64,000 nucleotides of DNA from Minisyncoccota bacterium (GTDB lineage Bacteria > Patescibacteriota > Minisyncoccia > 2-02-FULL-40-12 > IGHO2-01-FULL-4-A), in the NCBI GenBank assembly GCA_036517175.1, contig DATDXQ010000028.1, forward strand, positions 2,113 to 66,112. Direction: 5' to 3'. Shown one piece after another: positions 1-64,000 of the stretch. Each line of letters opens with the position of its first letter. Position 1 is the stretch's first letter. A model generated the notes under the pieces. It searched no databases. It was not told the DNA's origin and saw nothing but the letters and a program-made list of their open reading frames with translations. The translations under genes and the position numbers were made by a program.

Positions 1-295
1 CCTCTAATAGACGCTTATTTTTGCCAAAATGTTGCTTAAGCAATTTCAACCTATCCTCCTGGAACATGACCGCGGTTTCGAATAATTCCTTAGGATTAGT
101 CGCCACCCCAAGCTTGGGTGAAGCAATTTTTCGGTACTTACCCGCATAGTATTTTTTGAGCTCATTGGATGAAACATTTTGACCCAACATACCAAGGTCA
201 CATTTCGCACAATAAAAAACCGGCACCTTCTCGCCACCTCTAAGTTTTTTGCTTAAAATTTCACTTATTTTTTCCTTACAAATTAGGCAAATCAT
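1..295 (-). CDS. Partial CDS (N-terminal about 98 aa) with a zinc-ribbon N-terminus, possibly a methyltransferase family N-terminal domain. It is not in the ORF track because it runs off the window edge.
   Basis: My own translation from the ATG at 293-295: MICLICKEKISEILSKKLRGGEKVPVFYCAKCDLGML... with no stop before position 1. The CxxC...CxxC pattern resembles the N-terminus of the C-methyltransferase at 10785. Confidence 0.4.
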   Translation of the reverse strand, partial: MICLICKEKISEILSKKLRGGEKVPVFYCAKCDLGMLGQNVSSNELKKYYAGKYRKIASPKLGVATNPKELFETAVMFQEDRLKLLKQHFGKNKRLLE

Positions 296-357
296 AAATA
301 AAAAAGAGACATTTAAGTCTCTTCAAGATAACACGCAAAAATACTTGTGGCAATATT

Positions 358-1296
358 TTAAAATTTAGGCCAAAGGGCAGGATCAACCTGCTCCGGATCG
401 CTTATCGCCAGTTCGGAAAGTCTAAGACAAACCTCATCTGGTAATGGACCATACTCAGCAGCAAGTACGGCCTCATAAAGATGCTCTAACTTATTCGTAC
501 CGATCAAAGATGTCGAAATAGAAAAATCCTTAGACAATGCAAAACGAATAGCCAAAGAAGGCAAACTCATACTCAACTCCGTAGCTATTCTATTCGCCTC
601 CAAAGAATTATTTTTTAATAAATTTAACTCCCTTGGTAGATCTACTGCGCAATCGCCCAATACACCCCTCAAAAGAATAGAACGGTTGATCACACCTACG
701 TTTTCCATAAGGGCCATGGGAAGAAAAAGGTCCCCCAATCTCTGATCCAGAATACTGTATGCAATATTAACTACATCAAAAAAATCGCAACTAACTGCCG
801 CCATCGCAGCAAGTTCACCACGAATTGAAATGCCTGAAAACTGTATCTTTCCTTCCTGTTTAAGTTTGCTCAACACCTCTATCAAATCTCCCCTTTTTAT
901 CTGTGCCCGACTACCTCCGTGCAATTGCAAAATGGTAAGAGAATCAACTTGCAAGTTACGTAAATTATCTTCAACCTCAGTTCTTATTCTTCTCTCCAAT
1001 TCTACTCTCGGTGGATCTTCACCTTTTTCAAGAAAGTGGGCGCACTTAGTGGCAATGATTACGCCTGGCAATTTAGCTATGCCCGACTTAGCAATTCTTT
1101 CATCAGCGCGTTGGTGAATATGTGCCGTATCAAAAAGATTAATTCCCAAATCAACAGCCCCCCTGAGCAATTGAATGGCTTGTAGCTCAGTCGGCACTGT
1201 ACGCAGCCCAATTCCGTAGGGCATACCTATTTCTGCGGTTCCTAAACCCAGACGCGAAACCCGCAATCCGGTTCGTCCCATTGTTTTGTATTGCAT
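358..1296 (-). CDS. Aldo/keto reductase family oxidoreductase.
   Basis: N-terminus MGRTGLRVSRLGLGTAEIG. AKR-like (beta/alpha)8 motif pattern. Confidence 0.8.
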   Translation of the reverse strand: MQYKTMGRTGLRVSRLGLGTAEIGMPYGIGLRTVPTELQAIQLLRGAVDLGINLFDTAHIHQRADERIAKSGIAKLPGVIIATKCAHFLEKGEDPPRVELERRIRTEVEDNLRNLQVDSLTILQLHGGSRAQIKRGDLIEVLSKLKQEGKIQFSGISIRGELAAMAAVSCDFFDVVNIAYSILDQRLGDLFLPMALMENVGVINRSILLRGVLGDCAVDLPRELNLLKNNSLEANRIATELSMSLPSLAIRFALSKDFSISTSLIGTNKLEHLYEAVLAAEYGPLPDEVCLRLSELAISDPEQVDPALWPKF

Positions 1297-1349
1297 TTTA
1301 TTTTCTCTATCATTTTAAATGAACTCTGGCAAAATAACATATTTTATTA

Positions 1350-1385
1350 AAAAAGTAAACCCCACTAAAATGCGGGGATAAAAAT
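1350..1385 (-). terminator. Rho-independent terminator after the SDR gene.
   Basis: Hairpin ccccac-taaaat-gcgggg. On the minus strand it is followed by a T-run. Confidence 0.5.
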
Positions 1386-1386
1386 A

Positions 1387-2205
1387 TCACAAAGAGGTCT
1401 GGCCGCCATCAACTATCAAATTCTGGCCAGTCATAAAAGAAGATGCATCGGAACAAAGAAACAACAGAGCACCCTGATAGTCGTTCGGCCTTGCCGGACG
1501 GCGAAGCATATTGCGCTCACCAAGCTTAGCAAGAAATTCCGGTTCAATTGAGCCGAAGTTTACCGCACCAGGAGATAAGGCATTACATCGAATATTAGGC
1601 GCTACCATTGCGAAATAAGCAGCCCAAGTCTTTGCCAGATGCACAACTGCAGCCTTTACTACGGGATAAGCAACTGACTTATATCTTCCAGGTTTGTACT
1701 TTCTATGATCTGGAACAGTTATCGCTGAGGTTGAACCAATATTTACAATGCATCCCATGTTTCTGGGTATCATATGTCTTGAAACCGCCTGCGTGCAATT
1801 CTGAGCTCCTATTAAACCAACCTCCAATTCTAACTTAAATTGCTCCAACGGGAATTCTTCGTAACGAGACCAGTCCGCATCCTCGGACAAATCGGCAACA
1901 CCAGCATTAACCTTTGGATTGAGCGCAGCATTGTTTATCAAGACATCGACACTCCCAAACATACCCACAACAGAATCAACATTTGCTTTTGCAGATCTCG
2001 GCTTGGTTATATCAACATGTAGTTGAAGGACACCTAACGCTTCTAACTTATTTGAATGATCGGCAACATCAAACGACACAACCTTAGCTCCGGCGGCTTT
2101 GAGTATTTCCGCATGTCTAATCCCCAATCTGCCTGCTCCGCCGGTAATAATTGCTACCTTGCCTTCCAAGGAAAATAGATTCCCTATTTTTTGCTGATCC
2201 ATCAT
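1387..2205 (-). CDS. Short-chain dehydrogenase/reductase (SDR).
   Basis: Rossmann motif ITGGAGRLG. ATG at 2203-2205 preceded by GGAGG. ATGA overlap with the stop of the upstream gene. The ORF-track TTG start at 2235 is probably an over-extension. Confidence 0.8.
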   Translation of the reverse strand: MMDQQKIGNLFSLEGKVAIITGGAGRLGIRHAEILKAAGAKVVSFDVADHSNKLEALGVLQLHVDITKPRSAKANVDSVVGMFGSVDVLINNAALNPKVNAGVADLSEDADWSRYEEFPLEQFKLELEVGLIGAQNCTQAVSRHMIPRNMGCIVNIGSTSAITVPDHRKYKPGRYKSVAYPVVKAAVVHLAKTWAAYFAMVAPNIRCNALSPGAVNFGSIEPEFLAKLGERNMLRRPARPNDYQGALLFLCSDASSFMTGQNLIVDGGQTSL

Positions 2206-3023
2206 TCTGTTCCTCCATACACGCTTGTTAACCAATATTTACAAAGTTCAAAATAAGTCTGGTTCAAAACAACGTCGTCCTTATTCTCTGATCGGGCACC
2301 CTGAATTATAAATGGCCTTACATAATCAACCCTTTCTAGAGCCTTGAAGGCGCCAAATATATCCGCACAGCCCATGCCAAGAGGAACAGTCTCCCCTCCA
2401 TTAGGCATCCTGTCTTTTACATGAACTCCAACAATATGAGAACCCAGTAGCGAAATTTCTCCAGGAACATCAACTCCCACACTTGCCATGTTTCCAATGT
2501 CATAATAGACACCGATATGCGGATCGTTAAAAGAAGAAACAAAATCCAACAATTCAGAAGCCGGCATTTCAGATTCAATACCTATTTGGACGCCCGTATT
2601 TTTGCAAATACTTAGGACTCGTTTCAACAAAGTCCGCGCTGATTGTTTATCTTCTAAAGTTTTCAAGGTATTTTCTTTAAAGAAAGATACCAAAACAACT
2701 GAAGCCCCAATCTTGTGAGCTGAATTAATTATCGAACCCAAAACCATAGGATAGCCATCGCTCTTTTCATAAAATCCATGCACTGAAGGAAGATACAATC
2801 TATTACCGCCCGATAACCAGCTCAACTCAGAAATACCGCCATAATACCAGAGCGGGCTCTTTTTGTATTTCTTGGCCTTAACCAATAGTTCCACACAATC
2901 AAAGCCAATCTTTTTTGCGACAGGAAACTCTGCCTGCCAATCTTCTGGAAAAAACTGGATACTACCATCGGGAGAAGGCGTAAGTCGCCCCTGCAATATC
3001 CCAAGCAGAGGGATGTTTGCCAT
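2202..3023 (-). CDS. Sugar phosphate isomerase/epimerase (xylose-isomerase-like TIM barrel).
   Basis: N-terminus MANIPLLGILQGRL with AGGAG upstream of the ATG at 3021-3023. Family assignment is by overall similarity pattern. Confidence 0.55.
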   Translation of the reverse strand: MANIPLLGILQGRLTPSPDGSIQFFPEDWQAEFPVAKKIGFDCVELLVKAKKYKKSPLWYYGGISELSWLSGGNRLYLPSVHGFYEKSDGYPMVLGSIINSAHKIGASVVLVSFFKENTLKTLEDKQSARTLLKRVLSICKNTGVQIGIESEMPASELLDFVSSFNDPHIGVYYDIGNMASVGVDVPGEISLLGSHIVGVHVKDRMPNGGETVPLGMGCADIFGAFKALERVDYVRPFIIQGARSENKDDVVLNQTYFELCKYWLTSVYGGTE

Positions 3024-3092
3024 TAATTTACTCCTTAAAATTATTAAACAGCATCCCACTAAAATATCATTTATTTACAAAAGGTCAACCCA

Positions 3093-4466
3093 TCAGATGA
3101 TTCTACTCGTCTCTTTTACAGATTCCTCAAAAACACGAACACCTTCTTTGAGTGCGGCATCTGGTATGGTGAGTGGTGGCGCAAGCTTGATTGACTCACG
3201 CCCAGTGTGGACCAGTAACAAACCCTTCTGCATAGCAAGTTCACAAACACGGCTAGCAAAATCACCATCTGGCTCTCCGGTCCTTGATTTTTTGAATAAC
3301 ACCGCAGCCACAAGTCCTCGTCCGTTTATATGAGCAATGTGCTGAGGATATTTTTGCTTGATTTCGTTAAGCATGCCGAACAGAATCTCACCTTTTCTCG
3401 AAGACTCGCCGACCAAATTTCTTGATTCTATCTCTTCTAAATTAGCCAGCCCGGCGGCACACGCCAAAGCATTACCAGAATGAGTACTGTGTCCAACGTC
3501 AGCTAATTCCGCCAGATCAATCAGATCCCTTCTTCCAACAACCGCCGATAAGGGCAGGCTACTACTCAACCCCTTCCCAAGACAAATTAAATCCGGTTTT
3601 ATTTTATAGTGTTCGAAGGCAAACAACTTACCAGTTCTGCCAAAACCGCTTTGTATTTCATCGACAGTAATCAAAAGTTTGTTAATTTTTGCGAACTTAA
3701 TTAATTCGTCCAAATAAGGCTTGGGGTAAAATAATGCTCCCCAACCCTGATAGGCCTCAATCATGACCCCACACAAATTTTCTATTTTCAATCCTTTGCT
3801 AACAAGATCCTTTATATCACTCCTAAATTTCTCCGCCCAATCAATTTTTTTATTTTCCCAACTAAACGGGAAAGGTAACCGATGAATATTTGGATCAGAA
3901 AAACCAAAAACATTAATAAACTTGGCATTACCCTTTAGCGTTTGAGCAACACTTGAAACACCGTGCATATTCCCAAGAAAAGAAAGAACACCAATTTTGT
4001 TCTTATTCGTGAGTTGTCCGTTAACTCTCATTATCAAAACAGCACATTCAGCAACTTCTGTTCCAGAAGAAGCCAAGATAACTTTTTGGCAAAAATCTGG
4101 GGTCACATCAATAAGTTTTTTAGCAAATTTATTTTTTATATCAGTAGGATAATCGTAAGCATGCAGAAGATCATCATTAACCTGTCCAATTATTGCCTTT
4201 TTTATCTTCTTATTTGAATGTCCGCTATTCGCAACAAAAATAGTCGAGGTAAAATCAATCCATTTGTTACCGGCTCCGTCAAAAACGTTAAAATCGATTG
4301 CCCGATCCCAAGCCAGTGGTATCTGTCGTGGCGGCAGACCAACACCAAACCTACCGCCCCCTCTTATTATCTTGACTGTTTCTGGCGAAGGAATGGACGT
4401 TTTTATTATTCTGTATTTTGTCTTAACAAGAGTTACTTTTTTTGGTTTTAAGGAAAAATTATACAT
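3093..4466 (-). CDS. Class III PLP-dependent aminotransferase, probably a sugar aminotransferase.
   Basis: 457 aa. Class-III fold motifs: GSEAVE-like SGTEVAECA, and the DEIQSGFGRTG PLP region. Confidence 0.75.
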   Translation of the reverse strand: MYNFSLKPKKVTLVKTKYRIIKTSIPSPETVKIIRGGGRFGVGLPPRQIPLAWDRAIDFNVFDGAGNKWIDFTSTIFVANSGHSNKKIKKAIIGQVNDDLLHAYDYPTDIKNKFAKKLIDVTPDFCQKVILASSGTEVAECAVLIMRVNGQLTNKNKIGVLSFLGNMHGVSSVAQTLKGNAKFINVFGFSDPNIHRLPFPFSWENKKIDWAEKFRSDIKDLVSKGLKIENLCGVMIEAYQGWGALFYPKPYLDELIKFAKINKLLITVDEIQSGFGRTGKLFAFEHYKIKPDLICLGKGLSSSLPLSAVVGRRDLIDLAELADVGHSTHSGNALACAAGLANLEEIESRNLVGESSRKGEILFGMLNEIKQKYPQHIAHINGRGLVAAVLFKKSRTGEPDGDFASRVCELAMQKGLLLVHTGRESIKLAPPLTIPDAALKEGVRVFEESVKETSRII

Positions 4467-4494
4467 ATATAATTATAATGACTATAAATTTATT

Positions 4495-5253
4495 TTAGTT
4501 TTCTTTTTTGAAATTAGCTTTTAAATAATCGTAAACAGAATTATCTTGTTTCTTTGTAAAGATGTATTCCAAATATTCAACATCCTCAGGCGTATCAATT
4601 TCGATCGTAAATGGGGTTTCAAAAGCCAGTGATTTCTGACCATAAAATAGGCCTGGGTTCTGTTTAATAAAATCAGGCCTGACAATATCAACATAGCCGT
4701 TTGGATGAAAAGCGGTAGGAAACGATTGCCTAGGCAAATTATAATACTCAGGCCTGGGATCATCAGGAAAAAAACCGGTCCAGTAGCCACCCTCTCCAAT
4801 TTTAAACATCTTCTGCGGCGGTTCTGCTAGCTTGTGTGCTGAACGAAGAGAGGTCGCCCTTGGGTCTGCTCCCAGCTTCTCAATAGCAGAATCCATCATA
4901 ATTGGATCACGGAGCGGCGTCGCCGGCCGTAGTTGAACTAACAGGTCAGGTAGATCGCCCTCATTTTCCTCAAGCCACTTTATTGCATGAGTAAAAACAT
5001 CCAGGTCAGTAGAATTATCCTGGGCAAACTCTTCGGGTCTGATGAATGGCACTTCTGCACCATATTTTTTCGCAATTTCAGAAATTTCAGGCGAGTTGGT
5101 TGATACTATATTCCTACTAATCCTTTTGCTGAGTTTTGATGCAGCTATTGAGTATGCGATAACGGGATACCCACCCAAAAACTTGATGTTCTTACCGGGA
5201 ACACCCTTTGATCCACCGCGAGCTTGGATTATAGAGTAGATTTTTTGACTCAT
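4495..5253 (-). CDS. CMP-nonulosonic acid synthetase (acylneuraminate cytidylyltransferase family).
   Basis: N-terminus IIQARGGSKGVPGKNI, typical of NeuA/PseF/LegF-type cytidylyltransferases. Confidence 0.8.
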   Translation of the reverse strand: MSQKIYSIIQARGGSKGVPGKNIKFLGGYPVIAYSIAASKLSKRISRNIVSTNSPEISEIAKKYGAEVPFIRPEEFAQDNSTDLDVFTHAIKWLEENEGDLPDLLVQLRPATPLRDPIMMDSAIEKLGADPRATSLRSAHKLAEPPQKMFKIGEGGYWTGFFPDDPRPEYYNLPRQSFPTAFHPNGYVDIVRPDFIKQNPGLFYGQKSLAFETPFTIEIDTPEDVEYLEYIFTKKQDNSVYDYLKANFKKEN

Positions 5254-5324
5254 GTTATTTAAGTAGACGATGATTCAAGGCGCTAAGTTCTTATCTGCTA
5301 AATTACAATAAAAATGGAAAAAAG

Positions 5325-5356
5325 GCAATAAAAAACCGCGCATGCGGTTTGTTAAA
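5325..5356 (-). terminator. Rho-independent terminator.
   Basis: Palindrome aaccgcgcatgcggtt flanked by an A-run and a T-run, downstream of the NeuB-like gene. Confidence 0.5.
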
Positions 5357-5359
5357 AGA

Positions 5360-6340
5360 TCATCCTTTACGTCTTAATTTTCTCATTACTTCAACTTCTT
5401 GGGGGTAAATTTGCACCACGCCATCGCCCTTTGCGATTTCAAATTCACGAATCCAACGACATAATGTTCTCAATTCTTCGGGCTCTATTGAACTAGCCTG
5501 ATCGCTGCCCCACATGGAACGCTCAAGGGTTATGTGTTTTTCTACAATACACGCCCCCATTGCAACAGCGGCAAAAGTCGGAACAATGCCACTATCATGA
5601 CTAGAGAAACCAGTGTCTACGGAAAGTTGATTTCGAAGATTTTCAATACATCTCAAGTTAATCATTTCCAAAATCTCTGATCCAGCATTAAGGGTTTGCG
5701 GATAAACACTCGTACAGTGTAAAACAACTAAACTATTTGTGCCGCCTAAAACACTTATGGCGTGCCTTATCATATTCATGTTACTCATGCCCGTAGAAAG
5801 AATTATAGGCCTTCCCTTACTCCGAATATACCTGAGAAGACCATCGTCAGTCAGACAAGGTGAGGCAATTTTATGACAAGGCGGATTGAACTCTTCCAAA
5901 AAATCAACGCTTTCTTCATCCCAAGGAGAGGCAAACCACAATATTCCTTTCTCGCGACAGTACAGATCTATTTGACTGTACTCTTCACGAGTAAACTCTA
6001 GAGCCCATTTAAGATCACCGTTGGTTGAATTCTCAAAACTTGAACTCTCTAGACGATTAACTGATTCATCGGAAAGCACACCTCTTTTTACGGCATTCAC
6101 AAGAACATCTTTGTTAACTTGTCGAGGTTTTGTCAGACTACCAGGATCATAATTTGCACTTGAAGAATAAACTATGGGTATCGTTCTCTTCTGAAATTTA
6201 ACGGCATCACAGCCGGCCGACACGGCCACGTCTATCAACTTTTTGGCTATTTCAACACTGCCATTATGATTAATGCCTATTTCAGCAACTATAAATACCT
6301 TCTCATTGTGACCCACACGTCTCTTATCGATTACAAACAC
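5360..6340 (-). CDS. NeuB-family nonulosonic acid (sialic/legionaminic/pseudaminic-type) synthase.
   Basis: FIVAEIGINHNGS...AVKFQKR N-terminal TIM-barrel signature of the NeuB/PseI/LegI family. Confidence 0.8.
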   Translation of the reverse strand: MFVIDKRRVGHNEKVFIVAEIGINHNGSVEIAKKLIDVAVSAGCDAVKFQKRTIPIVYSSSANYDPGSLTKPRQVNKDVLVNAVKRGVLSDESVNRLESSSFENSTNGDLKWALEFTREEYSQIDLYCREKGILWFASPWDEESVDFLEEFNPPCHKIASPCLTDDGLLRYIRSKGRPIILSTGMSNMNMIRHAISVLGGTNSLVVLHCTSVYPQTLNAGSEILEMINLRCIENLRNQLSVDTGFSSHDSGIVPTFAAVAMGACIVEKHITLERSMWGSDQASSIEPEELRTLCRWIREFEIAKGDGVVQIYPQEVEVMRKLRRKG

Positions 6341-6418
6341 AGCAAACCCCTCTTTGATATTGCAAAGAACCTTTCGTTACATAATCAGATATTTTAAAAT
6401 TAATCAATATTGACAACA

Positions 6419-7042
6419 TTAACAGATGTCTTCCTCAATCAGTCTACAAAGTTCGTGAATGGCAAAAAGGTGCACCTCCTGGATTAACGAGGTTTTATCA
6501 CTAGGTGCGATAATCATGGCATCAACCCCACCAAGAAGATAATCTGTTCCGGCACCAAAGAATCCTATTCTCTTGACTCCCCCCATTGCCTTCGCGGCGT
6601 TAAAACCCTCTATTATATTTCGCGATTGATTGTGTTTCTGATTAGGATCACTCGTAGTAAAACCGATTACCAAATCACCAGGCCTGGCAAGCGCTTCAAT
6701 CTGTCTAGCGAAAACCATATGAAAACCGAAGTCATTGCTTTGGGCTGTGAGTATTGAGCTGTCTGTAGTCAATGCTATTGCGGCAATAGGCTTACGAACT
6801 TTCTCAAACTTACATACAAGTTCTGCAGCAAAATGTTGTGCCTCTGCCGCTGACCCCCCATTTCCGAAAAGCAAAATTTTACCACCAGAGTCTATGCATT
6901 CCTTTATTAACTGGTAAATCTCCAGAATACTAGTGACGAACTTGTCACTTAAAAGCACCGTGTATAAGTCGCGCCTACTATTTATTTCCATAATTATCTT
7001 GGCCTTAATAGTAACGACTGAATTTTTCATTACGCACCTCAT
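6419..7042 (-). CDS. SIS-domain sugar-phosphate isomerase (GmhA/PtmF-like).
   Basis: LLFGNGGSAAEAQHFAAEL motif. About 200 aa. Confidence 0.7.
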   Translation of the reverse strand: MRCVMKNSVVTIKAKIIMEINSRRDLYTVLLSDKFVTSILEIYQLIKECIDSGGKILLFGNGGSAAEAQHFAAELVCKFEKVRKPIAAIALTTDSSILTAQSNDFGFHMVFARQIEALARPGDLVIGFTTSDPNQKHNQSRNIIEGFNAAKAMGGVKRIGFFGAGTDYLLGGVDAMIIAPSDKTSLIQEVHLFAIHELCRLIEEDIC

Positions 7043-7117
7043 TTTTAATCAACTAAACACAAACTAAAACAAAGATGGCCAAAAGTAAACTTGATTAGAT
7101 TTGAAGTTCCAACATCT

Positions 7118-7840
7118 TTAGTGCTTGATTTTCCAAGGCAGGCAAAGAGATTCCCAGATGAGTTTATTGGAAATTTTGGATTGACCCTGGGTCCTATCCG
7201 AGACAACCACAGGATATTCAGATATTTTGTAGCCCGCACCTATTATTTTGTGCTTCAGCTCGATTCTAATCGCAGTACCAGCAGACCTAATTGAATCAAG
7301 ATCTAAAGACACAAGAACACTCTTCTTGAGAACAAAGAAGGCGGACGCAACATCCTTCATTGGTATGCCCAATGTTAAGCGAAGATACAATGCGGCAAGA
7401 CGACTCAAAAGAGTCCTCTTTAAGCCCCAGCCAGATGCACCCCCGCCCTTTACATATCTTGAACCGACAACTATATCGCATCCAGGCTGCGACAAACTCT
7501 CAACCATTCCAGGAATATACTTGGGATCATGAGACAGATCAGCATCCATCATAATTATCGTATCGTAGCGATTATCTGGAATCAGTCTTTTAAAACCATC
7601 GATATAAGACCTACCGAATCCCCTATCTGTCGTCCTTAACATAAAATCAAGATTAGGAAATTCTTTTTTAAGATTTGCCACCTCTTCGGTCGTCTTATCT
7701 GGGGAGTTGTCGTCAACAACCAACATAGAAGCACCGGGCAACGCATTAAAAAAGTCCCTCACCAAAAAGCCTATGGACTGACGTTCATTATAAGTAGGCA
7801 CTATCGCTATCACCTTAGAATAAGTATCATCCATGTCCAT
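7118..7840 (-). CDS. GT2 polyprenyl-phosphate sugar synthase (dolichol-phosphate mannosyltransferase DPM1/Ppm1-like).
   Basis: IAIVPTYNE...VVDDNSPDKT and a DAD motif region. 240 aa. Confidence 0.75.
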   Translation of the reverse strand: MDMDDTYSKVIAIVPTYNERQSIGFLVRDFFNALPGASMLVVDDNSPDKTTEEVANLKKEFPNLDFMLRTTDRGFGRSYIDGFKRLIPDNRYDTIIMMDADLSHDPKYIPGMVESLSQPGCDIVVGSRYVKGGGASGWGLKRTLLSRLAALYLRLTLGIPMKDVASAFFVLKKSVLVSLDLDSIRSAGTAIRIELKHKIIGAGYKISEYPVVVSDRTQGQSKISNKLIWESLCLPWKIKH

Positions 7841-7845
7841 GGCGC

Positions 7846-8427
7846 TTAAGACAACTGGTCCATCCTCCCGTCCTGGATATCACTTGCAGCGTTACGATGG
7901 GACGGATGTATTTCATCACTAGCAGAAACCTCTTGCAACGTCATCCACTCCGGCTTAAAAATATCATCATCTGACCGAACACGAGCAACCTCTTCCAACG
8001 TCAGTGTTGTCACCACCGTAACACCGTTCATGTGGCAACCCCTATCCTGTGGCGGCTGTTCACGCAATGACCAAAGCCAAGAATCTGACCTTACAAACCG
8101 AAACCTTGCTGGATCAACATTAAGCCCGGTGTTTTTCAGTGTGTGGCGCGCTGCTGTGTCTCCATAGCTTTCACCTGGAATTTGCCTGCCCCCAGGAAAA
8201 GCCCAACCATTTTTATAGGGCTCATTATGTCTTCGCGCCATCAATATCTTCCCGTCTGGAGATATAAGTGCCGCATCAACACAGTTAACGACAATGTTGT
8301 CCAGAATGATTGTATATTCTTCGTCGGTAACCCGCCGCGCGTTTTTGCGAAGCTTACTAACTGTTTCCAGGTTTCCCGCACTGAGCGCTTTCCCATCTAT
8401 AAAGTATCTCTTATTTGTTTGAGTCAT
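7846..8427 (-). CDS. NUDIX hydrolase, GDP-mannose mannosyl hydrolase-like.
   Basis: Nudix box GWAFPGGRQIPGESYGDTAARHTLKNTGL. Directly adjacent to gmd. Confidence 0.65.
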   Translation of the reverse strand: MTQTNKRYFIDGKALSAGNLETVSKLRKNARRVTDEEYTIILDNIVVNCVDAALISPDGKILMARRHNEPYKNGWAFPGGRQIPGESYGDTAARHTLKNTGLNVDPARFRFVRSDSWLWSLREQPPQDRGCHMNGVTVVTTLTLEEVARVRSDDDIFKPEWMTLQEVSASDEIHPSHRNAASDIQDGRMDQLS

Positions 8428-8475
8428 TTTTTTACCTCCTTGTTAAAATAATATAAAGATAATAATGCCCAAAAG

Positions 8476-9498
8476 TCAACGCCGGCTTTCTAACATCAAC
8501 CTTACTAGTTTTCTGAAACTAGCCCTAGGTTGCCAACCCAATTTTCGTTTAATTTTAGAAATGTCGCCTACATAATATCCGCTCTCATTGCGATAAAAAT
8601 TTGGGTTAATTTTTACAATAGTTCGTCCTGACTTATCCACTCCGACCTCATTAACTCCTTGGCCTTGCCATTTAACCACCGTGCCCAAAGATATCGCCGT
8701 AAGTTCCACCAACTCTCTGACCGTGTGCGCCTTACCGGTTGCAATTACAAAATCATCCGCCTTACGAGATTGGAGCATTTTCCACATTGCTTCAACATAA
8801 TCACCAGCATAACCCCAATCCCTAATGGTTTCTAAATTACCTAGCTCCAAACAATCAAGTTTATCGACCTTAATTTTGACCAATGAACTGGTCACCTTAT
8901 AAACAACCAAATCCTTCCGGCGTGGCGACTCATGATTAAACGAAAAACCGGAACAAACATAAAGTCCTTTTTTACGAAAAGGCAAAACATATTTTTGGTG
9001 AAGCTTTAGCTTAGATACGGCATACGGATTCTCCGGTTTAAATGCTGTGCGCTCACTCTGAGGCGGATGAGAACTGTCAAAAATCTGAGCCGATGACGCC
9101 ATAAACATTTTTACATTGGGCAAAATCTTAAAAGCATCTGCAATCATTTTACCAGGGGCTTCACAATTAACTTCCATGGTTTTCTCCGGATTCTTAAATG
9201 AAGTTGCCAAATCTGAAATTGCCGCAAGATTATATATCTCGCCAGGATTAAACTCATTCAGGATTTCACGAACCAAGGAGCGATCTGACAAATCGCCAAC
9301 AATTATTTCTATGTGTGATTTAATTTTAGGATCGCATCCATTAAATACTTTTTCGGCCGCCCTCTTATCTCTAACCAAACCGCAAACTACATAACCCTTG
9401 GAAACCAAAAGCTTTGACAGATAGTATCCGTCCTGTCCAGATATCCCAGTAATAAAGGCTCGCTTAGAAGTTTTGCCTTTCGTTTTGCTCTTTTTCAT
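8476..9498 (-). CDS. gmd: GDP-mannose 4,6-dehydratase.
   Basis: AFITGISGQDGYYL extended-SDR N-terminus and overall Gmd-like length. Start trimmed to the ATG at 9496-9498 (MKKSKTKGKTSKRAFITG...). Confidence 0.8.
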   Translation of the reverse strand: MKKSKTKGKTSKRAFITGISGQDGYYLSKLLVSKGYVVCGLVRDKRAAEKVFNGCDPKIKSHIEIIVGDLSDRSLVREILNEFNPGEIYNLAAISDLATSFKNPEKTMEVNCEAPGKMIADAFKILPNVKMFMASSAQIFDSSHPPQSERTAFKPENPYAVSKLKLHQKYVLPFRKKGLYVCSGFSFNHESPRRKDLVVYKVTSSLVKIKVDKLDCLELGNLETIRDWGYAGDYVEAMWKMLQSRKADDFVIATGKAHTVRELVELTAISLGTVVKWQGQGVNEVGVDKSGRTIVKINPNFYRNESGYYVGDISKIKRKLGWQPRASFRKLVRLMLESRR

Positions 9499-9611
9499 AG
9501 AAATATAACTTAAAACCATTCTGACACCATACCCCCAATAGATCAATTAAAATAACCAGAAAACCAAGCTTGTATTTGTATTTATTAAGAAAAAAGATTT
9601 ATACTAATTTC

Positions 9612-10076
9612 ATGACCAAAAAGAAGAAAATAGAGAAACTATCTAATGAAAGGATGGAAATATTTTACCCAACCTGCAACATCGACACAGTAAAGGACGG
9701 TCGTGGCGGAATTTTTACATGGGTTCCTCCAGATGTTATAAAAGAATTCAACCTACTATATTTTACACCGGGAGCAACAAGGGGCAATCATTTTCACCCT
9801 GAGTTCGTTGAATATTCCTTGATAGTCGAAGGTCAGGGGGTAGCTGTGACTCGGGACAAAAAAAGTAAAGAAGAAAGAATAATACACCTCAGTAAAGGAT
9901 CTTGCGTAAGAACACCTCCGGGTGTTACCCACGCAATCTATGCCATAACAAACCTTACCGTAATGGCCCTGCTTACTAAACCATGGGATGATTGCAAGGT
10001 ACCCATAGTTAGGGAGAGCATATTTGAAGATAAGAAATCAAAAAAATTGTACAAGAAAAGTCTCCTTATAAAATAA
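9612..10076 (+). CDS. Cupin-fold sugar ketoisomerase/epimerase-like protein.
   Basis: Cupin motif GATRGNHFHPEFVEYSLIVEG. The ORF-track start at 9570 is TTG. The ATG at 9612 is preferred but the start remains uncertain. Confidence 0.5.
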   Translation: MTKKKKIEKLSNERMEIFYPTCNIDTVKDGRGGIFTWVPPDVIKEFNLLYFTPGATRGNHFHPEFVEYSLIVEGQGVAVTRDKKSKEERIIHLSKGSCVRTPPGVTHAIYAITNLTVMALLTKPWDDCKVPIVRESIFEDKKSKKLYKKSLLIK

Positions 10077-10077
10077 T

Positions 10078-10782
10078 ATGGACTCAGTGGCGATATTCGG
10101 AGCCAATGGTTTCGTTGGCAAAAAAATATATGAGGGCTTGGTTGCAACAGGCAAATACACCGTAACTCCAGTTACGCGTGATAATTACCAAGAAAATGTT
10201 GGTAAGTTTTATAACATTATCATCAACTCGGCTATGCCCGGCGCAAGATTTTGGGCACAAAACAATCCTGACAAAGATTTTATAGAAACGGTACAAAAAA
10301 CGGCTAACTTGATTTACGGCTGCAAATTCGACAAATTTGTACAGATAAGTACTCTGTCTGCAAGATGCCAACTTGATACAATATACGGAAGACACAAGTT
10401 AGCTGCTGAAAAAATATCAGACTATGGTAGTAACCTAATCTTCAGACTCGGCGCTATGTTTGGCGACGGATTAAAAAAAGGTGTCTTGGTAGACATGCTA
10501 AAAGGCCAGAAGGTTTTTGTCAGCAAAGAAAGCCGTTATAATTTCTGTGATGTTGCCTTCATTGGCAGTTATATAGCCTCTCACTTGGATCTGGAGGGAA
10601 TAATTGAGATTGGCGCTTTCAACACAGTATGTCTGGCTGATATAGCAGAATACCTTAATACAGAGAGTCAGTTCAGTGGTCAAACCGAAATTCAGGAAAT
10701 TCAAAACCCAATCCAAGAAATGCCAGATGCAAAAAAGGTTTATGAATATTTAGATAAAGCAAAAAGTTACATCATTAAATAA
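10078..10782 (+). CDS. NAD(P)-dependent epimerase/reductase (short Rossmann protein).
   Basis: AIFGANGFVGKKIYEGL glycine-rich dinucleotide motif. Confidence 0.55.
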   Translation: MDSVAIFGANGFVGKKIYEGLVATGKYTVTPVTRDNYQENVGKFYNIIINSAMPGARFWAQNNPDKDFIETVQKTANLIYGCKFDKFVQISTLSARCQLDTIYGRHKLAAEKISDYGSNLIFRLGAMFGDGLKKGVLVDMLKGQKVFVSKESRYNFCDVAFIGSYIASHLDLEGIIEIGAFNTVCLADIAEYLNTESQFSGQTEIQEIQNPIQEMPDAKKVYEYLDKAKSYIIK

Positions 10783-10784
10783 AT

Positions 10785-12035
10785 ATGCAAACAGATAACA
10801 AAATCAAAAGCTGCCGATTCTGTGGGAACAAATCTCTAATCCCCTGCGTAGATCTTGGGGCACAATACCTGTCTTCCATTTTCCCTAAAGATTTAAATTA
10901 CAGAGGAACACTCCAAAAAAAGCACTTGGATTTAGTTATGTGCGAGAAAAAAGACAACACATGCGGAGTGCCCCAACTAGGACACTCCTTCGACATGTCC
11001 AGCATGTATGACGAGTATCCCTTCACGAGCTCCACAAACTCTTCCATGCCCAAGATTTTAAAAGATGTTCTTGATGACGCTCTGACACGCGTTGATCTTA
11101 AGGATGGCGACCTTGTCCTTGACATAGGAGGAAACGACGGCACCCTCCTATCCTTCTTAAAAGATAGGAACCTTGACTTGCTATGCATTGATGCAGCCAA
11201 AAATGTTAAACAGGTTTTTAGTTCCGATAGGTTCAAAATAATCACAGATTTTTTTAACGAGAGGGCCTATAAATCAGCTACACCCAAAAAGGCAAAACTG
11301 GTATTCAGCATTGCCATGTTTTATCACCTGTCTGATCCCGTACAGTTCTCTAAAGACATCGCCTCATGCATGAGTGATGATGGTATCTGGGTAATACAGA
11401 TGGCCTATCTCCCGGCCATGTTAAAAACAAACATGTACGACAATATCGTACATGAACATGCAGGATACTATGCCACCGACCACGTGCGTTGGGTAGTGGA
11501 AAAAGCTGGTCTGGAAATTTTTGACGTGTCTCTTAATGACGTTTATGGAGGCAGTTTCAGGTTATTTATAAAAAAGAAGGGAAACACATCGCATCCACAA
11601 ACAGAACGTTACTTCGAAGAGATTGAGAGGGAAAAGGCATCAGGAATTTATGATCAGATAACCTACGCCAATTTTACAAAGAGGATAGAAAAAACGCGTG
11701 ATGATTTAATCACCCTATGTAAAAAGATCAAATCACAAGGGAAAAAGATTTGGGTTTATGGCGCCTCAACTAAGGGCAATACAATTCTTCAATACTGCGG
11801 CATAGGCAATGACCTGATAGAAGCGGCCGCTGATTCAAATTCCTTTAAATTTAATAAATATATAATAGGTTCGGATATTCCCATTAAAAATGAGATGGAA
11901 CTGAGACTTGCCCAACCAGATTATTTACTAGCATTGCCATACAGTTTCCTTGCCGGCTTTATGAAACGAGAAAAAGAACTATTGGCCGCAGGAACCAAAT
12001 TCATAGTCCCCCTACCGGAAGTATCCATACCGTAA
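10785..12035 (+). CDS. SAM-dependent C-methyltransferase of the NDP-hexose C-methyltransferase type, with an N-terminal zinc ribbon.
   Basis: CRFCGNKS...C N-terminal zinc ribbon, then a class-I MTase core (LDIGGNDGTLL). Architecture as in TylCIII-like sugar C-methyltransferases. Confidence 0.65.
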   Translation: MQTDNKIKSCRFCGNKSLIPCVDLGAQYLSSIFPKDLNYRGTLQKKHLDLVMCEKKDNTCGVPQLGHSFDMSSMYDEYPFTSSTNSSMPKILKDVLDDALTRVDLKDGDLVLDIGGNDGTLLSFLKDRNLDLLCIDAAKNVKQVFSSDRFKIITDFFNERAYKSATPKKAKLVFSIAMFYHLSDPVQFSKDIASCMSDDGIWVIQMAYLPAMLKTNMYDNIVHEHAGYYATDHVRWVVEKAGLEIFDVSLNDVYGGSFRLFIKKKGNTSHPQTERYFEEIEREKASGIYDQITYANFTKRIEKTRDDLITLCKKIKSQGKKIWVYGASTKGNTILQYCGIGNDLIEAAADSNSFKFNKYIIGSDIPIKNEMELRLAQPDYLLALPYSFLAGFMKREKELLAAGTKFIVPLPEVSIP

Positions 12036-12107
12036 AATTAATTCGTGCTATTGCAAAAATTATAAAAAGTGTTACTATTTGAATGAATTTAGGAAAGAGT
12101 ACGGGAC

Positions 12108-12635
12108 ATGACTTCACACGTTGTGTATTGTCCGGCATATTGCCTGACCAAAGATGGTTCACGTCTAACCTCAATGAACCAGGACTGTACCGAAGCAGCC
12201 ATCAGAGAAATCTTGGCGGGAAGAGCAGACCATATCATATTTTCTACCGCGTACCCAAAAATCTGGGCAACAGAAGCGAGACTAAAAACGGAAATGGCAA
12301 AAAAGGAAGGAGTCAGTTCTTTTACCATAATCCCTGAAGTGACAAACACATACACCGAAACACAAGAAGCTTTGAAAATTATAAAGAAACTTGGATCGCC
12401 AACCCTTATCGTTGTAGCTGAAAAGTACCACATCAAACGCGTAGTTAAAATCTTCCACCAAGCGTTACCGGAAATTTCTATTATTCCGATACCGGTTCTC
12501 TGCAAGCACTTTGAGCAAGCGCTTGAGCCTTCGCTAATTAAAAGCATGAGGGCTGGATATAAACCCCTGTGGATTCTCTGGAACTATTTTTTTTACCTTT
12601 TAACACCCTTCCTGAGTCAAAATATAATAAGGTAA
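12108..12635 (+). CDS. DUF218/YdcF-like protein.
   Basis: 175 aa. Weak pattern similarity only. AGGAAAGAG upstream of the ATG. Confidence 0.4.
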   Translation: MTSHVVYCPAYCLTKDGSRLTSMNQDCTEAAIREILAGRADHIIFSTAYPKIWATEARLKTEMAKKEGVSSFTIIPEVTNTYTETQEALKIIKKLGSPTLIVVAEKYHIKRVVKIFHQALPEISIIPIPVLCKHFEQALEPSLIKSMRAGYKPLWILWNYFFYLLTPFLSQNIIR

Positions 12636-12694
12636 GTACTTTAAAAAATTAATACCCACCAAGCGGGTATTTTTGTTACAACGATTAAACACAA

Positions 12695-14122
12695 TTACTT
12701 CTTTTCGAACACAAAGTATAAATCTCTGTAAAGCTTGGTTTTAAGTTTATATTTTTTAAGAAACTCACGGCCAGAGTTCATTGATTTACTTGAAATTATT
12801 ACTTCGTCCGGGATACCAGAAGTCAAAAATTCTCTATCACCCAAATATCTATCCCCAGTTATGTGAAAAAACTGATAGTAGTTGTCACTCTGCAAAAAAG
12901 TCACGGCTTCGGCTGCCTCGTAAACAAATATAGACTTGTTTTTATCCAAATTACCAAGGTATTCTCGCAACTCCTTGGATCTAGTACTTTTGTAATCACC
13001 GGCGACCCAGGAACTGAACCCAATTTGATAAAATTGAAAAGCTATTATAACCGCAAAAATAATTGACCAGAAAAATTGCGGGGCCGCGCTTCTTAATAAC
13101 TTATTATTTACAAAATCATAAACCCTTGAAAAAGCGGATGGGGAAAAAATTAATGCCAGCACTTGGCCCGGGAAGAGATATCTATACCACCCAGGGGTTT
13201 TCAAGTAAGCAATCGCAATCAGTATCGCAAACAGAATGGCAACATTTTCCGCAAGTCCAATGGCTTGTTTCTTTCTAATCCTTAATAAATAAGAACAGAG
13301 CCAAAATAACATTGTTAATGCAAAATAACCTGGCGTCGTCTCTTTAAAAAATCTCTCCAAATTATTGGGTATAGCCGCTAAAATATCACCCAAGCCGGCA
13401 CTGTAATTATTTCCATAAAAAGACAAGACGCCAAAAACAGAATCTTTTTCTCCAAAGTAAGTTACAAAAAATAAAAGAACTAGAATCAAGAAAAATAGTC
13501 CAATAAAAAAGATATTATTACCAGTGAAATTAATTTTTTTTCTTCTGAGCCAGATGCAAATAAGGACAGCTGGAATAAGTAGAATAAATATAGGTTTTGT
13601 AACCACAACAAGACCACCAACAAGACCCAACAAAATACTTGGCACAATTTTTTTGTGACTTACTTCTTCAATTCGGTTCAACAACAACAAAAACAAAACC
13701 AAAAAAAACATACCGGGCACTTCACCCAGCACAAGCTTGCCATTACCATAAACAGGTGCAAAACTAGCGAGCAACAAAGTAGAAACAATGGCATGCTTAT
13801 AACCAAATAATCTATATATTAAAAAGAAAACCACCACCAGCAGCAACAATATAAAAACAACCATGGGAATTCTGGCTTGCAACAGTCCAACACCAAAAAA
13901 CTTAAACACCAAACCTATGGGATAGGTAACAGAGTACCCCGTTGTAACATACCCGGCAATCGACTCGTCTAACTCCCCCGGCGAAGATTGGACACCAAAG
14001 ACACCGAAATGCGCAAAGTTCCTGGCAACTTGCATAAAAAGCCCATCATCATACCAAGTACGTGGAGATTCAGTGAGTTTATAGGTGGAAATAAAAATAA
14101 CCACTAAAAGTATCGGAATCAA
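12695..14122 (-). CDS. Polytopic membrane glycosyltransferase, GT-C fold (ArnT / PMT-like).
   Basis: 475 aa with about 11 predicted TM helices. N-terminal loop DDGLFMQVARNF resembles the GT-C first loop with a DD/DE motif. TTG start as in the ORF track. Confidence 0.5.
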   Translation of the reverse strand: MIPILLVVIFISTYKLTESPRTWYDDGLFMQVARNFAHFGVFGVQSSPGELDESIAGYVTTGYSVTYPIGLVFKFFGVGLLQARIPMVVFILLLLVVVFFLIYRLFGYKHAIVSTLLLASFAPVYGNGKLVLGEVPGMFFLVLFLLLLNRIEEVSHKKIVPSILLGLVGGLVVVTKPIFILLIPAVLICIWLRRKKINFTGNNIFFIGLFFLILVLLFFVTYFGEKDSVFGVLSFYGNNYSAGLGDILAAIPNNLERFFKETTPGYFALTMLFWLCSYLLRIRKKQAIGLAENVAILFAILIAIAYLKTPGWYRYLFPGQVLALIFSPSAFSRVYDFVNNKLLRSAAPQFFWSIIFAVIIAFQFYQIGFSSWVAGDYKSTRSKELREYLGNLDKNKSIFVYEAAEAVTFLQSDNYYQFFHITGDRYLGDREFLTSGIPDEVIISSKSMNSGREFLKKYKLKTKLYRDLYFVFEKK

Positions 14123-14185
14123 AACTAGTAGTTTTTTATAGGGAGTAGATATCGTTGCATGTTTTGGTTGTAATGCCTTATAGCA

Positions 14186-14320
14186 CCGTCAAAAGGGTGG
14201 ATTGTCCCGATTCTGCTCTGCAGAATCGAGGATCCTCGATTTTCATGAATGAAAATCGGGACATGGTCATCGAGCAGTATAATTATTATTCACTGTGAGA
14301 TGAATCCACGCTTTTGACGG
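14186..14320. repeat. Nested palindromic element in the intergenic region.
   Basis: Outer 18-bp inverted repeat CCGTCAAAAGGGTGGATT / AATCCACGCTTTTGACGG with 1 mismatch. Inner 9-bp inverted repeat GTCCCGATT / AATCGGGAC. Internal perfect palindromes AATCGAGGATCCTCGATT and TCTGCAGA. Confidence 0.6.
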
Positions 14321-14379
14321 AATGCAGCAACTTCGCTGGAGTTGCAAATGGTGATAGAAGGCATTACACCAAAAACTTT

Positions 14380-15792
14380 TTATATGAATTTTATTTTTTT
14401 CATTGCAAAAGCAACCATTCTCAACAAAAGCCAACCGTGCTTCCAACGACTTATGTTTGTCGTACCATAGGTCCTCTCCCTGTAATGAACCGGCAAATCA
14501 ACTATTTTTAAATTAAGCTTAGCTGCCCCAAAAATCAGATCAAAGTCTCCGAAAGGATCAAAGTCTCCAAAGAATTTGCGGCCATTTTTTATATCTTCAT
14601 AATCAGTTCGCCACAAAACCTTAGTACCACAAAGGGTATCCTTAATCTTCTGCCCCAAAAGCCAACTAAACGCAAAACCAAAAAACTTGTTGCCCAAATA
14701 ATTAAGGAAGCGCATTGACTCTTTTTCCATAGGATAAACCAGCCTTGATCCGTTTATGAATTCTCCACGTCCAGTCACGATCGCATCATAAAATTTGTGC
14801 AATTCATGAGGGGGCACAGTCATATCAGCGTCATAAATCATTAATATATCGTTGCTCGCCATATCAAAACCCTTCCTAACAGCGTCACCCTTTCCCCTTC
14901 CATCCTGGACGGCAAACTTGATATTTTTTGATCCCCTATATTTGGCGACAGAAATTTTTATTTTTTCAAGAGTACCGTCTGATGAACCACCCTCAACAAA
15001 AATAAGTTCTGTTCTACTCCCAAGATCAGGTAATTCTTTGATTATTTTGTCTATCATGCCAGCCTCATTTCTTGCGGCAACAACAATCGAAACCGATGGC
15101 GCGGTCTCAAAATTATTACGCAGAGGAACAGGCCTTGCAACCAAATAGTTTATTAAACCCAACTTGTTGAAAGGCCAGATATTTCCTAAAAAATTGTTCA
15201 GAAGATCGGAAACAAAAGGTATTCTCTTGGGCATTATCATTTTTTTCCCTTTCTTTATTATCTCAAAACCAGATAAATAAAATAGGTTTTCTATATCATT
15301 TTCTGATATCCAATTCTGGAGTTTCGAGGGCATTCTGACTCCAAGCTTGGAGCCAATATTCAAAATCGGCTCCCAAATCTGACTATATTGTGTTACCACT
15401 ATTTTACTGCGTGGATAAACAACCGTGTGCAGTTTATTAAAAAGATCCTGTACATCATCCAAATAACCAACTAGGTCTGACATAACTATAAAATCAAATT
15501 TTTCCGCAATATGTTCAATTGCCACAGAACTAAATTCAAGTGGAGAATTGGGGTATTTTTGAGACGCCAACCTAACCATGACTTCACTAATGTCACTGCC
15601 CAAACCCCTGGATGGTATGAGTTTGGCGATAAGGTCTCCGATGCCACAACCTATCTCCAAAACCCTTTTGCCCGAAGGAATCAAAAATGGCAGAAGTTTG
15701 TCTTCTACATATCCATAATAATAACTATTCTTTTTTTTCCAGTATTCTCGTTTAGGAGCTACCTGATCAAAATATTCTTTAATTTTAGGCAT
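14380..15792 (-). CDS. Bifunctional class-I SAM methyltransferase plus family-2 glycosyltransferase fusion.
   Basis: N-terminal VLEIGCGIGDLIAKL (MTase motif I). C-terminal VSIVVAARNEAGMIDKII...DADMTV (GT2 DxD). Confidence 0.65.
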   Translation of the reverse strand: MPKIKEYFDQVAPKREYWKKKNSYYYGYVEDKLLPFLIPSGKRVLEIGCGIGDLIAKLIPSRGLGSDISEVMVRLASQKYPNSPLEFSSVAIEHIAEKFDFIVMSDLVGYLDDVQDLFNKLHTVVYPRSKIVVTQYSQIWEPILNIGSKLGVRMPSKLQNWISENDIENLFYLSGFEIIKKGKKMIMPKRIPFVSDLLNNFLGNIWPFNKLGLINYLVARPVPLRNNFETAPSVSIVVAARNEAGMIDKIIKELPDLGSRTELIFVEGGSSDGTLEKIKISVAKYRGSKNIKFAVQDGRGKGDAVRKGFDMASNDILMIYDADMTVPPHELHKFYDAIVTGRGEFINGSRLVYPMEKESMRFLNYLGNKFFGFAFSWLLGQKIKDTLCGTKVLWRTDYEDIKNGRKFFGDFDPFGDFDLIFGAAKLNLKIVDLPVHYRERTYGTTNISRWKHGWLLLRMVAFAMKKIKFI

Positions 15793-15807
15793 CTTTATTA
15801 TAATTGG

Positions 15808-17481
15808 TTAATTATTTTTATTCTGACAATCATAAATCTTTGCTGAAATTTTGACAGAATAATCTTCATAAATAACATCGCAAGTTAAAAAGTGTTCGAA
15901 GTAAGGGCTGCTCGGGCTAAGGTGGGGAATATCAATAACTAGGTAGTGGCCATTAAAGTTCTTCAAAATCTCCGTGTATGCTCTTTCAAACTTTGGGGCA
16001 GCATAAAGTCTTCGCTCATACTTACCGATGTTTGTAAGCTCATACGCCCCAATATCGTTGTAAGATATGACCTTATGTATCCTGTCTTCCCTCTCTATGA
16101 AATTAACCGCGTTTTTAAGTAGCGCATTTGGGTTTCCGTTAATTTTACCAAACAAGTACTCCTCAGAAAAAACCACGCTATAAGCCAATCCCACAAGCAA
16201 GATAACGCATGCGACCAACCTCATCAATCCCCTCCTAAACAGCGAGACAATTACCAATAATATAGACACTGCCCACGTTGTGGCAATAAATAACCAAGAG
16301 ACATAAAAGCCAAGAGGACCAGAACCACCCGTAAAAGGAAAAACAAAATTCCACCTTAACTTAATGATACGTCCAATCCACTCTTCCTTTGGATACAGGG
16401 CCGGAGCAAAGTGAGGAATAAACTGTAGCACCGAAATAATGAACGCCACCACTAACCCAAAAAAGACGAGTTCACCCAACCGAGTCAGTGACCTGGAATC
16501 TTTCTCTCCAAAAATACCAGACATGAGCGTACCTGATATTATTGAGAGCGGTACAATTATGTAAGCAAGGTATTTATCCAGCGCGGATCTGGAAAAATCA
16601 AAAACAACTAAATAGAAAACTCCGCCCAATAACAAAAATATCCACAATACCCTGAACCTTTTCCAATCGCTCCTGGACAACCAAAACAGCGGCACCAACA
16701 AAAGAGGAGAAGCGTACATAACTGCTTTGGCAACCTGTATCGCTATCTGGAGGTAAGCTCTGCCAGACAATTTAATAAAATCTTTGACGTGATTAATCGT
16801 CATCGTCAAATCATAGGATTTAAAAAAGAACTTGGCGTTCAACAAAATAACACCCAATAAAACAATAAGGCCGAGAGCGGCACCTAAATACTTGAACATC
16901 AGTTTTCTATTCACCGGCCCGGTTTTTTTATCAATCAAAAAATCTATAATAAAAGCACCAACGGCAATAATATAGTTCAGCTTAGTCAAAAACCCCAGAG
17001 TGATCGCCAGAAGAAAAACCAGCCCCCAAATAATCCTTTTTTTGGTCACTTCGGCATCCTTCCAATTGAAGTATGATATAAGTGAGAGCAGGAAAAAAAA
17101 TGGCAAAACCTGACCATCCATTTCCGTCATCAAAGAACCAAGAACCGAATAAAATGATACTGAGAAAAAGACAGTAGACCAGACAGCCGCCTTTTCACCA
17201 AACCTCTTCCTCATGAAGTAAAAAATCAGGACCAGATTTGCTACGCCGAAAACCATTGGCATGGCACGAAAGTTATCCCTTCCGAATATTGATGCATCCA
17301 GAGCAAAAATCGCTCGTGTGAGAGGCGGATGCGGTGTTCCCGATGACCAAGAACTATAACCTACCACCGCCTTTCTTTCATCTTGATGGTAAGGTAAATG
17401 CAACCCTGGCAGCCTTAAGGCCAAAAACAAAAGAAAAAGACATAAAAGTATGATTTTTTGTTTCTTGAAAAAATTAAACAT
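15808..17481 (-). CDS. Polytopic membrane glycosyltransferase, GT-C fold (PMT_2 / ArnT-like; polyprenyl-phosphate sugar dependent).
   Basis: 557 aa with many TM helices. The N-terminal loop HQDERKA resembles the GT-C DE motif. Periplasmic C-terminal domain. Confidence 0.55.
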   Translation of the reverse strand: MFNFFKKQKIILLCLFLLFLALRLPGLHLPYHQDERKAVVGYSSWSSGTPHPPLTRAIFALDASIFGRDNFRAMPMVFGVANLVLIFYFMRKRFGEKAAVWSTVFFSVSFYSVLGSLMTEMDGQVLPFFFLLSLISYFNWKDAEVTKKRIIWGLVFLLAITLGFLTKLNYIIAVGAFIIDFLIDKKTGPVNRKLMFKYLGAALGLIVLLGVILLNAKFFFKSYDLTMTINHVKDFIKLSGRAYLQIAIQVAKAVMYASPLLLVPLFWLSRSDWKRFRVLWIFLLLGGVFYLVVFDFSRSALDKYLAYIIVPLSIISGTLMSGIFGEKDSRSLTRLGELVFFGLVVAFIISVLQFIPHFAPALYPKEEWIGRIIKLRWNFVFPFTGGSGPLGFYVSWLFIATTWAVSILLVIVSLFRRGLMRLVACVILLVGLAYSVVFSEEYLFGKINGNPNALLKNAVNFIEREDRIHKVISYNDIGAYELTNIGKYERRLYAAPKFERAYTEILKNFNGHYLVIDIPHLSPSSPYFEHFLTCDVIYEDYSVKISAKIYDCQNKNN

Positions 17482-17508
17482 GCAATAAGTGGTCCCGGAT
17501 TTTATGTT

Positions 17509-17916
17509 TCATCTTCTTCTTTTAAAAAATAAAAATGCTAAAAACGAACCCAGGATATCAATGACCAAATCTTTCAGAGTATCAAAAAGATTCCCCCCGC
17601 GAAATATACTGAAGTATGACGGCAGGATGCGAGTTGATGAATATTCGAAAACTTCCCATGCCACTCCTATAAGCAAAGAGGCTCCCAGCACAATTATTAT
17701 ATCGTTGGTCACCGAACGCTCTGCCGCAATCGCCCTGCGCAAAAAACTTACAAAAAACATTGCCACGAAAAAACCGCCAAAAAAATGGAGTGGGACATCA
17801 ATCCATGTCACATGCTTAAATATACCAGTGTAAACAATCAGCCATGTAAATAAAAATAAAAACACTAGAAAAATTAGTGCTTTTATTTCATTTTTTTTAG
17901 AATTAGTTATCGGCAT
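17509..17916 (-). CDS. Small integral membrane protein (possibly VanZ-like).
   Basis: 135 aa with 4 TM helices. Family unassigned. Confidence 0.35.
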   Translation of the reverse strand: MPITNSKKNEIKALIFLVFLFLFTWLIVYTGIFKHVTWIDVPLHFFGGFFVAMFFVSFLRRAIAAERSVTNDIIIVLGASLLIGVAWEVFEYSSTRILPSYFSIFRGGNLFDTLKDLVIDILGSFLAFLFFKRRR

Positions 17917-17919
17917 TTA

Positions 17920-19056
17920 TTAGAAATTTTTAATTATCTCTAAGTGTGCCCTAGTGACACGTTCCCAATTCTGACTTAGGTCAAATTTTCTTACAATATT
18001 TAAGGCATCACCATAAAAATCAACACTGAACATTTGTTCCATTTTTTCAATAAATTCTTTTTCATTTTGCGGATCAAAAAGAAACTCTTCTGGCAATTTT
18101 ACAGAAAGACCATTCTCACGACTTAGCAACACTGGCCTTCCAAGAGACAAACACTCTAATATAAAATTTGGATTGAATTCTGTAAGTGCTGGCCCCACAC
18201 CGAACCACGAAGATTGGATATATTCAAAAAGTTTCTCCTGACCAAGCTTGGGAATCACATCCACAGAGCTTGATAAGGAAAGTTCTTTTATCTTTTTTTC
18301 CAATTTATATTTGTCTGGACCCTCACCTATCATAACCAACCTACCACGCCTAGTTTTTTGTCTAACCTTATCAAAAACTCTAATCAATAGTTCTAGATTC
18401 TTATAGGCCACAAAGCGACCAGCAAACAAAACTGTGGGCTCTCCAGACCTCTCCACTCCAGAAGGTTCTCGATGGAAAACAGGATTCAAAATAATCCTAA
18501 CTCTCTTAGGGTCGATATTGTAATATTTCTCATAAATGTCGGACAGGAAACGTGAATAAAAAACAATCAGATCAAACTTGGGTAAGACATACTTAGTAAA
18601 TCGGAATAGCCACGGCCGATCTTTCACATAGAGACCTTGCTTATAGTAATTAACAAAGGAAACAAATCTGTCTCCCCTTTCAACCACTCTCTCCCAAATA
18701 GGATCGCCGGGTAAACGCATAATTATTTTTTTATGCAGCATCTTGCCAACAATAAAAACTGGAAACCCAGCAGTCGCAATATTAAAGGCGTAAAGCAAGC
18801 TTGCCTCATGAGATTCTTTTAAAACGACCACTAAGTATTTCAGTCGCCTGAGTAGGACCGGCAGCTTATTTGAAATTCTAATAACCTTGAATTGGAAATC
18901 ATTCGGACCATCATAATCTCCGTAAGCTATGACCACAGGCCTATAGCCAGACGTTTCAAGTGTCTCAGCTATCTTTCTCACATGTATTGCGGGACCCCCA
19001 ACATCAGGAAAAAATATTCCTGTAGCAAGAATAATTTTATTGGATTTTTTTGACAT
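17920..19056 (-). CDS. Glycosyltransferase family 4 (GT-B).
   Basis: GT4 N-terminal ILATGIFFPDVGG. C-terminal E-x7-E region. Confidence 0.75.
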   Translation of the reverse strand: MSKKSNKIILATGIFFPDVGGPAIHVRKIAETLETSGYRPVVIAYGDYDGPNDFQFKVIRISNKLPVLLRRLKYLVVVLKESHEASLLYAFNIATAGFPVFIVGKMLHKKIIMRLPGDPIWERVVERGDRFVSFVNYYKQGLYVKDRPWLFRFTKYVLPKFDLIVFYSRFLSDIYEKYYNIDPKRVRIILNPVFHREPSGVERSGEPTVLFAGRFVAYKNLELLIRVFDKVRQKTRRGRLVMIGEGPDKYKLEKKIKELSLSSSVDVIPKLGQEKLFEYIQSSWFGVGPALTEFNPNFILECLSLGRPVLLSRENGLSVKLPEEFLFDPQNEKEFIEKMEQMFSVDFYGDALNIVRKFDLSQNWERVTRAHLEIIKNF

Positions 19057-19079
19057 TTTGATTTATTATTGATATTACC

Positions 19080-19982
19080 ATGAAAAATAATAAAAATGTA
19101 GCCCTGATTGGAGTTGGCAGGTGGGGCAAAAACCTACTAAGAGAGTTCTCCAAAATAGCCAGTGTAGATTATTGTTATTACCAAGGCAATCAAAAAACCT
19201 CAGATTGGCTGGCGTCCAATTATCCAAATATAAAAAGGGTTGACTCATATGATGATATTTTAAAAAATCCGGTCATAGATGCCGTGGTAATTGCCACTCC
19301 CATCAGGACCCATTTTGAATTGGCCAAATTGGCACTGGGAGCCGGGAAAAATGTATTCGTAGAAAAACCAATTTCTGAAACACCAGAGCAGGCGCAAGAA
19401 CTTATAGATCTAGCGGACAAAAAAAAACTAATGCTTTTTGTAGGCTACACCTTCATATATCACCCTATTTTTCAAAAAATAAAAGATATAATTTCTGAGG
19501 AGGGTGCAGAATATATTAAAATGCAATGGGAAAAATTTGGACACTTCGGAGAAAACATAGAACTCAATCTCCTGTGTCATGAATTTTCTATAATTTATAG
19601 CCTTCTTGGCAGACCCTTAAAAATCACTGAGCTTAAACGCAGAAAAATTATAAGCGAGGCGGACATCATAAGCATACAAGCCAAATATCCCAAAACAACA
19701 GTCGACATAGACATAAATAGAGCTTCGCTGATTAAACGTAAAACGCTTTATCTTGTCACTGAGAAAAACACTTATCTCTGGGAAACAAGCACCTTATTTA
19801 AATTAGACCAGGGCTCAAAGGAGTTTGTTAAAATATTTGAATCTGCAGACACACCCCTTGAACTTGAGTGTATGGAATTCATCAAATGCCTTTCAGAATC
19901 AAAAAAGCCCAAGACAGATGGTGAGTTTGGTCTTGAAATAAACAATCTTCTCACCAAGATGGTCAAACTTAAAACATTTTAG
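19080..19982 (+). CDS. Gfo/Idh/MocA-family NAD(P)-dependent oxidoreductase.
   Basis: VALIGVGRWGKNLL Rossmann N-terminus and an EKP motif (VFVEKP). Confidence 0.7.
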   Translation: MKNNKNVALIGVGRWGKNLLREFSKIASVDYCYYQGNQKTSDWLASNYPNIKRVDSYDDILKNPVIDAVVIATPIRTHFELAKLALGAGKNVFVEKPISETPEQAQELIDLADKKKLMLFVGYTFIYHPIFQKIKDIISEEGAEYIKMQWEKFGHFGENIELNLLCHEFSIIYSLLGRPLKITELKRRKIISEADIISIQAKYPKTTVDIDINRASLIKRKTLYLVTEKNTYLWETSTLFKLDQGSKEFVKIFESADTPLELECMEFIKCLSESKKPKTDGEFGLEINNLLTKMVKLKTF

Positions 19983-21025
19983 ATCTGTTTGATTTTTAAC
20001 ACAACTTCTTCTGCCGCCTCCACGCAATTGCCTATTTTCCCCGAAAAAATAGTAATTGTTTTTGGATCAACCATAGTTACAACGGTTGGTCTGGCATCAG
20101 TTTTTTCAAGTTTCGGTAAAACTGTACGGAAGGTAAACATTGAGCCAACATGCTTAGCCTTAGCGAGCCCTGGTATGAATTCCGAGCCGGATTCAATGAT
20201 TTTTCTAAAATTAGTAACGGGTGGGTTTTTTATTATTCCCCTATTCAAAATTTTATTAAACTTTGGTGGTATGTACGGCTTCTTGCCAACATTCATACTG
20301 TGTATGGCATGAACAACATTTCCTAGAACAAAATTACCTGTCCTTCCCATAGGATCAATACACATAAAAGGACCGTCCATAACAACTAGGCACTGCTTAT
20401 CGAACTCCCGAGGAAGCTTCACAACAGCTTTTTCACAAAGCTCAAATTGATAGTTTTTGCGCTTGGATACGGGCAGTAGTTCGTTGAGGTTAGCATATGT
20501 TGCAATTACTTTTAGATCGTATTTTTTTAATTCAGCAACTGTCGCCAGTTTTTTTAATTCAACGTTAACACCGGAAGATTTTAATTTACTCCAGCACAAC
20601 TTTCTTAATTTGTCAGGATCTATCCTGCTTTCCTCGCCCTTAATTGACCTGCCTATCTTGTCGTAATTAACCAATGCCGGCCTTGCCTCAATAAAACTCA
20701 AGCCTACGTCACTGCAAACCTTAACATAATCGTCGTGATGTATTAGACTGCCTTCTTTAGCAATACAATAGTGGTGATCATCGCCAGTAATAACCGCTTG
20801 TCTGTATTCTTTTATAAAACCCGCCTCTGCCCTCATGCAATCTTGGATGGTTTCTCCACTGCGCGGATAATGATAGCCTTTGTGTAAACGAAATTGATTA
20901 GAGCCCGATGCGGCCATCAAAATATCGCCTTCCTTCTCAAAAAGGTCAACATTGTGGCCTACCCCAGCAAGCTTGATTGCAGTGGTTACCCCAAATATTC
21001 CCCCTCCGACAACGGCAATATACAT
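19979..21025 (-). CDS. FAD-dependent oxidoreductase (DAO/GlpD-like).
   Basis: MYIAVVGGGIFGVTTA dinucleotide motif. ATG at 21023-21025. The ORF-track start is TTG. Confidence 0.6.
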   Translation of the reverse strand: MYIAVVGGGIFGVTTAIKLAGVGHNVDLFEKEGDILMAASGSNQFRLHKGYHYPRSGETIQDCMRAEAGFIKEYRQAVITGDDHHYCIAKEGSLIHHDDYVKVCSDVGLSFIEARPALVNYDKIGRSIKGEESRIDPDKLRKLCWSKLKSSGVNVELKKLATVAELKKYDLKVIATYANLNELLPVSKRKNYQFELCEKAVVKLPREFDKQCLVVMDGPFMCIDPMGRTGNFVLGNVVHAIHSMNVGKKPYIPPKFNKILNRGIIKNPPVTNFRKIIESGSEFIPGLAKAKHVGSMFTFRTVLPKLEKTDARPTVVTMVDPKTITIFSGKIGNCVEAAEEVVLKIKQI

Positions 21026-21060
21026 GGCCGGACCATACCACAGCAAACCAATCTTGTTAA

Positions 21061-22251
21061 CTAGACAAAACCTTCCAAAAATTTCGTTATTTTTTCTGCG
21101 ACTACCGCGTGACTGAAGTTTGTGGCTACATATTCTCTCCCGAATTTGCCCATTTCTTTGGCCATATTTTCATCAGAGATTATTCTAAATAAAGCTTTTG
21201 ATAATTCCTCCGGGTTACTTGCCTGAACCAAAAGACCACTTTTTTCATGAACCACAACCTCATCTATTGAACCCGTACGTGTGGCAACAACTGGCACACC
21301 ACAAGCGCTGGCTTCGGCCATAGCATAACCAAACTGCTCTTCCCAACCTCCTTGTGGTACGCTTGGATAAACAAATACGTCGACGACATTAAGCAACGCT
21401 GGTAGCTGATCATTGGGCAACCAGTCCAGAATAGTAATTTTGTCATTAAGTTCTAGATTCTTAATTTTAGATTCTAGATTCTGTTTTTCCGGCCCAGTAC
21501 CAACAAGAACCAATCTCGTATTAGAAATTGCGTTTTTATCAATAAGAAGCTTAAACGCATCAACAAGAATCTCAAGTCCCTTCCTTGTATCTAATGCTCC
21601 GTAAAACAACACGACCCTTTCTTCCATTTTAATTCCCAATTTATCACGCCAATCGCTTTCAATCCCTGGATGAAATCTTTCAACATCAACACCAGACAAT
21701 GGACAAACTAGTGTCTTAGACACCAAATCATGATTTGTGAACATTTTCATAATTTCCTGAGATTTTTGATTGCCACAGATAATTCCATCAGCCAAATTTA
21801 AGTTCATTCTTATTAATTTTGAGTAGATCTTAAGCTTAAAACCCGCTAGATATTTTTTAGGTTCCACATTTTGCCAAGTAAAAAATATAAATTTCATACC
21901 GCAAAAATTTGCCATCAAACCATTGAATAACGTGGTTAAAAGATAAGGTTCAGAGCACGAATACAAAACCTTACTTCCATATTTAAGCTTCAGATAAGGC
22001 AATAAAAAAAATATGCCTGGTAAAAAACCCTTAAACAAGCCCGTGATCCCACGTCCGCCAAAAGAAGCCGCAGCCAAACCATAAATTTTAAAACCCGCCT
22101 TTGATTCTAATTTAATTCTGACCTTACCCTTCTTTGCCAACCACAATCTAGGCAAAAGAAAAACCAGGTCATCTCTGTTTTCCATCTTCTCAAAAACCTT
22201 GAAATAATAAGGATAGGCGTAAGGGTGTCCAGTGATGACAATTTTATTCAT
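21061..22251 (-). CDS. Glycosyltransferase family 4.
   Basis: C-terminal GVPVVATRTGSIDEVV...EKSGLLV GT4 signature. Confidence 0.75.
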   Translation of the reverse strand: MNKIVITGHPYAYPYYFKVFEKMENRDDLVFLLPRLWLAKKGKVRIKLESKAGFKIYGLAAASFGGRGITGLFKGFLPGIFFLLPYLKLKYGSKVLYSCSEPYLLTTLFNGLMANFCGMKFIFFTWQNVEPKKYLAGFKLKIYSKLIRMNLNLADGIICGNQKSQEIMKMFTNHDLVSKTLVCPLSGVDVERFHPGIESDWRDKLGIKMEERVVLFYGALDTRKGLEILVDAFKLLIDKNAISNTRLVLVGTGPEKQNLESKIKNLELNDKITILDWLPNDQLPALLNVVDVFVYPSVPQGGWEEQFGYAMAEASACGVPVVATRTGSIDEVVVHEKSGLLVQASNPEELSKALFRIISDENMAKEMGKFGREYVATNFSHAVVAEKITKFLEGFV

Positions 22252-23323
22252 TTAGGAGAGTTGAGCTTATTTTTTTTATTAACCCTTCCAGATTGTGATT
22301 TTGAACAACTATATTTCTCAGATAATCCGACGCCGCAGCTCTCTCATCACCAGCAAGGTTCATAATATATTTTATACCGTCCGCCAATTTTCGATAGTCG
22401 CGCTTCGGGTACATAAGTTTTTCTCTGTATTCACCAAGTATATTTTCATATGCCTCATTACAAGTCAGCACAGGTAGACCACAAGACATCGCCTCAAGAA
22501 CCGCCTTGTCCAGACTACCCGTATGACTCATATTTACAAACAGATCACCTGAGAGGAGAAAATCAGGAAGGTCCTTATTGGCAATTGGGCCAATGAATTT
22601 AATTACATCCCCCAAACCCTTACTTGAAATTGTATTCTTTAATTTTTCAAGATAATCAAAATCTAGTGGGTTTATGGCGCTTCCAGCAACTTCAACACGC
22701 AGTCCAACGCCTTCGTCAATTAAAGCACTGATGGCTCCGATCATTGTATCGTAATCTTTTGAGAGGGCTATTCTGCCAACTGAAACAATCTTAAAGACAC
22801 CTTTTCCATCTCTTGTGTATCCATTTTTTGGTTTGAACTTTTCTACATCTATACCTTGTCCCACAATTCTAAGTTTCCTACTTGGCAAACGATAACCTTC
22901 TGGGGTTGATGCAAATGCGATATTGGTTAATCGGTCTGCAATCTTAAGTATAGTAGGCACATAGCCATGTGCATACCAAAGAGACATCTTTTTGCCAAGC
23001 AACTTCCACGCTGGCCAACCGAGGGGTATATATTGCGGATTCATGTGAGAAAAAACTGCATTGTAATCATGCCTATACGTCCAAATATATTTGTAGAATC
23101 TAAATAGATACTTTAATTTAACACCCGGCCCAAATCCACTATTTTTTTCTTTTCCAAGAGAGACAACTCTAACATTGCTAGGTAAGTCATAGTCACCAAG
23201 CTTCAAACATATTACCGTAACCTTGTCCCATCTTTTAGAAAACTCTCTTACCCACTCATGAAAAAATCCAAGAATGTCATTGTTATAGTCAATCTTTTGA
23301 GTTATTATTAGAATTCCTCGCAT
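22244..23323 (-). CDS. Glycosyltransferase family 4.
   Basis: MSCGLPVLTCNEAYENIL GT-B C-terminal domain motif. 8-nt overlap with the downstream gene. Confidence 0.7.
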   Translation of the reverse strand: MRGILIITQKIDYNNDILGFFHEWVREFSKRWDKVTVICLKLGDYDLPSNVRVVSLGKEKNSGFGPGVKLKYLFRFYKYIWTYRHDYNAVFSHMNPQYIPLGWPAWKLLGKKMSLWYAHGYVPTILKIADRLTNIAFASTPEGYRLPSRKLRIVGQGIDVEKFKPKNGYTRDGKGVFKIVSVGRIALSKDYDTMIGAISALIDEGVGLRVEVAGSAINPLDFDYLEKLKNTISSKGLGDVIKFIGPIANKDLPDFLLSGDLFVNMSHTGSLDKAVLEAMSCGLPVLTCNEAYENILGEYREKLMYPKRDYRKLADGIKYIMNLAGDERAAASDYLRNIVVQNHNLEGLIKKISSTLLNE

Positions 23324-23365
23324 TTTATGATACTACAATAAAAGCCCCCCTGATTCAATTCACAA

Positions 23366-23396
23366 ATTAAAAGACGTCCATGAGGTCGTCTTTTAA
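23366..23396 (-). terminator. Rho-independent terminator.
   Basis: aagacgtcc-atga-ggtcgtctt hairpin plus a T-run. Confidence 0.5.
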
Positions 23397-23410
23397 AAAT
23401 CTAGATAGGA

Positions 23411-25072
23411 TTATATTTCCGTCACATAATCTCCAGATACCCAACCAGTCGTGCCATTCGATAATTTAACCTTATACCAACCATTGCTTATTTCCCAAAA
23501 ATCAATCTGCTGATCTGGAGATAGTTGTCCCAATATACTGCTGGATGTTGTGGCAGCTTGTCTAACCCTCAAGAAACTTATATTACTGAGAACCTTAAGA
23601 GTTCCCCCCACCCTCATTTTGGCAAATTCTTCTCCTGATATAATTTTTACATCCGCCCAATTATAACCGGCAGCGTTAAATTCGGCCAATGTTCTTATCC
23701 ACCTCAACGTGCCATCTGAACCAACAACATATACCTTAGGATCATTAACTTTCCTGTAAAGCTGCGGCGAAGACATCTCTCCTGGCGCAAAGCTCATACT
23801 AGTGAATTCATTTACCGATATTATCTTAACGTCCGACCATTTATAATTAGAGGCATTAAATTCCTCAAGAGTCTTTACCCAATGAAGTCCGTCATCTTTT
23901 TGAACATAGACCTTTGGATCGCCATCTTTTCTGTACAATTTCATTATTCCTGTCGTGGCTTCTGATGTCGGTGTCGGCTCAGGAGTTGTTTGCGTGAAAA
24001 CCTCAGGGGTTGCTGTAGGTGTTGGCGTGGGGGATGCGGCGTCCGCAATACTTCCGCCTCCACCGCTTGGAGCAGTCTTTGGAGGAGTAATGTCTGTAGA
24101 AACCTGGGCGTCTGAGTCGGATGTTCGATCAGTGTAGGTTACACTTGTAGTGTCGTATCCGGTCAAAACAAACTTAGCTGAGGTTCCCGTATTTGCAAGC
24201 GGCACAGAACAATACCAATTACCGTCTGAATTATTCGTACACGTTGTTCCAAAGCTGTCTCCGGCCGTTACAGTTCCTGTTGTAAATTTGTTGTTAGTAA
24301 AATCTCCACCAGATTCATAAACTCTAACTTTATGTCCAAAAGACAAACCACTTTCATCAACATCACTATCATCTCCAGTTCCGAAATCAATAGATTGAGA
24401 AGCAGTGCCGGATACTGTAAGAGTTCCGCTTGAAGTTGCCTTAACATAACCATCAGCCTCAGCGGTAACAGTGCCTCCACTAGTTGAACCGGCAATATAC
24501 TTCTTACCACCTCTATAAGACTCTGACGCAGTTGTTCCATTGTAAGATGCCGAAGCGCTAGAACCATCAAGAGTAATGGCTGTACCAAGCTCATCATCTA
24601 CACCGTTTATTACAATATTGAAATCCAAACTTGCATAAGTTGTAAATGGACTGGATGTGGAAGCGCCTGGAAAAGAAGCGTTAGTCCACTCTCTTACAAC
24701 CCAACCGTCAATAGATGCAGAAGCTCTTAATGTTTCACTTTCTCCTATGGTACAGCTAGCAGCTGTCATTTCCGCAGATGCTGAAGCCACCTTTATTATA
24801 CCATCACGCGCGTTGGTGCTTTCTGAAGCTGTGTTATCGTTAACTTGACCAAAACTGGAAGCGCCATCGCAGTACCACCTTATAGTCAATGTTCCGCCTT
24901 CGGACAAAAGATCGTTCAGTTCAGTGTCTATTCTAAACCAGACAAACTCTCCATCATCAGCGGCATGCGCTTTGTCTGAAAACAACAAAAAAGTCGCAAG
25001 TGTCGCGACAAAAACTGCAAATACAATAAAAACTCGACCTAGAGTTAAACTAGCATAAGATGAATTATTCAT
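23411..25072 (-). CDS. Secreted Thr/Ser/Gly-rich surface protein with two tandem roughly 45-aa repeats and a C-terminal bacterial SH3 domain.
   Basis: Signal peptide ...SDKAHA|ADDG. Low-complexity T/S/G body. Duplicated LYRKxxDPKVYVxxxDGxxxWIxTLxEFNAxxYxWxDVKIIS. C-terminal NGWYKVKLSNGTTGWVSGDYV (SH3b). Confidence 0.6.
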   Translation of the reverse strand: MNNSSYASLTLGRVFIVFAVFVATLATFLLFSDKAHAADDGEFVWFRIDTELNDLLSEGGTLTIRWYCDGASSFGQVNDNTASESTNARDGIIKVASASAEMTAASCTIGESETLRASASIDGWVVREWTNASFPGASTSSPFTTYASLDFNIVINGVDDELGTAITLDGSSASASYNGTTASESYRGGKKYIAGSTSGGTVTAEADGYVKATSSGTLTVSGTASQSIDFGTGDDSDVDESGLSFGHKVRVYESGGDFTNNKFTTGTVTAGDSFGTTCTNNSDGNWYCSVPLANTGTSAKFVLTGYDTTSVTYTDRTSDSDAQVSTDITPPKTAPSGGGGSIADAASPTPTPTATPEVFTQTTPEPTPTSEATTGIMKLYRKDGDPKVYVQKDDGLHWVKTLEEFNASNYKWSDVKIISVNEFTSMSFAPGEMSSPQLYRKVNDPKVYVVGSDGTLRWIRTLAEFNAAGYNWADVKIISGEEFAKMRVGGTLKVLSNISFLRVRQAATTSSSILGQLSPDQQIDFWEISNGWYKVKLSNGTTGWVSGDYVTEI

Positions 25073-25132
25073 ATGCTAGCATTATACAACATAATATATA
25101 TATATATTAAAATATTGTGGATAACTCAACAT

Positions 25133-26275
25133 TTAAGACGCTGCTGACCCCCCTTCGGTTGCAATAAGTTTTTGTAATTCTTGAAAAAGTTTTTTTATTG
25201 CTGATTTTTTTTCAAAATTTTTGGAAATTTTAATGCCCTCAACCCCATATTTAGTCAAAACGTCAGGATGTGACAATAAATCCGATATTTTAAAGGACAG
25301 GTCACGCCAATCCCAATCAGCTATACTACCGCTTTCTCCATCAATAATCACATCTGGCACTATACCGACCATTGTTGCCACAACTGGTACACCGCAGGCC
25401 ATAGATTCTAACACAACCCTCGGACCACCTTCACTGTATGATGTCATCACCAAAATCTTAGATTTATTTATAAATTCAGCGACTTCTAGAGAATCCTTAG
25501 CCCAACCATACAGTACGACATTATCACCCAATTTTAAATTTTTAATTTTTGATTTTAGATTATGCCACTCTGGTCCTGTTCCGACAATTAGTAATTTGAT
25601 ATTTTGTATATTTATTTTTAGATTTTTAACAGCATCCAACAGGAGGTCAAGACCCTTGTTTTTATCCAAGCGACCAATAAAAATCAGATCATACTCCTTG
25701 ATTAAAGCCATCGGCCTAAACACATCGAGATCTATATAGAAAGAAGGGATATGTACTATTTTCTTAAGAGGAACACCTGATTTTAGTAAAAATTCCTGGG
25801 TTTGCCTTTGATTAACGACCCTCACCGCCAATGCCCTTGAAGAGTCGTATCTTATAAACAATCTCGTGGCAAACTTGTAAATTAGATCTTTAAAATTAGC
25901 ACTCTTTGGATACCCCGGAACATGGTGAGTCTCTAGAACATATGGGATCTTTATCTTGCCCCAAAGCAAGCGGGCCCCAATGCCATTGTAAAAGGGGGGG
26001 TACTCATGAACCATAATAATGTTAAATTTTTGTTCTAGAAATGTCTGTAAGCCCTTCTTGAATATCCATACAGGCTGTAACCACAAGGCCCAAGGAGATG
26101 GGTGGAGAAAAACATTGCCAAATAAAACTTCATTTTGTCTCTCGCCATTTACTGCTCTAGGAGATATTATGTCTATACGCTCCCAATACTTGTGAAATTC
26201 TTCCAGGGTATTATAAAATGCACCCTTCTTATCAAGAGATGTGGCACCATAACCGCTTATCATTAGTAGTTTCAT
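25133..26275 (-). CDS. Glycosyltransferase family 4. It contains a G7 tract.
   Basis: MACGVPVVATMVGIVPDVI..GESG GT4 motif. Homopolymer G7 at 25994-26000. Confidence 0.75.
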   Translation of the reverse strand: MKLLMISGYGATSLDKKGAFYNTLEEFHKYWERIDIISPRAVNGERQNEVLFGNVFLHPSPWALWLQPVWIFKKGLQTFLEQKFNIIMVHEYPPFYNGIGARLLWGKIKIPYVLETHHVPGYPKSANFKDLIYKFATRLFIRYDSSRALAVRVVNQRQTQEFLLKSGVPLKKIVHIPSFYIDLDVFRPMALIKEYDLIFIGRLDKNKGLDLLLDAVKNLKINIQNIKLLIVGTGPEWHNLKSKIKNLKLGDNVVLYGWAKDSLEVAEFINKSKILVMTSYSEGGPRVVLESMACGVPVVATMVGIVPDVIIDGESGSIADWDWRDLSFKISDLLSHPDVLTKYGVEGIKISKNFEKKSAIKKLFQELQKLIATEGGSAAS

Positions 26276-27354
26276 ATTATTTTTGCAATATCCTTGGCTG
26301 CTTCTCTTAACCTAGCCGACGTTTCAAGACCAGCTTCAACAAATTGGTCCCTTAATACAGCATTACGCCAAAGAGCCTTAACCGCCTCTAGTATATTGAA
26401 TTCGTCATTATATCTTACAATAAAACCGTTCTCGCCCTGCCTGATTAACTCCGGATTAGCACCCACAGCAGTAGCCACTACTGGCACCCCAGCTGACATT
26501 GCGCGCAAAACAGTGCTGGAGGAAGGCTCATGACCACTGTTTAAAATAAGCAGGTCAGCAGCCAAGAAAAAACGACTCAATTCTTCTTCCTCTTTTATTT
26601 CGCCGACAAAAATCACCTTACCATTTAGACCAATGTTCTTTATCATAGATTCTAGAACCTTTTGCTCTGGGCCACTACCCATAATGACTAACCTAAAAAA
26701 CTGGTTAATTTCTAGAAGCTGCGGCATAATTTTTACAAGCATTCTAAATCCCATCCAAGGCACAAGCGGGCCCTTAGAAACAATCAAGGCACCCGGAATA
26801 CCTATTTTTTTTCTACATTCCTCTTTAGTCATGCCCGCAATATAAAAATCTGTTGGATAAATTAGTATTTTTATCTTAGTTGGATCTATACCCCACCCCA
26901 AAACTATTCTTGACATAAAAGAAGACGGAACCAATACAGAACCCGAAATTTCGCAGGATTTAATTTGTTTTTTGTTAATTGAAGAAGTGGTACCCTCTTT
27001 TTTTGATTTCTGGAAATCTCCAACAAGAAGATAATTGTCACCTCTTCTTATTGCCTCTCTCCAAGCGTAATCATCTTCAACCCAAACAACAAATCTTTTA
27101 TTGGCTCTTTGCGCCGCCTTAGCAGCTAACGATCCTGTACCAACAGGACTCAAGGCCATAACAACATCTGCTTGGCGAGCCAATTTTAATATTTTTAAAA
27201 AAACCACCATATTTCTTAGGGGCTGGGGTAACCAATGGTCAAAAGACGCAACAACAACACTGCAACTGACCGACAAGTCTAAGGCCAAACGATTTGGATC
27301 TATTGTACCAACACCAGATCTGCGCCATTCAGGAATTATTAATAATTTTTTCAT
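26272..27354 (-). CDS. Glycosyltransferase family 4.
   Basis: MSAGVPVVATAVGANPELI GT4 motif. Start trimmed to the ATG at 27352-27354. Confidence 0.7.
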   Translation of the reverse strand: MKKLLIIPEWRRSGVGTIDPNRLALDLSVSCSVVVASFDHWLPQPLRNMVVFLKILKLARQADVVMALSPVGTGSLAAKAAQRANKRFVVWVEDDYAWREAIRRGDNYLLVGDFQKSKKEGTTSSINKKQIKSCEISGSVLVPSSFMSRIVLGWGIDPTKIKILIYPTDFYIAGMTKEECRKKIGIPGALIVSKGPLVPWMGFRMLVKIMPQLLEINQFFRLVIMGSGPEQKVLESMIKNIGLNGKVIFVGEIKEEEELSRFFLAADLLILNSGHEPSSSTVLRAMSAGVPVVATAVGANPELIRQGENGFIVRYNDEFNILEAVKALWRNAVLRDQFVEAGLETSARLREAAKDIAKII

Positions 27355-27367
27355 AATAAAGCCGGAG

Positions 27368-28552
27368 TTAGCTGCGCAAAATGTCACCGCAACTTTTAGC
27401 TATAATATCCCAGTCGTAATTTTCTAAAACTAAATTGCTGGCATTTTTGATAATAATCTCTTTCAACTTAGGTTCCTGGCTCAATTTAAAAATCTGCCCA
27501 GCCAAATCTTCGGCATCATTGATCTTACAAAACAAACCAGTTTTTTCATTTTCCAAAAAATCTGGTATTCCACCAACGTTGGTACCAATAACGGGGACAC
27601 CAGCTGCCATTGCCTCTAGAAAGGCATTGCCCAAACCCTCTGATCGTGATGGCCTGACAAAAACTTCAGCGATCTTAAGATACTTAGGTAACTCGTCGTG
27701 TCCGACTGATCCAACAAATACAACCTTATCGCCTAGTCCCAAATTTTCAGCTCTAGATTCCAGACTGGGCCTTTCCTGACCGCTTCCCACGATGAGAAGT
27801 TTCATGTTTGTTATTTTATATTTTGTATTTAGGATACCCAGCGCCTCAATTAAAACATCTATAGCGTTCTTGGGCACTAGACGAGAAACACTTATAATTA
27901 TCTTTTCTCCTGGCTCTATACCCAGAGTCTCTGCTAGACCAGAGAGTTCTCCATAACTATAGTCCCTTTTGAAATTAGCGATATCTACACCGTTTGGCAC
28001 TCTTATAACCTTAGCTCTTTTATTTAAATCCTTGGCATAATTCTTTAGATAATTGCTTATGGCTATAACCACATCTGCTTTCTTTATGATAAGCCCTCTG
28101 AAAAAATTGAGTAAGAAACCTTGTTTATTAAAATCCTGGCCCTCCTGTAAATTAAGAATATAGCGAACTCTAGGATTAAAAAACTTAAATAACCAAGCAG
28201 CGCCCCCCCCCTGGGAGGCCTGCAAAGCATAAATCTTTTTATAAGGTCCCAATTTTTTTGACAGCTCCCTTCCCTTAAAATAGGCCATTATTGGATATAG
28301 AGCCTTAGGAATAAAGATCCTGGACAAGTTCAATCTAGATCCCACGCGGTATACAGTAGTGTTATTAATTTTTTCCTCAGTTGGAAGAAGTTTTTTGGGA
28401 TTTGAGGGATCTGGCAACCGAGAAGCGATCAAGTCAAAAGTTATATCTGGAAGTCGAGTCGCAATTTCATGGAATGCCAGTTCGGCTCCACCAATGTTGG
28501 GCAAATAGTTGGTTGCAAAAACCAATATTCTTTGGGTTGTATTTTTATACAT
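27368..28552 (-). CDS. Glycosyltransferase family 4. It contains a G9 tract (C9 on the plus strand).
   Basis: MAAGVPVIGTNVGGIPDFL..EKTG GT4 motif. Start trimmed to the ATG at 28550-28552. Homopolymer at 28203-28211. Confidence 0.7.
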   Translation of the reverse strand: MYKNTTQRILVFATNYLPNIGGAELAFHEIATRLPDITFDLIASRLPDPSNPKKLLPTEEKINNTTVYRVGSRLNLSRIFIPKALYPIMAYFKGRELSKKLGPYKKIYALQASQGGGAAWLFKFFNPRVRYILNLQEGQDFNKQGFLLNFFRGLIIKKADVVIAISNYLKNYAKDLNKRAKVIRVPNGVDIANFKRDYSYGELSGLAETLGIEPGEKIIISVSRLVPKNAIDVLIEALGILNTKYKITNMKLLIVGSGQERPSLESRAENLGLGDKVVFVGSVGHDELPKYLKIAEVFVRPSRSEGLGNAFLEAMAAGVPVIGTNVGGIPDFLENEKTGLFCKINDAEDLAGQIFKLSQEPKLKEIIIKNASNLVLENYDWDIIAKSCGDILRS

Positions 28553-28575
28553 TTTACTATATAATAGTGTCACAA

Positions 28576-29796
28576 ATGAACACTGGAATCAACCAGATAA
28601 TCTTACCTAATAACAAGAACCCGATAAGGGTTTTGTTTATTATTACCCAATCAGAACTTGGAGGTGCTCAAAGATTTATTTCACAGTTGTTGCCCAATCT
28701 CAGCAAGAATAACTTTGAACTAACCGTGGCCACAGGACGTGATGGCAAAGAGGAGCTACAATCTCTATTGCCCGCCAATACAAAGTACATCAATACCAAG
28801 AACCTGCGTCGCAATCCAAACCTACTTTCAGACATATTGTCCCTGTTTGAAATAAAAAAAATAATCAAACAGCTCAGCCCCGATGTTTTGTTTTTAAACA
28901 GTTCCAAGGCAGGATTCATCGGCTCCCTATCAGCTCGCCTATTGAAACCAAAGCAAAGGCAACCCAAAGTAATTTACCGAATCGGCGGCTGGACATTCAA
29001 TGACCCCTGGCCTTTGTGGAAAAAAATCCTATATCGATGGTTGGAAAAAATAAGCGCCAAATGGAAGGATTACATAATAGTAAACAACAAGCATGATTAT
29101 GATCAAGCCATCAAATTTGGGATAAAACCGCGAAAAAAAGTCGAGCTTATATATAATGGCATCGACCCTTATAAACTTGATTTTCTGGAAAAGGATGAGG
29201 CTAAGATAAGATTGTATGAAAAGCTGCCACCATCAGAAAAACACGGCAGTTTTTTGCACAAAGGCCTGCTCATAGGCACAATTGCTAATTTTTATCCCGC
29301 AAAAGGCTTAGAGTATCTAATTGATGCATTCTCCAGCATTCAATCACCCACTGCTAATTTAATAATTATCGGGGATGGTCAAGGAAGGCAGGATCTTGAA
29401 TCTAGAATTAAAAACCTAGGGTTAGAAAATAAGGTTTTTCTAGCCGGGCATATATTGAATGGGCACAAATACCTCAAGGCATTTGATATTTTTGTTTTGC
29501 CTTCAGTCAAAGAAGGATTCCCCTGGTCATTGCTTGAGGCGATGTCAGCCAAACTTGCAGTTGTAGCCACCAGCGTAGGAGCTATTCCAGAAATAATTGA
29601 AGATGGAAAAAATGGTTTTCTTGCACAACCAGCAAACGCACAAAGCCTAGCCAAGGCAATTAAGGAATTATATAGCAATGAGGATATGAGGCGCGAATTC
29701 GGCATCCAGGCTCATCAAACTATTATCCACAAATTTTCTCTCAACAAGATGGTCGAACAGACCAAAGAGATACTTCAGAAAGGCTTTTTGTGTTAA
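28576..29796 (+). CDS. Glycosyltransferase family 4.
   Basis: RVLFIITQSELGGAQRF N-terminus and MSAKLAVVATSVGAIPEII..GKNG. The ATG at 28576 is preferred over the ORF-track start at 28381. Confidence 0.75.
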   Translation: MNTGINQIILPNNKNPIRVLFIITQSELGGAQRFISQLLPNLSKNNFELTVATGRDGKEELQSLLPANTKYINTKNLRRNPNLLSDILSLFEIKKIIKQLSPDVLFLNSSKAGFIGSLSARLLKPKQRQPKVIYRIGGWTFNDPWPLWKKILYRWLEKISAKWKDYIIVNNKHDYDQAIKFGIKPRKKVELIYNGIDPYKLDFLEKDEAKIRLYEKLPPSEKHGSFLHKGLLIGTIANFYPAKGLEYLIDAFSSIQSPTANLIIIGDGQGRQDLESRIKNLGLENKVFLAGHILNGHKYLKAFDIFVLPSVKEGFPWSLLEAMSAKLAVVATSVGAIPEIIEDGKNGFLAQPANAQSLAKAIKELYSNEDMRREFGIQAHQTIIHKFSLNKMVEQTKEILQKGFLC

Positions 29797-29822
29797 TTAA
29801 AAACGACCCCCATGGGTCGCCT
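29797..29822. terminator. Bidirectional terminator between convergent genes.
   Basis: cgaccc-ccat-gggtcg hairpin with flanking A and T runs. Confidence 0.45.
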
Positions 29823-30570
29823 ACGAACAAATTTGTCCAACTTCCTCAATGTATAGTTTTGTAGCTTGAGTATCCAACAAATCATTGTTGTCCCTGATTC
29901 CGCTTTCTGCATCTGTACTAAGATCAAATTCCTTAATAAGCTTAGCCACTGGACCTAAAGTTTTATGGCTTAATGCACCTGCGATACCCAAACCAACAGA
30001 AGAAATTTTCTCCCTGATCGCCAAGATATAATCTCTAGCAACTTGAGAAACAATAGGTACACCCAATCCACCGCTTGGATCAAGAAGAACATAATCTATA
30101 ACATCCTCATACTCAGCTAGACGAGAGGCCAATTGCTCGGGAGAATTGTTGATTTCATCAAATGCCCGCTTGCCAACTTGCAAAACAATCTTGTTTGGCC
30201 ACTCATTCTTGTGTTTTAAAACTTCCTTATACGGCGGCCAGGCAATGTTTAATTGGAATCCATCTAAAAATGGTCCGCCCAGTTCCGACATGTCGTTGAG
30301 TTGCGCCGCCAGGGTTTCAGGTTCATCGGTGTTATAGTGGATTAGATTTAAAAACCTGTCATCATCCAAAAATATATGGCTGATATGACTAATCCTTGGG
30401 TATCTATTCGGCCGTTTGTTCGGCTGATTTCTTAACTTCTTTAGACTCGAAAGTACTCCAACCATAAGCAATCTTTTTGAATTGCTTGGAATGCAATCTA
30501 AAGCTATGACAACATCAGTGCTTCTCATAAAACCAGTTACACCAATATACGGCTTAGGACGATCTCCCAC
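29821..30570 (-). CDS. TIM-barrel protein with a phosphoribosylanthranilate-isomerase (TrpF)-like motif pattern.
   Basis: YIGVTGF..., LLDPSGGLGVPI and VGLGIAGAL segments resemble PRAI strands. GTG start preceded by AAGGAG. Confidence 0.4.
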   Translation of the reverse strand: MGDRPKPYIGVTGFMRSTDVVIALDCIPSNSKRLLMVGVLSSLKKLRNQPNKRPNRYPRISHISHIFLDDDRFLNLIHYNTDEPETLAAQLNDMSELGGPFLDGFQLNIAWPPYKEVLKHKNEWPNKIVLQVGKRAFDEINNSPEQLASRLAEYEDVIDYVLLDPSGGLGVPIVSQVARDYILAIREKISSVGLGIAGALSHKTLGPVAKLIKEFDLSTDAESGIRDNNDLLDTQATKLYIEEVGQICS

Positions 30571-30640
30571 AAAATTTCTCCTTTTTAAAACAGCCTATTT
30601 AACTTAATACAACATCCATCATATGTAAAGTTAAAATAAA

Positions 30641-32008
30641 TCACTTAGTTGGGACAACTCTATAAATTAGGCCCGCAGAGTCGTCAGAGATATATAAGGC
30701 ACCGTCAGGACCGAATTTGAGATCAACGGGTCTGCCGATTATAGCACCTTGCCCTGGACCAGCTTGTCCTGAGTCCGTCGAACGGGCCGAAGGGTCAAAA
30801 AATCCGGTTAAAAAATCCTCACCATCCTGATTTTTTGGCTGTTGCAGATTGCCATTTTTATCAAGATTAAACCTGACAATCTTATAACCTACGGGCTCAC
30901 TCCTGTTCCATGAACCATGATAGGCAACTAGCAGATCACCAGCCCACCCACCAGGCCATTTATTTGAATCAATAAACGCCAGGCCCAGCGGCGCAGAATG
31001 TGCCGGTATTTCTATCAGGGGTGCTTCTGTCTGACTGCAATCGGCTGATATATCGACTCGGTCTACCTTGGTCGGATTGAATGTCTTGTCTCTAATCTTG
31101 TCGCCATAGCAAAAAGGCCAGCCATAACGACGAGCTCCGAACTTGTGCTCTTCGGTCGCAACCTTTACGATATTTATTTCATCAGGGGGCAGTTCATCAC
31201 CAAGATTATCGCGCCCCATATCAGTCGCCCAAATCTCATCTGTTTCGGGATGGAATGCAAAAAATACAGAATTCCTTAATCCACCAGCAAATTCTGCCGT
31301 ATACTTACCTTCCGGATCTGACTCTAAAATGCTTGCCCTCTTCCATGTTTCAGTTTCCACGCAAACATCACACGATGAGCCAACACTTATATAAAGCTTC
31401 ATCGGAACCTGCGTATCCACCTCACTTTTGCCACCTATAATCTGTTCTTCACGAAAATTGCGCCCGAAAGCGATAGTCCTAGTAAAATGCATACCGTCAG
31501 CCGGTAGGTTAGCTATGTTCTTGCCAATCGTATTCATTAAGGTTCCCTTCGACACGTCATACTCAAAGCGTGAGACTTGATAAGTTTCAGCCACGTAAAG
31601 ATAAACTTTTTTAGTCTTGGGATCAGTGTAAAAAGCCAATCCATGCGGAGACTTGCGGTTTTCCAGTATCACTGTTTTCTTTTCAGCCAAGCCGTCGTTA
31701 TCAGCGTCTGTAAGGGATACGACCCGCCCAGCCTTAGTTTCACTTACAAACATTCTGCCCTTAGAATCAAAGGCGATGACCCTGGGATTGATAAGATTAT
31801 CAGCAAAAACCGAGATGGAGAATCCAGGAGGAAGAGTCAGAAAATCAAGCTTACCATCCGCACTTGGAGACGGCGTAGATGTAGTCTTCGGAACATTATA
31901 TCCGGCTATTTTTTTAAGAACCAGGGAGTCAGTCACGAAAAAATATGTTCCCACAATCAAAACCGCCAAAAACAAAACAGCATAAATCTTGTTAATCTTG
32001 ATCTTCAT
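30641..32008 (-). CDS. Membrane-anchored soluble-quinoprotein-type sugar (glucose/sorbosone) dehydrogenase beta-propeller.
   Basis: N-terminal TM helix. GFSISVFADNLINPRVIAFDSKGRMFVSE propeller blade signature of the SGDH family. Confidence 0.6.
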   Translation of the reverse strand: MKIKINKIYAVLFLAVLIVGTYFFVTDSLVLKKIAGYNVPKTTSTPSPSADGKLDFLTLPPGFSISVFADNLINPRVIAFDSKGRMFVSETKAGRVVSLTDADNDGLAEKKTVILENRKSPHGLAFYTDPKTKKVYLYVAETYQVSRFEYDVSKGTLMNTIGKNIANLPADGMHFTRTIAFGRNFREEQIIGGKSEVDTQVPMKLYISVGSSCDVCVETETWKRASILESDPEGKYTAEFAGGLRNSVFFAFHPETDEIWATDMGRDNLGDELPPDEINIVKVATEEHKFGARRYGWPFCYGDKIRDKTFNPTKVDRVDISADCSQTEAPLIEIPAHSAPLGLAFIDSNKWPGGWAGDLLVAYHGSWNRSEPVGYKIVRFNLDKNGNLQQPKNQDGEDFLTGFFDPSARSTDSGQAGPGQGAIIGRPVDLKFGPDGALYISDDSAGLIYRVVPTK

Positions 32009-32009
32009 A

Positions 32010-32564
32010 TTAATATTTTAACTCCACAGGAATCTGGCCGGTACAGGAAGATTCTTTGATTTCTAGATTCCTATTTATAAAGACTCCGTAGGTAACCTTA
32101 GCGGTCAAAATATAGTTTTTGGATTTAGGACTATCCGGTAAACTCACCGTTAAGTCTTCCATGCCATCGGGCAACGGAAGATTAGCAAAAATATTCGGAC
32201 CTACTGACAAATTATCATCGGGAGATATAGTCCAAAAAATAAGTCTGGCTATGCTGTCAATATTTTTATAAATAATATTGGCATCCTTATTCTCGTATAA
32301 CTTGGGCGAAATGAACACAATACTGCCTGTCAATTGGCATTCTGCTGGTGGATATTTGTTCATGGCATCTGGTGTTTGAGTAACTTGAGAGGTCGGGAGC
32401 GGAGTCACTGTCACAGAAGTAGTCGCGCTAGGTTCTGCGGTAACGGTGGGGGTAGGGACCTCGCCAGGCTCTTGGACTCTCAGTTTTGAAAAATATAAAA
32501 ACAAAACTAAAGCAGCGCCAACCGCCAAAACCACTAGCAATATTATAGTTTTTTTAGTAATCAT
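32010..32564 (-). CDS. Membrane-anchored hypothetical protein with a Pro/Thr linker.
   Basis: Single N-terminal TM helix, then TPTVTAEPSATTSVTVTPLPTSQVTQTP linker. Confidence 0.4.
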   Translation of the reverse strand: MITKKTIILLVVLAVGAALVLFLYFSKLRVQEPGEVPTPTVTAEPSATTSVTVTPLPTSQVTQTPDAMNKYPPAECQLTGSIVFISPKLYENKDANIIYKNIDSIARLIFWTISPDDNLSVGPNIFANLPLPDGMEDLTVSLPDSPKSKNYILTAKVTYGVFINRNLEIKESSCTGQIPVELKY

Positions 32565-32581
32565 ATTAATCAAATTATTGA

Positions 32582-34351
32582 CTATTTTAGTCTCTTAATC
32601 AAGTCTTCAATCAACCGTCCGGCTTCTGGATCATTCCCCACCACCTCAAGGCCCAGATTAAGATTTTCAATGGCAGATTTGTGATTATTTATAGCCAAAT
32701 ATAACAATGCGGCATTATAATAGACTCTCGGATCATTAGATCTCAGCCTTTTTAGAATCTCGGCGTATTCTATTGCTTTGGTTAAATCGCCTTGATTGGC
32801 ATAAATAACCACCAAATTTTGATAGGAATAGTGGAAATTTGGATCAATCTCTATCGCCCTTTCAAATTCTTTGATGGCACCAAACATATCCCCCTCAGAT
32901 TGGAGTATGCCTCCAATGTTGAAATGGGGCTGGGGGAAAACATCCTCCACCGCGGCTGATTTCATATAATACTTGCGTGCAAGTTCTTTATCTCCCTGAT
33001 TGAAATACAAATTTCCCAAATTATTATTTACTCGAGCACTCTGTGGTTCATATTTCAAAATATCTTTAAAAAATTCAATCGGTTTGCCCCAAAGAATATT
33101 GCGCCTTATGGCTTGATAACCGAAAAATGAAAAATAAATAACCAACAAAGCAGAAAGTACGAAATAGAGAGTAGGAAGTTTTTTAGATTTTAATAAATCA
33201 AACATTTTTAGCAAATAAAATGAGATAACAAACCAGAATCCTACCATGGGCAGGTAGAGCCAATGTTCATACATGACGGCGTTGATCGGCACAATGCCGG
33301 AAACCGGACTAAGACCGACAAAAAACCAGCCTACCCCCAATAGCCAAATCTTATACGTCCTGTCCCCTGCCCTATACAATCGCCAAACTTGCCACATGAT
33401 GCCCACGGTTATCATAACCCCAAACCAAACCGGCCATTGAAACAAAGAAGTATGCACTGTCACACTTCTTTCCATATGCAGACCGACTGGCACGAACAAC
33501 AGCCGTATGTAATCAACAAGAACATGCATGAAAGTCATTATCCGATACCACAGATTTTCTGAATACAGATTCGGCGCGGTGTAAAAGTTGAGGGTATTCT
33601 GGAAATTAAGGACTGTGAGTCGCAGGATGCCGTAAATTATGACTACCCCGAAATACAACCACGCCTCTTTTAGGGCTTTTTTAATTGAGATTAAAAATTT
33701 ATCAGTAGAAATAAACGCAATGTAAAAAACCACCAAAAGAAACGGAAATATAATACCAGTTTCCCTGCTTAATATACCGATAGCCGCTGAGGCCAAAGAT
33801 ATAAATTTGTATATCAAAGACTTAGACGGATTATCTTTTGATTTAATAAATAGAAACAGGGCCAAAAACATAAAAAACACGACCAGTGAATCACCCCGGC
33901 CGGCAATATATGTTACGGCTTCGGTTTGAAGAGGATGAATAGTAAAAATAAAAGCCGTCAGAAAAGCCACAAGATTAGACCTTTTTGAAGATCCGAGGTC
34001 GAATCTTTTAAGCAGAAAAAAAACTAAGACTGCGTTAGCTATATGTATTAAATTGCTTGTGAGGTGCCAAAATATGGGCTGTATTCCTGATGCTACATAA
34101 TTGATGGCGAAAGTTAAAAATAGAAACGGCCGGTAGTAATTGCTATCCAAGCCCACTCCAGCGAGAGTATTATGACTGAACCAAAACTTAAGGTTATTCC
34201 AGGTTATATCATGTACAAAGACATTGTTTATTATCCAATCATCGTCATCCCAAAAAAGAGGATTGTCCAAATTAAAGGCGTAAATAAAAAATCCAGCGGC
34301 AGCGAGAACTAGAATTGGCCAAAAACGGCGGAATAAATGAGAAATAAACAT
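32582..34351 (-). CDS. Polytopic membrane protein with a C-terminal TPR-repeat domain (GT-C / TMTC-like putative protein glycosyltransferase).
   Basis: About 12 TM helices over 400 aa, then 4-5 TPR-like repeats (NLGNLYFNQGD..., YQNLVVIYANQGD...). Confidence 0.5.
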   Translation of the reverse strand: MFISHLFRRFWPILVLAAAGFFIYAFNLDNPLFWDDDDWIINNVFVHDITWNNLKFWFSHNTLAGVGLDSNYYRPFLFLTFAINYVASGIQPIFWHLTSNLIHIANAVLVFFLLKRFDLGSSKRSNLVAFLTAFIFTIHPLQTEAVTYIAGRGDSLVVFFMFLALFLFIKSKDNPSKSLIYKFISLASAAIGILSRETGIIFPFLLVVFYIAFISTDKFLISIKKALKEAWLYFGVVIIYGILRLTVLNFQNTLNFYTAPNLYSENLWYRIMTFMHVLVDYIRLLFVPVGLHMERSVTVHTSLFQWPVWFGVMITVGIMWQVWRLYRAGDRTYKIWLLGVGWFFVGLSPVSGIVPINAVMYEHWLYLPMVGFWFVISFYLLKMFDLLKSKKLPTLYFVLSALLVIYFSFFGYQAIRRNILWGKPIEFFKDILKYEPQSARVNNNLGNLYFNQGDKELARKYYMKSAAVEDVFPQPHFNIGGILQSEGDMFGAIKEFERAIEIDPNFHYSYQNLVVIYANQGDLTKAIEYAEILKRLRSNDPRVYYNAALLYLAINNHKSAIENLNLGLEVVGNDPEAGRLIEDLIKRLK

Positions 34352-34491
34352 AACTAAAATGTATCAAAAAAAGGCCTGCCAAGCAAACCAAAACCCCACC
34401 ATTTGGTGGGGTTTTGTAATTTCTTGGCCAAGACCCGATGCAAGATCGGGAGTGCCAAATACTTGACTAAAGCCAGCTCAGCTGGTTAAAC

Positions 34492-37400
34492 CTAGAAACC
34501 ACTCGTGACAAAGGAGGTTCCGTTAAGCGGCAATGTCTTCAAGACATTTGCTACGTTTGCGGTTCCGATGTCAGTTACATCAGAGTTAGCTACCCAGTTA
34601 ACCTGACTAGCCTCATCACGCAATACCAATTGGAAGTAGTCGCCGTTTGTAGCGAATCCTGCAAATGTAGTAGTCGCGTAAATTGTCTTAGATGAACCAC
34701 CGGAGATCTCTAGATCCTGACCAGTGCCTGACGTACCGAAGCTCAACGAAGCCACCATATCAGTACCGGACTGTGCAGTCTCGAGAATATCTGTTCCATA
34801 GGTTACGTTGTCATCAGCACCTAAGAATGTCAATGTCATATTGGCATTCGTCTGACCAGAAGCCACTGTGTCGAATAGTATGGATCCGGAAGAATTGATA
34901 ACGCCTCCGTCGAATAATAGCTTCGAGTCGGCAAGACCAACGGCCTCAATAGTAAACCTAAGTACTTCTTTATTACCACCGATGGCATTACCACCACTTG
35001 AAGCGCTCAAGTTGGTAAACTTAGGAAATACTCTATAGGCATACATATTGTTGCCTGCCCTGTTTACAATATCCGCGTCTGTTCCGCTCGTTACCGTTCC
35101 GGATTCACCGACTGACCTAAACTCGTTAGCTCCGCCACCAGAGAAGTCGATGGAGAAGTTCACGGCATTAGTCGCACCCTCTGCCTTGGTCTTCATATCG
35201 GCCTTAACTGTCACGTCCAATGAACTGTCAGCAGGTACATATGGTCGGTTATCTCCCGTCCATGCAAATGATACCGAAGCCTTAGTGTCAAATACACCTT
35301 CGCTCGTTATCGTGGCTCCCGCTTTGTTCTTGTAGGTCAAATAGACCTTCTCAACATTGGCAATCACATCAGCGATTGTATCGCCAGTTTGCAAAGTTAC
35401 CTCTTCCAGATACTGACCCTCGTCAGTTGCTGTAAATCTGAATTTGGAAAACTCGGCACCGTTCTGGCCCCAATATACTCCAGCCTTGGCAGTAGTTGCC
35501 GGAGCGGCAGCCACCGTAAGATTACCAGAATTCTTAACAGTCAAGACAACTGTCGGCGTGACACCCCCGTTAGGACTGTTGTTGCCATTATTAACGGTGT
35601 TGTTGGAATCATCTATGGCCGTAACATCAGTTGCGCCATCGATATCGAAAGAATATCCGTCTCCCTCTGAACCTGATGCTGTGTTATTTGAGAGATTGGC
35701 CTTAACCAATAAGGTCCTTGTCTCACCAGCAGCAAGCATCCAGTTCAAATTACTGAACTTAATAGTACCAGTGTTGATTACGCTTAAATTATTGCTATTT
35801 GGGGTGTTGGAAATCAAAGCGCCAGTTCCACCGTCATAGATTGCTACGCTGCTAACAGCATTGGCAATAGATACCCCAGCATTGCTAGTATCAACACCTT
35901 CATTCTGAGTTCCTGTAAGAGCTCCGTCCGTACCGTCTTCAACATAACCAGTTAAGGTAATATCAGTAACTTTTAATCCAGAACCTTGAGCTGCGGCAAA
36001 TGTTATGCCTACGAATTCAGCTCCGTTAGTTCCCTTGATATAGGTCCTGTCTGTCGGTGAAGCTGCTAGACCTAAGGTCAAAGATGAACCCTTTAAGGTA
36101 ATGTTAGAACCGGATATATCTGAGTTAGGAACAACATCAGTAGTAGCAACCGCTGTGTTGGTTCCTGAGTACTTCATTACAGTTACGTCAGCTCCTGGAT
36201 AAGAATCAAGAACCATTCTGACTACGCTGTTAGCGTCTAGGTCAGCGGTACCGGTATCATCAACGGCATCACCATCAAAGTCAGCTGTAACCTTGAAGTT
36301 GTATGTTTGGCCGGCAGACAAATCAATCACATCTGTAAATGTATTCTTAGCTCCGTCAACATTGTCCGGACATGAAACATCATCGGCTTCATTAAATGCA
36401 GATCCGTCAACCGGACCCATCACAACCTGGCCAGAGTCCTCATTAATAACTTTAACGTCAAGGACATCAGCACTCAAACCGTTGGTTGTATCTTCTACTG
36501 CTGCATAAGTTCCATTTCCATCATCGTCGGAACAGAATACCAATTCCGTCTTACGAACCTCAATGTTGCTTACGGCAGTCATTGAGAATCGGAGAAGGGT
36601 AACATCTGTAGAATTGGTGGCAATATTAGTGGCGTTCGGACCATTATAAGCGATTGTCAAAACTCCACCTTGTAGGGTTAGGTCAGTGACATCGCTAGCC
36701 GCATCTATATCCGTATCGGTAACAGCCATACCTTGGCCGTACTGATCTCCAACAGCATAGGTGTCGGCATCATTTTCAAAGTAAAAGTCAATTGTCTCAG
36801 ACTTCTTGCCAGCTAGGTCAGCCCACACCTTGAATATGGCATTTCCTCCCTTGATAATGGTAAATCCTGAACCAAGATCAAACACGGCATAACCGTCAGA
36901 AGTCATACTACCAGACCATGTGCTGGTACCGCTTGTTAACTTAAGATTGGTCATATCGCTAGGCTTGATTGTTCCACCATTGATTAAAGTCAGTCTCTTC
37001 ACGCTGGCAGCTTCTGTGTTGGCAGTAATTTTGAATTCAGAAACCTGCGCAGCTTTTTGACCAACAGTCGGGTTAGACAATGAACCTGACCTGACAAGTG
37101 TTACTCCACCAGATGAAGCTCCGGAACTGGAAACATTATTTCCATTCAAAGGTAAACCGGATACGGTGCCCGAAGCGGACACACTCAATAATTGCATGAA
37201 GTTAACATTGCCAGCTGTATTAGCGGCAGCCATGTCAGCGATAACTGAAAGGTCCTTCCATCCACTTACCGGAACATTCAGCAAGAATGTGACCTCACCA
37301 TTTGAAGATGAGAACGTCTTACCAGAAACTAATCTCTTTGCGCCATCATATATGTAGACGTTGGCAAAGTCATCAGTTTGACCGGCACCCAGTCTCTTAA

Positions 37401-38109
37401 CTGTCATACCAGTGATTGTTCCGCTACCGGAAAATCTAACTTTCAAGAACTCAACACCTGTTGCATTCAGTGTGATCGTCTTAGCTAATGGACTATCAGG
37501 AGCTAAAACAACAGACAATGGACCGGTTGCAACCGGAGTTGAACCTGGAGTCCTGGAATAGTTAGGGACCTGGTTTACTGAAGTGTAATTAGATCCTTTG
37601 GCATACCAATTGAACTCATTGTTGTTGATACAGAAAACTTTCTTGAAGAAATTGGCGTCATCAGCAACAGCCTGTGAGCCTGTTGTGTTAACCCAGTGGA
37701 GCATACCGACATCTTCACCGGTAGTCTCAACACCATAAACTTTCTCATCATTGGCTTCACAATTTCTGAACAAACCGGAAGTGCCGAAAGCATCTCTGGT
37801 TGCAGGTGAGACATTCTTAACAGCCGCGAAGCCGCCAAGGTGTCCATAGAAGCCGAATATTGCAGGGTTCAAGAACAATCTCTTGTAACCGTGCTCATTA
37901 ACAATATATACATCTGGATCGTCAGAACCGGCGGCGCTTACAACGTCACCCTCTTTCAATCCATAATCGCTAGGAGCTACAGCTGAGGCATTATTCACAC
38001 CAAAGAAGTAGACAAAACCTGCGACTAGCAACATCGCTGTTGCTATAGCAACAATCGTGGAAACATTTTTAAGTTCCCCGATGCCACCATAAGTCGTAGC
38101 TTTACTCAT
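34492..38109 (-). CDS. Large (1205 aa) secreted/anchored surface protein, candidate S-layer protein.
   Basis: N-terminal signal anchor. Composition dominated by T, S, G, N, D, A and V. No catalytic motifs. Positioned after the glycosylation locus. Confidence 0.55.
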   Translation of the reverse strand: MSKATTYGGIGELKNVSTIVAIATAMLLVAGFVYFFGVNNASAVAPSDYGLKEGDVVSAAGSDDPDVYIVNEHGYKRLFLNPAIFGFYGHLGGFAAVKNVSPATRDAFGTSGLFRNCEANDEKVYGVETTGEDVGMLHWVNTTGSQAVADDANFFKKVFCINNNEFNWYAKGSNYTSVNQVPNYSRTPGSTPVATGPLSVVLAPDSPLAKTITLNATGVEFLKVRFSGSGTITGMTVKRLGAGQTDDFANVYIYDGAKRLVSGKTFSSSNGEVTFLLNVPVSGWKDLSVIADMAAANTAGNVNFMQLLSVSASGTVSGLPLNGNNVSSSGASSGGVTLVRSGSLSNPTVGQKAAQVSEFKITANTEAASVKRLTLINGGTIKPSDMTNLKLTSGTSTWSGSMTSDGYAVFDLGSGFTIIKGGNAIFKVWADLAGKKSETIDFYFENDADTYAVGDQYGQGMAVTDTDIDAASDVTDLTLQGGVLTIAYNGPNATNIATNSTDVTLLRFSMTAVSNIEVRKTELVFCSDDDGNGTYAAVEDTTNGLSADVLDVKVINEDSGQVVMGPVDGSAFNEADDVSCPDNVDGAKNTFTDVIDLSAGQTYNFKVTADFDGDAVDDTGTADLDANSVVRMVLDSYPGADVTVMKYSGTNTAVATTDVVPNSDISGSNITLKGSSLTLGLAASPTDRTYIKGTNGAEFVGITFAAAQGSGLKVTDITLTGYVEDGTDGALTGTQNEGVDTSNAGVSIANAVSSVAIYDGGTGALISNTPNSNNLSVINTGTIKFSNLNWMLAAGETRTLLVKANLSNNTASGSEGDGYSFDIDGATDVTAIDDSNNTVNNGNNSPNGGVTPTVVLTVKNSGNLTVAAAPATTAKAGVYWGQNGAEFSKFRFTATDEGQYLEEVTLQTGDTIADVIANVEKVYLTYKNKAGATITSEGVFDTKASVSFAWTGDNRPYVPADSSLDVTVKADMKTKAEGATNAVNFSIDFSGGGANEFRSVGESGTVTSGTDADIVNRAGNNMYAYRVFPKFTNLSASSGGNAIGGNKEVLRFTIEAVGLADSKLLFDGGVINSSGSILFDTVASGQTNANMTLTFLGADDNVTYGTDILETAQSGTDMVASLSFGTSGTGQDLEISGGSSKTIYATTTFAGFATNGDYFQLVLRDEASQVNWVANSDVTDIGTANVANVLKTLPLNGTSFVTSGF

Positions 38110-39140
38110 GTTTTAATTTATTTTGATTCACCAACGCCCTGTCTAAAGACCGGGAATTGATGAGTTATTAATTTTAGAAGCAGAAACAAATACGATAACC
38201 GAATCTTAATTTCCTAATGCAATTTGAATATTGCAACTCGAGAGATGCATTCGACCACAAGTCTCAAGTTACATTGCAAATACTCGACCCACATAAAATT
38301 CGCTTATCACAACATAACAATAATTAACAATAATATTTTCTAATATTCTTGCGGCAATTTAAATCTTCTTGAAGCAACATGTTTATTAATTTTCAAAGTC
38401 CATTCCTATTGCCTTCCAATGACAGAAGCCTAAACCCTTAAAAATAATGGCAAGCATCTAACATCAGAATACAATCAATCAATATGATAACACTCCTTCT
38501 CAAAAACAACAAAGCAACCAAAATGGCTATTTCCAAAAGGTTGCATAGTGATTCAAGAATATCATATTTTCCTGTTATTTTTATATAAAATTGACTCTCT
38601 AGTGACATCTAACAGGGTTGCACTAATCTTATCAAAAGTGGCCCTAAAGGTCAACTTATAACTAAAAATAATAGCCAACCAGCAGCTACCAATAATTTTT
38701 AAATTTAACTTATCTAAATGGTAATGCGCTAGTTCATTTACAATTATAAACGATACTTATTAAGTCACAAGCTTTTCTGTGGATAAATTAGCAATATTTT
38801 TATAATTTTAAACAACATTGCAGCAATAAAATAGGGTGTGTTAATGTACTAAAATAAAATATACATGCTGATATATACAAGAATAGCGATCAATATTGTT
38901 TAACAAAAATAGTATATGTAGTTATTCGGAATAAACTATAAAAATAGCCTGGAGATAAATACGTTACTTAAATTGAGCTAATTTAAGCACTAAAGCTATT
39001 TAATAGATAGTTAGATAGCTTTAGTAATTTAACTTAATTATCAATTTAATCATGCCACGATGGTGTCACGATGATGTCGTAAACATTGTCATCATGCTGA
39101 CACCATTATCACCGTGACAAAAATTAAGCAACATCATTAC
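38110..39140 (-). promoter_or_regulatory. 1 kb AT-rich ORF-free leader/promoter region of the S-layer-like gene. It includes an imperfect 17-bp inverted repeat at 39059-39107.
   Basis: No ORF of 60 aa or more on either strand. Inverted repeat ATGGTGTCACGATGATG ... CATCATGCTGACACCAT. Confidence 0.45.
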
Positions 39141-39141
39141 T

Positions 39142-39172
39142 TTTAAAAAAAGATCGCTTAAATTAGCGACCT
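39142..39172 (-). terminator. Rho-independent terminator of the PD40 gene.
   Basis: gatcgct-taaatt-agcgacc hairpin. Minus-strand T7 run. Confidence 0.45.
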
Positions 39173-39181
39173 TGATACAGC

Positions 39182-41041
39182 TCAGTTATTACTTAGGACA
39201 AATATTTCCTGATTTGAGTCTTCATTCCTATTACTAGGATTTGATATTGATTGGAATACTATCTTATCGCCCCATCCATTCATTGATGGTAGCAATGTTC
39301 TAAGATTAACACTTACTTGTTGAATGACCTGTGTCTTAAAATTTATAATAAAAATATTTTCTAATGAGTGGTACATAAATAACGAACCGTCAAAAGATAG
39401 ATCTATCGCCTGCGAACCTATAAAATTATTCGTCTTAAAAACATTTAGATATTCACCGTCTCCATTGTAAATAAATACCGAACCAGAATCAGAACCTGAG
39501 GTAGTTACTACAGTTGACCCGTCATCACTAATTGCTTGTGAATATATTTCATAATTATTAGGTTTTATTTCCCTAAAATTTGTTCCGTCTTTGTTTATTA
39601 TTGCTAAACGCCTGGAAATAGAATCTGATGTTTTGGGAATACTCAACGCCCTTGAAAAAAGAAAGGTTATTTTATTTCCATCTCCACTTATTCCTGGAAC
39701 AAATGATCCGTCACCAGAATTATTACAACAAAACTCAATAAGCATCTTCTGGTTGGCTCCGTCTGGATTAACAGTATAGATTCTTTTACTACCATAATAT
39801 TCTGGGAAAGAAGTATAAACTATCGTAGAGCCGTCGCTAGACATAGCCACACCAGCAACTATTCCGAAGGTTGGTATTTGCCTTAAGTTGGTGCCATCTG
39901 TGTTGGAAATAAAAATTCCAGGCAAGTCAGAAAAGGATCTCTTGGCTATGAAAGCCACTTTCTTACCATAAGCATCTAGCTCTGGTGGTTGACCAACAAA
40001 ATCAAATATGAGTTCCTCACCTATCCGGGTCAGTCCAGTTCCGTTAGATTTAATTACAAACAAAGCCCTCGCCATGGACTGATTGAGGCCTTGCAAGTTA
40101 GCATCTGAAACAAAGGCGACCCTACTACCATCCCTACTTATTGTAGGTGAAAAATTTTGAGAAGGCAGCTTGGTATCTGTTAATTGTAATATTTGGGGCT
40201 GTGGGTAACCAGTAATTTCAGCTATTATCTGGTCAAGAATTTTTGGTCCGCTTACAGGACCGGCTAGATATGAGTTAACAAACGAGTGGCACTCGACTGG
40301 CTTACCACAATCAAAATATGGAACATTGCTAACATTGGCAGGCATCGCCCTGATGTTTACGGGAAAAGAATTTATAACACCGTCCTCAATAATTGTAGTA
40401 TGGGTATATGGAGAATTTGAGCCCGAAACATAACTCGAAGGTGACCCAACAGAAACGATGGAAAAGGTATTATCGTTTTCAGCACTTGGGGTTCCATATA
40501 TATAACTGTAAGCTGCATTGGCATAGAAATTTCCCTGAGAATGAGCGACCACTATGCTTTTATTGCCGGCTCTTTTTTCTTTAACATAATGTAGTACGTG
40601 CTCTCTTAGATCGTTATCTACAATGTAAGAAAATTCATCATTTAATTTCGCCTGTTCAGATGCAAAATCCTGTAGAGCATCTGGGATTATCTGCAAGCTG
40701 GACAGCCATCGCCATAAAATTGACATGTCTTCACCAACAAGTTGGGCCATGGCTTCAAGTAAATCTAGTTTTACCTTTTCTTTTGAATTATATGCCAGGG
40801 CGAATTTTAGACATTCAAATTTTACAGGACTATGAATCTCCTCCAACCGAGACCTCAGCCTTGTCTCTAAACCATTGGGGCTTATTTCTCCCAATTCCTG
40901 TTCGCGAGCGTCCTCTCTGCTTACAAACATACCATTACCAAAGAAAATTGTTGTTACCTTGTCAGGACACTGGCAAAACAATGCTCCGCTGAAAATAAAA
41001 GAGGCCAAGAAAATGCCTCTGATTCTTGATGTCTTCGTCAT
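39182..41041 (-). CDS. Secreted protein with an N-terminal lipase/esterase-like domain and C-terminal PD40 (TolB-like) beta-propeller repeats.
   Basis: Signal peptide. VVAHSQGNFYAN (GxSxG-like). Repeated DGS(R/T)(V/I)xF(V/T)S PD40 motifs. Confidence 0.5.
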   Translation of the reverse strand: MTKTSRIRGIFLASFIFSGALFCQCPDKVTTIFFGNGMFVSREDAREQELGEISPNGLETRLRSRLEEIHSPVKFECLKFALAYNSKEKVKLDLLEAMAQLVGEDMSILWRWLSSLQIIPDALQDFASEQAKLNDEFSYIVDNDLREHVLHYVKEKRAGNKSIVVAHSQGNFYANAAYSYIYGTPSAENDNTFSIVSVGSPSSYVSGSNSPYTHTTIIEDGVINSFPVNIRAMPANVSNVPYFDCGKPVECHSFVNSYLAGPVSGPKILDQIIAEITGYPQPQILQLTDTKLPSQNFSPTISRDGSRVAFVSDANLQGLNQSMARALFVIKSNGTGLTRIGEELIFDFVGQPPELDAYGKKVAFIAKRSFSDLPGIFISNTDGTNLRQIPTFGIVAGVAMSSDGSTIVYTSFPEYYGSKRIYTVNPDGANQKMLIEFCCNNSGDGSFVPGISGDGNKITFLFSRALSIPKTSDSISRRLAIINKDGTNFREIKPNNYEIYSQAISDDGSTVVTTSGSDSGSVFIYNGDGEYLNVFKTNNFIGSQAIDLSFDGSLFMYHSLENIFIINFKTQVIQQVSVNLRTLLPSMNGWGDKIVFQSISNPSNRNEDSNQEIFVLSNN

Positions 41042-41050
41042 GCAGACCTC

Positions 41051-41914
41051 TTAGTTCCCGACCAAATCTGGATCGAAAGCACACTGTTCTTTCTTTTTTA
41101 AAAACGGCACACCCTCAAAAACAACACCACTTAATTTTGAATCTGCCCTAATATAAGCAAGGCTTCTTTCCAAAGTGTTAAGTATCACTGATCTTACTTC
41201 GGGAATTATTTTGTAAGCATCTTGAGGCCTAATATAAAAAAGGCAATCTGAAGCCATGTCTTGATTAATGGCATTAGCAACAACTGTATTCTTATCTGTA
41301 GTCTGCACAATAAAATCCTGAGTTACTTTTGCATACCTATATAAGGCAGCTCTTGTTTTTGCAGAATCCTCAAAAAGAAAAGCTATATAACGCTGGACAT
41401 CATCCCGAACTCCATCTTCATCAGAATCTATACCCCCCAAAGTTTGTTTACCTAAAACGCCTGGATCTGGAGGTAAGCCTATACGGATCCTCAATCGTAG
41501 TCTTTGTTCAACAAAAACAGGACCATCCAACAAATAAACCTCACCGGAAAGAACACCCATCCGTGAACTCTCTGGAACATGAAATGTAATAACAAGAGAG
41601 TCCACAGAACTAACATAGACTCTGTCTAAATAACTTTTGTTTAGTGAAATAACTCCCATCAGAGATCCCGTAACATATACATTTGCACGACCTAGATTTG
41701 ATCTCCCAAATACCTGCACACTCTTAACAACGGTATCGCCAGGAAACAATGTTACATCAAGTACTGGCTTAGACCAGTAAATTTGATCATCCCCATGACT
41801 CCGTGAATATGAATTGAGAACACTTTGTTCCTTGGCATCATTTTGAGCATTGGACTGAAGTCCAAAAAATAGTCCAATAACAAAAAAGGCAATCAAAACT
41901 CTAGATACGATCAT
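41051..41914 (-). CDS. Secreted hypothetical protein.
   Basis: Signal peptide MIVSRVLIAFFVIGLFFGLQSNAQN. No recognisable domain. Confidence 0.4.
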   Translation of the reverse strand: MIVSRVLIAFFVIGLFFGLQSNAQNDAKEQSVLNSYSRSHGDDQIYWSKPVLDVTLFPGDTVVKSVQVFGRSNLGRANVYVTGSLMGVISLNKSYLDRVYVSSVDSLVITFHVPESSRMGVLSGEVYLLDGPVFVEQRLRLRIRIGLPPDPGVLGKQTLGGIDSDEDGVRDDVQRYIAFLFEDSAKTRAALYRYAKVTQDFIVQTTDKNTVVANAINQDMASDCLFYIRPQDAYKIIPEVRSVILNTLERSLAYIRADSKLSGVVFEGVPFLKKKEQCAFDPDLVGN

Positions 41915-41988
41915 TACAACTCCTTTTTGTTTTCAAAAAACATAAAAAAACACTATCAGCTAGTGACATTACGCGTCAAGTAAAAAAA

Positions 41989-42612
41989 TTAATTGCCATG
42001 AGGTTCAGGCCTATTTGCTAAGGAATAAAATACAATTTTGCCGTTAGCTGTTCTTTTGAGAAAACCGGCCTCTATCAGTTCGTGCAACTTGCGTTTAAGA
42101 GTTCGCTTAGATATTTCGGGAATCTTTTGAAAAATTTCTACATTTCTTACTTGTTCATGACCATTCATAAGCTGCATGATTCGATTATGACCCTGACCAA
42201 TTGAGATTTGAACAGAAGCAGCCACGGGTTGCTGAACGATTTTAACCACTTCTTTCTCTACCTTTTGCTGTTTCTGATTTTTTACAGACAGAAGAAATAA
42301 TTTTATTGAAAGCAGATCTCGCTCAAGCAAAAGGGGACAGGTCCGGTCTAAGTTTAAATTCAAATAATTACAAACTTTTACTAAAGTAATTATATTTTGA
42401 ACACGAGAAAATAATCTTGCATTATATTGTGCGACATGATTATTCTGGGCAGGAGCCGTATTCCTCAAGAAAAATAAATAATCCGAAAATAAATTTTCAA
42501 ATTCTTTATCTAAAATTTCTGAAAAAAATTTATCAGAAAGTCCGGCACTTAATTTGGCCAGCAATCTGAAACACCTAGAAAAGATTGTAATCACCTCTCG
42601 CCTGTCAATCAC
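41989..42612 (-). CDS. Hypothetical protein with a C-terminal winged-HTH-like segment.
   Basis: C-terminus ISKRTLKRKLHELIEAGFLKRTANGKIVFYSL. GTG start. Low confidence. Confidence 0.3.
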   Translation of the reverse strand: MIDRREVITIFSRCFRLLAKLSAGLSDKFFSEILDKEFENLFSDYLFFLRNTAPAQNNHVAQYNARLFSRVQNIITLVKVCNYLNLNLDRTCPLLLERDLLSIKLFLLSVKNQKQQKVEKEVVKIVQQPVAASVQISIGQGHNRIMQLMNGHEQVRNVEIFQKIPEISKRTLKRKLHELIEAGFLKRTANGKIVFYSLANRPEPHGN

Positions 42613-42641
42613 ATCTTCACTCTTACTACAATCATTTGTGC

Positions 42642-43661
42642 TTAGTCAACACCGAACAGCTGTCTTGCCCTTTCCCAAAACTCAGGATGGTTCTGATTTT
42701 CTTTCATCCAATACCACCACTCGGCACCCCAAAGATATTGAGAAGAGAAACCAGATTCTTCAGCAAAATTGATAATTTCATTGAATTTATCAATGCCCAT
42801 TCTGTCCAGTATAGTATCGATGTCAGCAGTTACTATTGGCTGAAGTAACCATGGCTCACTTGAAAGCTCAATTAAAATCTTGGTTTTTTTACCATAAAAT
42901 ATATCGACTAAACTTTGTTTTATTCTGAAAAATCCTGGAAATATGGGATATCTTATCGGACCAGTTTTCCACCAAACATAAAGATAGAGACTAGAGCCAA
43001 AAACATCACCCCGCTTGTAAGCCGGAAACCAGGAATCAAATTCTCCGGCCGCTGTAATTAATATGGGCCTTTCTGGATCAAGAGTTCTAATCAATTCAAT
43101 CTCTTTTTCCAAAAGCTCCTCATCTAAATCTCCACACATTGACCGACTAAAAAAAGCCAAGTAGGGCTCGTTCTCAACTTGCCAATACAATATGTTGTTA
43201 TAATCCTTGTATCTATTTACTACAGTTTCAATATATTTCAACAATTGTTCCCCCTTAAACTGTCGTTTCTTATCTTCCTCCGCGATCCCAGAAATTTTTT
43301 CTGCCAACCAGTCTGGTTCATGACATTCTGGCCAACCGGGAAGTCGACGGCCAACCGCAAGAATTACTGAAGCGCCCCGCTTACGCGCCTCATTCATTTG
43401 GAAATCGAGCTCTGAAAAATTAAAGCTGTTATCTTCTGGCTCTGTGTTTGGCCAGTGAGCACTAAATCTGAACTTGCGCACCTCAAGATCATCCAACAAT
43501 GCCACATAAACCTCGCGCCAATCCACTTCCAACTCGTCAGAGTGAAATTTACTAAAAGATACACCGTATTCTATTTTGTCAGGAATTTTACGAAGAGAAA
43601 GAACAAATAAAATTAAGACAACTATTACACAAACCAGAATAAAAATCTTTATTTTCTTCAT
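42642..43661 (-). CDS. Membrane-anchored glycoside hydrolase, clan GH-A TIM barrel (GH5-like).
   Basis: N-terminal TM helix. WQVENEP (acid/base) and ELSSEPW (nucleophile) spaced about 100 aa apart. Confidence 0.5.
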   Translation of the reverse strand: MKKIKIFILVCVIVVLILFVLSLRKIPDKIEYGVSFSKFHSDELEVDWREVYVALLDDLEVRKFRFSAHWPNTEPEDNSFNFSELDFQMNEARKRGASVILAVGRRLPGWPECHEPDWLAEKISGIAEEDKKRQFKGEQLLKYIETVVNRYKDYNNILYWQVENEPYLAFFSRSMCGDLDEELLEKEIELIRTLDPERPILITAAGEFDSWFPAYKRGDVFGSSLYLYVWWKTGPIRYPIFPGFFRIKQSLVDIFYGKKTKILIELSSEPWLLQPIVTADIDTILDRMGIDKFNEIINFAEESGFSSQYLWGAEWWYWMKENQNHPEFWERARQLFGVD

Positions 43662-44539
43662 ATAAACAAGAGAAAAAAACCTATAACAATAAGGGCAGTT
43701 GAGACAAATTTATGAAGAAAAATATTTTTTTCCGTAACTTTTTCAGAAAAATAGCGTGGTAATTTTTTTGTAAAAATAAAAGCAAAAATTAAAACAAAAA
43801 TAAATTGCATGCCTGCCATGGCATTAACCAACGATACCTCTCCCAGTTTGATAGCAACCAAAATAAGCCAGAAAGCCGTCCCTGCTAGAGCCTTGTTGGC
43901 AACCACAAGAAATTTGGTATTAAAACTAGATTCTTTAATCGTTACTAGAAACGCCTTGAAATTAGATGGCCAGGCCAATAGAGCAAGCGCGCCAACAACA
44001 TTAGCCATTCTTGACCAGAAAAAGCCAGTCAAAAAATCTGTTCCCAAAAACATTTTTTTAACATAAACAGAAGACAATCCAAACAAAACTCCAGCAATAA
44101 CAACATACAGGACCGAACGGCTACTGAACCTAAAGTGCGACATAATCAGAGTTCCAACAACAAGAAAAACAAAACTCACAAAAAATCTAGAAGGAAGAGC
44201 ATCTCCCAAAATTACAAGGCTGAATCCAAAGGTAGCAACTGCCGAAACGGCACCCATTACCGGTGCGACATCCGAGGCATCTGATATCTTTAATGACTTA
44301 TACAAAAAGAATATTGAAAAAATATAAGTAAAGGCTATTACAAAAGAAAGTCCAACAATATTAACAGTAGGGTAAGTCACTAAGGGGAAAACCACGATAA
44401 CAACGCCAGACAAAAGACCAACAAAAATAGTATAGACCGTGGGGTTAGAAATCGCACGAGAGGAAACCAAAAACTTATCAAGAAGTATAACTGCACCACT
44501 TAAAATTTGAGCAATAAAAGCAAGATATATCCAGATCAT
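43658..44539 (-). CDS. EamA/DMT-family transporter.
   Basis: 293 aa, 10 TM helices, duplicated EamA-like halves. Confidence 0.65.
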   Translation of the reverse strand: MIWIYLAFIAQILSGAVILLDKFLVSSRAISNPTVYTIFVGLLSGVVIVVFPLVTYPTVNIVGLSFVIAFTYIFSIFFLYKSLKISDASDVAPVMGAVSAVATFGFSLVILGDALPSRFFVSFVFLVVGTLIMSHFRFSSRSVLYVVIAGVLFGLSSVYVKKMFLGTDFLTGFFWSRMANVVGALALLAWPSNFKAFLVTIKESSFNTKFLVVANKALAGTAFWLILVAIKLGEVSLVNAMAGMQFIFVLIFAFIFTKKLPRYFSEKVTEKNIFLHKFVSTALIVIGFFLLFI

Positions 44540-44551
44540 ATTTATTGATAA

Positions 44552-45718
44552 TTAATCACTAGGAATTAGGGAATTGGAAATGCAAATATTTTTGTACACA
44601 TGGGCCGACTGACGCACAGTACGCCTCATGTTGTTGTAGTCTACCTCAATTAAACCAAATCTATACTTAAAACCTTCAGCCAATTCAAGATTATCTAACA
44701 GAGACCAGTAAAAATAACCACGAATATCTACCCCTTCCTGAATCGCGCACCAAACCCAGTACAAGTGATCCTCTATAAATTTAGCCCTCCTCGTATCTGA
44801 AGAATCAGCAATCCCATTTTCTGTAATATAAATCGGCCTCTTGTAACGTTTAATCTGGTTTAGAACTTTATGGATACCTTGTGGGTATATATCCCAATCC
44901 ATGTCAGATTTTTGAAAATTAATTTTTGAACCATATTGAATAGGTCTGTAATAATTAACACCTATAAAATCCTGAGCTATTTTACTCAAAAACCTGCGGT
45001 TCCTGTACCAATTTAAAATCATTGACAAAACAATATTAAACGGGTTCTTATTATAAATATATAAAACTTGGTCTGCAGCTATACCAATATTTATGTTAGG
45101 TTTTACTTTCTTAATTTTTTTATATGCAACATTGTGCGACTCGATTAAGTTATCCACAACTCTCAGAACCTTAATAAAGCTTCTTTTAAATGGTGGCCAT
45201 ATACCGTGGGCATAGCTTTGGCCAACATAAACCATGGGTTCGTTAATAGTGATTAAAAAATTAGTTAAATCCCCCAACCTATCGGCCACATACTCGCAAT
45301 AACGACTAAAATAAAAAGGGGCTTTCTTATTTTCAAAACCCCCAATATTTGAAAACCATAGTGGCAACGCAAAATGCCAAATGGTTACAAAGGGCTCTAG
45401 GCCTCGATTTTTTAAGGCCAATAATACTTGCCGATAATGCTCGACTTCAGCATTATTGAATTTCCCCTCCTCTGGCTCTATTCTTGACCACTCAATTGAT
45501 AGCCTATGAGTATTCTGGCCTAATGATTTAGCAAAATCAAAATCCTCCTCGTAGAGGTTATAACTGTCGCAGGCTTTTCCAGCCGCCGGTATTTTGCCTT
45601 TTCTTGCAGCCTCAGCCCAATCATTGTTTTCTATTCCTCCCTCAACCTGGTAACTGGAGGTTGCACTCCCCCACAAAAACCCTTGAGGAAATATTTTTTT
45701 ATCAACCTCTTGGATCAC
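44552..45718 (-). CDS. Glycoside hydrolase family 1 (beta-glucosidase/galactosidase).
   Basis: FLWGSATSSYQVEGG N-terminal signature. ITENG nucleophile motif. TINEP acid/base. Confidence 0.8.
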   Translation of the reverse strand: MIQEVDKKIFPQGFLWGSATSSYQVEGGIENNDWAEAARKGKIPAAGKACDSYNLYEEDFDFAKSLGQNTHRLSIEWSRIEPEEGKFNNAEVEHYRQVLLALKNRGLEPFVTIWHFALPLWFSNIGGFENKKAPFYFSRYCEYVADRLGDLTNFLITINEPMVYVGQSYAHGIWPPFKRSFIKVLRVVDNLIESHNVAYKKIKKVKPNINIGIAADQVLYIYNKNPFNIVLSMILNWYRNRRFLSKIAQDFIGVNYYRPIQYGSKINFQKSDMDWDIYPQGIHKVLNQIKRYKRPIYITENGIADSSDTRRAKFIEDHLYWVWCAIQEGVDIRGYFYWSLLDNLELAEGFKYRFGLIEVDYNNMRRTVRQSAHVYKNICISNSLIPSD

Positions 45719-45820
45719 ATATAAATTATAATTTAATCAATTCAAACAGACCATACTTCTATTTATTTTATAAAAGTGCTACTTTGCTGTATATAAAGTA
45801 GAACTTTAAAAAGAGGTCCC

Positions 45821-46699
45821 TTGAAAATCCATAGGATAATTTTACTGGCAGGCATTTTAAACATATCTATCATTTCTTCTTTTGGCCAAATATCAAGCAG
45901 CACAGAAAAGGCCGGGCAAGAGATGAAAGTCTCAGGCGATATTTTTTTGGATATGAATATTTTAAGCAAGAAACCCGTATTTATAAGGGGGCAATTACCT
46001 TATCAGAGCTGGTCAGCAGGACTAAACCTTCAACTAGAAAAAGGTGAACGAATAAAGATTAACTTGCTCACCGCAATAGGAGGTGGCACACCTTTTGATA
46101 ATCCTGAGTTGTACGGGTATATTCTGACGACCCAATTCAATCTCAATAAAAAACTAGGAGTTGTTTGGGGAGCTGAAGCAAGCTACAACATAAACCAAAT
46201 CCCAGTTCTTGATTATGCTGGCAGAATCCCACACACCGGTCTGAGTAACATGTACGCAGGACCTAAATTTATGCACACTTGGAACAAAAAAGGCTACATA
46301 AAAACAGAAACCTATGCTTACAAAACAATCAGAGGGAATACACCAGTTAACAACAATGGCTTTACTGCTCCGTATATTGGATGGCGTGTTGGCAACACCC
46401 TAATCTTGGGACGTACCCAAAACAAGAGGTCATTTGTTATGTATACCGACACTTACCTTGAAGGAAATAACGATAAATTTATCGGCCACTTTGAAGCTGT
46501 TGGTATTTCTTTAAAAATAGACTTCCTTGTCAGTAGACACTTCTCAATTCAGCAAGGCGCTTCAATAAGAAGAAACATCAGGGGTAGTCCTTATTCTGGT
46601 ACACAGTCTAAATCCTTTAATCCCTCGATAGGTATTTCTGCCGCACCGATAAACAATGACGTATTCATGGTTTGGATAGGCCCACGTTTTGTATTTTAA
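45821..46699 (+). CDS. Secreted beta-rich protein, possibly an outer-membrane beta-barrel.
   Basis: Signal peptide. C-terminal ...WIGPRFVF with terminal Phe. TTG start with AAGAGG upstream. Confidence 0.35.
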   Translation: MKIHRIILLAGILNISIISSFGQISSSTEKAGQEMKVSGDIFLDMNILSKKPVFIRGQLPYQSWSAGLNLQLEKGERIKINLLTAIGGGTPFDNPELYGYILTTQFNLNKKLGVVWGAEASYNINQIPVLDYAGRIPHTGLSNMYAGPKFMHTWNKKGYIKTETYAYKTIRGNTPVNNNGFTAPYIGWRVGNTLILGRTQNKRSFVMYTDTYLEGNNDKFIGHFEAVGISLKIDFLVSRHFSIQQGASIRRNIRGSPYSGTQSKSFNPSIGISAAPINNDVFMVWIGPRFVF

Positions 46700-46728
46700 A
46701 ACCCCGCTATGCGGGGTTTATTTTTTAA
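46697..46728. terminator. Bidirectional rho-independent terminator.
   Basis: aaccccgc-tat-gcggggtt hairpin plus a T-run. Confidence 0.6.
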
Positions 46729-46736
46729 ATACAATT

Positions 46737-47159
46737 TTATTTTCCAGAAGAACCAAAACCTTGAGTACCTCTATCAGATTCGTTCAGCGTATCAACCTCC
46801 AGAAAATCAGCAACTTCAACTTTTTGAATCAACATTTGAGCAACTCTATCGCCCGCACTTACCACGTGTTCAGCAGTAGACAAATTGGTAAGTCCCACCA
46901 TCACTTCACCTCGATAATTGGAGTCGATAACACCACCCATTGTTTTTAAACTACTTTTGATGGCCAGCCCGCTCCTGTCCCATATGAGACCAACATATCC
47001 TGGCGGTATAGCCACAGCCAAACCAGTGCTGATTGCAGTTGTACTTCCTGGTTTTATAACACAGGAACTTACTGCATAAAGATCAAATCCAGCATCACCA
47101 AAACGCATCATTTTAGGAACCATTGCGTTAGGAACAAGTTTTTTAATAGGAATTACCAT
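46737..47159 (-). CDS. dut: dUTP diphosphatase.
   Basis: GFDLYA, IWDRSGLAIK and C-terminal RGTQGFGSSG dUTPase motifs. GGAG SD. Confidence 0.85.
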   Translation of the reverse strand: MVIPIKKLVPNAMVPKMMRFGDAGFDLYAVSSCVIKPGSTTAISTGLAVAIPPGYVGLIWDRSGLAIKSSLKTMGGVIDSNYRGEVMVGLTNLSTAEHVVSAGDRVAQMLIQKVEVADFLEVDTLNESDRGTQGFGSSGK

Positions 47160-47302
47160 TTACTTTTCTCCTCTAATCTTCAGTAAGCCGAATTAACAAT
47201 ATTATCTAGCAGCAATCACAAATTTTCAAGATTGACATATTAACTAAAAAACTTCAAAGTTAATCTCATTACAATAGGTCGCCCGTGGGGGGATCTTTAA
47301 AA

Positions 47303-48421
47303 ATGAGGTATGAATTTATCAAAGCAGATATTGCAATAATAGGAGCCGGGGCTGTCGGCTGTGCTCTGGCTCGCAGAGCAAGCATGTCGTATCCAAATAA
47401 AAAAATAGTAGTTATAGAAAAAAGACACGCACCAGGTCAGGAAACAAGCCGACTAAACAGTAATGTCATACACTCTGGCCTGCATCAAAAACCAGATTCT
47501 CTAAAAGCACTTTTAGCTCGCCGCGGCAACAAACTTATCGTTGATTATGCCTTAGCCAGGAGGATAAACACACGCCAAACAGGAATGATCATAGCAATTC
47601 CGAGCCATGATTTACTATCTAATCCCATAAGCAAGCTGGCATCCCTTACTCACTTAATCAGACAGGGACATAAACAAAACATTAAATTTGAATTCCTTTC
47701 AAAATCTGGAATTAAAAGATATGAGCCCCAAATATCAGCCTTGGCCGGAATCTTTATCCCAAATGTATGGATTATTGATATCTACCAATTCATGAGATCT
47801 CTTTACCTTGACGCCAACTCAAATGGTGTTAACTTCCTTTTTCACAAGGAAGTTACTGGGATAGAAAAAACTTCTAATGGTTATCAAATCTCGGCTAATA
47901 AACTAAGAGTAAGCTCAGAAATAGTGATTAACGCGGCCGGCCTTTATGCTGACAAAATAGCGGCAATGGCGGGGTTCGAATATCAAACGGAATTCTGGCG
48001 TGGAGAATATTACGAAGTTTCACTGGAAAAAAGTAATTTAATACATCGCTTAGTCTATCCTGTTACATCAACCCAATCACCGTCCAAGGGTATACATTTC
48101 AGCCCACGCATAAACGGTCGACTATTTATAGGACCAAATGCAAAGCTAGTACCGACTAGAGATTACTACAACATGGACAAAACAGGAGCCGACTACTTCC
48201 TAGAAACAGCCTCTAGATTCTGTTCCAGAATAAGATCATCCGATCTACGCTGGGGATATTCTGGCATAAGACCAAAACTTAAAAATTGGCAAAAGGATTC
48301 AGATTTTGTCATCAACAAAGATAATGACAGACCAGTTTTTATAAATCTTGTAGGAATAGATTCCCCCGGCCTAACAGCCAGCATGGCAATAGCAGAAAAA
48401 GTTATGACTATGATTAGTTAA
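47303..48421 (+). CDS. FAD-dependent oxidoreductase (L-2-hydroxyglutarate oxidase LhgO-like).
   Basis: DIAIIGAGAVGCALA plus ETSRLNSNVIHSGLH motif. ATG at 47303. Confidence 0.65.
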   Translation: MRYEFIKADIAIIGAGAVGCALARRASMSYPNKKIVVIEKRHAPGQETSRLNSNVIHSGLHQKPDSLKALLARRGNKLIVDYALARRINTRQTGMIIAIPSHDLLSNPISKLASLTHLIRQGHKQNIKFEFLSKSGIKRYEPQISALAGIFIPNVWIIDIYQFMRSLYLDANSNGVNFLFHKEVTGIEKTSNGYQISANKLRVSSEIVINAAGLYADKIAAMAGFEYQTEFWRGEYYEVSLEKSNLIHRLVYPVTSTQSPSKGIHFSPRINGRLFIGPNAKLVPTRDYYNMDKTGADYFLETASRFCSRIRSSDLRWGYSGIRPKLKNWQKDSDFVINKDNDRPVFINLVGIDSPGLTASMAIAEKVMTMIS

Positions 48422-48450
48422 AAACCGAGCAAAGCTCGGTTTTGTTTTTA
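48421..48450 (+). terminator. Rho-independent terminator.
   Basis: ccgagc-aaa-gctcgg hairpin then TTTTGTTTTT. Confidence 0.6.
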
Positions 48451-48451
48451 A

Positions 48452-49615
48452 TTATCTCATTAATACTTCATCAAAATCTTTAATTAATTCATTCATGTTG
48501 CCGAGACTCACCGACAATCTAACTAATTGCGGTGGGATATTAACAACAGCAAGCTCTTCTAATGATAGCTTGCTATGCGTGGTAGACGCTGGATGAATTA
48601 TAAGATTTTCATTTTCGTCACCTAGGTGAGGCGCCATTCTGGCGCTACGAACTGATTCAACCAAATTACGTGCTGCATCAAAACTGGGCATCTCAAACGA
48701 TAACATTCCTCCCCCACCAGTCATTTGTCTTCGAGCCAGATTGTATTTTGGATTGCTTGATAAGAATGGGTAATTAACCCTACAAACTCTGGCATGATTT
48801 TCTAGAAAAACTGCAACTTTGAGTGCATTTTCAGAAAACAAAGCCATATCTCTCTCCAGTGTTGTACGATTAAGAAGTGTTAAATAAGCTGAGAGAGGAT
48901 GCATTATGGCTCCAGTAGAAACATGATAATCATTTAGAACTTTTTCTGTTTTATCCAAAAATCTAGGCGAACCAATCAATGCTCCACCCAACCCAGTAGA
49001 CTGCCTATTCAAGGCCTTAGTAACCGAGTAAAGAACCGCATCAGCACCAAGTTCAAGTGGTTTCTGCAAAACAGGCGTTAATGTATTATCGACCACCAGA
49101 AATGAGTCATACTTGTGAGTTATTTCAGCAACAGCACTAATGTCAAAAATATCAACCGTCGGATTTGCAGGAGTCTCCATAAACACAAAAGCGGCTCCAG
49201 GCCTTATCGCTTGCTCCCAAGCATCAAGATCAAAAGGATTGTCAACAAAAACAATCTCACAAGCATGATCTTTCTGCCAAAGCTGCAACTGGTGAAAACT
49301 GCCACCATATATATAAGAGGAGGTCACAACCCGTCTCCCTCTTCCAAGAGATAGAGAGGTCAAACCCCAAAACAAAAGAGCAAGAGCAGACAAACCACTA
49401 CTTGTAGCCCAAACAGAACCCTCCCTAACTCTTTCTACTCCAGCAAGCCAATGCTCAAACGCAGTGACAGTCGGGTTGCCCATTCTACCGTAAGCATACC
49501 CGCAGGCAGGATCTTCAAAAATTTGTGCGCCTCGCTCTACGCTCTCGAAGCTAAAAGAAACCCCGAGGTGAAGCGGCGGAACAATTCCATTAAAATGATC
49601 TTTATCTTTCGACAC
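48452..49615 (-). CDS. PLP-dependent Cys/Met-metabolism enzyme (cystathionine gamma-synthase / O-acylhomoserine sulfhydrylase / Met gamma-lyase family).
   Basis: YSVTKALNRQSTGLGGAL (PLP-lysine region) and overall family pattern. GTG start with AAGGA upstream. Confidence 0.7.
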   Translation of the reverse strand: MSKDKDHFNGIVPPLHLGVSFSFESVERGAQIFEDPACGYAYGRMGNPTVTAFEHWLAGVERVREGSVWATSSGLSALALLFWGLTSLSLGRGRRVVTSSYIYGGSFHQLQLWQKDHACEIVFVDNPFDLDAWEQAIRPGAAFVFMETPANPTVDIFDISAVAEITHKYDSFLVVDNTLTPVLQKPLELGADAVLYSVTKALNRQSTGLGGALIGSPRFLDKTEKVLNDYHVSTGAIMHPLSAYLTLLNRTTLERDMALFSENALKVAVFLENHARVCRVNYPFLSSNPKYNLARRQMTGGGGMLSFEMPSFDAARNLVESVRSARMAPHLGDENENLIIHPASTTHSKLSLEELAVVNIPPQLVRLSVSLGNMNELIKDFDEVLMR

Positions 49616-49696
49616 ATGAATCCTTTTTTAAAGTCCTACGATTTAAAAATCATATAACAAAAATAAAAAAACCGCTAATAAAAATAGCGGTAAAAT

Positions 49697-50671
49697 TTAA
49701 GCTAAATAGGAATGGGTCGACTGTACAGCCATTGCTCCCTCACCCACTGAAGATGCGACTCTTTTAACAGAACTGAATCTAGCATCGCCTGCCGCGAAAA
49801 CACCTGCTTGAGATGTCTCCATATGTACCGGCACAGAACCATCTAATCTATTATTAACAAACTGCCCAGTAAGAATATAACCATTCTTGTCTTTTTCAAC
49901 ACAACCATCAAGCCACAAAGTCTTTGGTCTTGCACCAATTAGTATAAATAACCTATCGGCTGGAACAATGCTTTCATCGTTATTAGTCTTCAATCTTATT
50001 TCTTCCAGATGCTCAACCCCTCTGCATTCCACAAGAGATGTATTTTCATGCACATGAACATTACCATAATCCACGATTCTTTTTATAAGATACTCGCTCA
50101 TTTTGTCCTTGATGGAATCACCCCTAACTAACAGATGTATTTCACAACCTGTACATCTTGCCAAATGCACAACAGCCTGCCCGGCAGAATTAGCGCCACC
50201 CACAACATATAATTTCTTGTCATTATACACAGAACTAAGTGAGGGGGAACCATATGAAATCCCATTGCCAAGGAATCTAGCAAGACCCGAAACAGTAAGG
50301 GTCTGGTATTGAACTCCGAGTGCCAATATAACTGCCCGAGACACAATCACATCTCCCTCGTCGCTAATAATGGTCTTCCTGTCTCCATCACAAACTAGTC
50401 TATTGGCCCTGAATGGAGCCAAAAAATTAGTGTTAAATTTTGCGGCCTGCGCCACTGCCCGGCGAACTAAATCTTGACCAGTCAAACCATCTGGAAATCC
50501 AAGAAAATTTTCAATAAGTGTCGAGGTGCCTGCCTGACCTCCAAACTGAGTTTGTGCATCTATAAGGACGGTAGACAATCCCTCAGAAGAAGCGTTAACA
50601 GCAGCAGAAAGGCCCGCTGGTCCTCCACCGACTATGCATAAATCATATTCATTATTAGTCACCTTGATCAC
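49697..50671 (-). CDS. Thioredoxin-reductase-like FAD/NAD(P) flavoprotein lacking the CxxC redox disulfide.
   Basis: YDLCIVGGGPAGL FAD motif. VVGGANSAGQAV NADPH motif. No CATC-type motif between them. Confidence 0.65.
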   Translation of the reverse strand: MIKVTNNEYDLCIVGGGPAGLSAAVNASSEGLSTVLIDAQTQFGGQAGTSTLIENFLGFPDGLTGQDLVRRAVAQAAKFNTNFLAPFRANRLVCDGDRKTIISDEGDVIVSRAVILALGVQYQTLTVSGLARFLGNGISYGSPSLSSVYNDKKLYVVGGANSAGQAVVHLARCTGCEIHLLVRGDSIKDKMSEYLIKRIVDYGNVHVHENTSLVECRGVEHLEEIRLKTNNDESIVPADRLFILIGARPKTLWLDGCVEKDKNGYILTGQFVNNRLDGSVPVHMETSQAGVFAAGDARFSSVKRVASSVGEGAMAVQSTHSYLA

Positions 50672-50755
50672 CTCTGTTTAAATTTTTAAAAATCTATCCT
50701 AATATAGTATAATGAAAAGTAATACATGTCAACAAGAAAACAAAAATAAAAACGG

Positions 50756-51157
50756 CTAATATTGCCGTTGTGCACCTGCTGGGTAAACCAGACAGGAATA
50801 TTGTCCAGCCTTAAAATAAATGCATTCTTCGTCAACAATTCTAGCTACTTCAGCGATCCTCTCGAGAAGAGCAGGGATTCTATTCTTGCCCTCAAAAGAA
50901 ACTTCATAAACCCTGTGACGATCTCTATAAACTACTCTCTGTTTATTTATCCAAAGGCCAAAATTAGCAACCACGGAGGAGGTAAATGCTCCAAACTCTC
51001 TGGACAAAAAATTCTGCAAATACTCCTCAACTGTCTCTCCTCCAATTATTATATTTAACTTGTTTTCCGGGATATAAAATACTGCTGGCCTACCAAGATC
51101 AACAAGTCTGTACTTAGATCTATCATTAAATTCCCGCCACCTACTTTTATTTTTCAA
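50756..51157 (-). CDS. Hypothetical protein (first gene of a three-gene operon).
   Basis: 133 aa. No recognisable motif. TTG start. Confidence 0.35.
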   Translation of the reverse strand: MKNKSRWREFNDRSKYRLVDLGRPAVFYIPENKLNIIIGGETVEEYLQNFLSREFGAFTSSVVANFGLWINKQRVVYRDRHRVYEVSFEGKNRIPALLERIAEVARIVDEECIYFKAGQYSCLVYPAGAQRQY

Positions 51158-51164
51158 GGCTCAC

Positions 51165-51410
51165 CTATCCAGAAACGGAATTTACATGAAAGTGGTCACC
51201 CTGTGAGACAACATTAAATCTCTGGCCACAGCGACAAATAAAAGCAGGTGAAGCTGATGTTCTCCGATCACCCACAAGAATAGAATGATGGAATCCAACC
51301 TCACCAGTGTTTTCATTTTTTAGACCATTCCTACCACAACCACAGGTAATATCTATGGCAACCATATTTTTGCTTATAGGCTCTATCCTAATACCCATGA
51401 TACCCTTCAT
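51165..51410 (-). CDS. Small zinc-ribbon protein.
   Basis: 81 aa. CGCG...CRCG Cys pairs. ATGA overlap with the upstream gene. Confidence 0.45.
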   Translation of the reverse strand: MKGIMGIRIEPISKNMVAIDITCGCGRNGLKNENTGEVGFHHSILVGDRRTSASPAFICRCGQRFNVVSQGDHFHVNSVSG

Positions 51411-51712
51411 CCCTGTCCTCTCAGGTTTTCTACTCTATCCTTTTCATTTACATCCACCGCCATTCTTGTTCCGCCCCCGGCAAGACCCATATCACTTCCC
51501 AAAATCTCAAGGATTATATCCTCAGCCAATCCTTGCCTTCGACAACTAGCGATCGCGCCCGCAATCATAAGTTCCTGGAATTTTAGAGCCATCGCGTCAA
51601 CAACCGGATCACCGCTCTGAGTATCTTGACGTTGTGCTCTTAAGGCGGCCAAATGTAGGATTAATGCACCCTTGGCCATGCCTGCCACAAATTCATTATC
51701 TCGTCCACTCAT
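51407..51712 (-). CDS. Hypothetical protein.
   Basis: ATG at 51710-51712 with a GGAG SD (MSGRDNEF...). The ORF-track TTG start at 51790 is probably an over-extension. Confidence 0.4.
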   Translation of the reverse strand: MSGRDNEFVAGMAKGALILHLAALRAQRQDTQSGDPVVDAMALKFQELMIAGAIASCRRQGLAEDIILEILGSDMGLAGGGTRMAVDVNEKDRVENLRGQG

Positions 51713-51854
51713 GTCATCTTCTCCAATTTTAAATAGCACTTTGATTATACTGCCCAATATAGTTTTTGTCAAATTAAGATAGCACTTCAAATATTAGTTT
51801 AGTGCATATCTTTGCAAATCAAAACCGCCAATAATGGCGGGTGGCAAGATACTC

Positions 51855-52318
51855 CTATAAATTTTTTTCTAGAAATAACCTAGCTTTCCTAAATGCTTCA
51901 CCTCGATGAGATATTTTATTCTCATCCTCTGTCGTCATTTCAGCCAAAACTAAATTGGTACCTTCAGGAACAAATAGCCCACTGTAGGGCATCCCTGGTT
52001 GAAACTTTGCTCTAGGAGCTTCCAGTAATTGTCCATAGACTTTACCTGAAAAGAAATACTCATCGCCACTTGGTGCAACAACCACAAAGACCTTTCAGCA
52101 ACGCCTTCATTGGATTCACTTTCCTTGAATAGCATGCGATACCTATTTGCCCGATCGTGTAATAAGATCCCTTCAAATTGAGTAAGGGCAAATCTTCCAA
52201 GTTTCTTCAGAATCACACAAACTTCTGGATTATTCCCGTTTACTTCAAGTTCTTTTTCAATTTCGCCAATAAATACTTGAATTGTGACTTCAACTGTAAT
52301 TTTAGACAACATATCCAT
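51855..52318 (-). pseudogene. Candidate frameshifted gene: two overlapping ORFs in different frames.
   Basis: The 122-aa ORF (52318 to 51950) and the 76-aa ORF (52085 to 51855) overlap by 135 nt. Together they would read as one roughly 150-aa protein. Confidence 0.35.
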
Positions 52319-52449
52319 TGTCTAACTACTATTTTAAAGAATAAACCAACAATACCATAGAAATATTGTATTGTAAAGTACATTGCTGAGCTGGGACTTA
52401 GTTGGAAATCGATATTATTGAATATCCAAGAGATTTACGCTTTCGCAAA

Positions 52450-52485
52450 TTAAAAAGCCGAGCATAACTCGGTCCTACATTTTAT
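52450..52485 (-). terminator. Rho-independent terminator.
   Basis: gccgagc-ataa-ctcggtc hairpin. Minus-strand T-run with a conserved TTTTTAATTTGCGAA tail. Confidence 0.5.
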
Positions 52486-52487
52486 GA

Positions 52488-52700
52488 TTAGGTTTTACTT
52501 TTAAAATGGTCGAACTTATACCAAAGATCATCAAAATACGCCTTACAAGATGTGCAATCAGCAAAATGCAGAAGATCTTCATATGTTAGTCCGCTAACAC
52601 ACATCTTATGAAATTGCCCCACAGTGAAGTGGGTTCCTAGAGGAATTTCTAATCCAGTTGGTTTTGGTTTCTTAAATCTCTTTAATAACCATACTAGCAT
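52488..52700 (-). CDS. Small Cys/His-containing hypothetical protein.
   Basis: 70 aa. AGGAG SD. TTGACA-N17-TATTGT promoter at 52732-52760. Confidence 0.45.
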   Translation of the reverse strand: MLVWLLKRFKKPKPTGLEIPLGTHFTVGQFHKMCVSGLTYEDLLHFADCTSCKAYFDDLWYKFDHFKSKT

Positions 52701-52731
52701 TTTAGTCTCCTGTTATTAAGGAATAGGAAAA

Positions 52732-52760
52732 ACAATACTTCTTCTTGTTAGCATTGTCAA
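52732..52760 (-). promoter_or_regulatory. Sigma70-like promoter TTGACA-N17-TATTGT.
   Basis: Exact -35 hexamer and 17-nt spacer. Lies 30 nt upstream of the AGGAG SD of the 52700 gene. Confidence 0.5.
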
Positions 52761-52793
52761 TCTATTGGGGAAGGTTACTTAAGGGAGTAAGAA

Positions 52794-53870
52794 TTACTTT
52801 TTATTGTTCTGCAAAGGGTGGGATTTATTCTTCTCTACCCTTTCTATCATAAATTTTACAGCCTCGTTCGTATTGATAAATTGTAGCTTTATATCTGGAA
52901 GGTTGTTGTGAAATACCCTAAATATTTCATCCGCAAAAGCTTGTCCAATCATAGGAACCTTATCAAAATCAAATACGACAGATTTAAATTTATCTAAACC
53001 AGACAATACTCTACGTGCTTGGGAGCGAGAAACAAATACACCACCTATTGTATACAGCTTTATCTTAACTTCAGTTTTATCAAATCCTTGATAACCGTCC
53101 TCATTTTCTCCAGTATATTTTCTAAATATATCGTTTAGGTGCCTATCTGAATCTATCGAAATAGAAAAACTAACTTTAGTACCCTTTCTTATAGCTTTTG
53201 GTTTTTGTAAGAAAACATCATTAATTCTGTTGTTTACTATAACTAGTCTGTATCCAAAACTATCTAAATTAAACAGGTCGCCAGCCCTTGAAGTAAAGAA
53301 AATACCCTCACCAGAATGAGATTTAGGTTGTGTGGTTGTTTTTCCTTTCAATAAATCCTGAATGGCCTCGAGCTCCGATTTAAGAGTTCTTTTGACCATT
53401 ATGTTTTTATATACTCCAATTCCAGAATCTATTACATCAAAGAAAAGCTTCTTATTTTCAATTCTGACCTCGACCGTAATATTCTTTGATTTTGAATGCT
53501 CAATAGCATTGTTGAGCATCTCAGAAAAAGCATAAGTAAAAATACTCCTAACATTTTCCTTGAGGGTCAAGATAAGGGGAAACTTATTCTCTAGTTCATT
53601 CAAAACCTTGTGCTCTTCCAGCCCCTTATTCTTTAACGTTTTTTTTATTTTGTTAGGAAAAAGTTCTAAGTGGTTCGCAGCGTATTTAGGATTTAGATAT
53701 GAAGCCTTACTAGTTGAGCCGGTCTTTACTATTTTTCTCTCATTGACCAACTGTTTTAATAAAAAGCTTATATATTGCCTAGAAACGCCAAATATAGAGA
53801 CTAGATCCCTAGTTTTTAATTGTTTTTTTTGCTCTAAAATATTTAGTATTGTTTCTTTAGACAACTTCAT
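52794..53870 (-). CDS. Single-polypeptide wHTH + GHKL (HATPase_c) ATPase + STAS-like (DUF4325) protein.
   Basis: N-terminal HTH (LKTRDLVSIFGVSRQYISFLL). N-box NNAIEHS and G-box DSGIGV. C-terminal VVFDFDKVPMIGQAFADEIFRV, typical of DUF4325. Tandem TTGACA boxes with TATACT 7 nt from the ATG suggest a leaderless start. Confidence 0.6.
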   Translation of the reverse strand: MKLSKETILNILEQKKQLKTRDLVSIFGVSRQYISFLLKQLVNERKIVKTGSTSKASYLNPKYAANHLELFPNKIKKTLKNKGLEEHKVLNELENKFPLILTLKENVRSIFTYAFSEMLNNAIEHSKSKNITVEVRIENKKLFFDVIDSGIGVYKNIMVKRTLKSELEAIQDLLKGKTTTQPKSHSGEGIFFTSRAGDLFNLDSFGYRLVIVNNRINDVFLQKPKAIRKGTKVSFSISIDSDRHLNDIFRKYTGENEDGYQGFDKTEVKIKLYTIGGVFVSRSQARRVLSGLDKFKSVVFDFDKVPMIGQAFADEIFRVFHNNLPDIKLQFINTNEAVKFMIERVEKNKSHPLQNNKK

Positions 53871-54133
53871 TGACTTAAGTATATCAGTTGTAAAGCGGTT
53901 GTCAAGTAGTCTGGGGACGGTTGTCAACTTGGTTGTAAAGTTAGTGGCCGAGCTAGGTCTTCGTTGCTTCGCTCCTCCGAAGCTTTAGCAAAGGAGGGGG
54001 CATTTATTGATACCGAATATCCGGGAGATTTACTATTTTGCTACAAATTAAAAAGCGCCCTTCGATAAACTCAGAGCACTTCTTAATCTCAGTTTACACT
54101 GAGCTTGTCGAAGTGTTGCGGGGACAATCAATC

Positions 54134-54219
54134 GTTGGAACTACTTCTAAGCGATTAGTTGAGAAAGTTTTTAGGTATTACTTAAAAATAAAACCTATCG
54201 ATTAAGATAGGTGTTGGAA
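54134..54219 (-). repeat. Conserved 3'-end element copy A (GATTAGTTGA box plus terminator hairpin), flanked by GTTGGAA.
   Basis: Homologous to 54741-54840 and 58916-59030. Hairpin cctatc/gatagg. Confidence 0.55.
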
Positions 54220-54222
54220 ATA

Positions 54223-54633
54223 TCATCTACGGCCAGACCAGTTTTTACCACAGTCATCGCACCAATAGGCAGTAAAATCATATTCAGATTTTGATTTTAG
54301 GTTTGGGTGTTGGCATCTTTTTTGCAGTTCTATCAATTCATTTTCTACTACAGTAAGTTGGGCTTGAACTCCCTTTTTTCGAGACTCAATTTTTTTTCGG
54401 AGCTCAATTACATTATTCTGGGTAGCCTGAACAGATTCCTTAAATTCTTGACATCGGCAAGCGTTACAGCTTGTCCCAACTTTAATATTTTCTGACAATC
54501 CAATGTGATTATGATAATTGCGTGGGTGGCCACATTCACAGATTAATTCTGGATTGTAACGGCCAAAGACAGAGTGTGATACTTCGCTCACGCTCAACTC
54601 TTTGTTGTAAATTATCTGCCTAGAGAATATCAC
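54223..54633 (-). CDS. Zn-finger / coiled-coil small protein.
   Basis: 136 aa with no internal Met. CECGH...CNACRC and C-terminal CQHP...CDDCG. Central coiled coil. Non-ATG start; the exact start is uncertain. Confidence 0.45.
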   Translation of the reverse strand: MIFSRQIIYNKELSVSEVSHSVFGRYNPELICECGHPRNYHNHIGLSENIKVGTSCNACRCQEFKESVQATQNNVIELRKKIESRKKGVQAQLTVVENELIELQKRCQHPNLKSKSEYDFTAYWCDDCGKNWSGRR

Positions 54634-54740
54634 CCAAAAACCTTTTAATCAATATCCCTGCTGTCCCTCGATTTCCTCGGGATAAATCATTCCTTCGATA
54701 GTTCGGCAGGCACTTCGGCCGTGAGCCCAGCACCGAATGG

Positions 54741-54840
54741 CTCACTACTTGATCAGGGCAAGACTGCAAGCGATTAGTTGAAAGGGTGTTTAAATATTAC
54801 TTAGAAAATAAAAAAGAGGGATAAATCCCTCATCTTGGAA
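54741..54840 (-). repeat. Conserved 3'-end element copy B.
   Basis: GATTAGTTGA box at 54772-54781 plus hairpin gaggga/tccctc overlapping the RidA stop codon. Confidence 0.55.
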
Positions 54841-55276
54841 TAGCAGCAATTCCTCTGATTTCTACCATCGTATCTTCCAAGGGGTACTCCCACGGCACTT
54901 CTGATACCCAAACCTGACACCTGGCAGGCATGTTTCCTTTTTCTCTTGTAATACCGTATTGAGCAAAAAATTCACAGTAGGCAGAATTATAATCTTCACG
55001 GGATTTCTTTCGGTCTTTACAATCTTTCAAAAATACATCCATTGCTACAAACGAGCTGGCATCACCGCCTGCCTCCTCAACGATAGCAAGCATATTTTTC
55101 AATACTTGAGCGGTCTGTGGCCCATAACCACCTTCAACAACTGGCTCGCCATCACGGCTTTTATCATTTCCTGTTTGCCCAGCAAGAAAAAGAATTTTGT
55201 GGTTCATCGGGTCTACTAATACACCCTGACTGTATGCACCTGGAGTGGGAGTCTTATCAGTAAAAATATTCTGCAT
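54830..55276 (-). CDS. RidA/YjgF/Endoribonuclease L-PSP family protein.
   Basis: GAYSQGV..., GPQTAQVLKNM, VDVFL and the C-terminal PARCQVWVSEV...VEIRGIAA pattern. AAGGAG SD at the ATG at 55276. Confidence 0.65.
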   Translation of the reverse strand: MQNIFTDKTPTPGAYSQGVLVDPMNHKILFLAGQTGNDKSRDGEPVVEGGYGPQTAQVLKNMLAIVEEAGGDASSFVAMDVFLKDCKDRKKSREDYNSAYCEFFAQYGITREKGNMPARCQVWVSEVPWEYPLEDTMVEIRGIAAIPR

Positions 55277-55324
55277 TGTCTTTCTCCTTGTCAAAAATCA
55301 AAGTGATATTATCCTATCATATAT

Positions 55325-55591
55325 TTACAATAAGTCTAGCCCGGCTGATTTATCAGAACAAAAAAGCCGAGGGTTAGTCGGCATTTTGGGTAGTGCCCAA
55401 TTTGTAGGTGGATGGCGCAAGGGCTTCTTTATTCCACAATCCCAACAGTGACCACAATCGCTTATTAAATAATCGTGGTCGCAGGCCCACTTACCTACAT
55501 CGTCAGCACTAATTCTTTTTTTGAGGCCACTCAAACGAATTCTTAACACAAGATATTTAGCATTAGGGGCACGTTCGTATTCTGCTTTCAT
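55325..55591 (-). CDS. Small Cys-rich protein.
   Basis: CDHDYLISDCGHCWDCG cluster. The ATG at 55589-55591 lies 1 nt after the stop of the upstream gene. A hairpin/terminator is embedded in its last 15 codons. Confidence 0.4.
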   Translation of the reverse strand: MKAEYERAPNAKYLVLRIRLSGLKKRISADDVGKWACDHDYLISDCGHCWDCGIKKPLRHPPTNWALPKMPTNPRLFCSDKSAGLDLL

Positions 55592-55592
55592 T

Positions 55593-55811
55593 TTATTTCC
55601 AACCCAATACTTTCCAACCGTGTTCAGCATATAGGCCAAGGCCGTCTTTTCCTTCACAGCATTCAAGGAATGCATTTTCTGTATCAGACCAATAGAAATC
55701 GCCTGTAGAAACTTTTACACCAGGTCCTTCAAAGCGAAGCTTTACTGGTCTCGCCGTTCTCTTGGATGGTTCTGTGGTTTTCCAATTTCTATTTCTTGCT
55801 TTGGTAGCCAT
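55593..55811 (-). CDS. Small basic hypothetical protein (P1).
   Basis: 72 aa. GGAGGAAGAGA SD. Promoter/operator module upstream. Confidence 0.5.
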   Translation of the reverse strand: MATKARNRNWKTTEPSKRTARPVKLRFEGPGVKVSTGDFYWSDTENAFLECCEGKDGLGLYAEHGWKVLGWK

Positions 55812-55846
55812 TCTCTTCCTCCGATAATTTCAATGAACCTGGAAAC

Positions 55847-55875
55847 AAAATACACCTTATTGGTGTATTTTGCAA
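55847..55875 (-). promoter_or_regulatory. Promoter TTGCAA-N17-TATTTT with an embedded operator palindrome AAAATACACC-N5-GGTGTATTTT.
   Basis: Perfect 10-bp inverted repeat spanning the spacer. A near-identical copy sits at 57824-57852. Confidence 0.55.
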
Positions 55876-56072
55876 AATGCCAACCAGGTCTGGGACCCGG
55901 GAAAATTGTACTCGCCGCCTACTGGTGCTGGGCATACCACGACTTCTGTCTCTGGCATTTCGGAGCTCTCGCTCCTCAACTGTCACTCGCCAAAAGGTAT
56001 GTACCACACCTGCTGGCTTTGGTGTTTGGGCAAATCAAAAAGCGGCTAATGCCGCTTTAAACAACTGTTCAA

Positions 56073-56357
56073 TTAGTAAATAGCGAGGGTTTGTCCATTT
56101 ATTACTATCGCCACATCCCTATCCAACGAAGTACATTCAGAATCTACAACAAAATCATCGTTTTTCGTCCGTATCAAAAGAACCAGATGTGCTGGAAATC
56201 CCTCCTTCACTACAAGATCAAAACTAATATCCCCGCTAGAAACATCGCGTAGTTTTTTTCTTGTTTCAAAAACCGCTTCTGAATTTTCTATTGTACGCCC
56301 AGTCTCCTCCAGTGCTATAATCCGATCTTCTTGAGCAGATAACTGCCTTATTTTCAT
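56073..56357 (-). CDS. Hypothetical protein.
   Basis: 95 aa. ATG at 56355-56357 with an AGGAG SD. TTGACA-N17-TATTAT promoter at 56386-56414. The ORF-track start at 56435 is an over-extension. Confidence 0.45.
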   Translation of the reverse strand: MKIRQLSAQEDRIIALEETGRTIENSEAVFETRKKLRDVSSGDISFDLVVKEGFPAHLVLLIRTKNDDFVVDSECTSLDRDVAIVINGQTLAIY

Positions 56358-56623
56358 AACGACTCCTATTTTAAAAGACAATACAATAATACAACCTACA
56401 TGTGGTATTGTCAATCTACACTTTGGCCTGCACATCCACTCTATTGAGCTCTGTATTTCTTCGTTCTCACTCAGTCACTGGCCTCAGTACAAAATTACCT
56501 TCATTCGCTTGTTGCAGAGCTTCGACAGAATTGCCTGCCTGCCGTAGCTTTAGCAAAGTAGGGTGAGGAGTTGGTAAAAATAAAACCGAGGAGAGCTCGG
56601 TATTGGTAAAACGTAATTATTTA

Positions 56624-57358
56624 TTAGTATTCTGCGACTGTTAAATTCATGGATAAATCTAAAAAGGAATCTACGCAGAGAAATGGCCCACCGGGGGTTT
56701 CAAATGTTCTTTTATTTTGTAAGACTGGTTCGACACACACATAATCTTTAGGTGCATCGGTCCACAAGACAAGTTGGGATTTGACTGGCGCAAACGCTCC
56801 TCCAAGCTCCATCATTATATTTTTGCTTGGCATAGCGATAAGAATGGCCTCACTACTTATTCCTACTGATCTCGATTCACAAGAAAAACCATTGTAGGCA
56901 GCTCCACCATTCAAAACTCTTACAGTGCTCTCGTCTTTACATCCAAAATACGGATGAAATGCTGGAAGCACTGGGGCTGGTATAACTTCTTTGTCATCCA
57001 TCCGATCTATACGTAATGTCATCTTCAATCCATTAGTATATGCGTAGACTCCAATCTCGTATCCTAAAGACCATGGATAGCTTTCATTCCCAGGATGATG
57101 AAAAATTAGTTTGGCATTATTAGATTCGAGTTTTACATCTCGGGCCTCCAAATCTCGTAGATAACCATGCTTCTTCTTGCTTCTTGGGGATTGACCAAAC
57201 CATGGAGCACATATATGACAGCCACCACGTGCCTTATCTCCAATTTGGCGCCAAGGATACAATATCTCTAGCTTATCTACTACGGCAGAGGTAATAGTCC
57301 CGCCAGTAGAAGAGAGGTGAATTTCCGTTTGGCCATTTCTAATAACAATATCTTCCAT
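56624..57358 (-). CDS. D-hexose-6-phosphate mutarotase / aldose 1-epimerase family (YeaD-like).
   Basis: GGCHICAPWFG and HGYLR motifs. ATG at 57356-57358 with a GGAGG SD. TTGACA-N17-TATTTT promoter at 57400-57428. Confidence 0.6.
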   Translation of the reverse strand: MEDIVIRNGQTEIHLSSTGGTITSAVVDKLEILYPWRQIGDKARGGCHICAPWFGQSPRSKKKHGYLRDLEARDVKLESNNAKLIFHHPGNESYPWSLGYEIGVYAYTNGLKMTLRIDRMDDKEVIPAPVLPAFHPYFGCKDESTVRVLNGGAAYNGFSCESRSVGISSEAILIAMPSKNIMMELGGAFAPVKSQLVLWTDAPKDYVCVEPVLQNKRTFETPGGPFLCVDSFLDLSMNLTVAEY

Positions 57359-57565
57359 CGTGTCCTCCAGACCTAGCAAATTGTTAAATAGATAATAAAA
57401 AAATAGCACTTCATTGCTATTTTGTCAATATATTCTTGCCCTTCGTGATTACACTCAGGGCTGCGTCGGCCTTCGCCTCCTTGTTGCAGAAGTGTTGCGT
57501 GATTGGCAACAAATACTGCTTGATTTGAAAGAAGTCTACACTTTTGCAAATTAAAAAGTGCGATA

Positions 57566-57793
57566 TTATCGCACTTCAAATCTTCGGCCAAACCAATAAC
57601 AGCCGGGTTCTTCTTGAAGTTCCATTCGGCCACCCTCGTTATGCCATTGGGCAGGATTGTCTGCAAAAAGAGTTCTGCACTTATCGGAAGGTATAAATTC
57701 TTTTACAGTATATTTTCTTCCTTTTGTCAGCGCTGGTCCAATACCTTCCATTTTTTCATCAACACATTCGACCGTCTGGCCTTCTTGAAACAT
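57566..57793 (-). CDS. Small hypothetical protein (P2).
   Basis: 75 aa. AAGGAG SD. The operator-containing promoter at 57824-57852 is paralogous to the P1 promoter. Confidence 0.5.
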   Translation of the reverse strand: MFQEGQTVECVDEKMEGIGPALTKGRKYTVKEFIPSDKCRTLFADNPAQWHNEGGRMELQEEPGCYWFGRRFEVR

Positions 57794-57823
57794 ACACTTC
57801 TCCTTGTTAATTTAGCTGAAAAC

Positions 57824-57852
57824 AAAATACACCAATAAGGTGTATTTTGCAA
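57824..57852 (-). promoter_or_regulatory. Promoter TTGCAA-N17-TATTTT with operator palindrome AAAATACACC-N5-GGTGTATTTT (copy 2).
   Basis: Same palindrome arms as 55847-55871. The loop is AATAA rather than TTATT. Confidence 0.55.
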
Positions 57853-57949
57853 CTTATGCCAATCTTGTCTCATTTGTTGCGGAACTCTTACGCAGTTGAC
57901 ACCTTTTGATACCGAATATACAAAAGATTTGCAATTTTGCTCTGGTATA

Positions 57950-58146
57950 AAAAGTGAACCCCCGGGTCGTGGCCACGACATCGGGGGTTAATGTGCACGG
58001 ATTGTTTACCGTGCTGCCTGTTTTCGACCTTGCGGTCGGGCGACCTCCAATAGGGTTTGGGGAGCCTAGGCTCCTTATCCGCCTGTGGCGGACCTACCTT
58101 CGAACCCTCCTCTCGAGAAGCTACCTCAAGAGAAACTCAATGTTGT
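57950..58146 (-). ncRNA. Standalone roughly 200-nt GC-rich structured RNA with its own promoter and terminator. Class not identified.
   Basis: TTGACT-N17-TATACT promoter at 58153-58181. GC-rich terminator hairpin at 57957-57989 plus T5. No ORF. Much more GC-rich than the surrounding sequence. Confidence 0.55.
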
Positions 58147-58346
58147 GAATTAAGTATAGCATATCCTAAGTATAAAGTCAATAGCAACCAAAAACAGCCC
58201 TTGAAAGCTGTTTTTGCAAAGTGCCAAATGGGTCTGGGACCTGGAAATTTGTTGCAGAATTAGGACTTCGTTGGTATTTAATATTACCGGGTATCAAAGA
58301 AATTTATCAGTTTAATCTTGTAAATTAAAAGTCCGCAAAGCGGACA

Positions 58347-58529
58347 TTAGATAGATTTGGGAATTTTACCTTTACCATTGCAGGTCGGGCAGGTTGTAGT
58401 TCTGGTTTCTGGCATTGGAAAACCAAATAATCCTATATATGCAGCGTTCATGATTGTTTCTGTCTTTGAGCCAGACCCGCTGCAATTCCAGCAGATCTGC
58501 TCTTTATTTTGATCTTTGTTGGTTGCCAC
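58347..58529 (-). CDS. Small zinc-ribbon protein.
   Basis: 61 aa. CWNC...CPTC. ATG with a GGGGGTGA SD. TTGACA-N17-TATTGT promoter at 58568-58596. Confidence 0.5.
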   Translation of the reverse strand: MATNKDQNKEQICWNCSGSGSKTETIMNAAYIGLFGFPMPETRTTTCPTCNGKGKIPKSI

Positions 58530-58698
58530 CATACTATCACCCCCTATCTGTGTTAAGGAACAATAAAACAATACGCCATTTCTGGCGTATTGTCAATATT
58601 TGCACTTCGGCCTGTTGGCCTCAGTACAAAATTACCTTCGTAATTTATTTTTGTACCCTTCGGCTGTTGCCTACGGGCACTGCGTCGCCTTCGCTCCT

Positions 58699-58718
58699 TG
58701 TTGCGGGGGCAGGATTTG
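58699..58718 (-). repeat. 20-nt direct repeat of the tRNA-fMet 3' end (att-like).
   Basis: TGTTGCGGGGGCAGGATTTG is identical to 60584-60603 inside or adjacent to the tRNA gene. Confidence 0.6.
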
Positions 58719-58915
58719 GTTTCGCCTCTCGTTGGCTTCCGCCTCCTCGGGCTAACCACCACCTCGCGTGACTTTATGCCAATTGCATAAAGTCACATGC
58801 TCCGGCGTTCAAATACTGACGAAAGTGACACGGGTCACTTCCTCTCCCCGCAAACATATACGATAAATATAAACGGCTCACATGGTGAGCCGTTTATATT
58901 TTGGGGCAATCAAAT

Positions 58916-59030
58916 GTTGGAACCCTTCGACTACGCTCAGGACAGGCTTGTAAAAGATTAGTTGAGAATATATTTAGATATTATTTGGAGAATAAAAACG
59001 GCATTTAGCCGTATATATTTGTTGGTGAAG
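58916..59030 (-). repeat. Conserved 3'-end element copy C.
   Basis: GATTAGTTGA box at 58956-58965. Hairpin cggc/gccg at the stop codon of the 59005 gene. GTTGGAA / GTTGGTGAA flanks. Confidence 0.5.
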
Positions 59031-59472
59031 TCTCAAGCAGTAGGTCGCAATCTCTGCATACTAATCCGAATCCGCAACCTTGCCCGATTTCTTCAACCCT
59101 CTTTTCGTTTGAATGAGAACAACTTTTCTGTTTCCTTGTGAGTCCAGTCTTACCTTTGGCCTTTTTTCCTTCGACTACTTTGATAGAAAAACTGTGCTTA
59201 TACCGTTTCCCGCTACGATGAGCAGATTCTGTGAAAATTATCTTTGTACCCAGCGGGATTTTATCTAAAAAATTACTCGACTTTTCTATCTTCTCTGGTA
59301 TCAGGCAACTTTTGCCTTTCCTTGTTTCGACCTTACCGTGAGTAGACCATTTCTCATTAACAACGCCATTAACTACGAATTGTGTTGGAGTACGATTCGG
59401 TTCTGTTTTCTCCAGAACTCCTGTAGCAGTATATGTATACCATCCATCTATAGCATCTTTTCGTTTAGCCAT
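59005..59472 (-). CDS. Hypothetical protein with a C-terminal zinc ribbon.
   Basis: 155 aa. C-terminal CSHS...GCGFGLVCRDC. AAAGGAGAA SD. 1-nt TAATG overlap with the upstream gene. Confidence 0.45.
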   Translation of the reverse strand: MAKRKDAIDGWYTYTATGVLEKTEPNRTPTQFVVNGVVNEKWSTHGKVETRKGKSCLIPEKIEKSSNFLDKIPLGTKIIFTESAHRSGKRYKHSFSIKVVEGKKAKGKTGLTRKQKSCSHSNEKRVEEIGQGCGFGLVCRDCDLLLETSPTNIYG

Positions 59473-59774
59473 TACTTAAGTTCTCCTTTCGGCACATCTT
59501 CCGTCAACACAACAGTTGTCACTAATCCTAAGCCACTATTGAATTTCCAGTTTTGACCATCCCAATCCATACCATGGTCGAAAGTATCAGTAAATAATCT
59601 TCCTTTCTTAACTCCGATAGCATCACTGCCATCTTCGTAAGATACCAGGCCATAGCCAGTGTTTTTGTAGGCGAACTTATCGCCTGGCTTTAGATTCTTT
59701 AGCCGTTTTAGACGGTCTTCAGGAGTTAATGCGATTGAAACCGCTTTATTCTGCTTAGTCTTTTTTGCCATCAT
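59472..59774 (-). CDS. Hypothetical protein.
   Basis: 100 aa. Translationally coupled to the 59005 gene. Confidence 0.45.
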   Translation of the reverse strand: MMAKKTKQNKAVSIALTPEDRLKRLKNLKPGDKFAYKNTGYGLVSYEDGSDAIGVKKGRLFTDTFDHGMDWDGQNWKFNSGLGLVTTVVLTEDVPKGELK

Positions 59775-59943
59775 TCACCTCTAAGTTGAATAAGGACTGG
59801 AAAGATATTAGCAAACAAGGGGTTCCAAATCAATGTCCCCGATGTCATTCACGACATTCGCTAAGCATGCTCCGCATACAACTTGTTGTTGTGCGGGGTT
59901 CGCCAAGTTTTACAATGTCCCAGAAATGTACTAATCTTTTGAA

Positions 59944-60402
59944 ATGGATTTTGAATATTTTAACTCAAGGAAAGAAAAAGTCCGAGAAACTTACAATAAA
60001 CAAAAGGCTATTTTCTGTCCCTTTCTTCAGGCTCAGGTTGTTTTAAACTCAGATGGATTTCATCACTTACAATTCTCCGATAGAAGAGAGCGAGGCAAAG
60101 AAGAGCAACTATTAAAATTTAATCTATTACCTCTGGCGCTCGATATTATTAAAAAATCAGGAACGCTTCAGGAATACAGAAAGGAACCGGTTAGAATCGG
60201 GCGCACATCAAAAGACGGTTTTTCTACAACTAAAATCGCTGAATATTTTGGATTCGTAGCCATAGTCGGAGAAAAGAAAATTAAGATAAGGGTTATTGTG
60301 AGACGAATCGGCGATGGGAATTTTAGCTTTTGGAGTGTAATGCCAGACAGTAAGCTGAAAGGCGGTCAAAGATTATATGATTACGGAATCGAAGATAATT
60401 AA
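59944..60402 (+). CDS. Hypothetical protein.
   Basis: 152 aa. TTTACA-N17-TAATCT promoter-like sequence close to the ATG. Terminator hairpin at 60404-60440. Confidence 0.4.
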   Translation: MDFEYFNSRKEKVRETYNKQKAIFCPFLQAQVVLNSDGFHHLQFSDRRERGKEEQLLKFNLLPLALDIIKKSGTLQEYRKEPVRIGRTSKDGFSTTKIAEYFGFVAIVGEKKIKIRVIVRRIGDGNFSFWSVMPDSKLKGGQRLYDYGIEDN

Positions 60403-60585
60403 AACTAAAAAACGCCCCATGAGGCGTTTTTTAGTGTGCCTGTCTTCAGCTTTGGAAATCCTTAGCTGAACGGGGCTTGCGCCCACAAGCACGATGTAAA
60501 TGTAGCATACTTTAGTTAAAAAAAGCAAGTCCTGTTGATAATTCTATGAAAAACAGGAGATTTCTCTCCTGTTTCTCCTGCTCTG

Positions 60586-60658
60586 TTGCGGGGGCAGGAT
60601 TTGAACCTGCGATCTTTGGGTTATGAGCCCAACGAGATGACCACTTCTCCACCCCGCG
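60586..60658 (-). tRNA. Initiator tRNA-fMet (anticodon CAT).
   Basis: Cloverleaf folded by hand. C1:A72 mismatch. D-stem GAGA/TCTC with A11:U24. Three G-C pairs at the base of the anticodon stem (GGG/CCC). T-loop GGTTCAAATCC. Terminator hairpin at 60548-60580. Confidence 0.8.
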
Positions 60659-60715
60659 ATAATGTTTTATAAATTAAAAACTAATTGAAATCATAACAAA
60701 TTAAGACCAAAAAGC

Positions 60716-60746
60716 AAACTGACCAGGCTTAAAACCTGGTCAGTTT
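60716..60746 (-). terminator. Rho-independent terminator of nrdJ.
   Basis: Perfect 12-bp stem aaactgaccagg / cctggtcagttt, followed on the minus strand by a T-run. Confidence 0.6.
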
Positions 60747-60769
60747 AGAATAAATATATAAGACAAGAG

Positions 60770-63640
60770 TTAATTACAGACCCCGGTAGTTGCAAAACAA
60801 TTCGGGCAAGTATAACAGGATCCTGCCTTGAACATCATAGTACCGCATTCACAAACAGGAGCATCCGTGTGAGCATCCTCACCAGGGCTAGAATCCCATG
60901 CAGACGCGGCACTCGCGACAACATCTTCTCGGCCACCACGCACCAACTCAACTAGAGGAGAACTTTCTTTTTCTTCCAAAACAGGAATCATAGAAGTATT
61001 TTCAACGTGAGCGACACCAAAAATATCCTCCCGATCTTCCCTAGAAAGGAATCTGGTACCGAGATATCTGAAAATGTAATCCATAAATGATTTAGCAAAA
61101 GGTATTTCAGAATTACTTGTAATACCTGATGGCTCAAAACGCAGATCTTTAAACTTCCTAACCAACGTCTTCAAAGGGATACCAGACTGTAAACACATCG
61201 AGGTAAGCGTTGCAATAACATCAAACAAGCCAGATATCGTACTCCCCTCCTTCGCTATGGTTATAAAAGTCTCACCGGGCTTCTTGCTCTCTGGATAAAG
61301 ACCGACTGTCAGGTACCCCTCATGATTGCCTATAGAAAACTTGTGAGTTATCGAAGGTCTCTCATCAGGAAGTTTAATCCTAGTATGTCCGTTGACTTTC
61401 TCCACCAGACCGCTCTTGGCAAGTTTGGCAACCTCTTCTTTGTTTTTATCTTCAGAAGAAGTATTCAAAGGCTGAACACTCTTGCAACCATCTCGATAAA
61501 CGGCGACCGCCTTTAGACCGTACTTCCACGACTGCACAAAGGCATCACGAATATCTTCTTTAGTAGCCTCGTTGGGTAAGTTAACGGTTTTTGAAATAGC
61601 ACCAGAAATAAATGGCTGAGCAGCACCCATCATTTTAATATGTCCCATATAACTTATGCTTCTTTTGCCATTAAAAGCCTTGAATGAACAATCAAAAACG
61701 TCCAGGTCTGTATCCTTCAAGTGAGGCGCCCCCTCTATAGTTTCCTTGTCCAACAGATATGAATTAATGTCAGATATCTGCTCCTCAGAATAACCTAGCT
61801 TTCTTAGCGCTGGAGGAACCTGATTATTTACCAACTTAAGAGTTCCACCTCCAACAAGTTTCTTGTATTTAACTAAAGCCAGCTCAGGTTCAATCCCAGT
61901 AGTATCACAATCCATTAGAAATGCTATGGTGCCTGTCGGAGCCAAAACAGTAGCCTGGGAATTTCGGAAACCATTTCTCAAGCCAAGATCCACCGCTTCT
62001 CTCCAAACACCAACAGATTCTTTAAACAAATCCCGATGAGCCGAAAGCATTTTGTCGCTAGAATCACTAAAATGACCAATTAATCTACTGGCAACCAGGC
62101 CATGCTTCCTCATAACAGAAATCATAGGTTCCTTATTGATCTCATAGCCAGCAAATGGCCCGACAACTCCTGCCAACCTTGCGGACATTTTATACGCCTG
62201 ACCACACATAAGTGAAGTAATTGATCCCGCTATCGCCCTACCGTTATCAGAATCGTATGGCAAACCCATATTCATAAGTAAGCTTCCGAGGTTAGCATAA
62301 CCAAGACCAAGTTCTCTAAAATTAATCGCATTTTCAGTTATTTTAGGGGTTGGGTAAGATGAGTTACCAACAATTATCTCTTGGGCTGTTATTACAACGT
62401 CAACTGCCTTTTTAAAACCATCCACGTCAAAAGATCCATCCGCCATCAAAAACTTGAGTAGATTAAGTGATGCCAGATTGCAGGCGCTGTTGTCCAAATG
62501 CATATATTCTGAGCAGGGATTGGATGCGTTTATCCGACCACTATTGGGACATGTATGCCAATCATTTATAGTAGTATCAAACTGCATGCCGGGATCAGCA
62601 GAACTCCATGCGGCATCCGCTATCCAATCCATAACTTCTCTGGCTTTTAACTTTTCGAGTGACTGGCCACTGACGACAGCCCGTAGATCCCAATCTCCAT
62701 CAGCTTCTACACCCTTCATAAAATCATCAGTTACTCTTACAGAATTATTCGCATTTTGATAAGGCAACAATGTATAGGAATTAAAAAGCTCTCCCTCGAT
62801 AGAAGCCTTCATTCCGCTGGCACTGAGAACCTTGGCCATATCTTCTATTATCTTTTTACAATAAATAAAGTCTTTTATATCCGGATGATCTACATTTAAA
62901 ACAACCATCTTGGCCGCACGGCGAGTCGTGCCGCCAGAACGTATGCTATTGGCAACTCCGTCTGCTCCTTTCATGAATGAAACTGGACCAGAAGACCTAC
63001 CACCGCGAGAAAGAGGTTCGCGTGAGGAACGCAAATTGGACAAATTAATACCAGAACCGGAACCAAACTTAAAAATCCAACCCTCGTCACGATACCATTC
63101 CAATATTGATTGCATGTTATCCTCAACAGCCAAGATAAAACAAGCACTACATTGTGGCCTCTCATATACTCCGACATTAAACCAGACCGGACTGTTGAAA
63201 GCAAAAAACTGATTTATGAGTAAGAACCTAAGATCTTGCTTGAAGTTTTCGCAATCAGCCGCAGACGCAAAGTATCCGTCTTTCATACCCCAACCAGCTA
63301 TCGTAAGTGCGACCCGATCAATCATCTGACGAGCGCTCTGCTCTCTACCTGGAGTTCCTAGTTGTCCACGGAAATACTTTGAAGCAACAATATCAGTAGC
63401 GGTCTGACTCCAGAAATCAGGGACCTCAACCCCAGTCTGTTCAAATACAACCTCACCATTGCCCTTAGTAATCCTGGCAGTTCTTTTTTCCCAATTTATT
63501 GCATCATAGGGATCACCCACGCCAAAAAATCTAGTCCACCTCAAACCTGCAGTTTCGTGAAACTTACCATTGCCAACAACTGCGTCACTATCTATTAATT
63601 GCTCTAGTTCTTCACTTCGAATTGGGTATAGATTTGTCAT
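60770..63640 (-). CDS. nrdJ: Class II (adenosylcobalamin-dependent) ribonucleotide reductase.
   Basis: 956 aa. Ten-stranded barrel motifs (NPCSE, active-site Cys region). C-terminal Zn-ribbon CECG...CPNC typical of NrdJ. Confidence 0.8.
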   Translation of the reverse strand: MTNLYPIRSEELEQLIDSDAVVGNGKFHETAGLRWTRFFGVGDPYDAINWEKRTARITKGNGEVVFEQTGVEVPDFWSQTATDIVASKYFRGQLGTPGREQSARQMIDRVALTIAGWGMKDGYFASAADCENFKQDLRFLLINQFFAFNSPVWFNVGVYERPQCSACFILAVEDNMQSILEWYRDEGWIFKFGSGSGINLSNLRSSREPLSRGGRSSGPVSFMKGADGVANSIRSGGTTRRAAKMVVLNVDHPDIKDFIYCKKIIEDMAKVLSASGMKASIEGELFNSYTLLPYQNANNSVRVTDDFMKGVEADGDWDLRAVVSGQSLEKLKAREVMDWIADAAWSSADPGMQFDTTINDWHTCPNSGRINASNPCSEYMHLDNSACNLASLNLLKFLMADGSFDVDGFKKAVDVVITAQEIIVGNSSYPTPKITENAINFRELGLGYANLGSLLMNMGLPYDSDNGRAIAGSITSLMCGQAYKMSARLAGVVGPFAGYEINKEPMISVMRKHGLVASRLIGHFSDSSDKMLSAHRDLFKESVGVWREAVDLGLRNGFRNSQATVLAPTGTIAFLMDCDTTGIEPELALVKYKKLVGGGTLKLVNNQVPPALRKLGYSEEQISDINSYLLDKETIEGAPHLKDTDLDVFDCSFKAFNGKRSISYMGHIKMMGAAQPFISGAISKTVNLPNEATKEDIRDAFVQSWKYGLKAVAVYRDGCKSVQPLNTSSEDKNKEEVAKLAKSGLVEKVNGHTRIKLPDERPSITHKFSIGNHEGYLTVGLYPESKKPGETFITIAKEGSTISGLFDVIATLTSMCLQSGIPLKTLVRKFKDLRFEPSGITSNSEIPFAKSFMDYIFRYLGTRFLSREDREDIFGVAHVENTSMIPVLEEKESSPLVELVRGGREDVVASAASAWDSSPGEDAHTDAPVCECGTMMFKAGSCYTCPNCFATTGVCN

Positions 63641-63789
63641 AAACTATGCATGATTTAGTTAAAACAAACTCGCCATAAAAGCGAGTTAGCTCACACGACC
63701 ACACGGATTGTGTGAAGCACTGATCATGCTTTAATTCTAGACACAAGATGGAAGAGTGCAAGTAGACAAAGTTGTGGATAACTCTGTCA

Positions 63790-63827
63790 AAAAACAAAAC
63801 CCCGCTGTTAGCGGGGTTTTGTTTTGA
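63790..63827. terminator. Bidirectional terminator.
   Basis: aaccccgc-tgtta-gcggggtt hairpin with flanking A/T runs. Confidence 0.55.
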
Positions 63828-63844
63828 ATAATTACTATTTTAAT

Positions 63845-64000
63845 TTACTTCATTTTCCTTCTTATAAAAGCAGGTATATCAAATTCTGTATCATCTAGAG
63901 TGCCGTCTATTATTTCCTTAGGCTCAGAAGATCTATATTCTTCTTTGTGCTTCAACTCCCCGTTACCTATGCTTGGTGTATCATCAAACATAGTTGATAC
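63845..64000 (-). CDS. ftsZ: Partial CDS: the C-terminal tail of FtsZ (about 51 codons).
   Basis: My translation ends ...TEFDIPAFIRRKMK*, the conserved FtsZ C-terminal peptide (DIPAFLR). Not in the ORF track because it runs off the window edge. Confidence 0.45.
   Translation of the reverse strand, partial: VSTMFDDTPSIGNGELKHKEEYRSSEPKEIIDGTLDDTEFDIPAFIRRKMK

What the first reader, a model, noticed from the sequence alone, without database searches (positions are those of the whole stretch)
58699..60658. Initiator tRNA-fMet with a perfect 20-nt direct repeat of its 3' end 1.9 kb away, plus degenerate older copies: an integration hotspot without an integrase
TGTTGCGGGGGCAGGATTTG occurs at 60584-60603 (tRNA 3' end) and at 58699-58718 in the same orientation. 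This is the signature of site-specific integration into a tRNA gene. The enclosed 1.9 kb carries three small unknown genes (59005-60402). Shorter decayed matches (TGTTGCGGGG at 54115; AAGTGTTGCG at 57490) suggest successive insertions that built the whole 52.7-60.6 kb small-gene region. No integrase is present in the window. That points to a decayed islet, or one mobilised in trans.
Basis: partly seen in the sequence, partly recalled or inferred. Interest (0 to 1): 0.6.

Follow-up and report, generated by a model that had tools for sequence, protein, structure and literature searches.

The report
tRNA-fMet-anchored array of integrase-less mini-cassettes
In this uncultured Paceibacteria (CPR) bacterium, the 3' end of the initiator tRNA gene has served repeatedly as a docking site for very small gene cassettes, each leaving a copy of the tRNA end behind; this is a familiar kind of genome island, but it is unusually miniature and has no recombinase gene nearby.

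Summary
TGTTGCGGGGGCAGGATTTG occurs exactly twice, in the same orientation. One copy is the 3' end of an initiator-type tRNA-Met (60585-60658, minus). The other, at 58699-58718, is not a tRNA.

Comparison with related metagenomic contigs supports site-specific recombination at this tRNA end.
- Two relatives also carry direct copies of their tRNA-fMet 3' end 0.8-1.5 kb downstream.
- Relatives L117 and L121 are homologous up to GTTGCGGGGG and then diverge, one into the tRNA and the other into inserted DNA.

The 1.9 kb interval is composite, not one islet.
- Next to the tRNA lies a conserved structured-RNA plus solo-LPD3-protein module. The same module sits beside the tRNA in a relative.
- Next comes a near-orphan two-gene cassette (99 and 155 aa) that ends in a conserved ~90-nt module mimicking the tRNA end.
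- Last comes a 186-nt gene-less unit that carries the perfect repeat.

No integrase is present in the 64 kb window. No empty site or excised circle was found, and base composition is native.

Best reading: an accretion array of CIME-like remnants. An integron-like capture system remains possible.

The parts
60585..60658 (-). Initiator-type tRNA-Met(CAU) gene. It is the anchor (attB/attL side) of the array.
   Evidence: ARAGORN. Rfam tRNA, 67.5 bits. The sequence shows the C1:A72 mismatch and GGG/CCC in the anticodon stem.
60584..60603 (.). Core copy 1: the last 19 nt of the tRNA plus 1 nt beyond it.
60552..60573 (-). Hairpin followed by a T run just after the tRNA; probably the tRNA terminator.
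   Evidence: Sequence; coordinates.
60404..60492 (-). Conserved 57-nt three-helix RNA-like motif (60436-60492) plus a bidirectional terminator (60404-60435). It is convergent with the LPD3 gene.
   Evidence: nhmmer finds it next to the homologous gene in about 80 loci, E 1e-11 to 1e-24. 97.5% of cells are paired, 3 pairs show compensatory change, and 0 of 500 shuffles reach the covariation score. No Rfam family matches. Terminator.
59944..60402 (+). 152-aa solo LPD3-domain protein. It belongs to a large, highly conserved family whose named members are all Patescibacteria or unclassified 'bacterium' MAGs.
59887..59898 (.). Tentative decayed core-like sequence TGTTGTGCGGGG, just outside the conserved LPD3 unit.
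   Evidence: Weak: absent from L117 and L265.
59005..59771 (-). Two-gene cassette: 99-aa gene (59472-59771) and 155-aa gene (59005-59472). Both are near-orphans.
   Evidence: No Pfam, PHROG or PADLOC hits. The 155-aa protein has only 6 database relatives. The homologous cassette sits in a different context in L265.
58899..59002 (-). Type-A cassette-end module: terminator-proximal conserved block plus GGTTCCAAC..TTGCCCC. Here the tRNA-end mimic has decayed.
   Evidence: nhmmer E 2.4e-17 against a 5-copy model; alignment.
58865..58901 (.). Perfect 17-bp hairpin between the type-A module and the type-C unit.
58695..58864 (-). Type-C unit: a strongly folding, gene-less element. Its 3' end (in tRNA sense) is the perfect 20-nt core at 58699-58718. 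Its other end (58846-58856) is an inverted, degenerate copy of the tRNA end.
   Evidence: Homologous unit at L121 1397-1564 (nhmmer E about 1e-42). Fold -72 kcal/mol, z = -5.45. The hairpins differ in sequence but keep their pairing.
58598..58698 (-). 100-nt segment between the distal core and the next promoter. It is absent from a 99.6%-identical strain contig (L105), where a core directly abuts the promoter.
58347..58596 (-). Next cassette: TTGACA-17-TATTGT promoter (58568-58596) and a zinc-ribbon protein gene of 61-74 aa.
57461..57499 (-). Decayed junction. Two overlapping GCAACA remnants are followed by the same post-core sequence as at 58680-58698 (25 of 27 nt).
56509..56519 (-). Decayed junction: CTCTGCAACA|AGCGAATGAAGG. 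The exact 24-nt repeat 56479-56502 = 58616-58639 lies beside it.
54111..54199 (-). Complete type-A module ending in CCCCGCAACA.
   Evidence: nhmmer E 1.1e-22. 26 of 27 nt identical to L121 22-48.
54745..54815 (-). Partial type-A module lacking the tRNA-end mimic.
   Evidence: nhmmer E 1.7e-8.

Best explanation
The 20-nt repeat is an att-core duplicate left by site-specific recombination at the 3' end of the initiator tRNA gene. In this Paceibacteria lineage that tRNA end anchors a head-to-tail array of very small units (0.2-2 kb). A typical unit starts just after a core with its own promoter, carries one to four small genes and a terminator, and ends in a conserved arm (type A, about 90 nt, or type C, about 165 nt) whose last bases copy the tRNA end CCCCGCAAC(A).

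The array grew by accretion. Incoming circular elements recombined with the tRNA core, or with a core copy already in the array. Deletion, point decay and homologous recombination between the repeated arms then eroded the array.

What remains has att-like ends but no recombinase, so the units are CIME-like. Any present-day movement would need a recombinase supplied in trans.

Shown: the repeats, the conserved end modules, their recurrence with unrelated cargo in several genomes, one tRNA-versus-insertion comparison between relatives, and the absence of an integrase locally.

Inferred: the recombinase, the circular intermediates and the order of events.
For: - The exact 20-mer occurs only at the tRNA end and at 58699, with sharp edges.
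- Other tRNA-fMet loci of the lineage show the same thing. L117 has an 11-12-nt copy 1.47 kb away. L118 has a 15-nt copy 0.84 kb away and a 12-nt copy 5.7 kb away. All are in direct orientation. No such copies were found for seven other tRNAs lying near LPD3 genes.
- L117 and L121 are homologous downstream of the tRNA up to GTTGCGGGGG. They then diverge, into the tRNA in L117 and into a type-C arm in L121.
- The type-A module recurs seven times in five sources (E 1e-8 to 1e-24). It follows unrelated genes: the 155-aa and 136-aa genes and RidA in the window (this third copy is partial and lacks the core), a 194-aa gene in L117, an 87-aa ORF in L121 and an M23 peptidase in L266. Wherever it is complete it ends in CCCCGCAAC(A).
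- A promoter follows directly after the core in L266, L105 and L118.
- The post-core sequence AGGAG(G)CGAAGGC(C)GACGCAG is shared by the 58699 and 57482 junctions.
- A 99.6%-identical strain differs by a 100-nt indel exactly at the distal core.
- No integrase was found in the window or in relatives' loci.
Against: - No recombinase was identified anywhere.
- No empty site was found for this particular junction.
- No attB or attP junction appears among the 44 occurrences of the core in fetched contigs; only the two known junctions are seen.
- All 19 contigs carrying the 99-aa gene show the same arrangement.
- Composition is indistinguishable from the rest of the window.
- The tRNA-proximal LPD3 unit lies beside the tRNA in L117 too, at 78.8% DNA identity. 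The interval is therefore not a single recent insertion.
- The perfect core lies distal to decayed ones, which a strict newest-next-to-the-tRNA order does not predict.
- Some homology breakpoints fall inside genes (L266 and the 155-aa gene). Ordinary homologous recombination therefore also shapes the region.
Confidence: 0.62

Rival explanations
1. An integron-like capture platform. A dedicated recombinase encoded elsewhere in the genome inserts and excises small cassettes at the tRNA-fMet end. The type-A and type-C arms act as cassette recombination sites. On this view the cassettes are complete functional units rather than wreckage of larger islands.
For: - The units are integron-sized (0.2-2 kb), and most genes in the array point the same way as the tRNA.
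- They are separated by a conserved ~90-nt module shared by unrelated cargo in several genomes.
- Each new unit starts immediately after the core.
- A 186-189-nt gene-less unit is conserved in two genomes, in different contexts.
- None of roughly eight units carries a recombinase.
Against: - No IntI-like or other recombinase has been seen.
- Type-A modules do not fold as attC-like hairpins: z-scores run from -2.3 to +1.1 and there is no consensus structure.
- The cassettes have their own promoters.
- No excised circles or cassette reshuffling were seen among same-population contigs.
- Breakpoints inside genes argue against clean cassette exchange.
Confidence: 0.2
2. A lineage-specific family of intergenic repeats (REP- or MITE-like, or promoter/terminator modules) that happens to contain a tRNA-fMet-like end. 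The family spread by homologous recombination, gene conversion or transposition rather than by integration at the tRNA.
For: - Many intergenic repeat families (D1-D13) pervade 52-59 kb and recur in L266.
- The type-C unit has inverted terminal copies of the core and folds strongly.
- Type-A copies in L265 and L266 have no tRNA-fMet within their short contigs.
Against: - All complete copies end exactly at the tRNA 3' terminus and share its orientation. The arrays start at the tRNA gene.
- The L117/L121 divergence point lies at the tRNA end.
- No target-site duplications were seen.
- Type A gives no significant hit in the first 50 kb of the window.
Confidence: 0.12
3. A remnant of a duplicated tRNA gene (a decaying pseudogene), unrelated to any insertion.
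For: The type-C model aligns weakly along whole tRNA-fMet genes (E 0.07-0.08). A 5' stretch, CGCGAGGTGGTG, resembles the tRNA 5' end.
Against: - Identity is 20/20 and then drops to background; uniform decay would not give that pattern.
- It is not called as a tRNA at any threshold.
- The same core recurs with three different arm types and in other genomes.
Confidence: 0.04

Closest known systems
Dehalococcoides ssrA genomic islands (McMurdie et al. 2011, PMC3146451)
   Same: A 20-bp direct repeat of the 3' end of a single-copy small-RNA gene. Multiple tandem islands lie downstream, each bounded by the repeat. A conserved motif next to the repeat does not align with the gene itself. Some islands lack integration genes and are discussed as cis-mobilizable elements formed by accretion.
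   Different: The target there is tmRNA, not the initiator tRNA. Sixteen of those islands carry a serine-recombinase (DsiB) integration module. Here the units are 0.2-2 kb and none carries a recombinase.
CIMEs and site-specific accretion in streptococci (the model summarised in Guedon et al. 2017, PMC5704250, which cites Pavlovic 2004 and Bellanger 2011)
   Same: Elements that keep attL and attR but have lost their integration and transfer genes. Tandem arrays are built when new elements integrate into an att site of a resident one.
   Different: Those are known from Firmicutes and derive from identifiable ICEs or IMEs, with a helper ICE available. Here no parent element or helper is known, and the units are miniature.
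Chromosomal integron cassette arrays / CALINs (from my own knowledge of the integron literature)
   Same: Arrays of small, mostly unknown genes separated by a conserved repeat of about 90-120 nt. The array is anchored at one primary site. Orphan genes are abundant.
   Different: No IntI. The repeats are not attC-like hairpins. The cassettes have their own promoters. The conserved core mimics a tRNA 3' end.
tRNA-integrating prophages and genomic islands with tyrosine integrases (general knowledge; Williams 2002 classification of tRNA sublocations)
   Same: The crossover lies at the 3' end of a tRNA gene. The tRNA is restored by element DNA, and the displaced 3' fragment lies at the far end.
   Different: The defining neighbouring integrase gene is missing, and the enclosed DNA is 1.9 kb and composite.
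IMEX elements that exploit host XerCD at dif (general knowledge)
   Same: Integrated elements without a recombinase of their own, found as tandem arrays at one chromosomal site.
   Different: The site here is a tRNA end, not a dif site. No link to Xer was tested.

Membership tests
tRNA-targeting integrative element (island or prophage) | An intact tRNA gene at one boundary and a direct repeat of its 3' end at the other. | tested here: met
tRNA-targeting integrative element (island or prophage) | An integrase gene inside the element, usually next to the tRNA. | tested here: not met
   No recombinase family among the ORFs between the repeats or elsewhere in the window.
tRNA-targeting integrative element (island or prophage) | An unoccupied site in a related genome, with homology breaking at the core. 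| tested here: inconclusive
   Met for a sister event: L117 (tRNA) versus L121 (type-C arm) diverge at the core. Not found for the window's own 58699 junction. Only the two known junction types occur in 44 core occurrences.
CIME (cis-mobilizable element) | attL and attR are retained while integration and transfer genes are absent. | tested here: met
CIME (cis-mobilizable element) | Excision or mobilisation by a recombinase supplied by a related autonomous element. | not testable with these tools
   No helper element was found. IMG/VR scans for the core and the arm gave nothing related.
Integron / CALIN | attC sites: imperfect palindromes that fold as hairpins with R''/R' (GTTRRRY) boxes. | tested here: not met
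   No consensus structure. DNA-fold z-scores from -2.3 to +1.1. GTTGCGG does not fit GTTRRRY.
Integron / CALIN | An IntI integrase next to the array, with promoterless cassettes. | tested here: not met
   No integrase. A sigma-70-like promoter lies directly after a core.
tRNA pseudogene / duplicated tRNA | The distal copy is recognisable as a tRNA over its whole length. | tested here: not met
   ARAGORN. Rfam at E <= 0.5. Body alignment p = 0.09-0.2.
MITE / REP-type repeat | Many dispersed copies with terminal inverted repeats and target-site duplications. | tested here: inconclusive
   The type-C unit has inverted core-like ends, but there is only one copy in 64 kb and one in L121. No target duplications were seen.
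LPD3 domain (Pfam PF18798), for the 152-aa protein | A match to the LPD3 profile or fold. | tested here: inconclusive
   The window protein itself gives no Pfam hit. 6 of 48 family members match, best E 7.6e-6. The top BFVD fold matches are LPD3 proteins, E 3.5e-4 to 6.6e-3.

The most novel reading that the evidence does not exclude
Paceibacteria carry a tRNA-fMet-anchored, integron-like gene-capture platform. A trans-encoded recombinase shuttles promoter-bearing mini-cassettes, including a 186-nt protein-less one. The cassette recombination sites are conserved arms of about 90-165 nt that end in a mimic of the initiator tRNA 3' terminus. One widespread passenger would be a previously undescribed structured RNA paired with a solo LPD3 protein.
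Probability: 0.2. Interest if true: 0.8.

Novelty: new variant of a known kind. Interest (0 to 1): 0.55.

Why it matters
Mobile elements and gene flow in CPR/Patescibacteria, which have tiny genomes, are poorly described; full-text searches found no description of tRNA-anchored islands in them. This locus shows that the single initiator tRNA gene can act as a long-lived entry point for small accessory genes. It also gives precise junction sequences that can be searched for in reads, to learn whether the units still move and which recombinase moves them. If a trans-acting recombinase exists, this would be a second, independent solution to cassette capture besides integrons. Separately, the conserved RNA-plus-LPD3 pair is a testable handle on a domain of unknown function that is common in phage polyvalent proteins.

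Tried and rejected
- RNR-based scan of GTDB genomes. The best relatives are only 67-69% identical and have no tRNA-fMet next to RNR, so they were useless for an empty-site test.
- Exact-protein look-ups. They returned only the same population, always with the same arrangement.
- Contig ends cluster at 58597-58999 and at 60590/60609, including Logan contigs that end inside both core copies. This suggests heterogeneity, but the end positions do not match a simple attB/attL branch, so I do not count it as evidence.
- Contig L097 leaves the window at 58957 for GC-rich, HsdS-like sequence. I treated it as a possible chimera.
- IMG/VR scans for the 20-mer (0 hits), for a generic tRNA-fMet end (63 hits, nearly all phage tRNA genes) and for the type-A arm (14 unrelated coding hits) gave no parent element.
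- The LPD3 gene family is not generally adjacent to tRNAs: about 9 of 80 loci lie within 800 bp of a tRNA, and the tRNAs are of various identities. The idea that this gene is the element's targeting factor was therefore dropped.
- Full-length pseudo-tRNA reading of the distal copy: not significant.
- attC-like folding of the type-A module: rejected.
- Compositional foreignness: none.
Full report
**Observation**

TGTTGCGGGGGCAGGATTTG occurs at 58699-58718 and 60584-60603 on the + strand. There is no third match even with three mismatches, and no shuffle reproduces two matches.

The right-hand copy is the 3' end of the only tRNA in the window, tRNA-Met(CAU) at 60585-60658 on the minus strand. 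Its sequence carries the textbook marks of a bacterial initiator: a C1:A72 mismatch and G29-31:C39-41. CCA is not encoded.

Identity ends abruptly on both sides. The DNA beyond the distal copy is not significantly tRNA-like (p = 0.09-0.2). Neither ARAGORN nor Rfam calls it a tRNA, even at E <= 0.5.

Three ORFs lie between the copies, and public gene calls agree with them.

**Organism and setting**

- The neighbouring class II ribonucleotide reductase is 67-69% identical at best to genes of Yanofskybacteria and Paceibacterota MAGs.
- NCBI holds an identical copy of the 155-aa protein, named as a hypothetical protein of a Candidatus Paceibacterota MAG.
- The rest of the window encodes glycosylation and housekeeping functions. 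No recombinase family was found among the ORFs scanned or carrying precomputed Pfam calls, nor within 6.4 kb beyond the right end.
- GC content and trinucleotide usage of the interval, and of the whole 50.7-60.6 kb small-gene region, are unremarkable.

**The interval is composite**

*(a) The tRNA-proximal unit.* Window 59898-60661 is 78.8% identical at the DNA level to relative L117. Both have the order tRNA-fMet, spacer, 152-aa gene.
- In eight relatives, homology to the window always starts near 59904 and ends near 60492-60512. This defines a discrete unit.
- Its protein belongs to a large family. There are 777 hits; the best 120 listed are mostly 60-92% identical, and the named members are Patescibacteria or unclassified MAGs. 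Its only detectable affinity is the LPD3 domain of phage polyvalent proteins. The function of LPD domains is unknown (PMC5512222).
- Its non-coding part is a 57-nt three-helix motif plus a terminator. The motif accompanies the gene in about 80 loci, either convergent or upstream on the same strand. It has modest but real covariation and no Rfam match.

*(b) The 99-aa plus 155-aa operon.* It is a near-orphan. In L265 the homologous cassette (window 59865->58916) sits in a different context.

*(c) The type-A module.* This conserved ~90-nt module directly follows the 155-aa gene's terminator.

*(d) The type-C unit.* A perfect hairpin and a ~165-nt strongly folding unit follow. The last 20 nt of that unit are the perfect repeat.

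**Evidence that the tRNA end is a recombination site**

- L117 has GTTGCGGGGGC(A) 1.47 kb downstream of its tRNA-fMet. L118 has 15-nt and 12-nt copies. L121 has three copies. All are in direct orientation. Seven other tRNAs lying near LPD3 genes show nothing comparable.
- A model built from five type-A copies finds seven copies in five sources (E 1e-8 to 1e-24). Each follows a different gene. Each complete copy ends in GGTTCCAAC(N7-9)CCCCGCAAC(A), which mimics the T-arm and acceptor end of the tRNA.
- Right after the core, a new unit begins with a promoter. L266 reads ...CCCCCGCAACA|AGGA TTGACAATACGCC. L118 and the strain variant L105 are similar.
- In the window, the post-core sequence AGGAG(G)CGAAGGC(C)GACGCAG follows both the perfect core and a decayed double core at 57482-57499. 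A third decayed junction is at 56509-56519.
- L117 and L121 align well (most columns identical by eye) over the ~100 nt downstream of the tRNA, up to and including GTTGCGGGGG. L117 then continues as the tRNA and L121 as a type-C arm. This is the pattern expected when one lineage has acquired an insertion at the tRNA end.
- A 99.6%-identical strain contig (L105) lacks the 100 nt between the distal core and the next promoter. The junction therefore varies among close strains.

**What is missing**

- No recombinase.
- No empty site for the window's own junction.
- No attB or attP junction among 44 core occurrences in fetched contigs.
- No cassette polymorphism among 19 contigs.
- No parent element in IMG/VR.
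- The perfect core lies distal to decayed cores, and the proximal LPD3 unit is shared with L117. Integration must therefore sometimes have used a core copy inside the array, or later rearrangements occurred.
- Homology with L266 breaks inside the 155-aa gene. Homologous recombination between arms therefore also contributes.

**Interpretation**

The best-supported model is accretion at a tRNA att site followed by decay, leaving CIME-like units. The model follows PMC5704250, and the closest precedent is the Dehalococcoides ssrA islands (PMC3146451).

Three features distinguish this case:
- the size of the units (0.2-2 kb), including a 186-189-nt gene-less unit conserved in two genomes;
- the sharing of one ~90-nt arm by unrelated cargo;
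- the complete absence of recombinase genes.

These features keep an integron-like capture system alive as a minority reading. However, the arms are not attC-like and the cassettes have their own promoters.

A duplicated-tRNA origin and a chance origin are rejected. A purely repeat-family explanation is unlikely, because the copies end at the tRNA terminus, share its orientation and start at the tRNA gene.

**Verdict**

The phenomenon is of a known kind, in an unusual miniature and integrase-less form, in a poorly studied phylum. Whether the units still move is open. The RNA-plus-LPD3 module found on the way may be the most original item in the region.

Noticed in passing
window 60404-60492 (-) with 59944-60402 (+); L121-L200: A conserved 57-nt three-helix RNA-like motif (GUGCUUG-U-GGGC GNAA GCCC-CGUU-CAGCUAAGG..CCUAAGCUG-AAGG-CAAGCAC) plus a terminator accompanies the 152-aa solo-LPD3 gene in about 80 Patescibacteria loci. 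It occurs in two layouts: convergent, or upstream on the same strand. It matches no Rfam family. It is a candidate new RNA-protein module; a type III toxin-antitoxin-like arrangement is only a guess.
   Followed up: partly
window 58695-58904; L121 1397-1603: A gene-less unit of about 186-189 nt is flanked by tRNA-end cores. It consists of a hairpin plus a ~165-nt sequence with inverted core-like ends and folds very stably (z = -5.45). Its hairpins differ in sequence between the two genomes but keep their pairing. It may be a minimal non-autonomous element or an unknown RNA.
   Followed up: partly
window 51700-59000; L266: Several families of short intergenic repeats tile the gaps between small genes and recur in related contigs. 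They include promoter-with-hairpin D1, D3, D4, D7/D9, and the exact 24-mer shared by 56479-56502 and 58616-58639.
   Followed up: partly
L097 1178-1495 versus window 58957: One 1.5 kb contig carries the 99-aa and 155-aa genes at 99.8% identity, then leaves the window sequence inside the type-A module for GC-rich DNA encoding an HsdS-like peptide. It is either a chimera or the cassette in another context.
   Followed up: no
window 58956-59140; L266 566-750: The last ~135 nt of the 155-aa gene, together with its terminator and type-A module, are about 85% identical to the 3' end of an M23 peptidase gene in L266. The breakpoint lies inside the coding sequence.
   Followed up: partly
window 57794-58346: A 553-nt stretch has no convincing ORF and is packed with repeat copies (D3, D4, D7, D9). 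One public annotation places an odd 36-aa gene spanning 489 nt here. There is no Rfam match.
   Followed up: no
window 58597-58999 and 60590-60609: Ends of independently assembled contigs cluster here. Two Logan contigs end at 58703 and two others at 60590 and 60609, that is, in or next to the two core copies. This may reflect strain heterogeneity.
   Followed up: partly
L118 820-1077; L117 3632-4638: In L118 a small GIY-YIG protein gene sits next to the LPD3 unit. In L117 two tandem paralogues with QAYDKA repeats follow the distal core.
   Followed up: no
window 52794-53927 (-): A 358-377-aa protein with a histidine-kinase-like ATPase domain and a DUF4325 (STAS-like) domain lies within the cassette region, just after the complete type-A module.
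   Followed up: no
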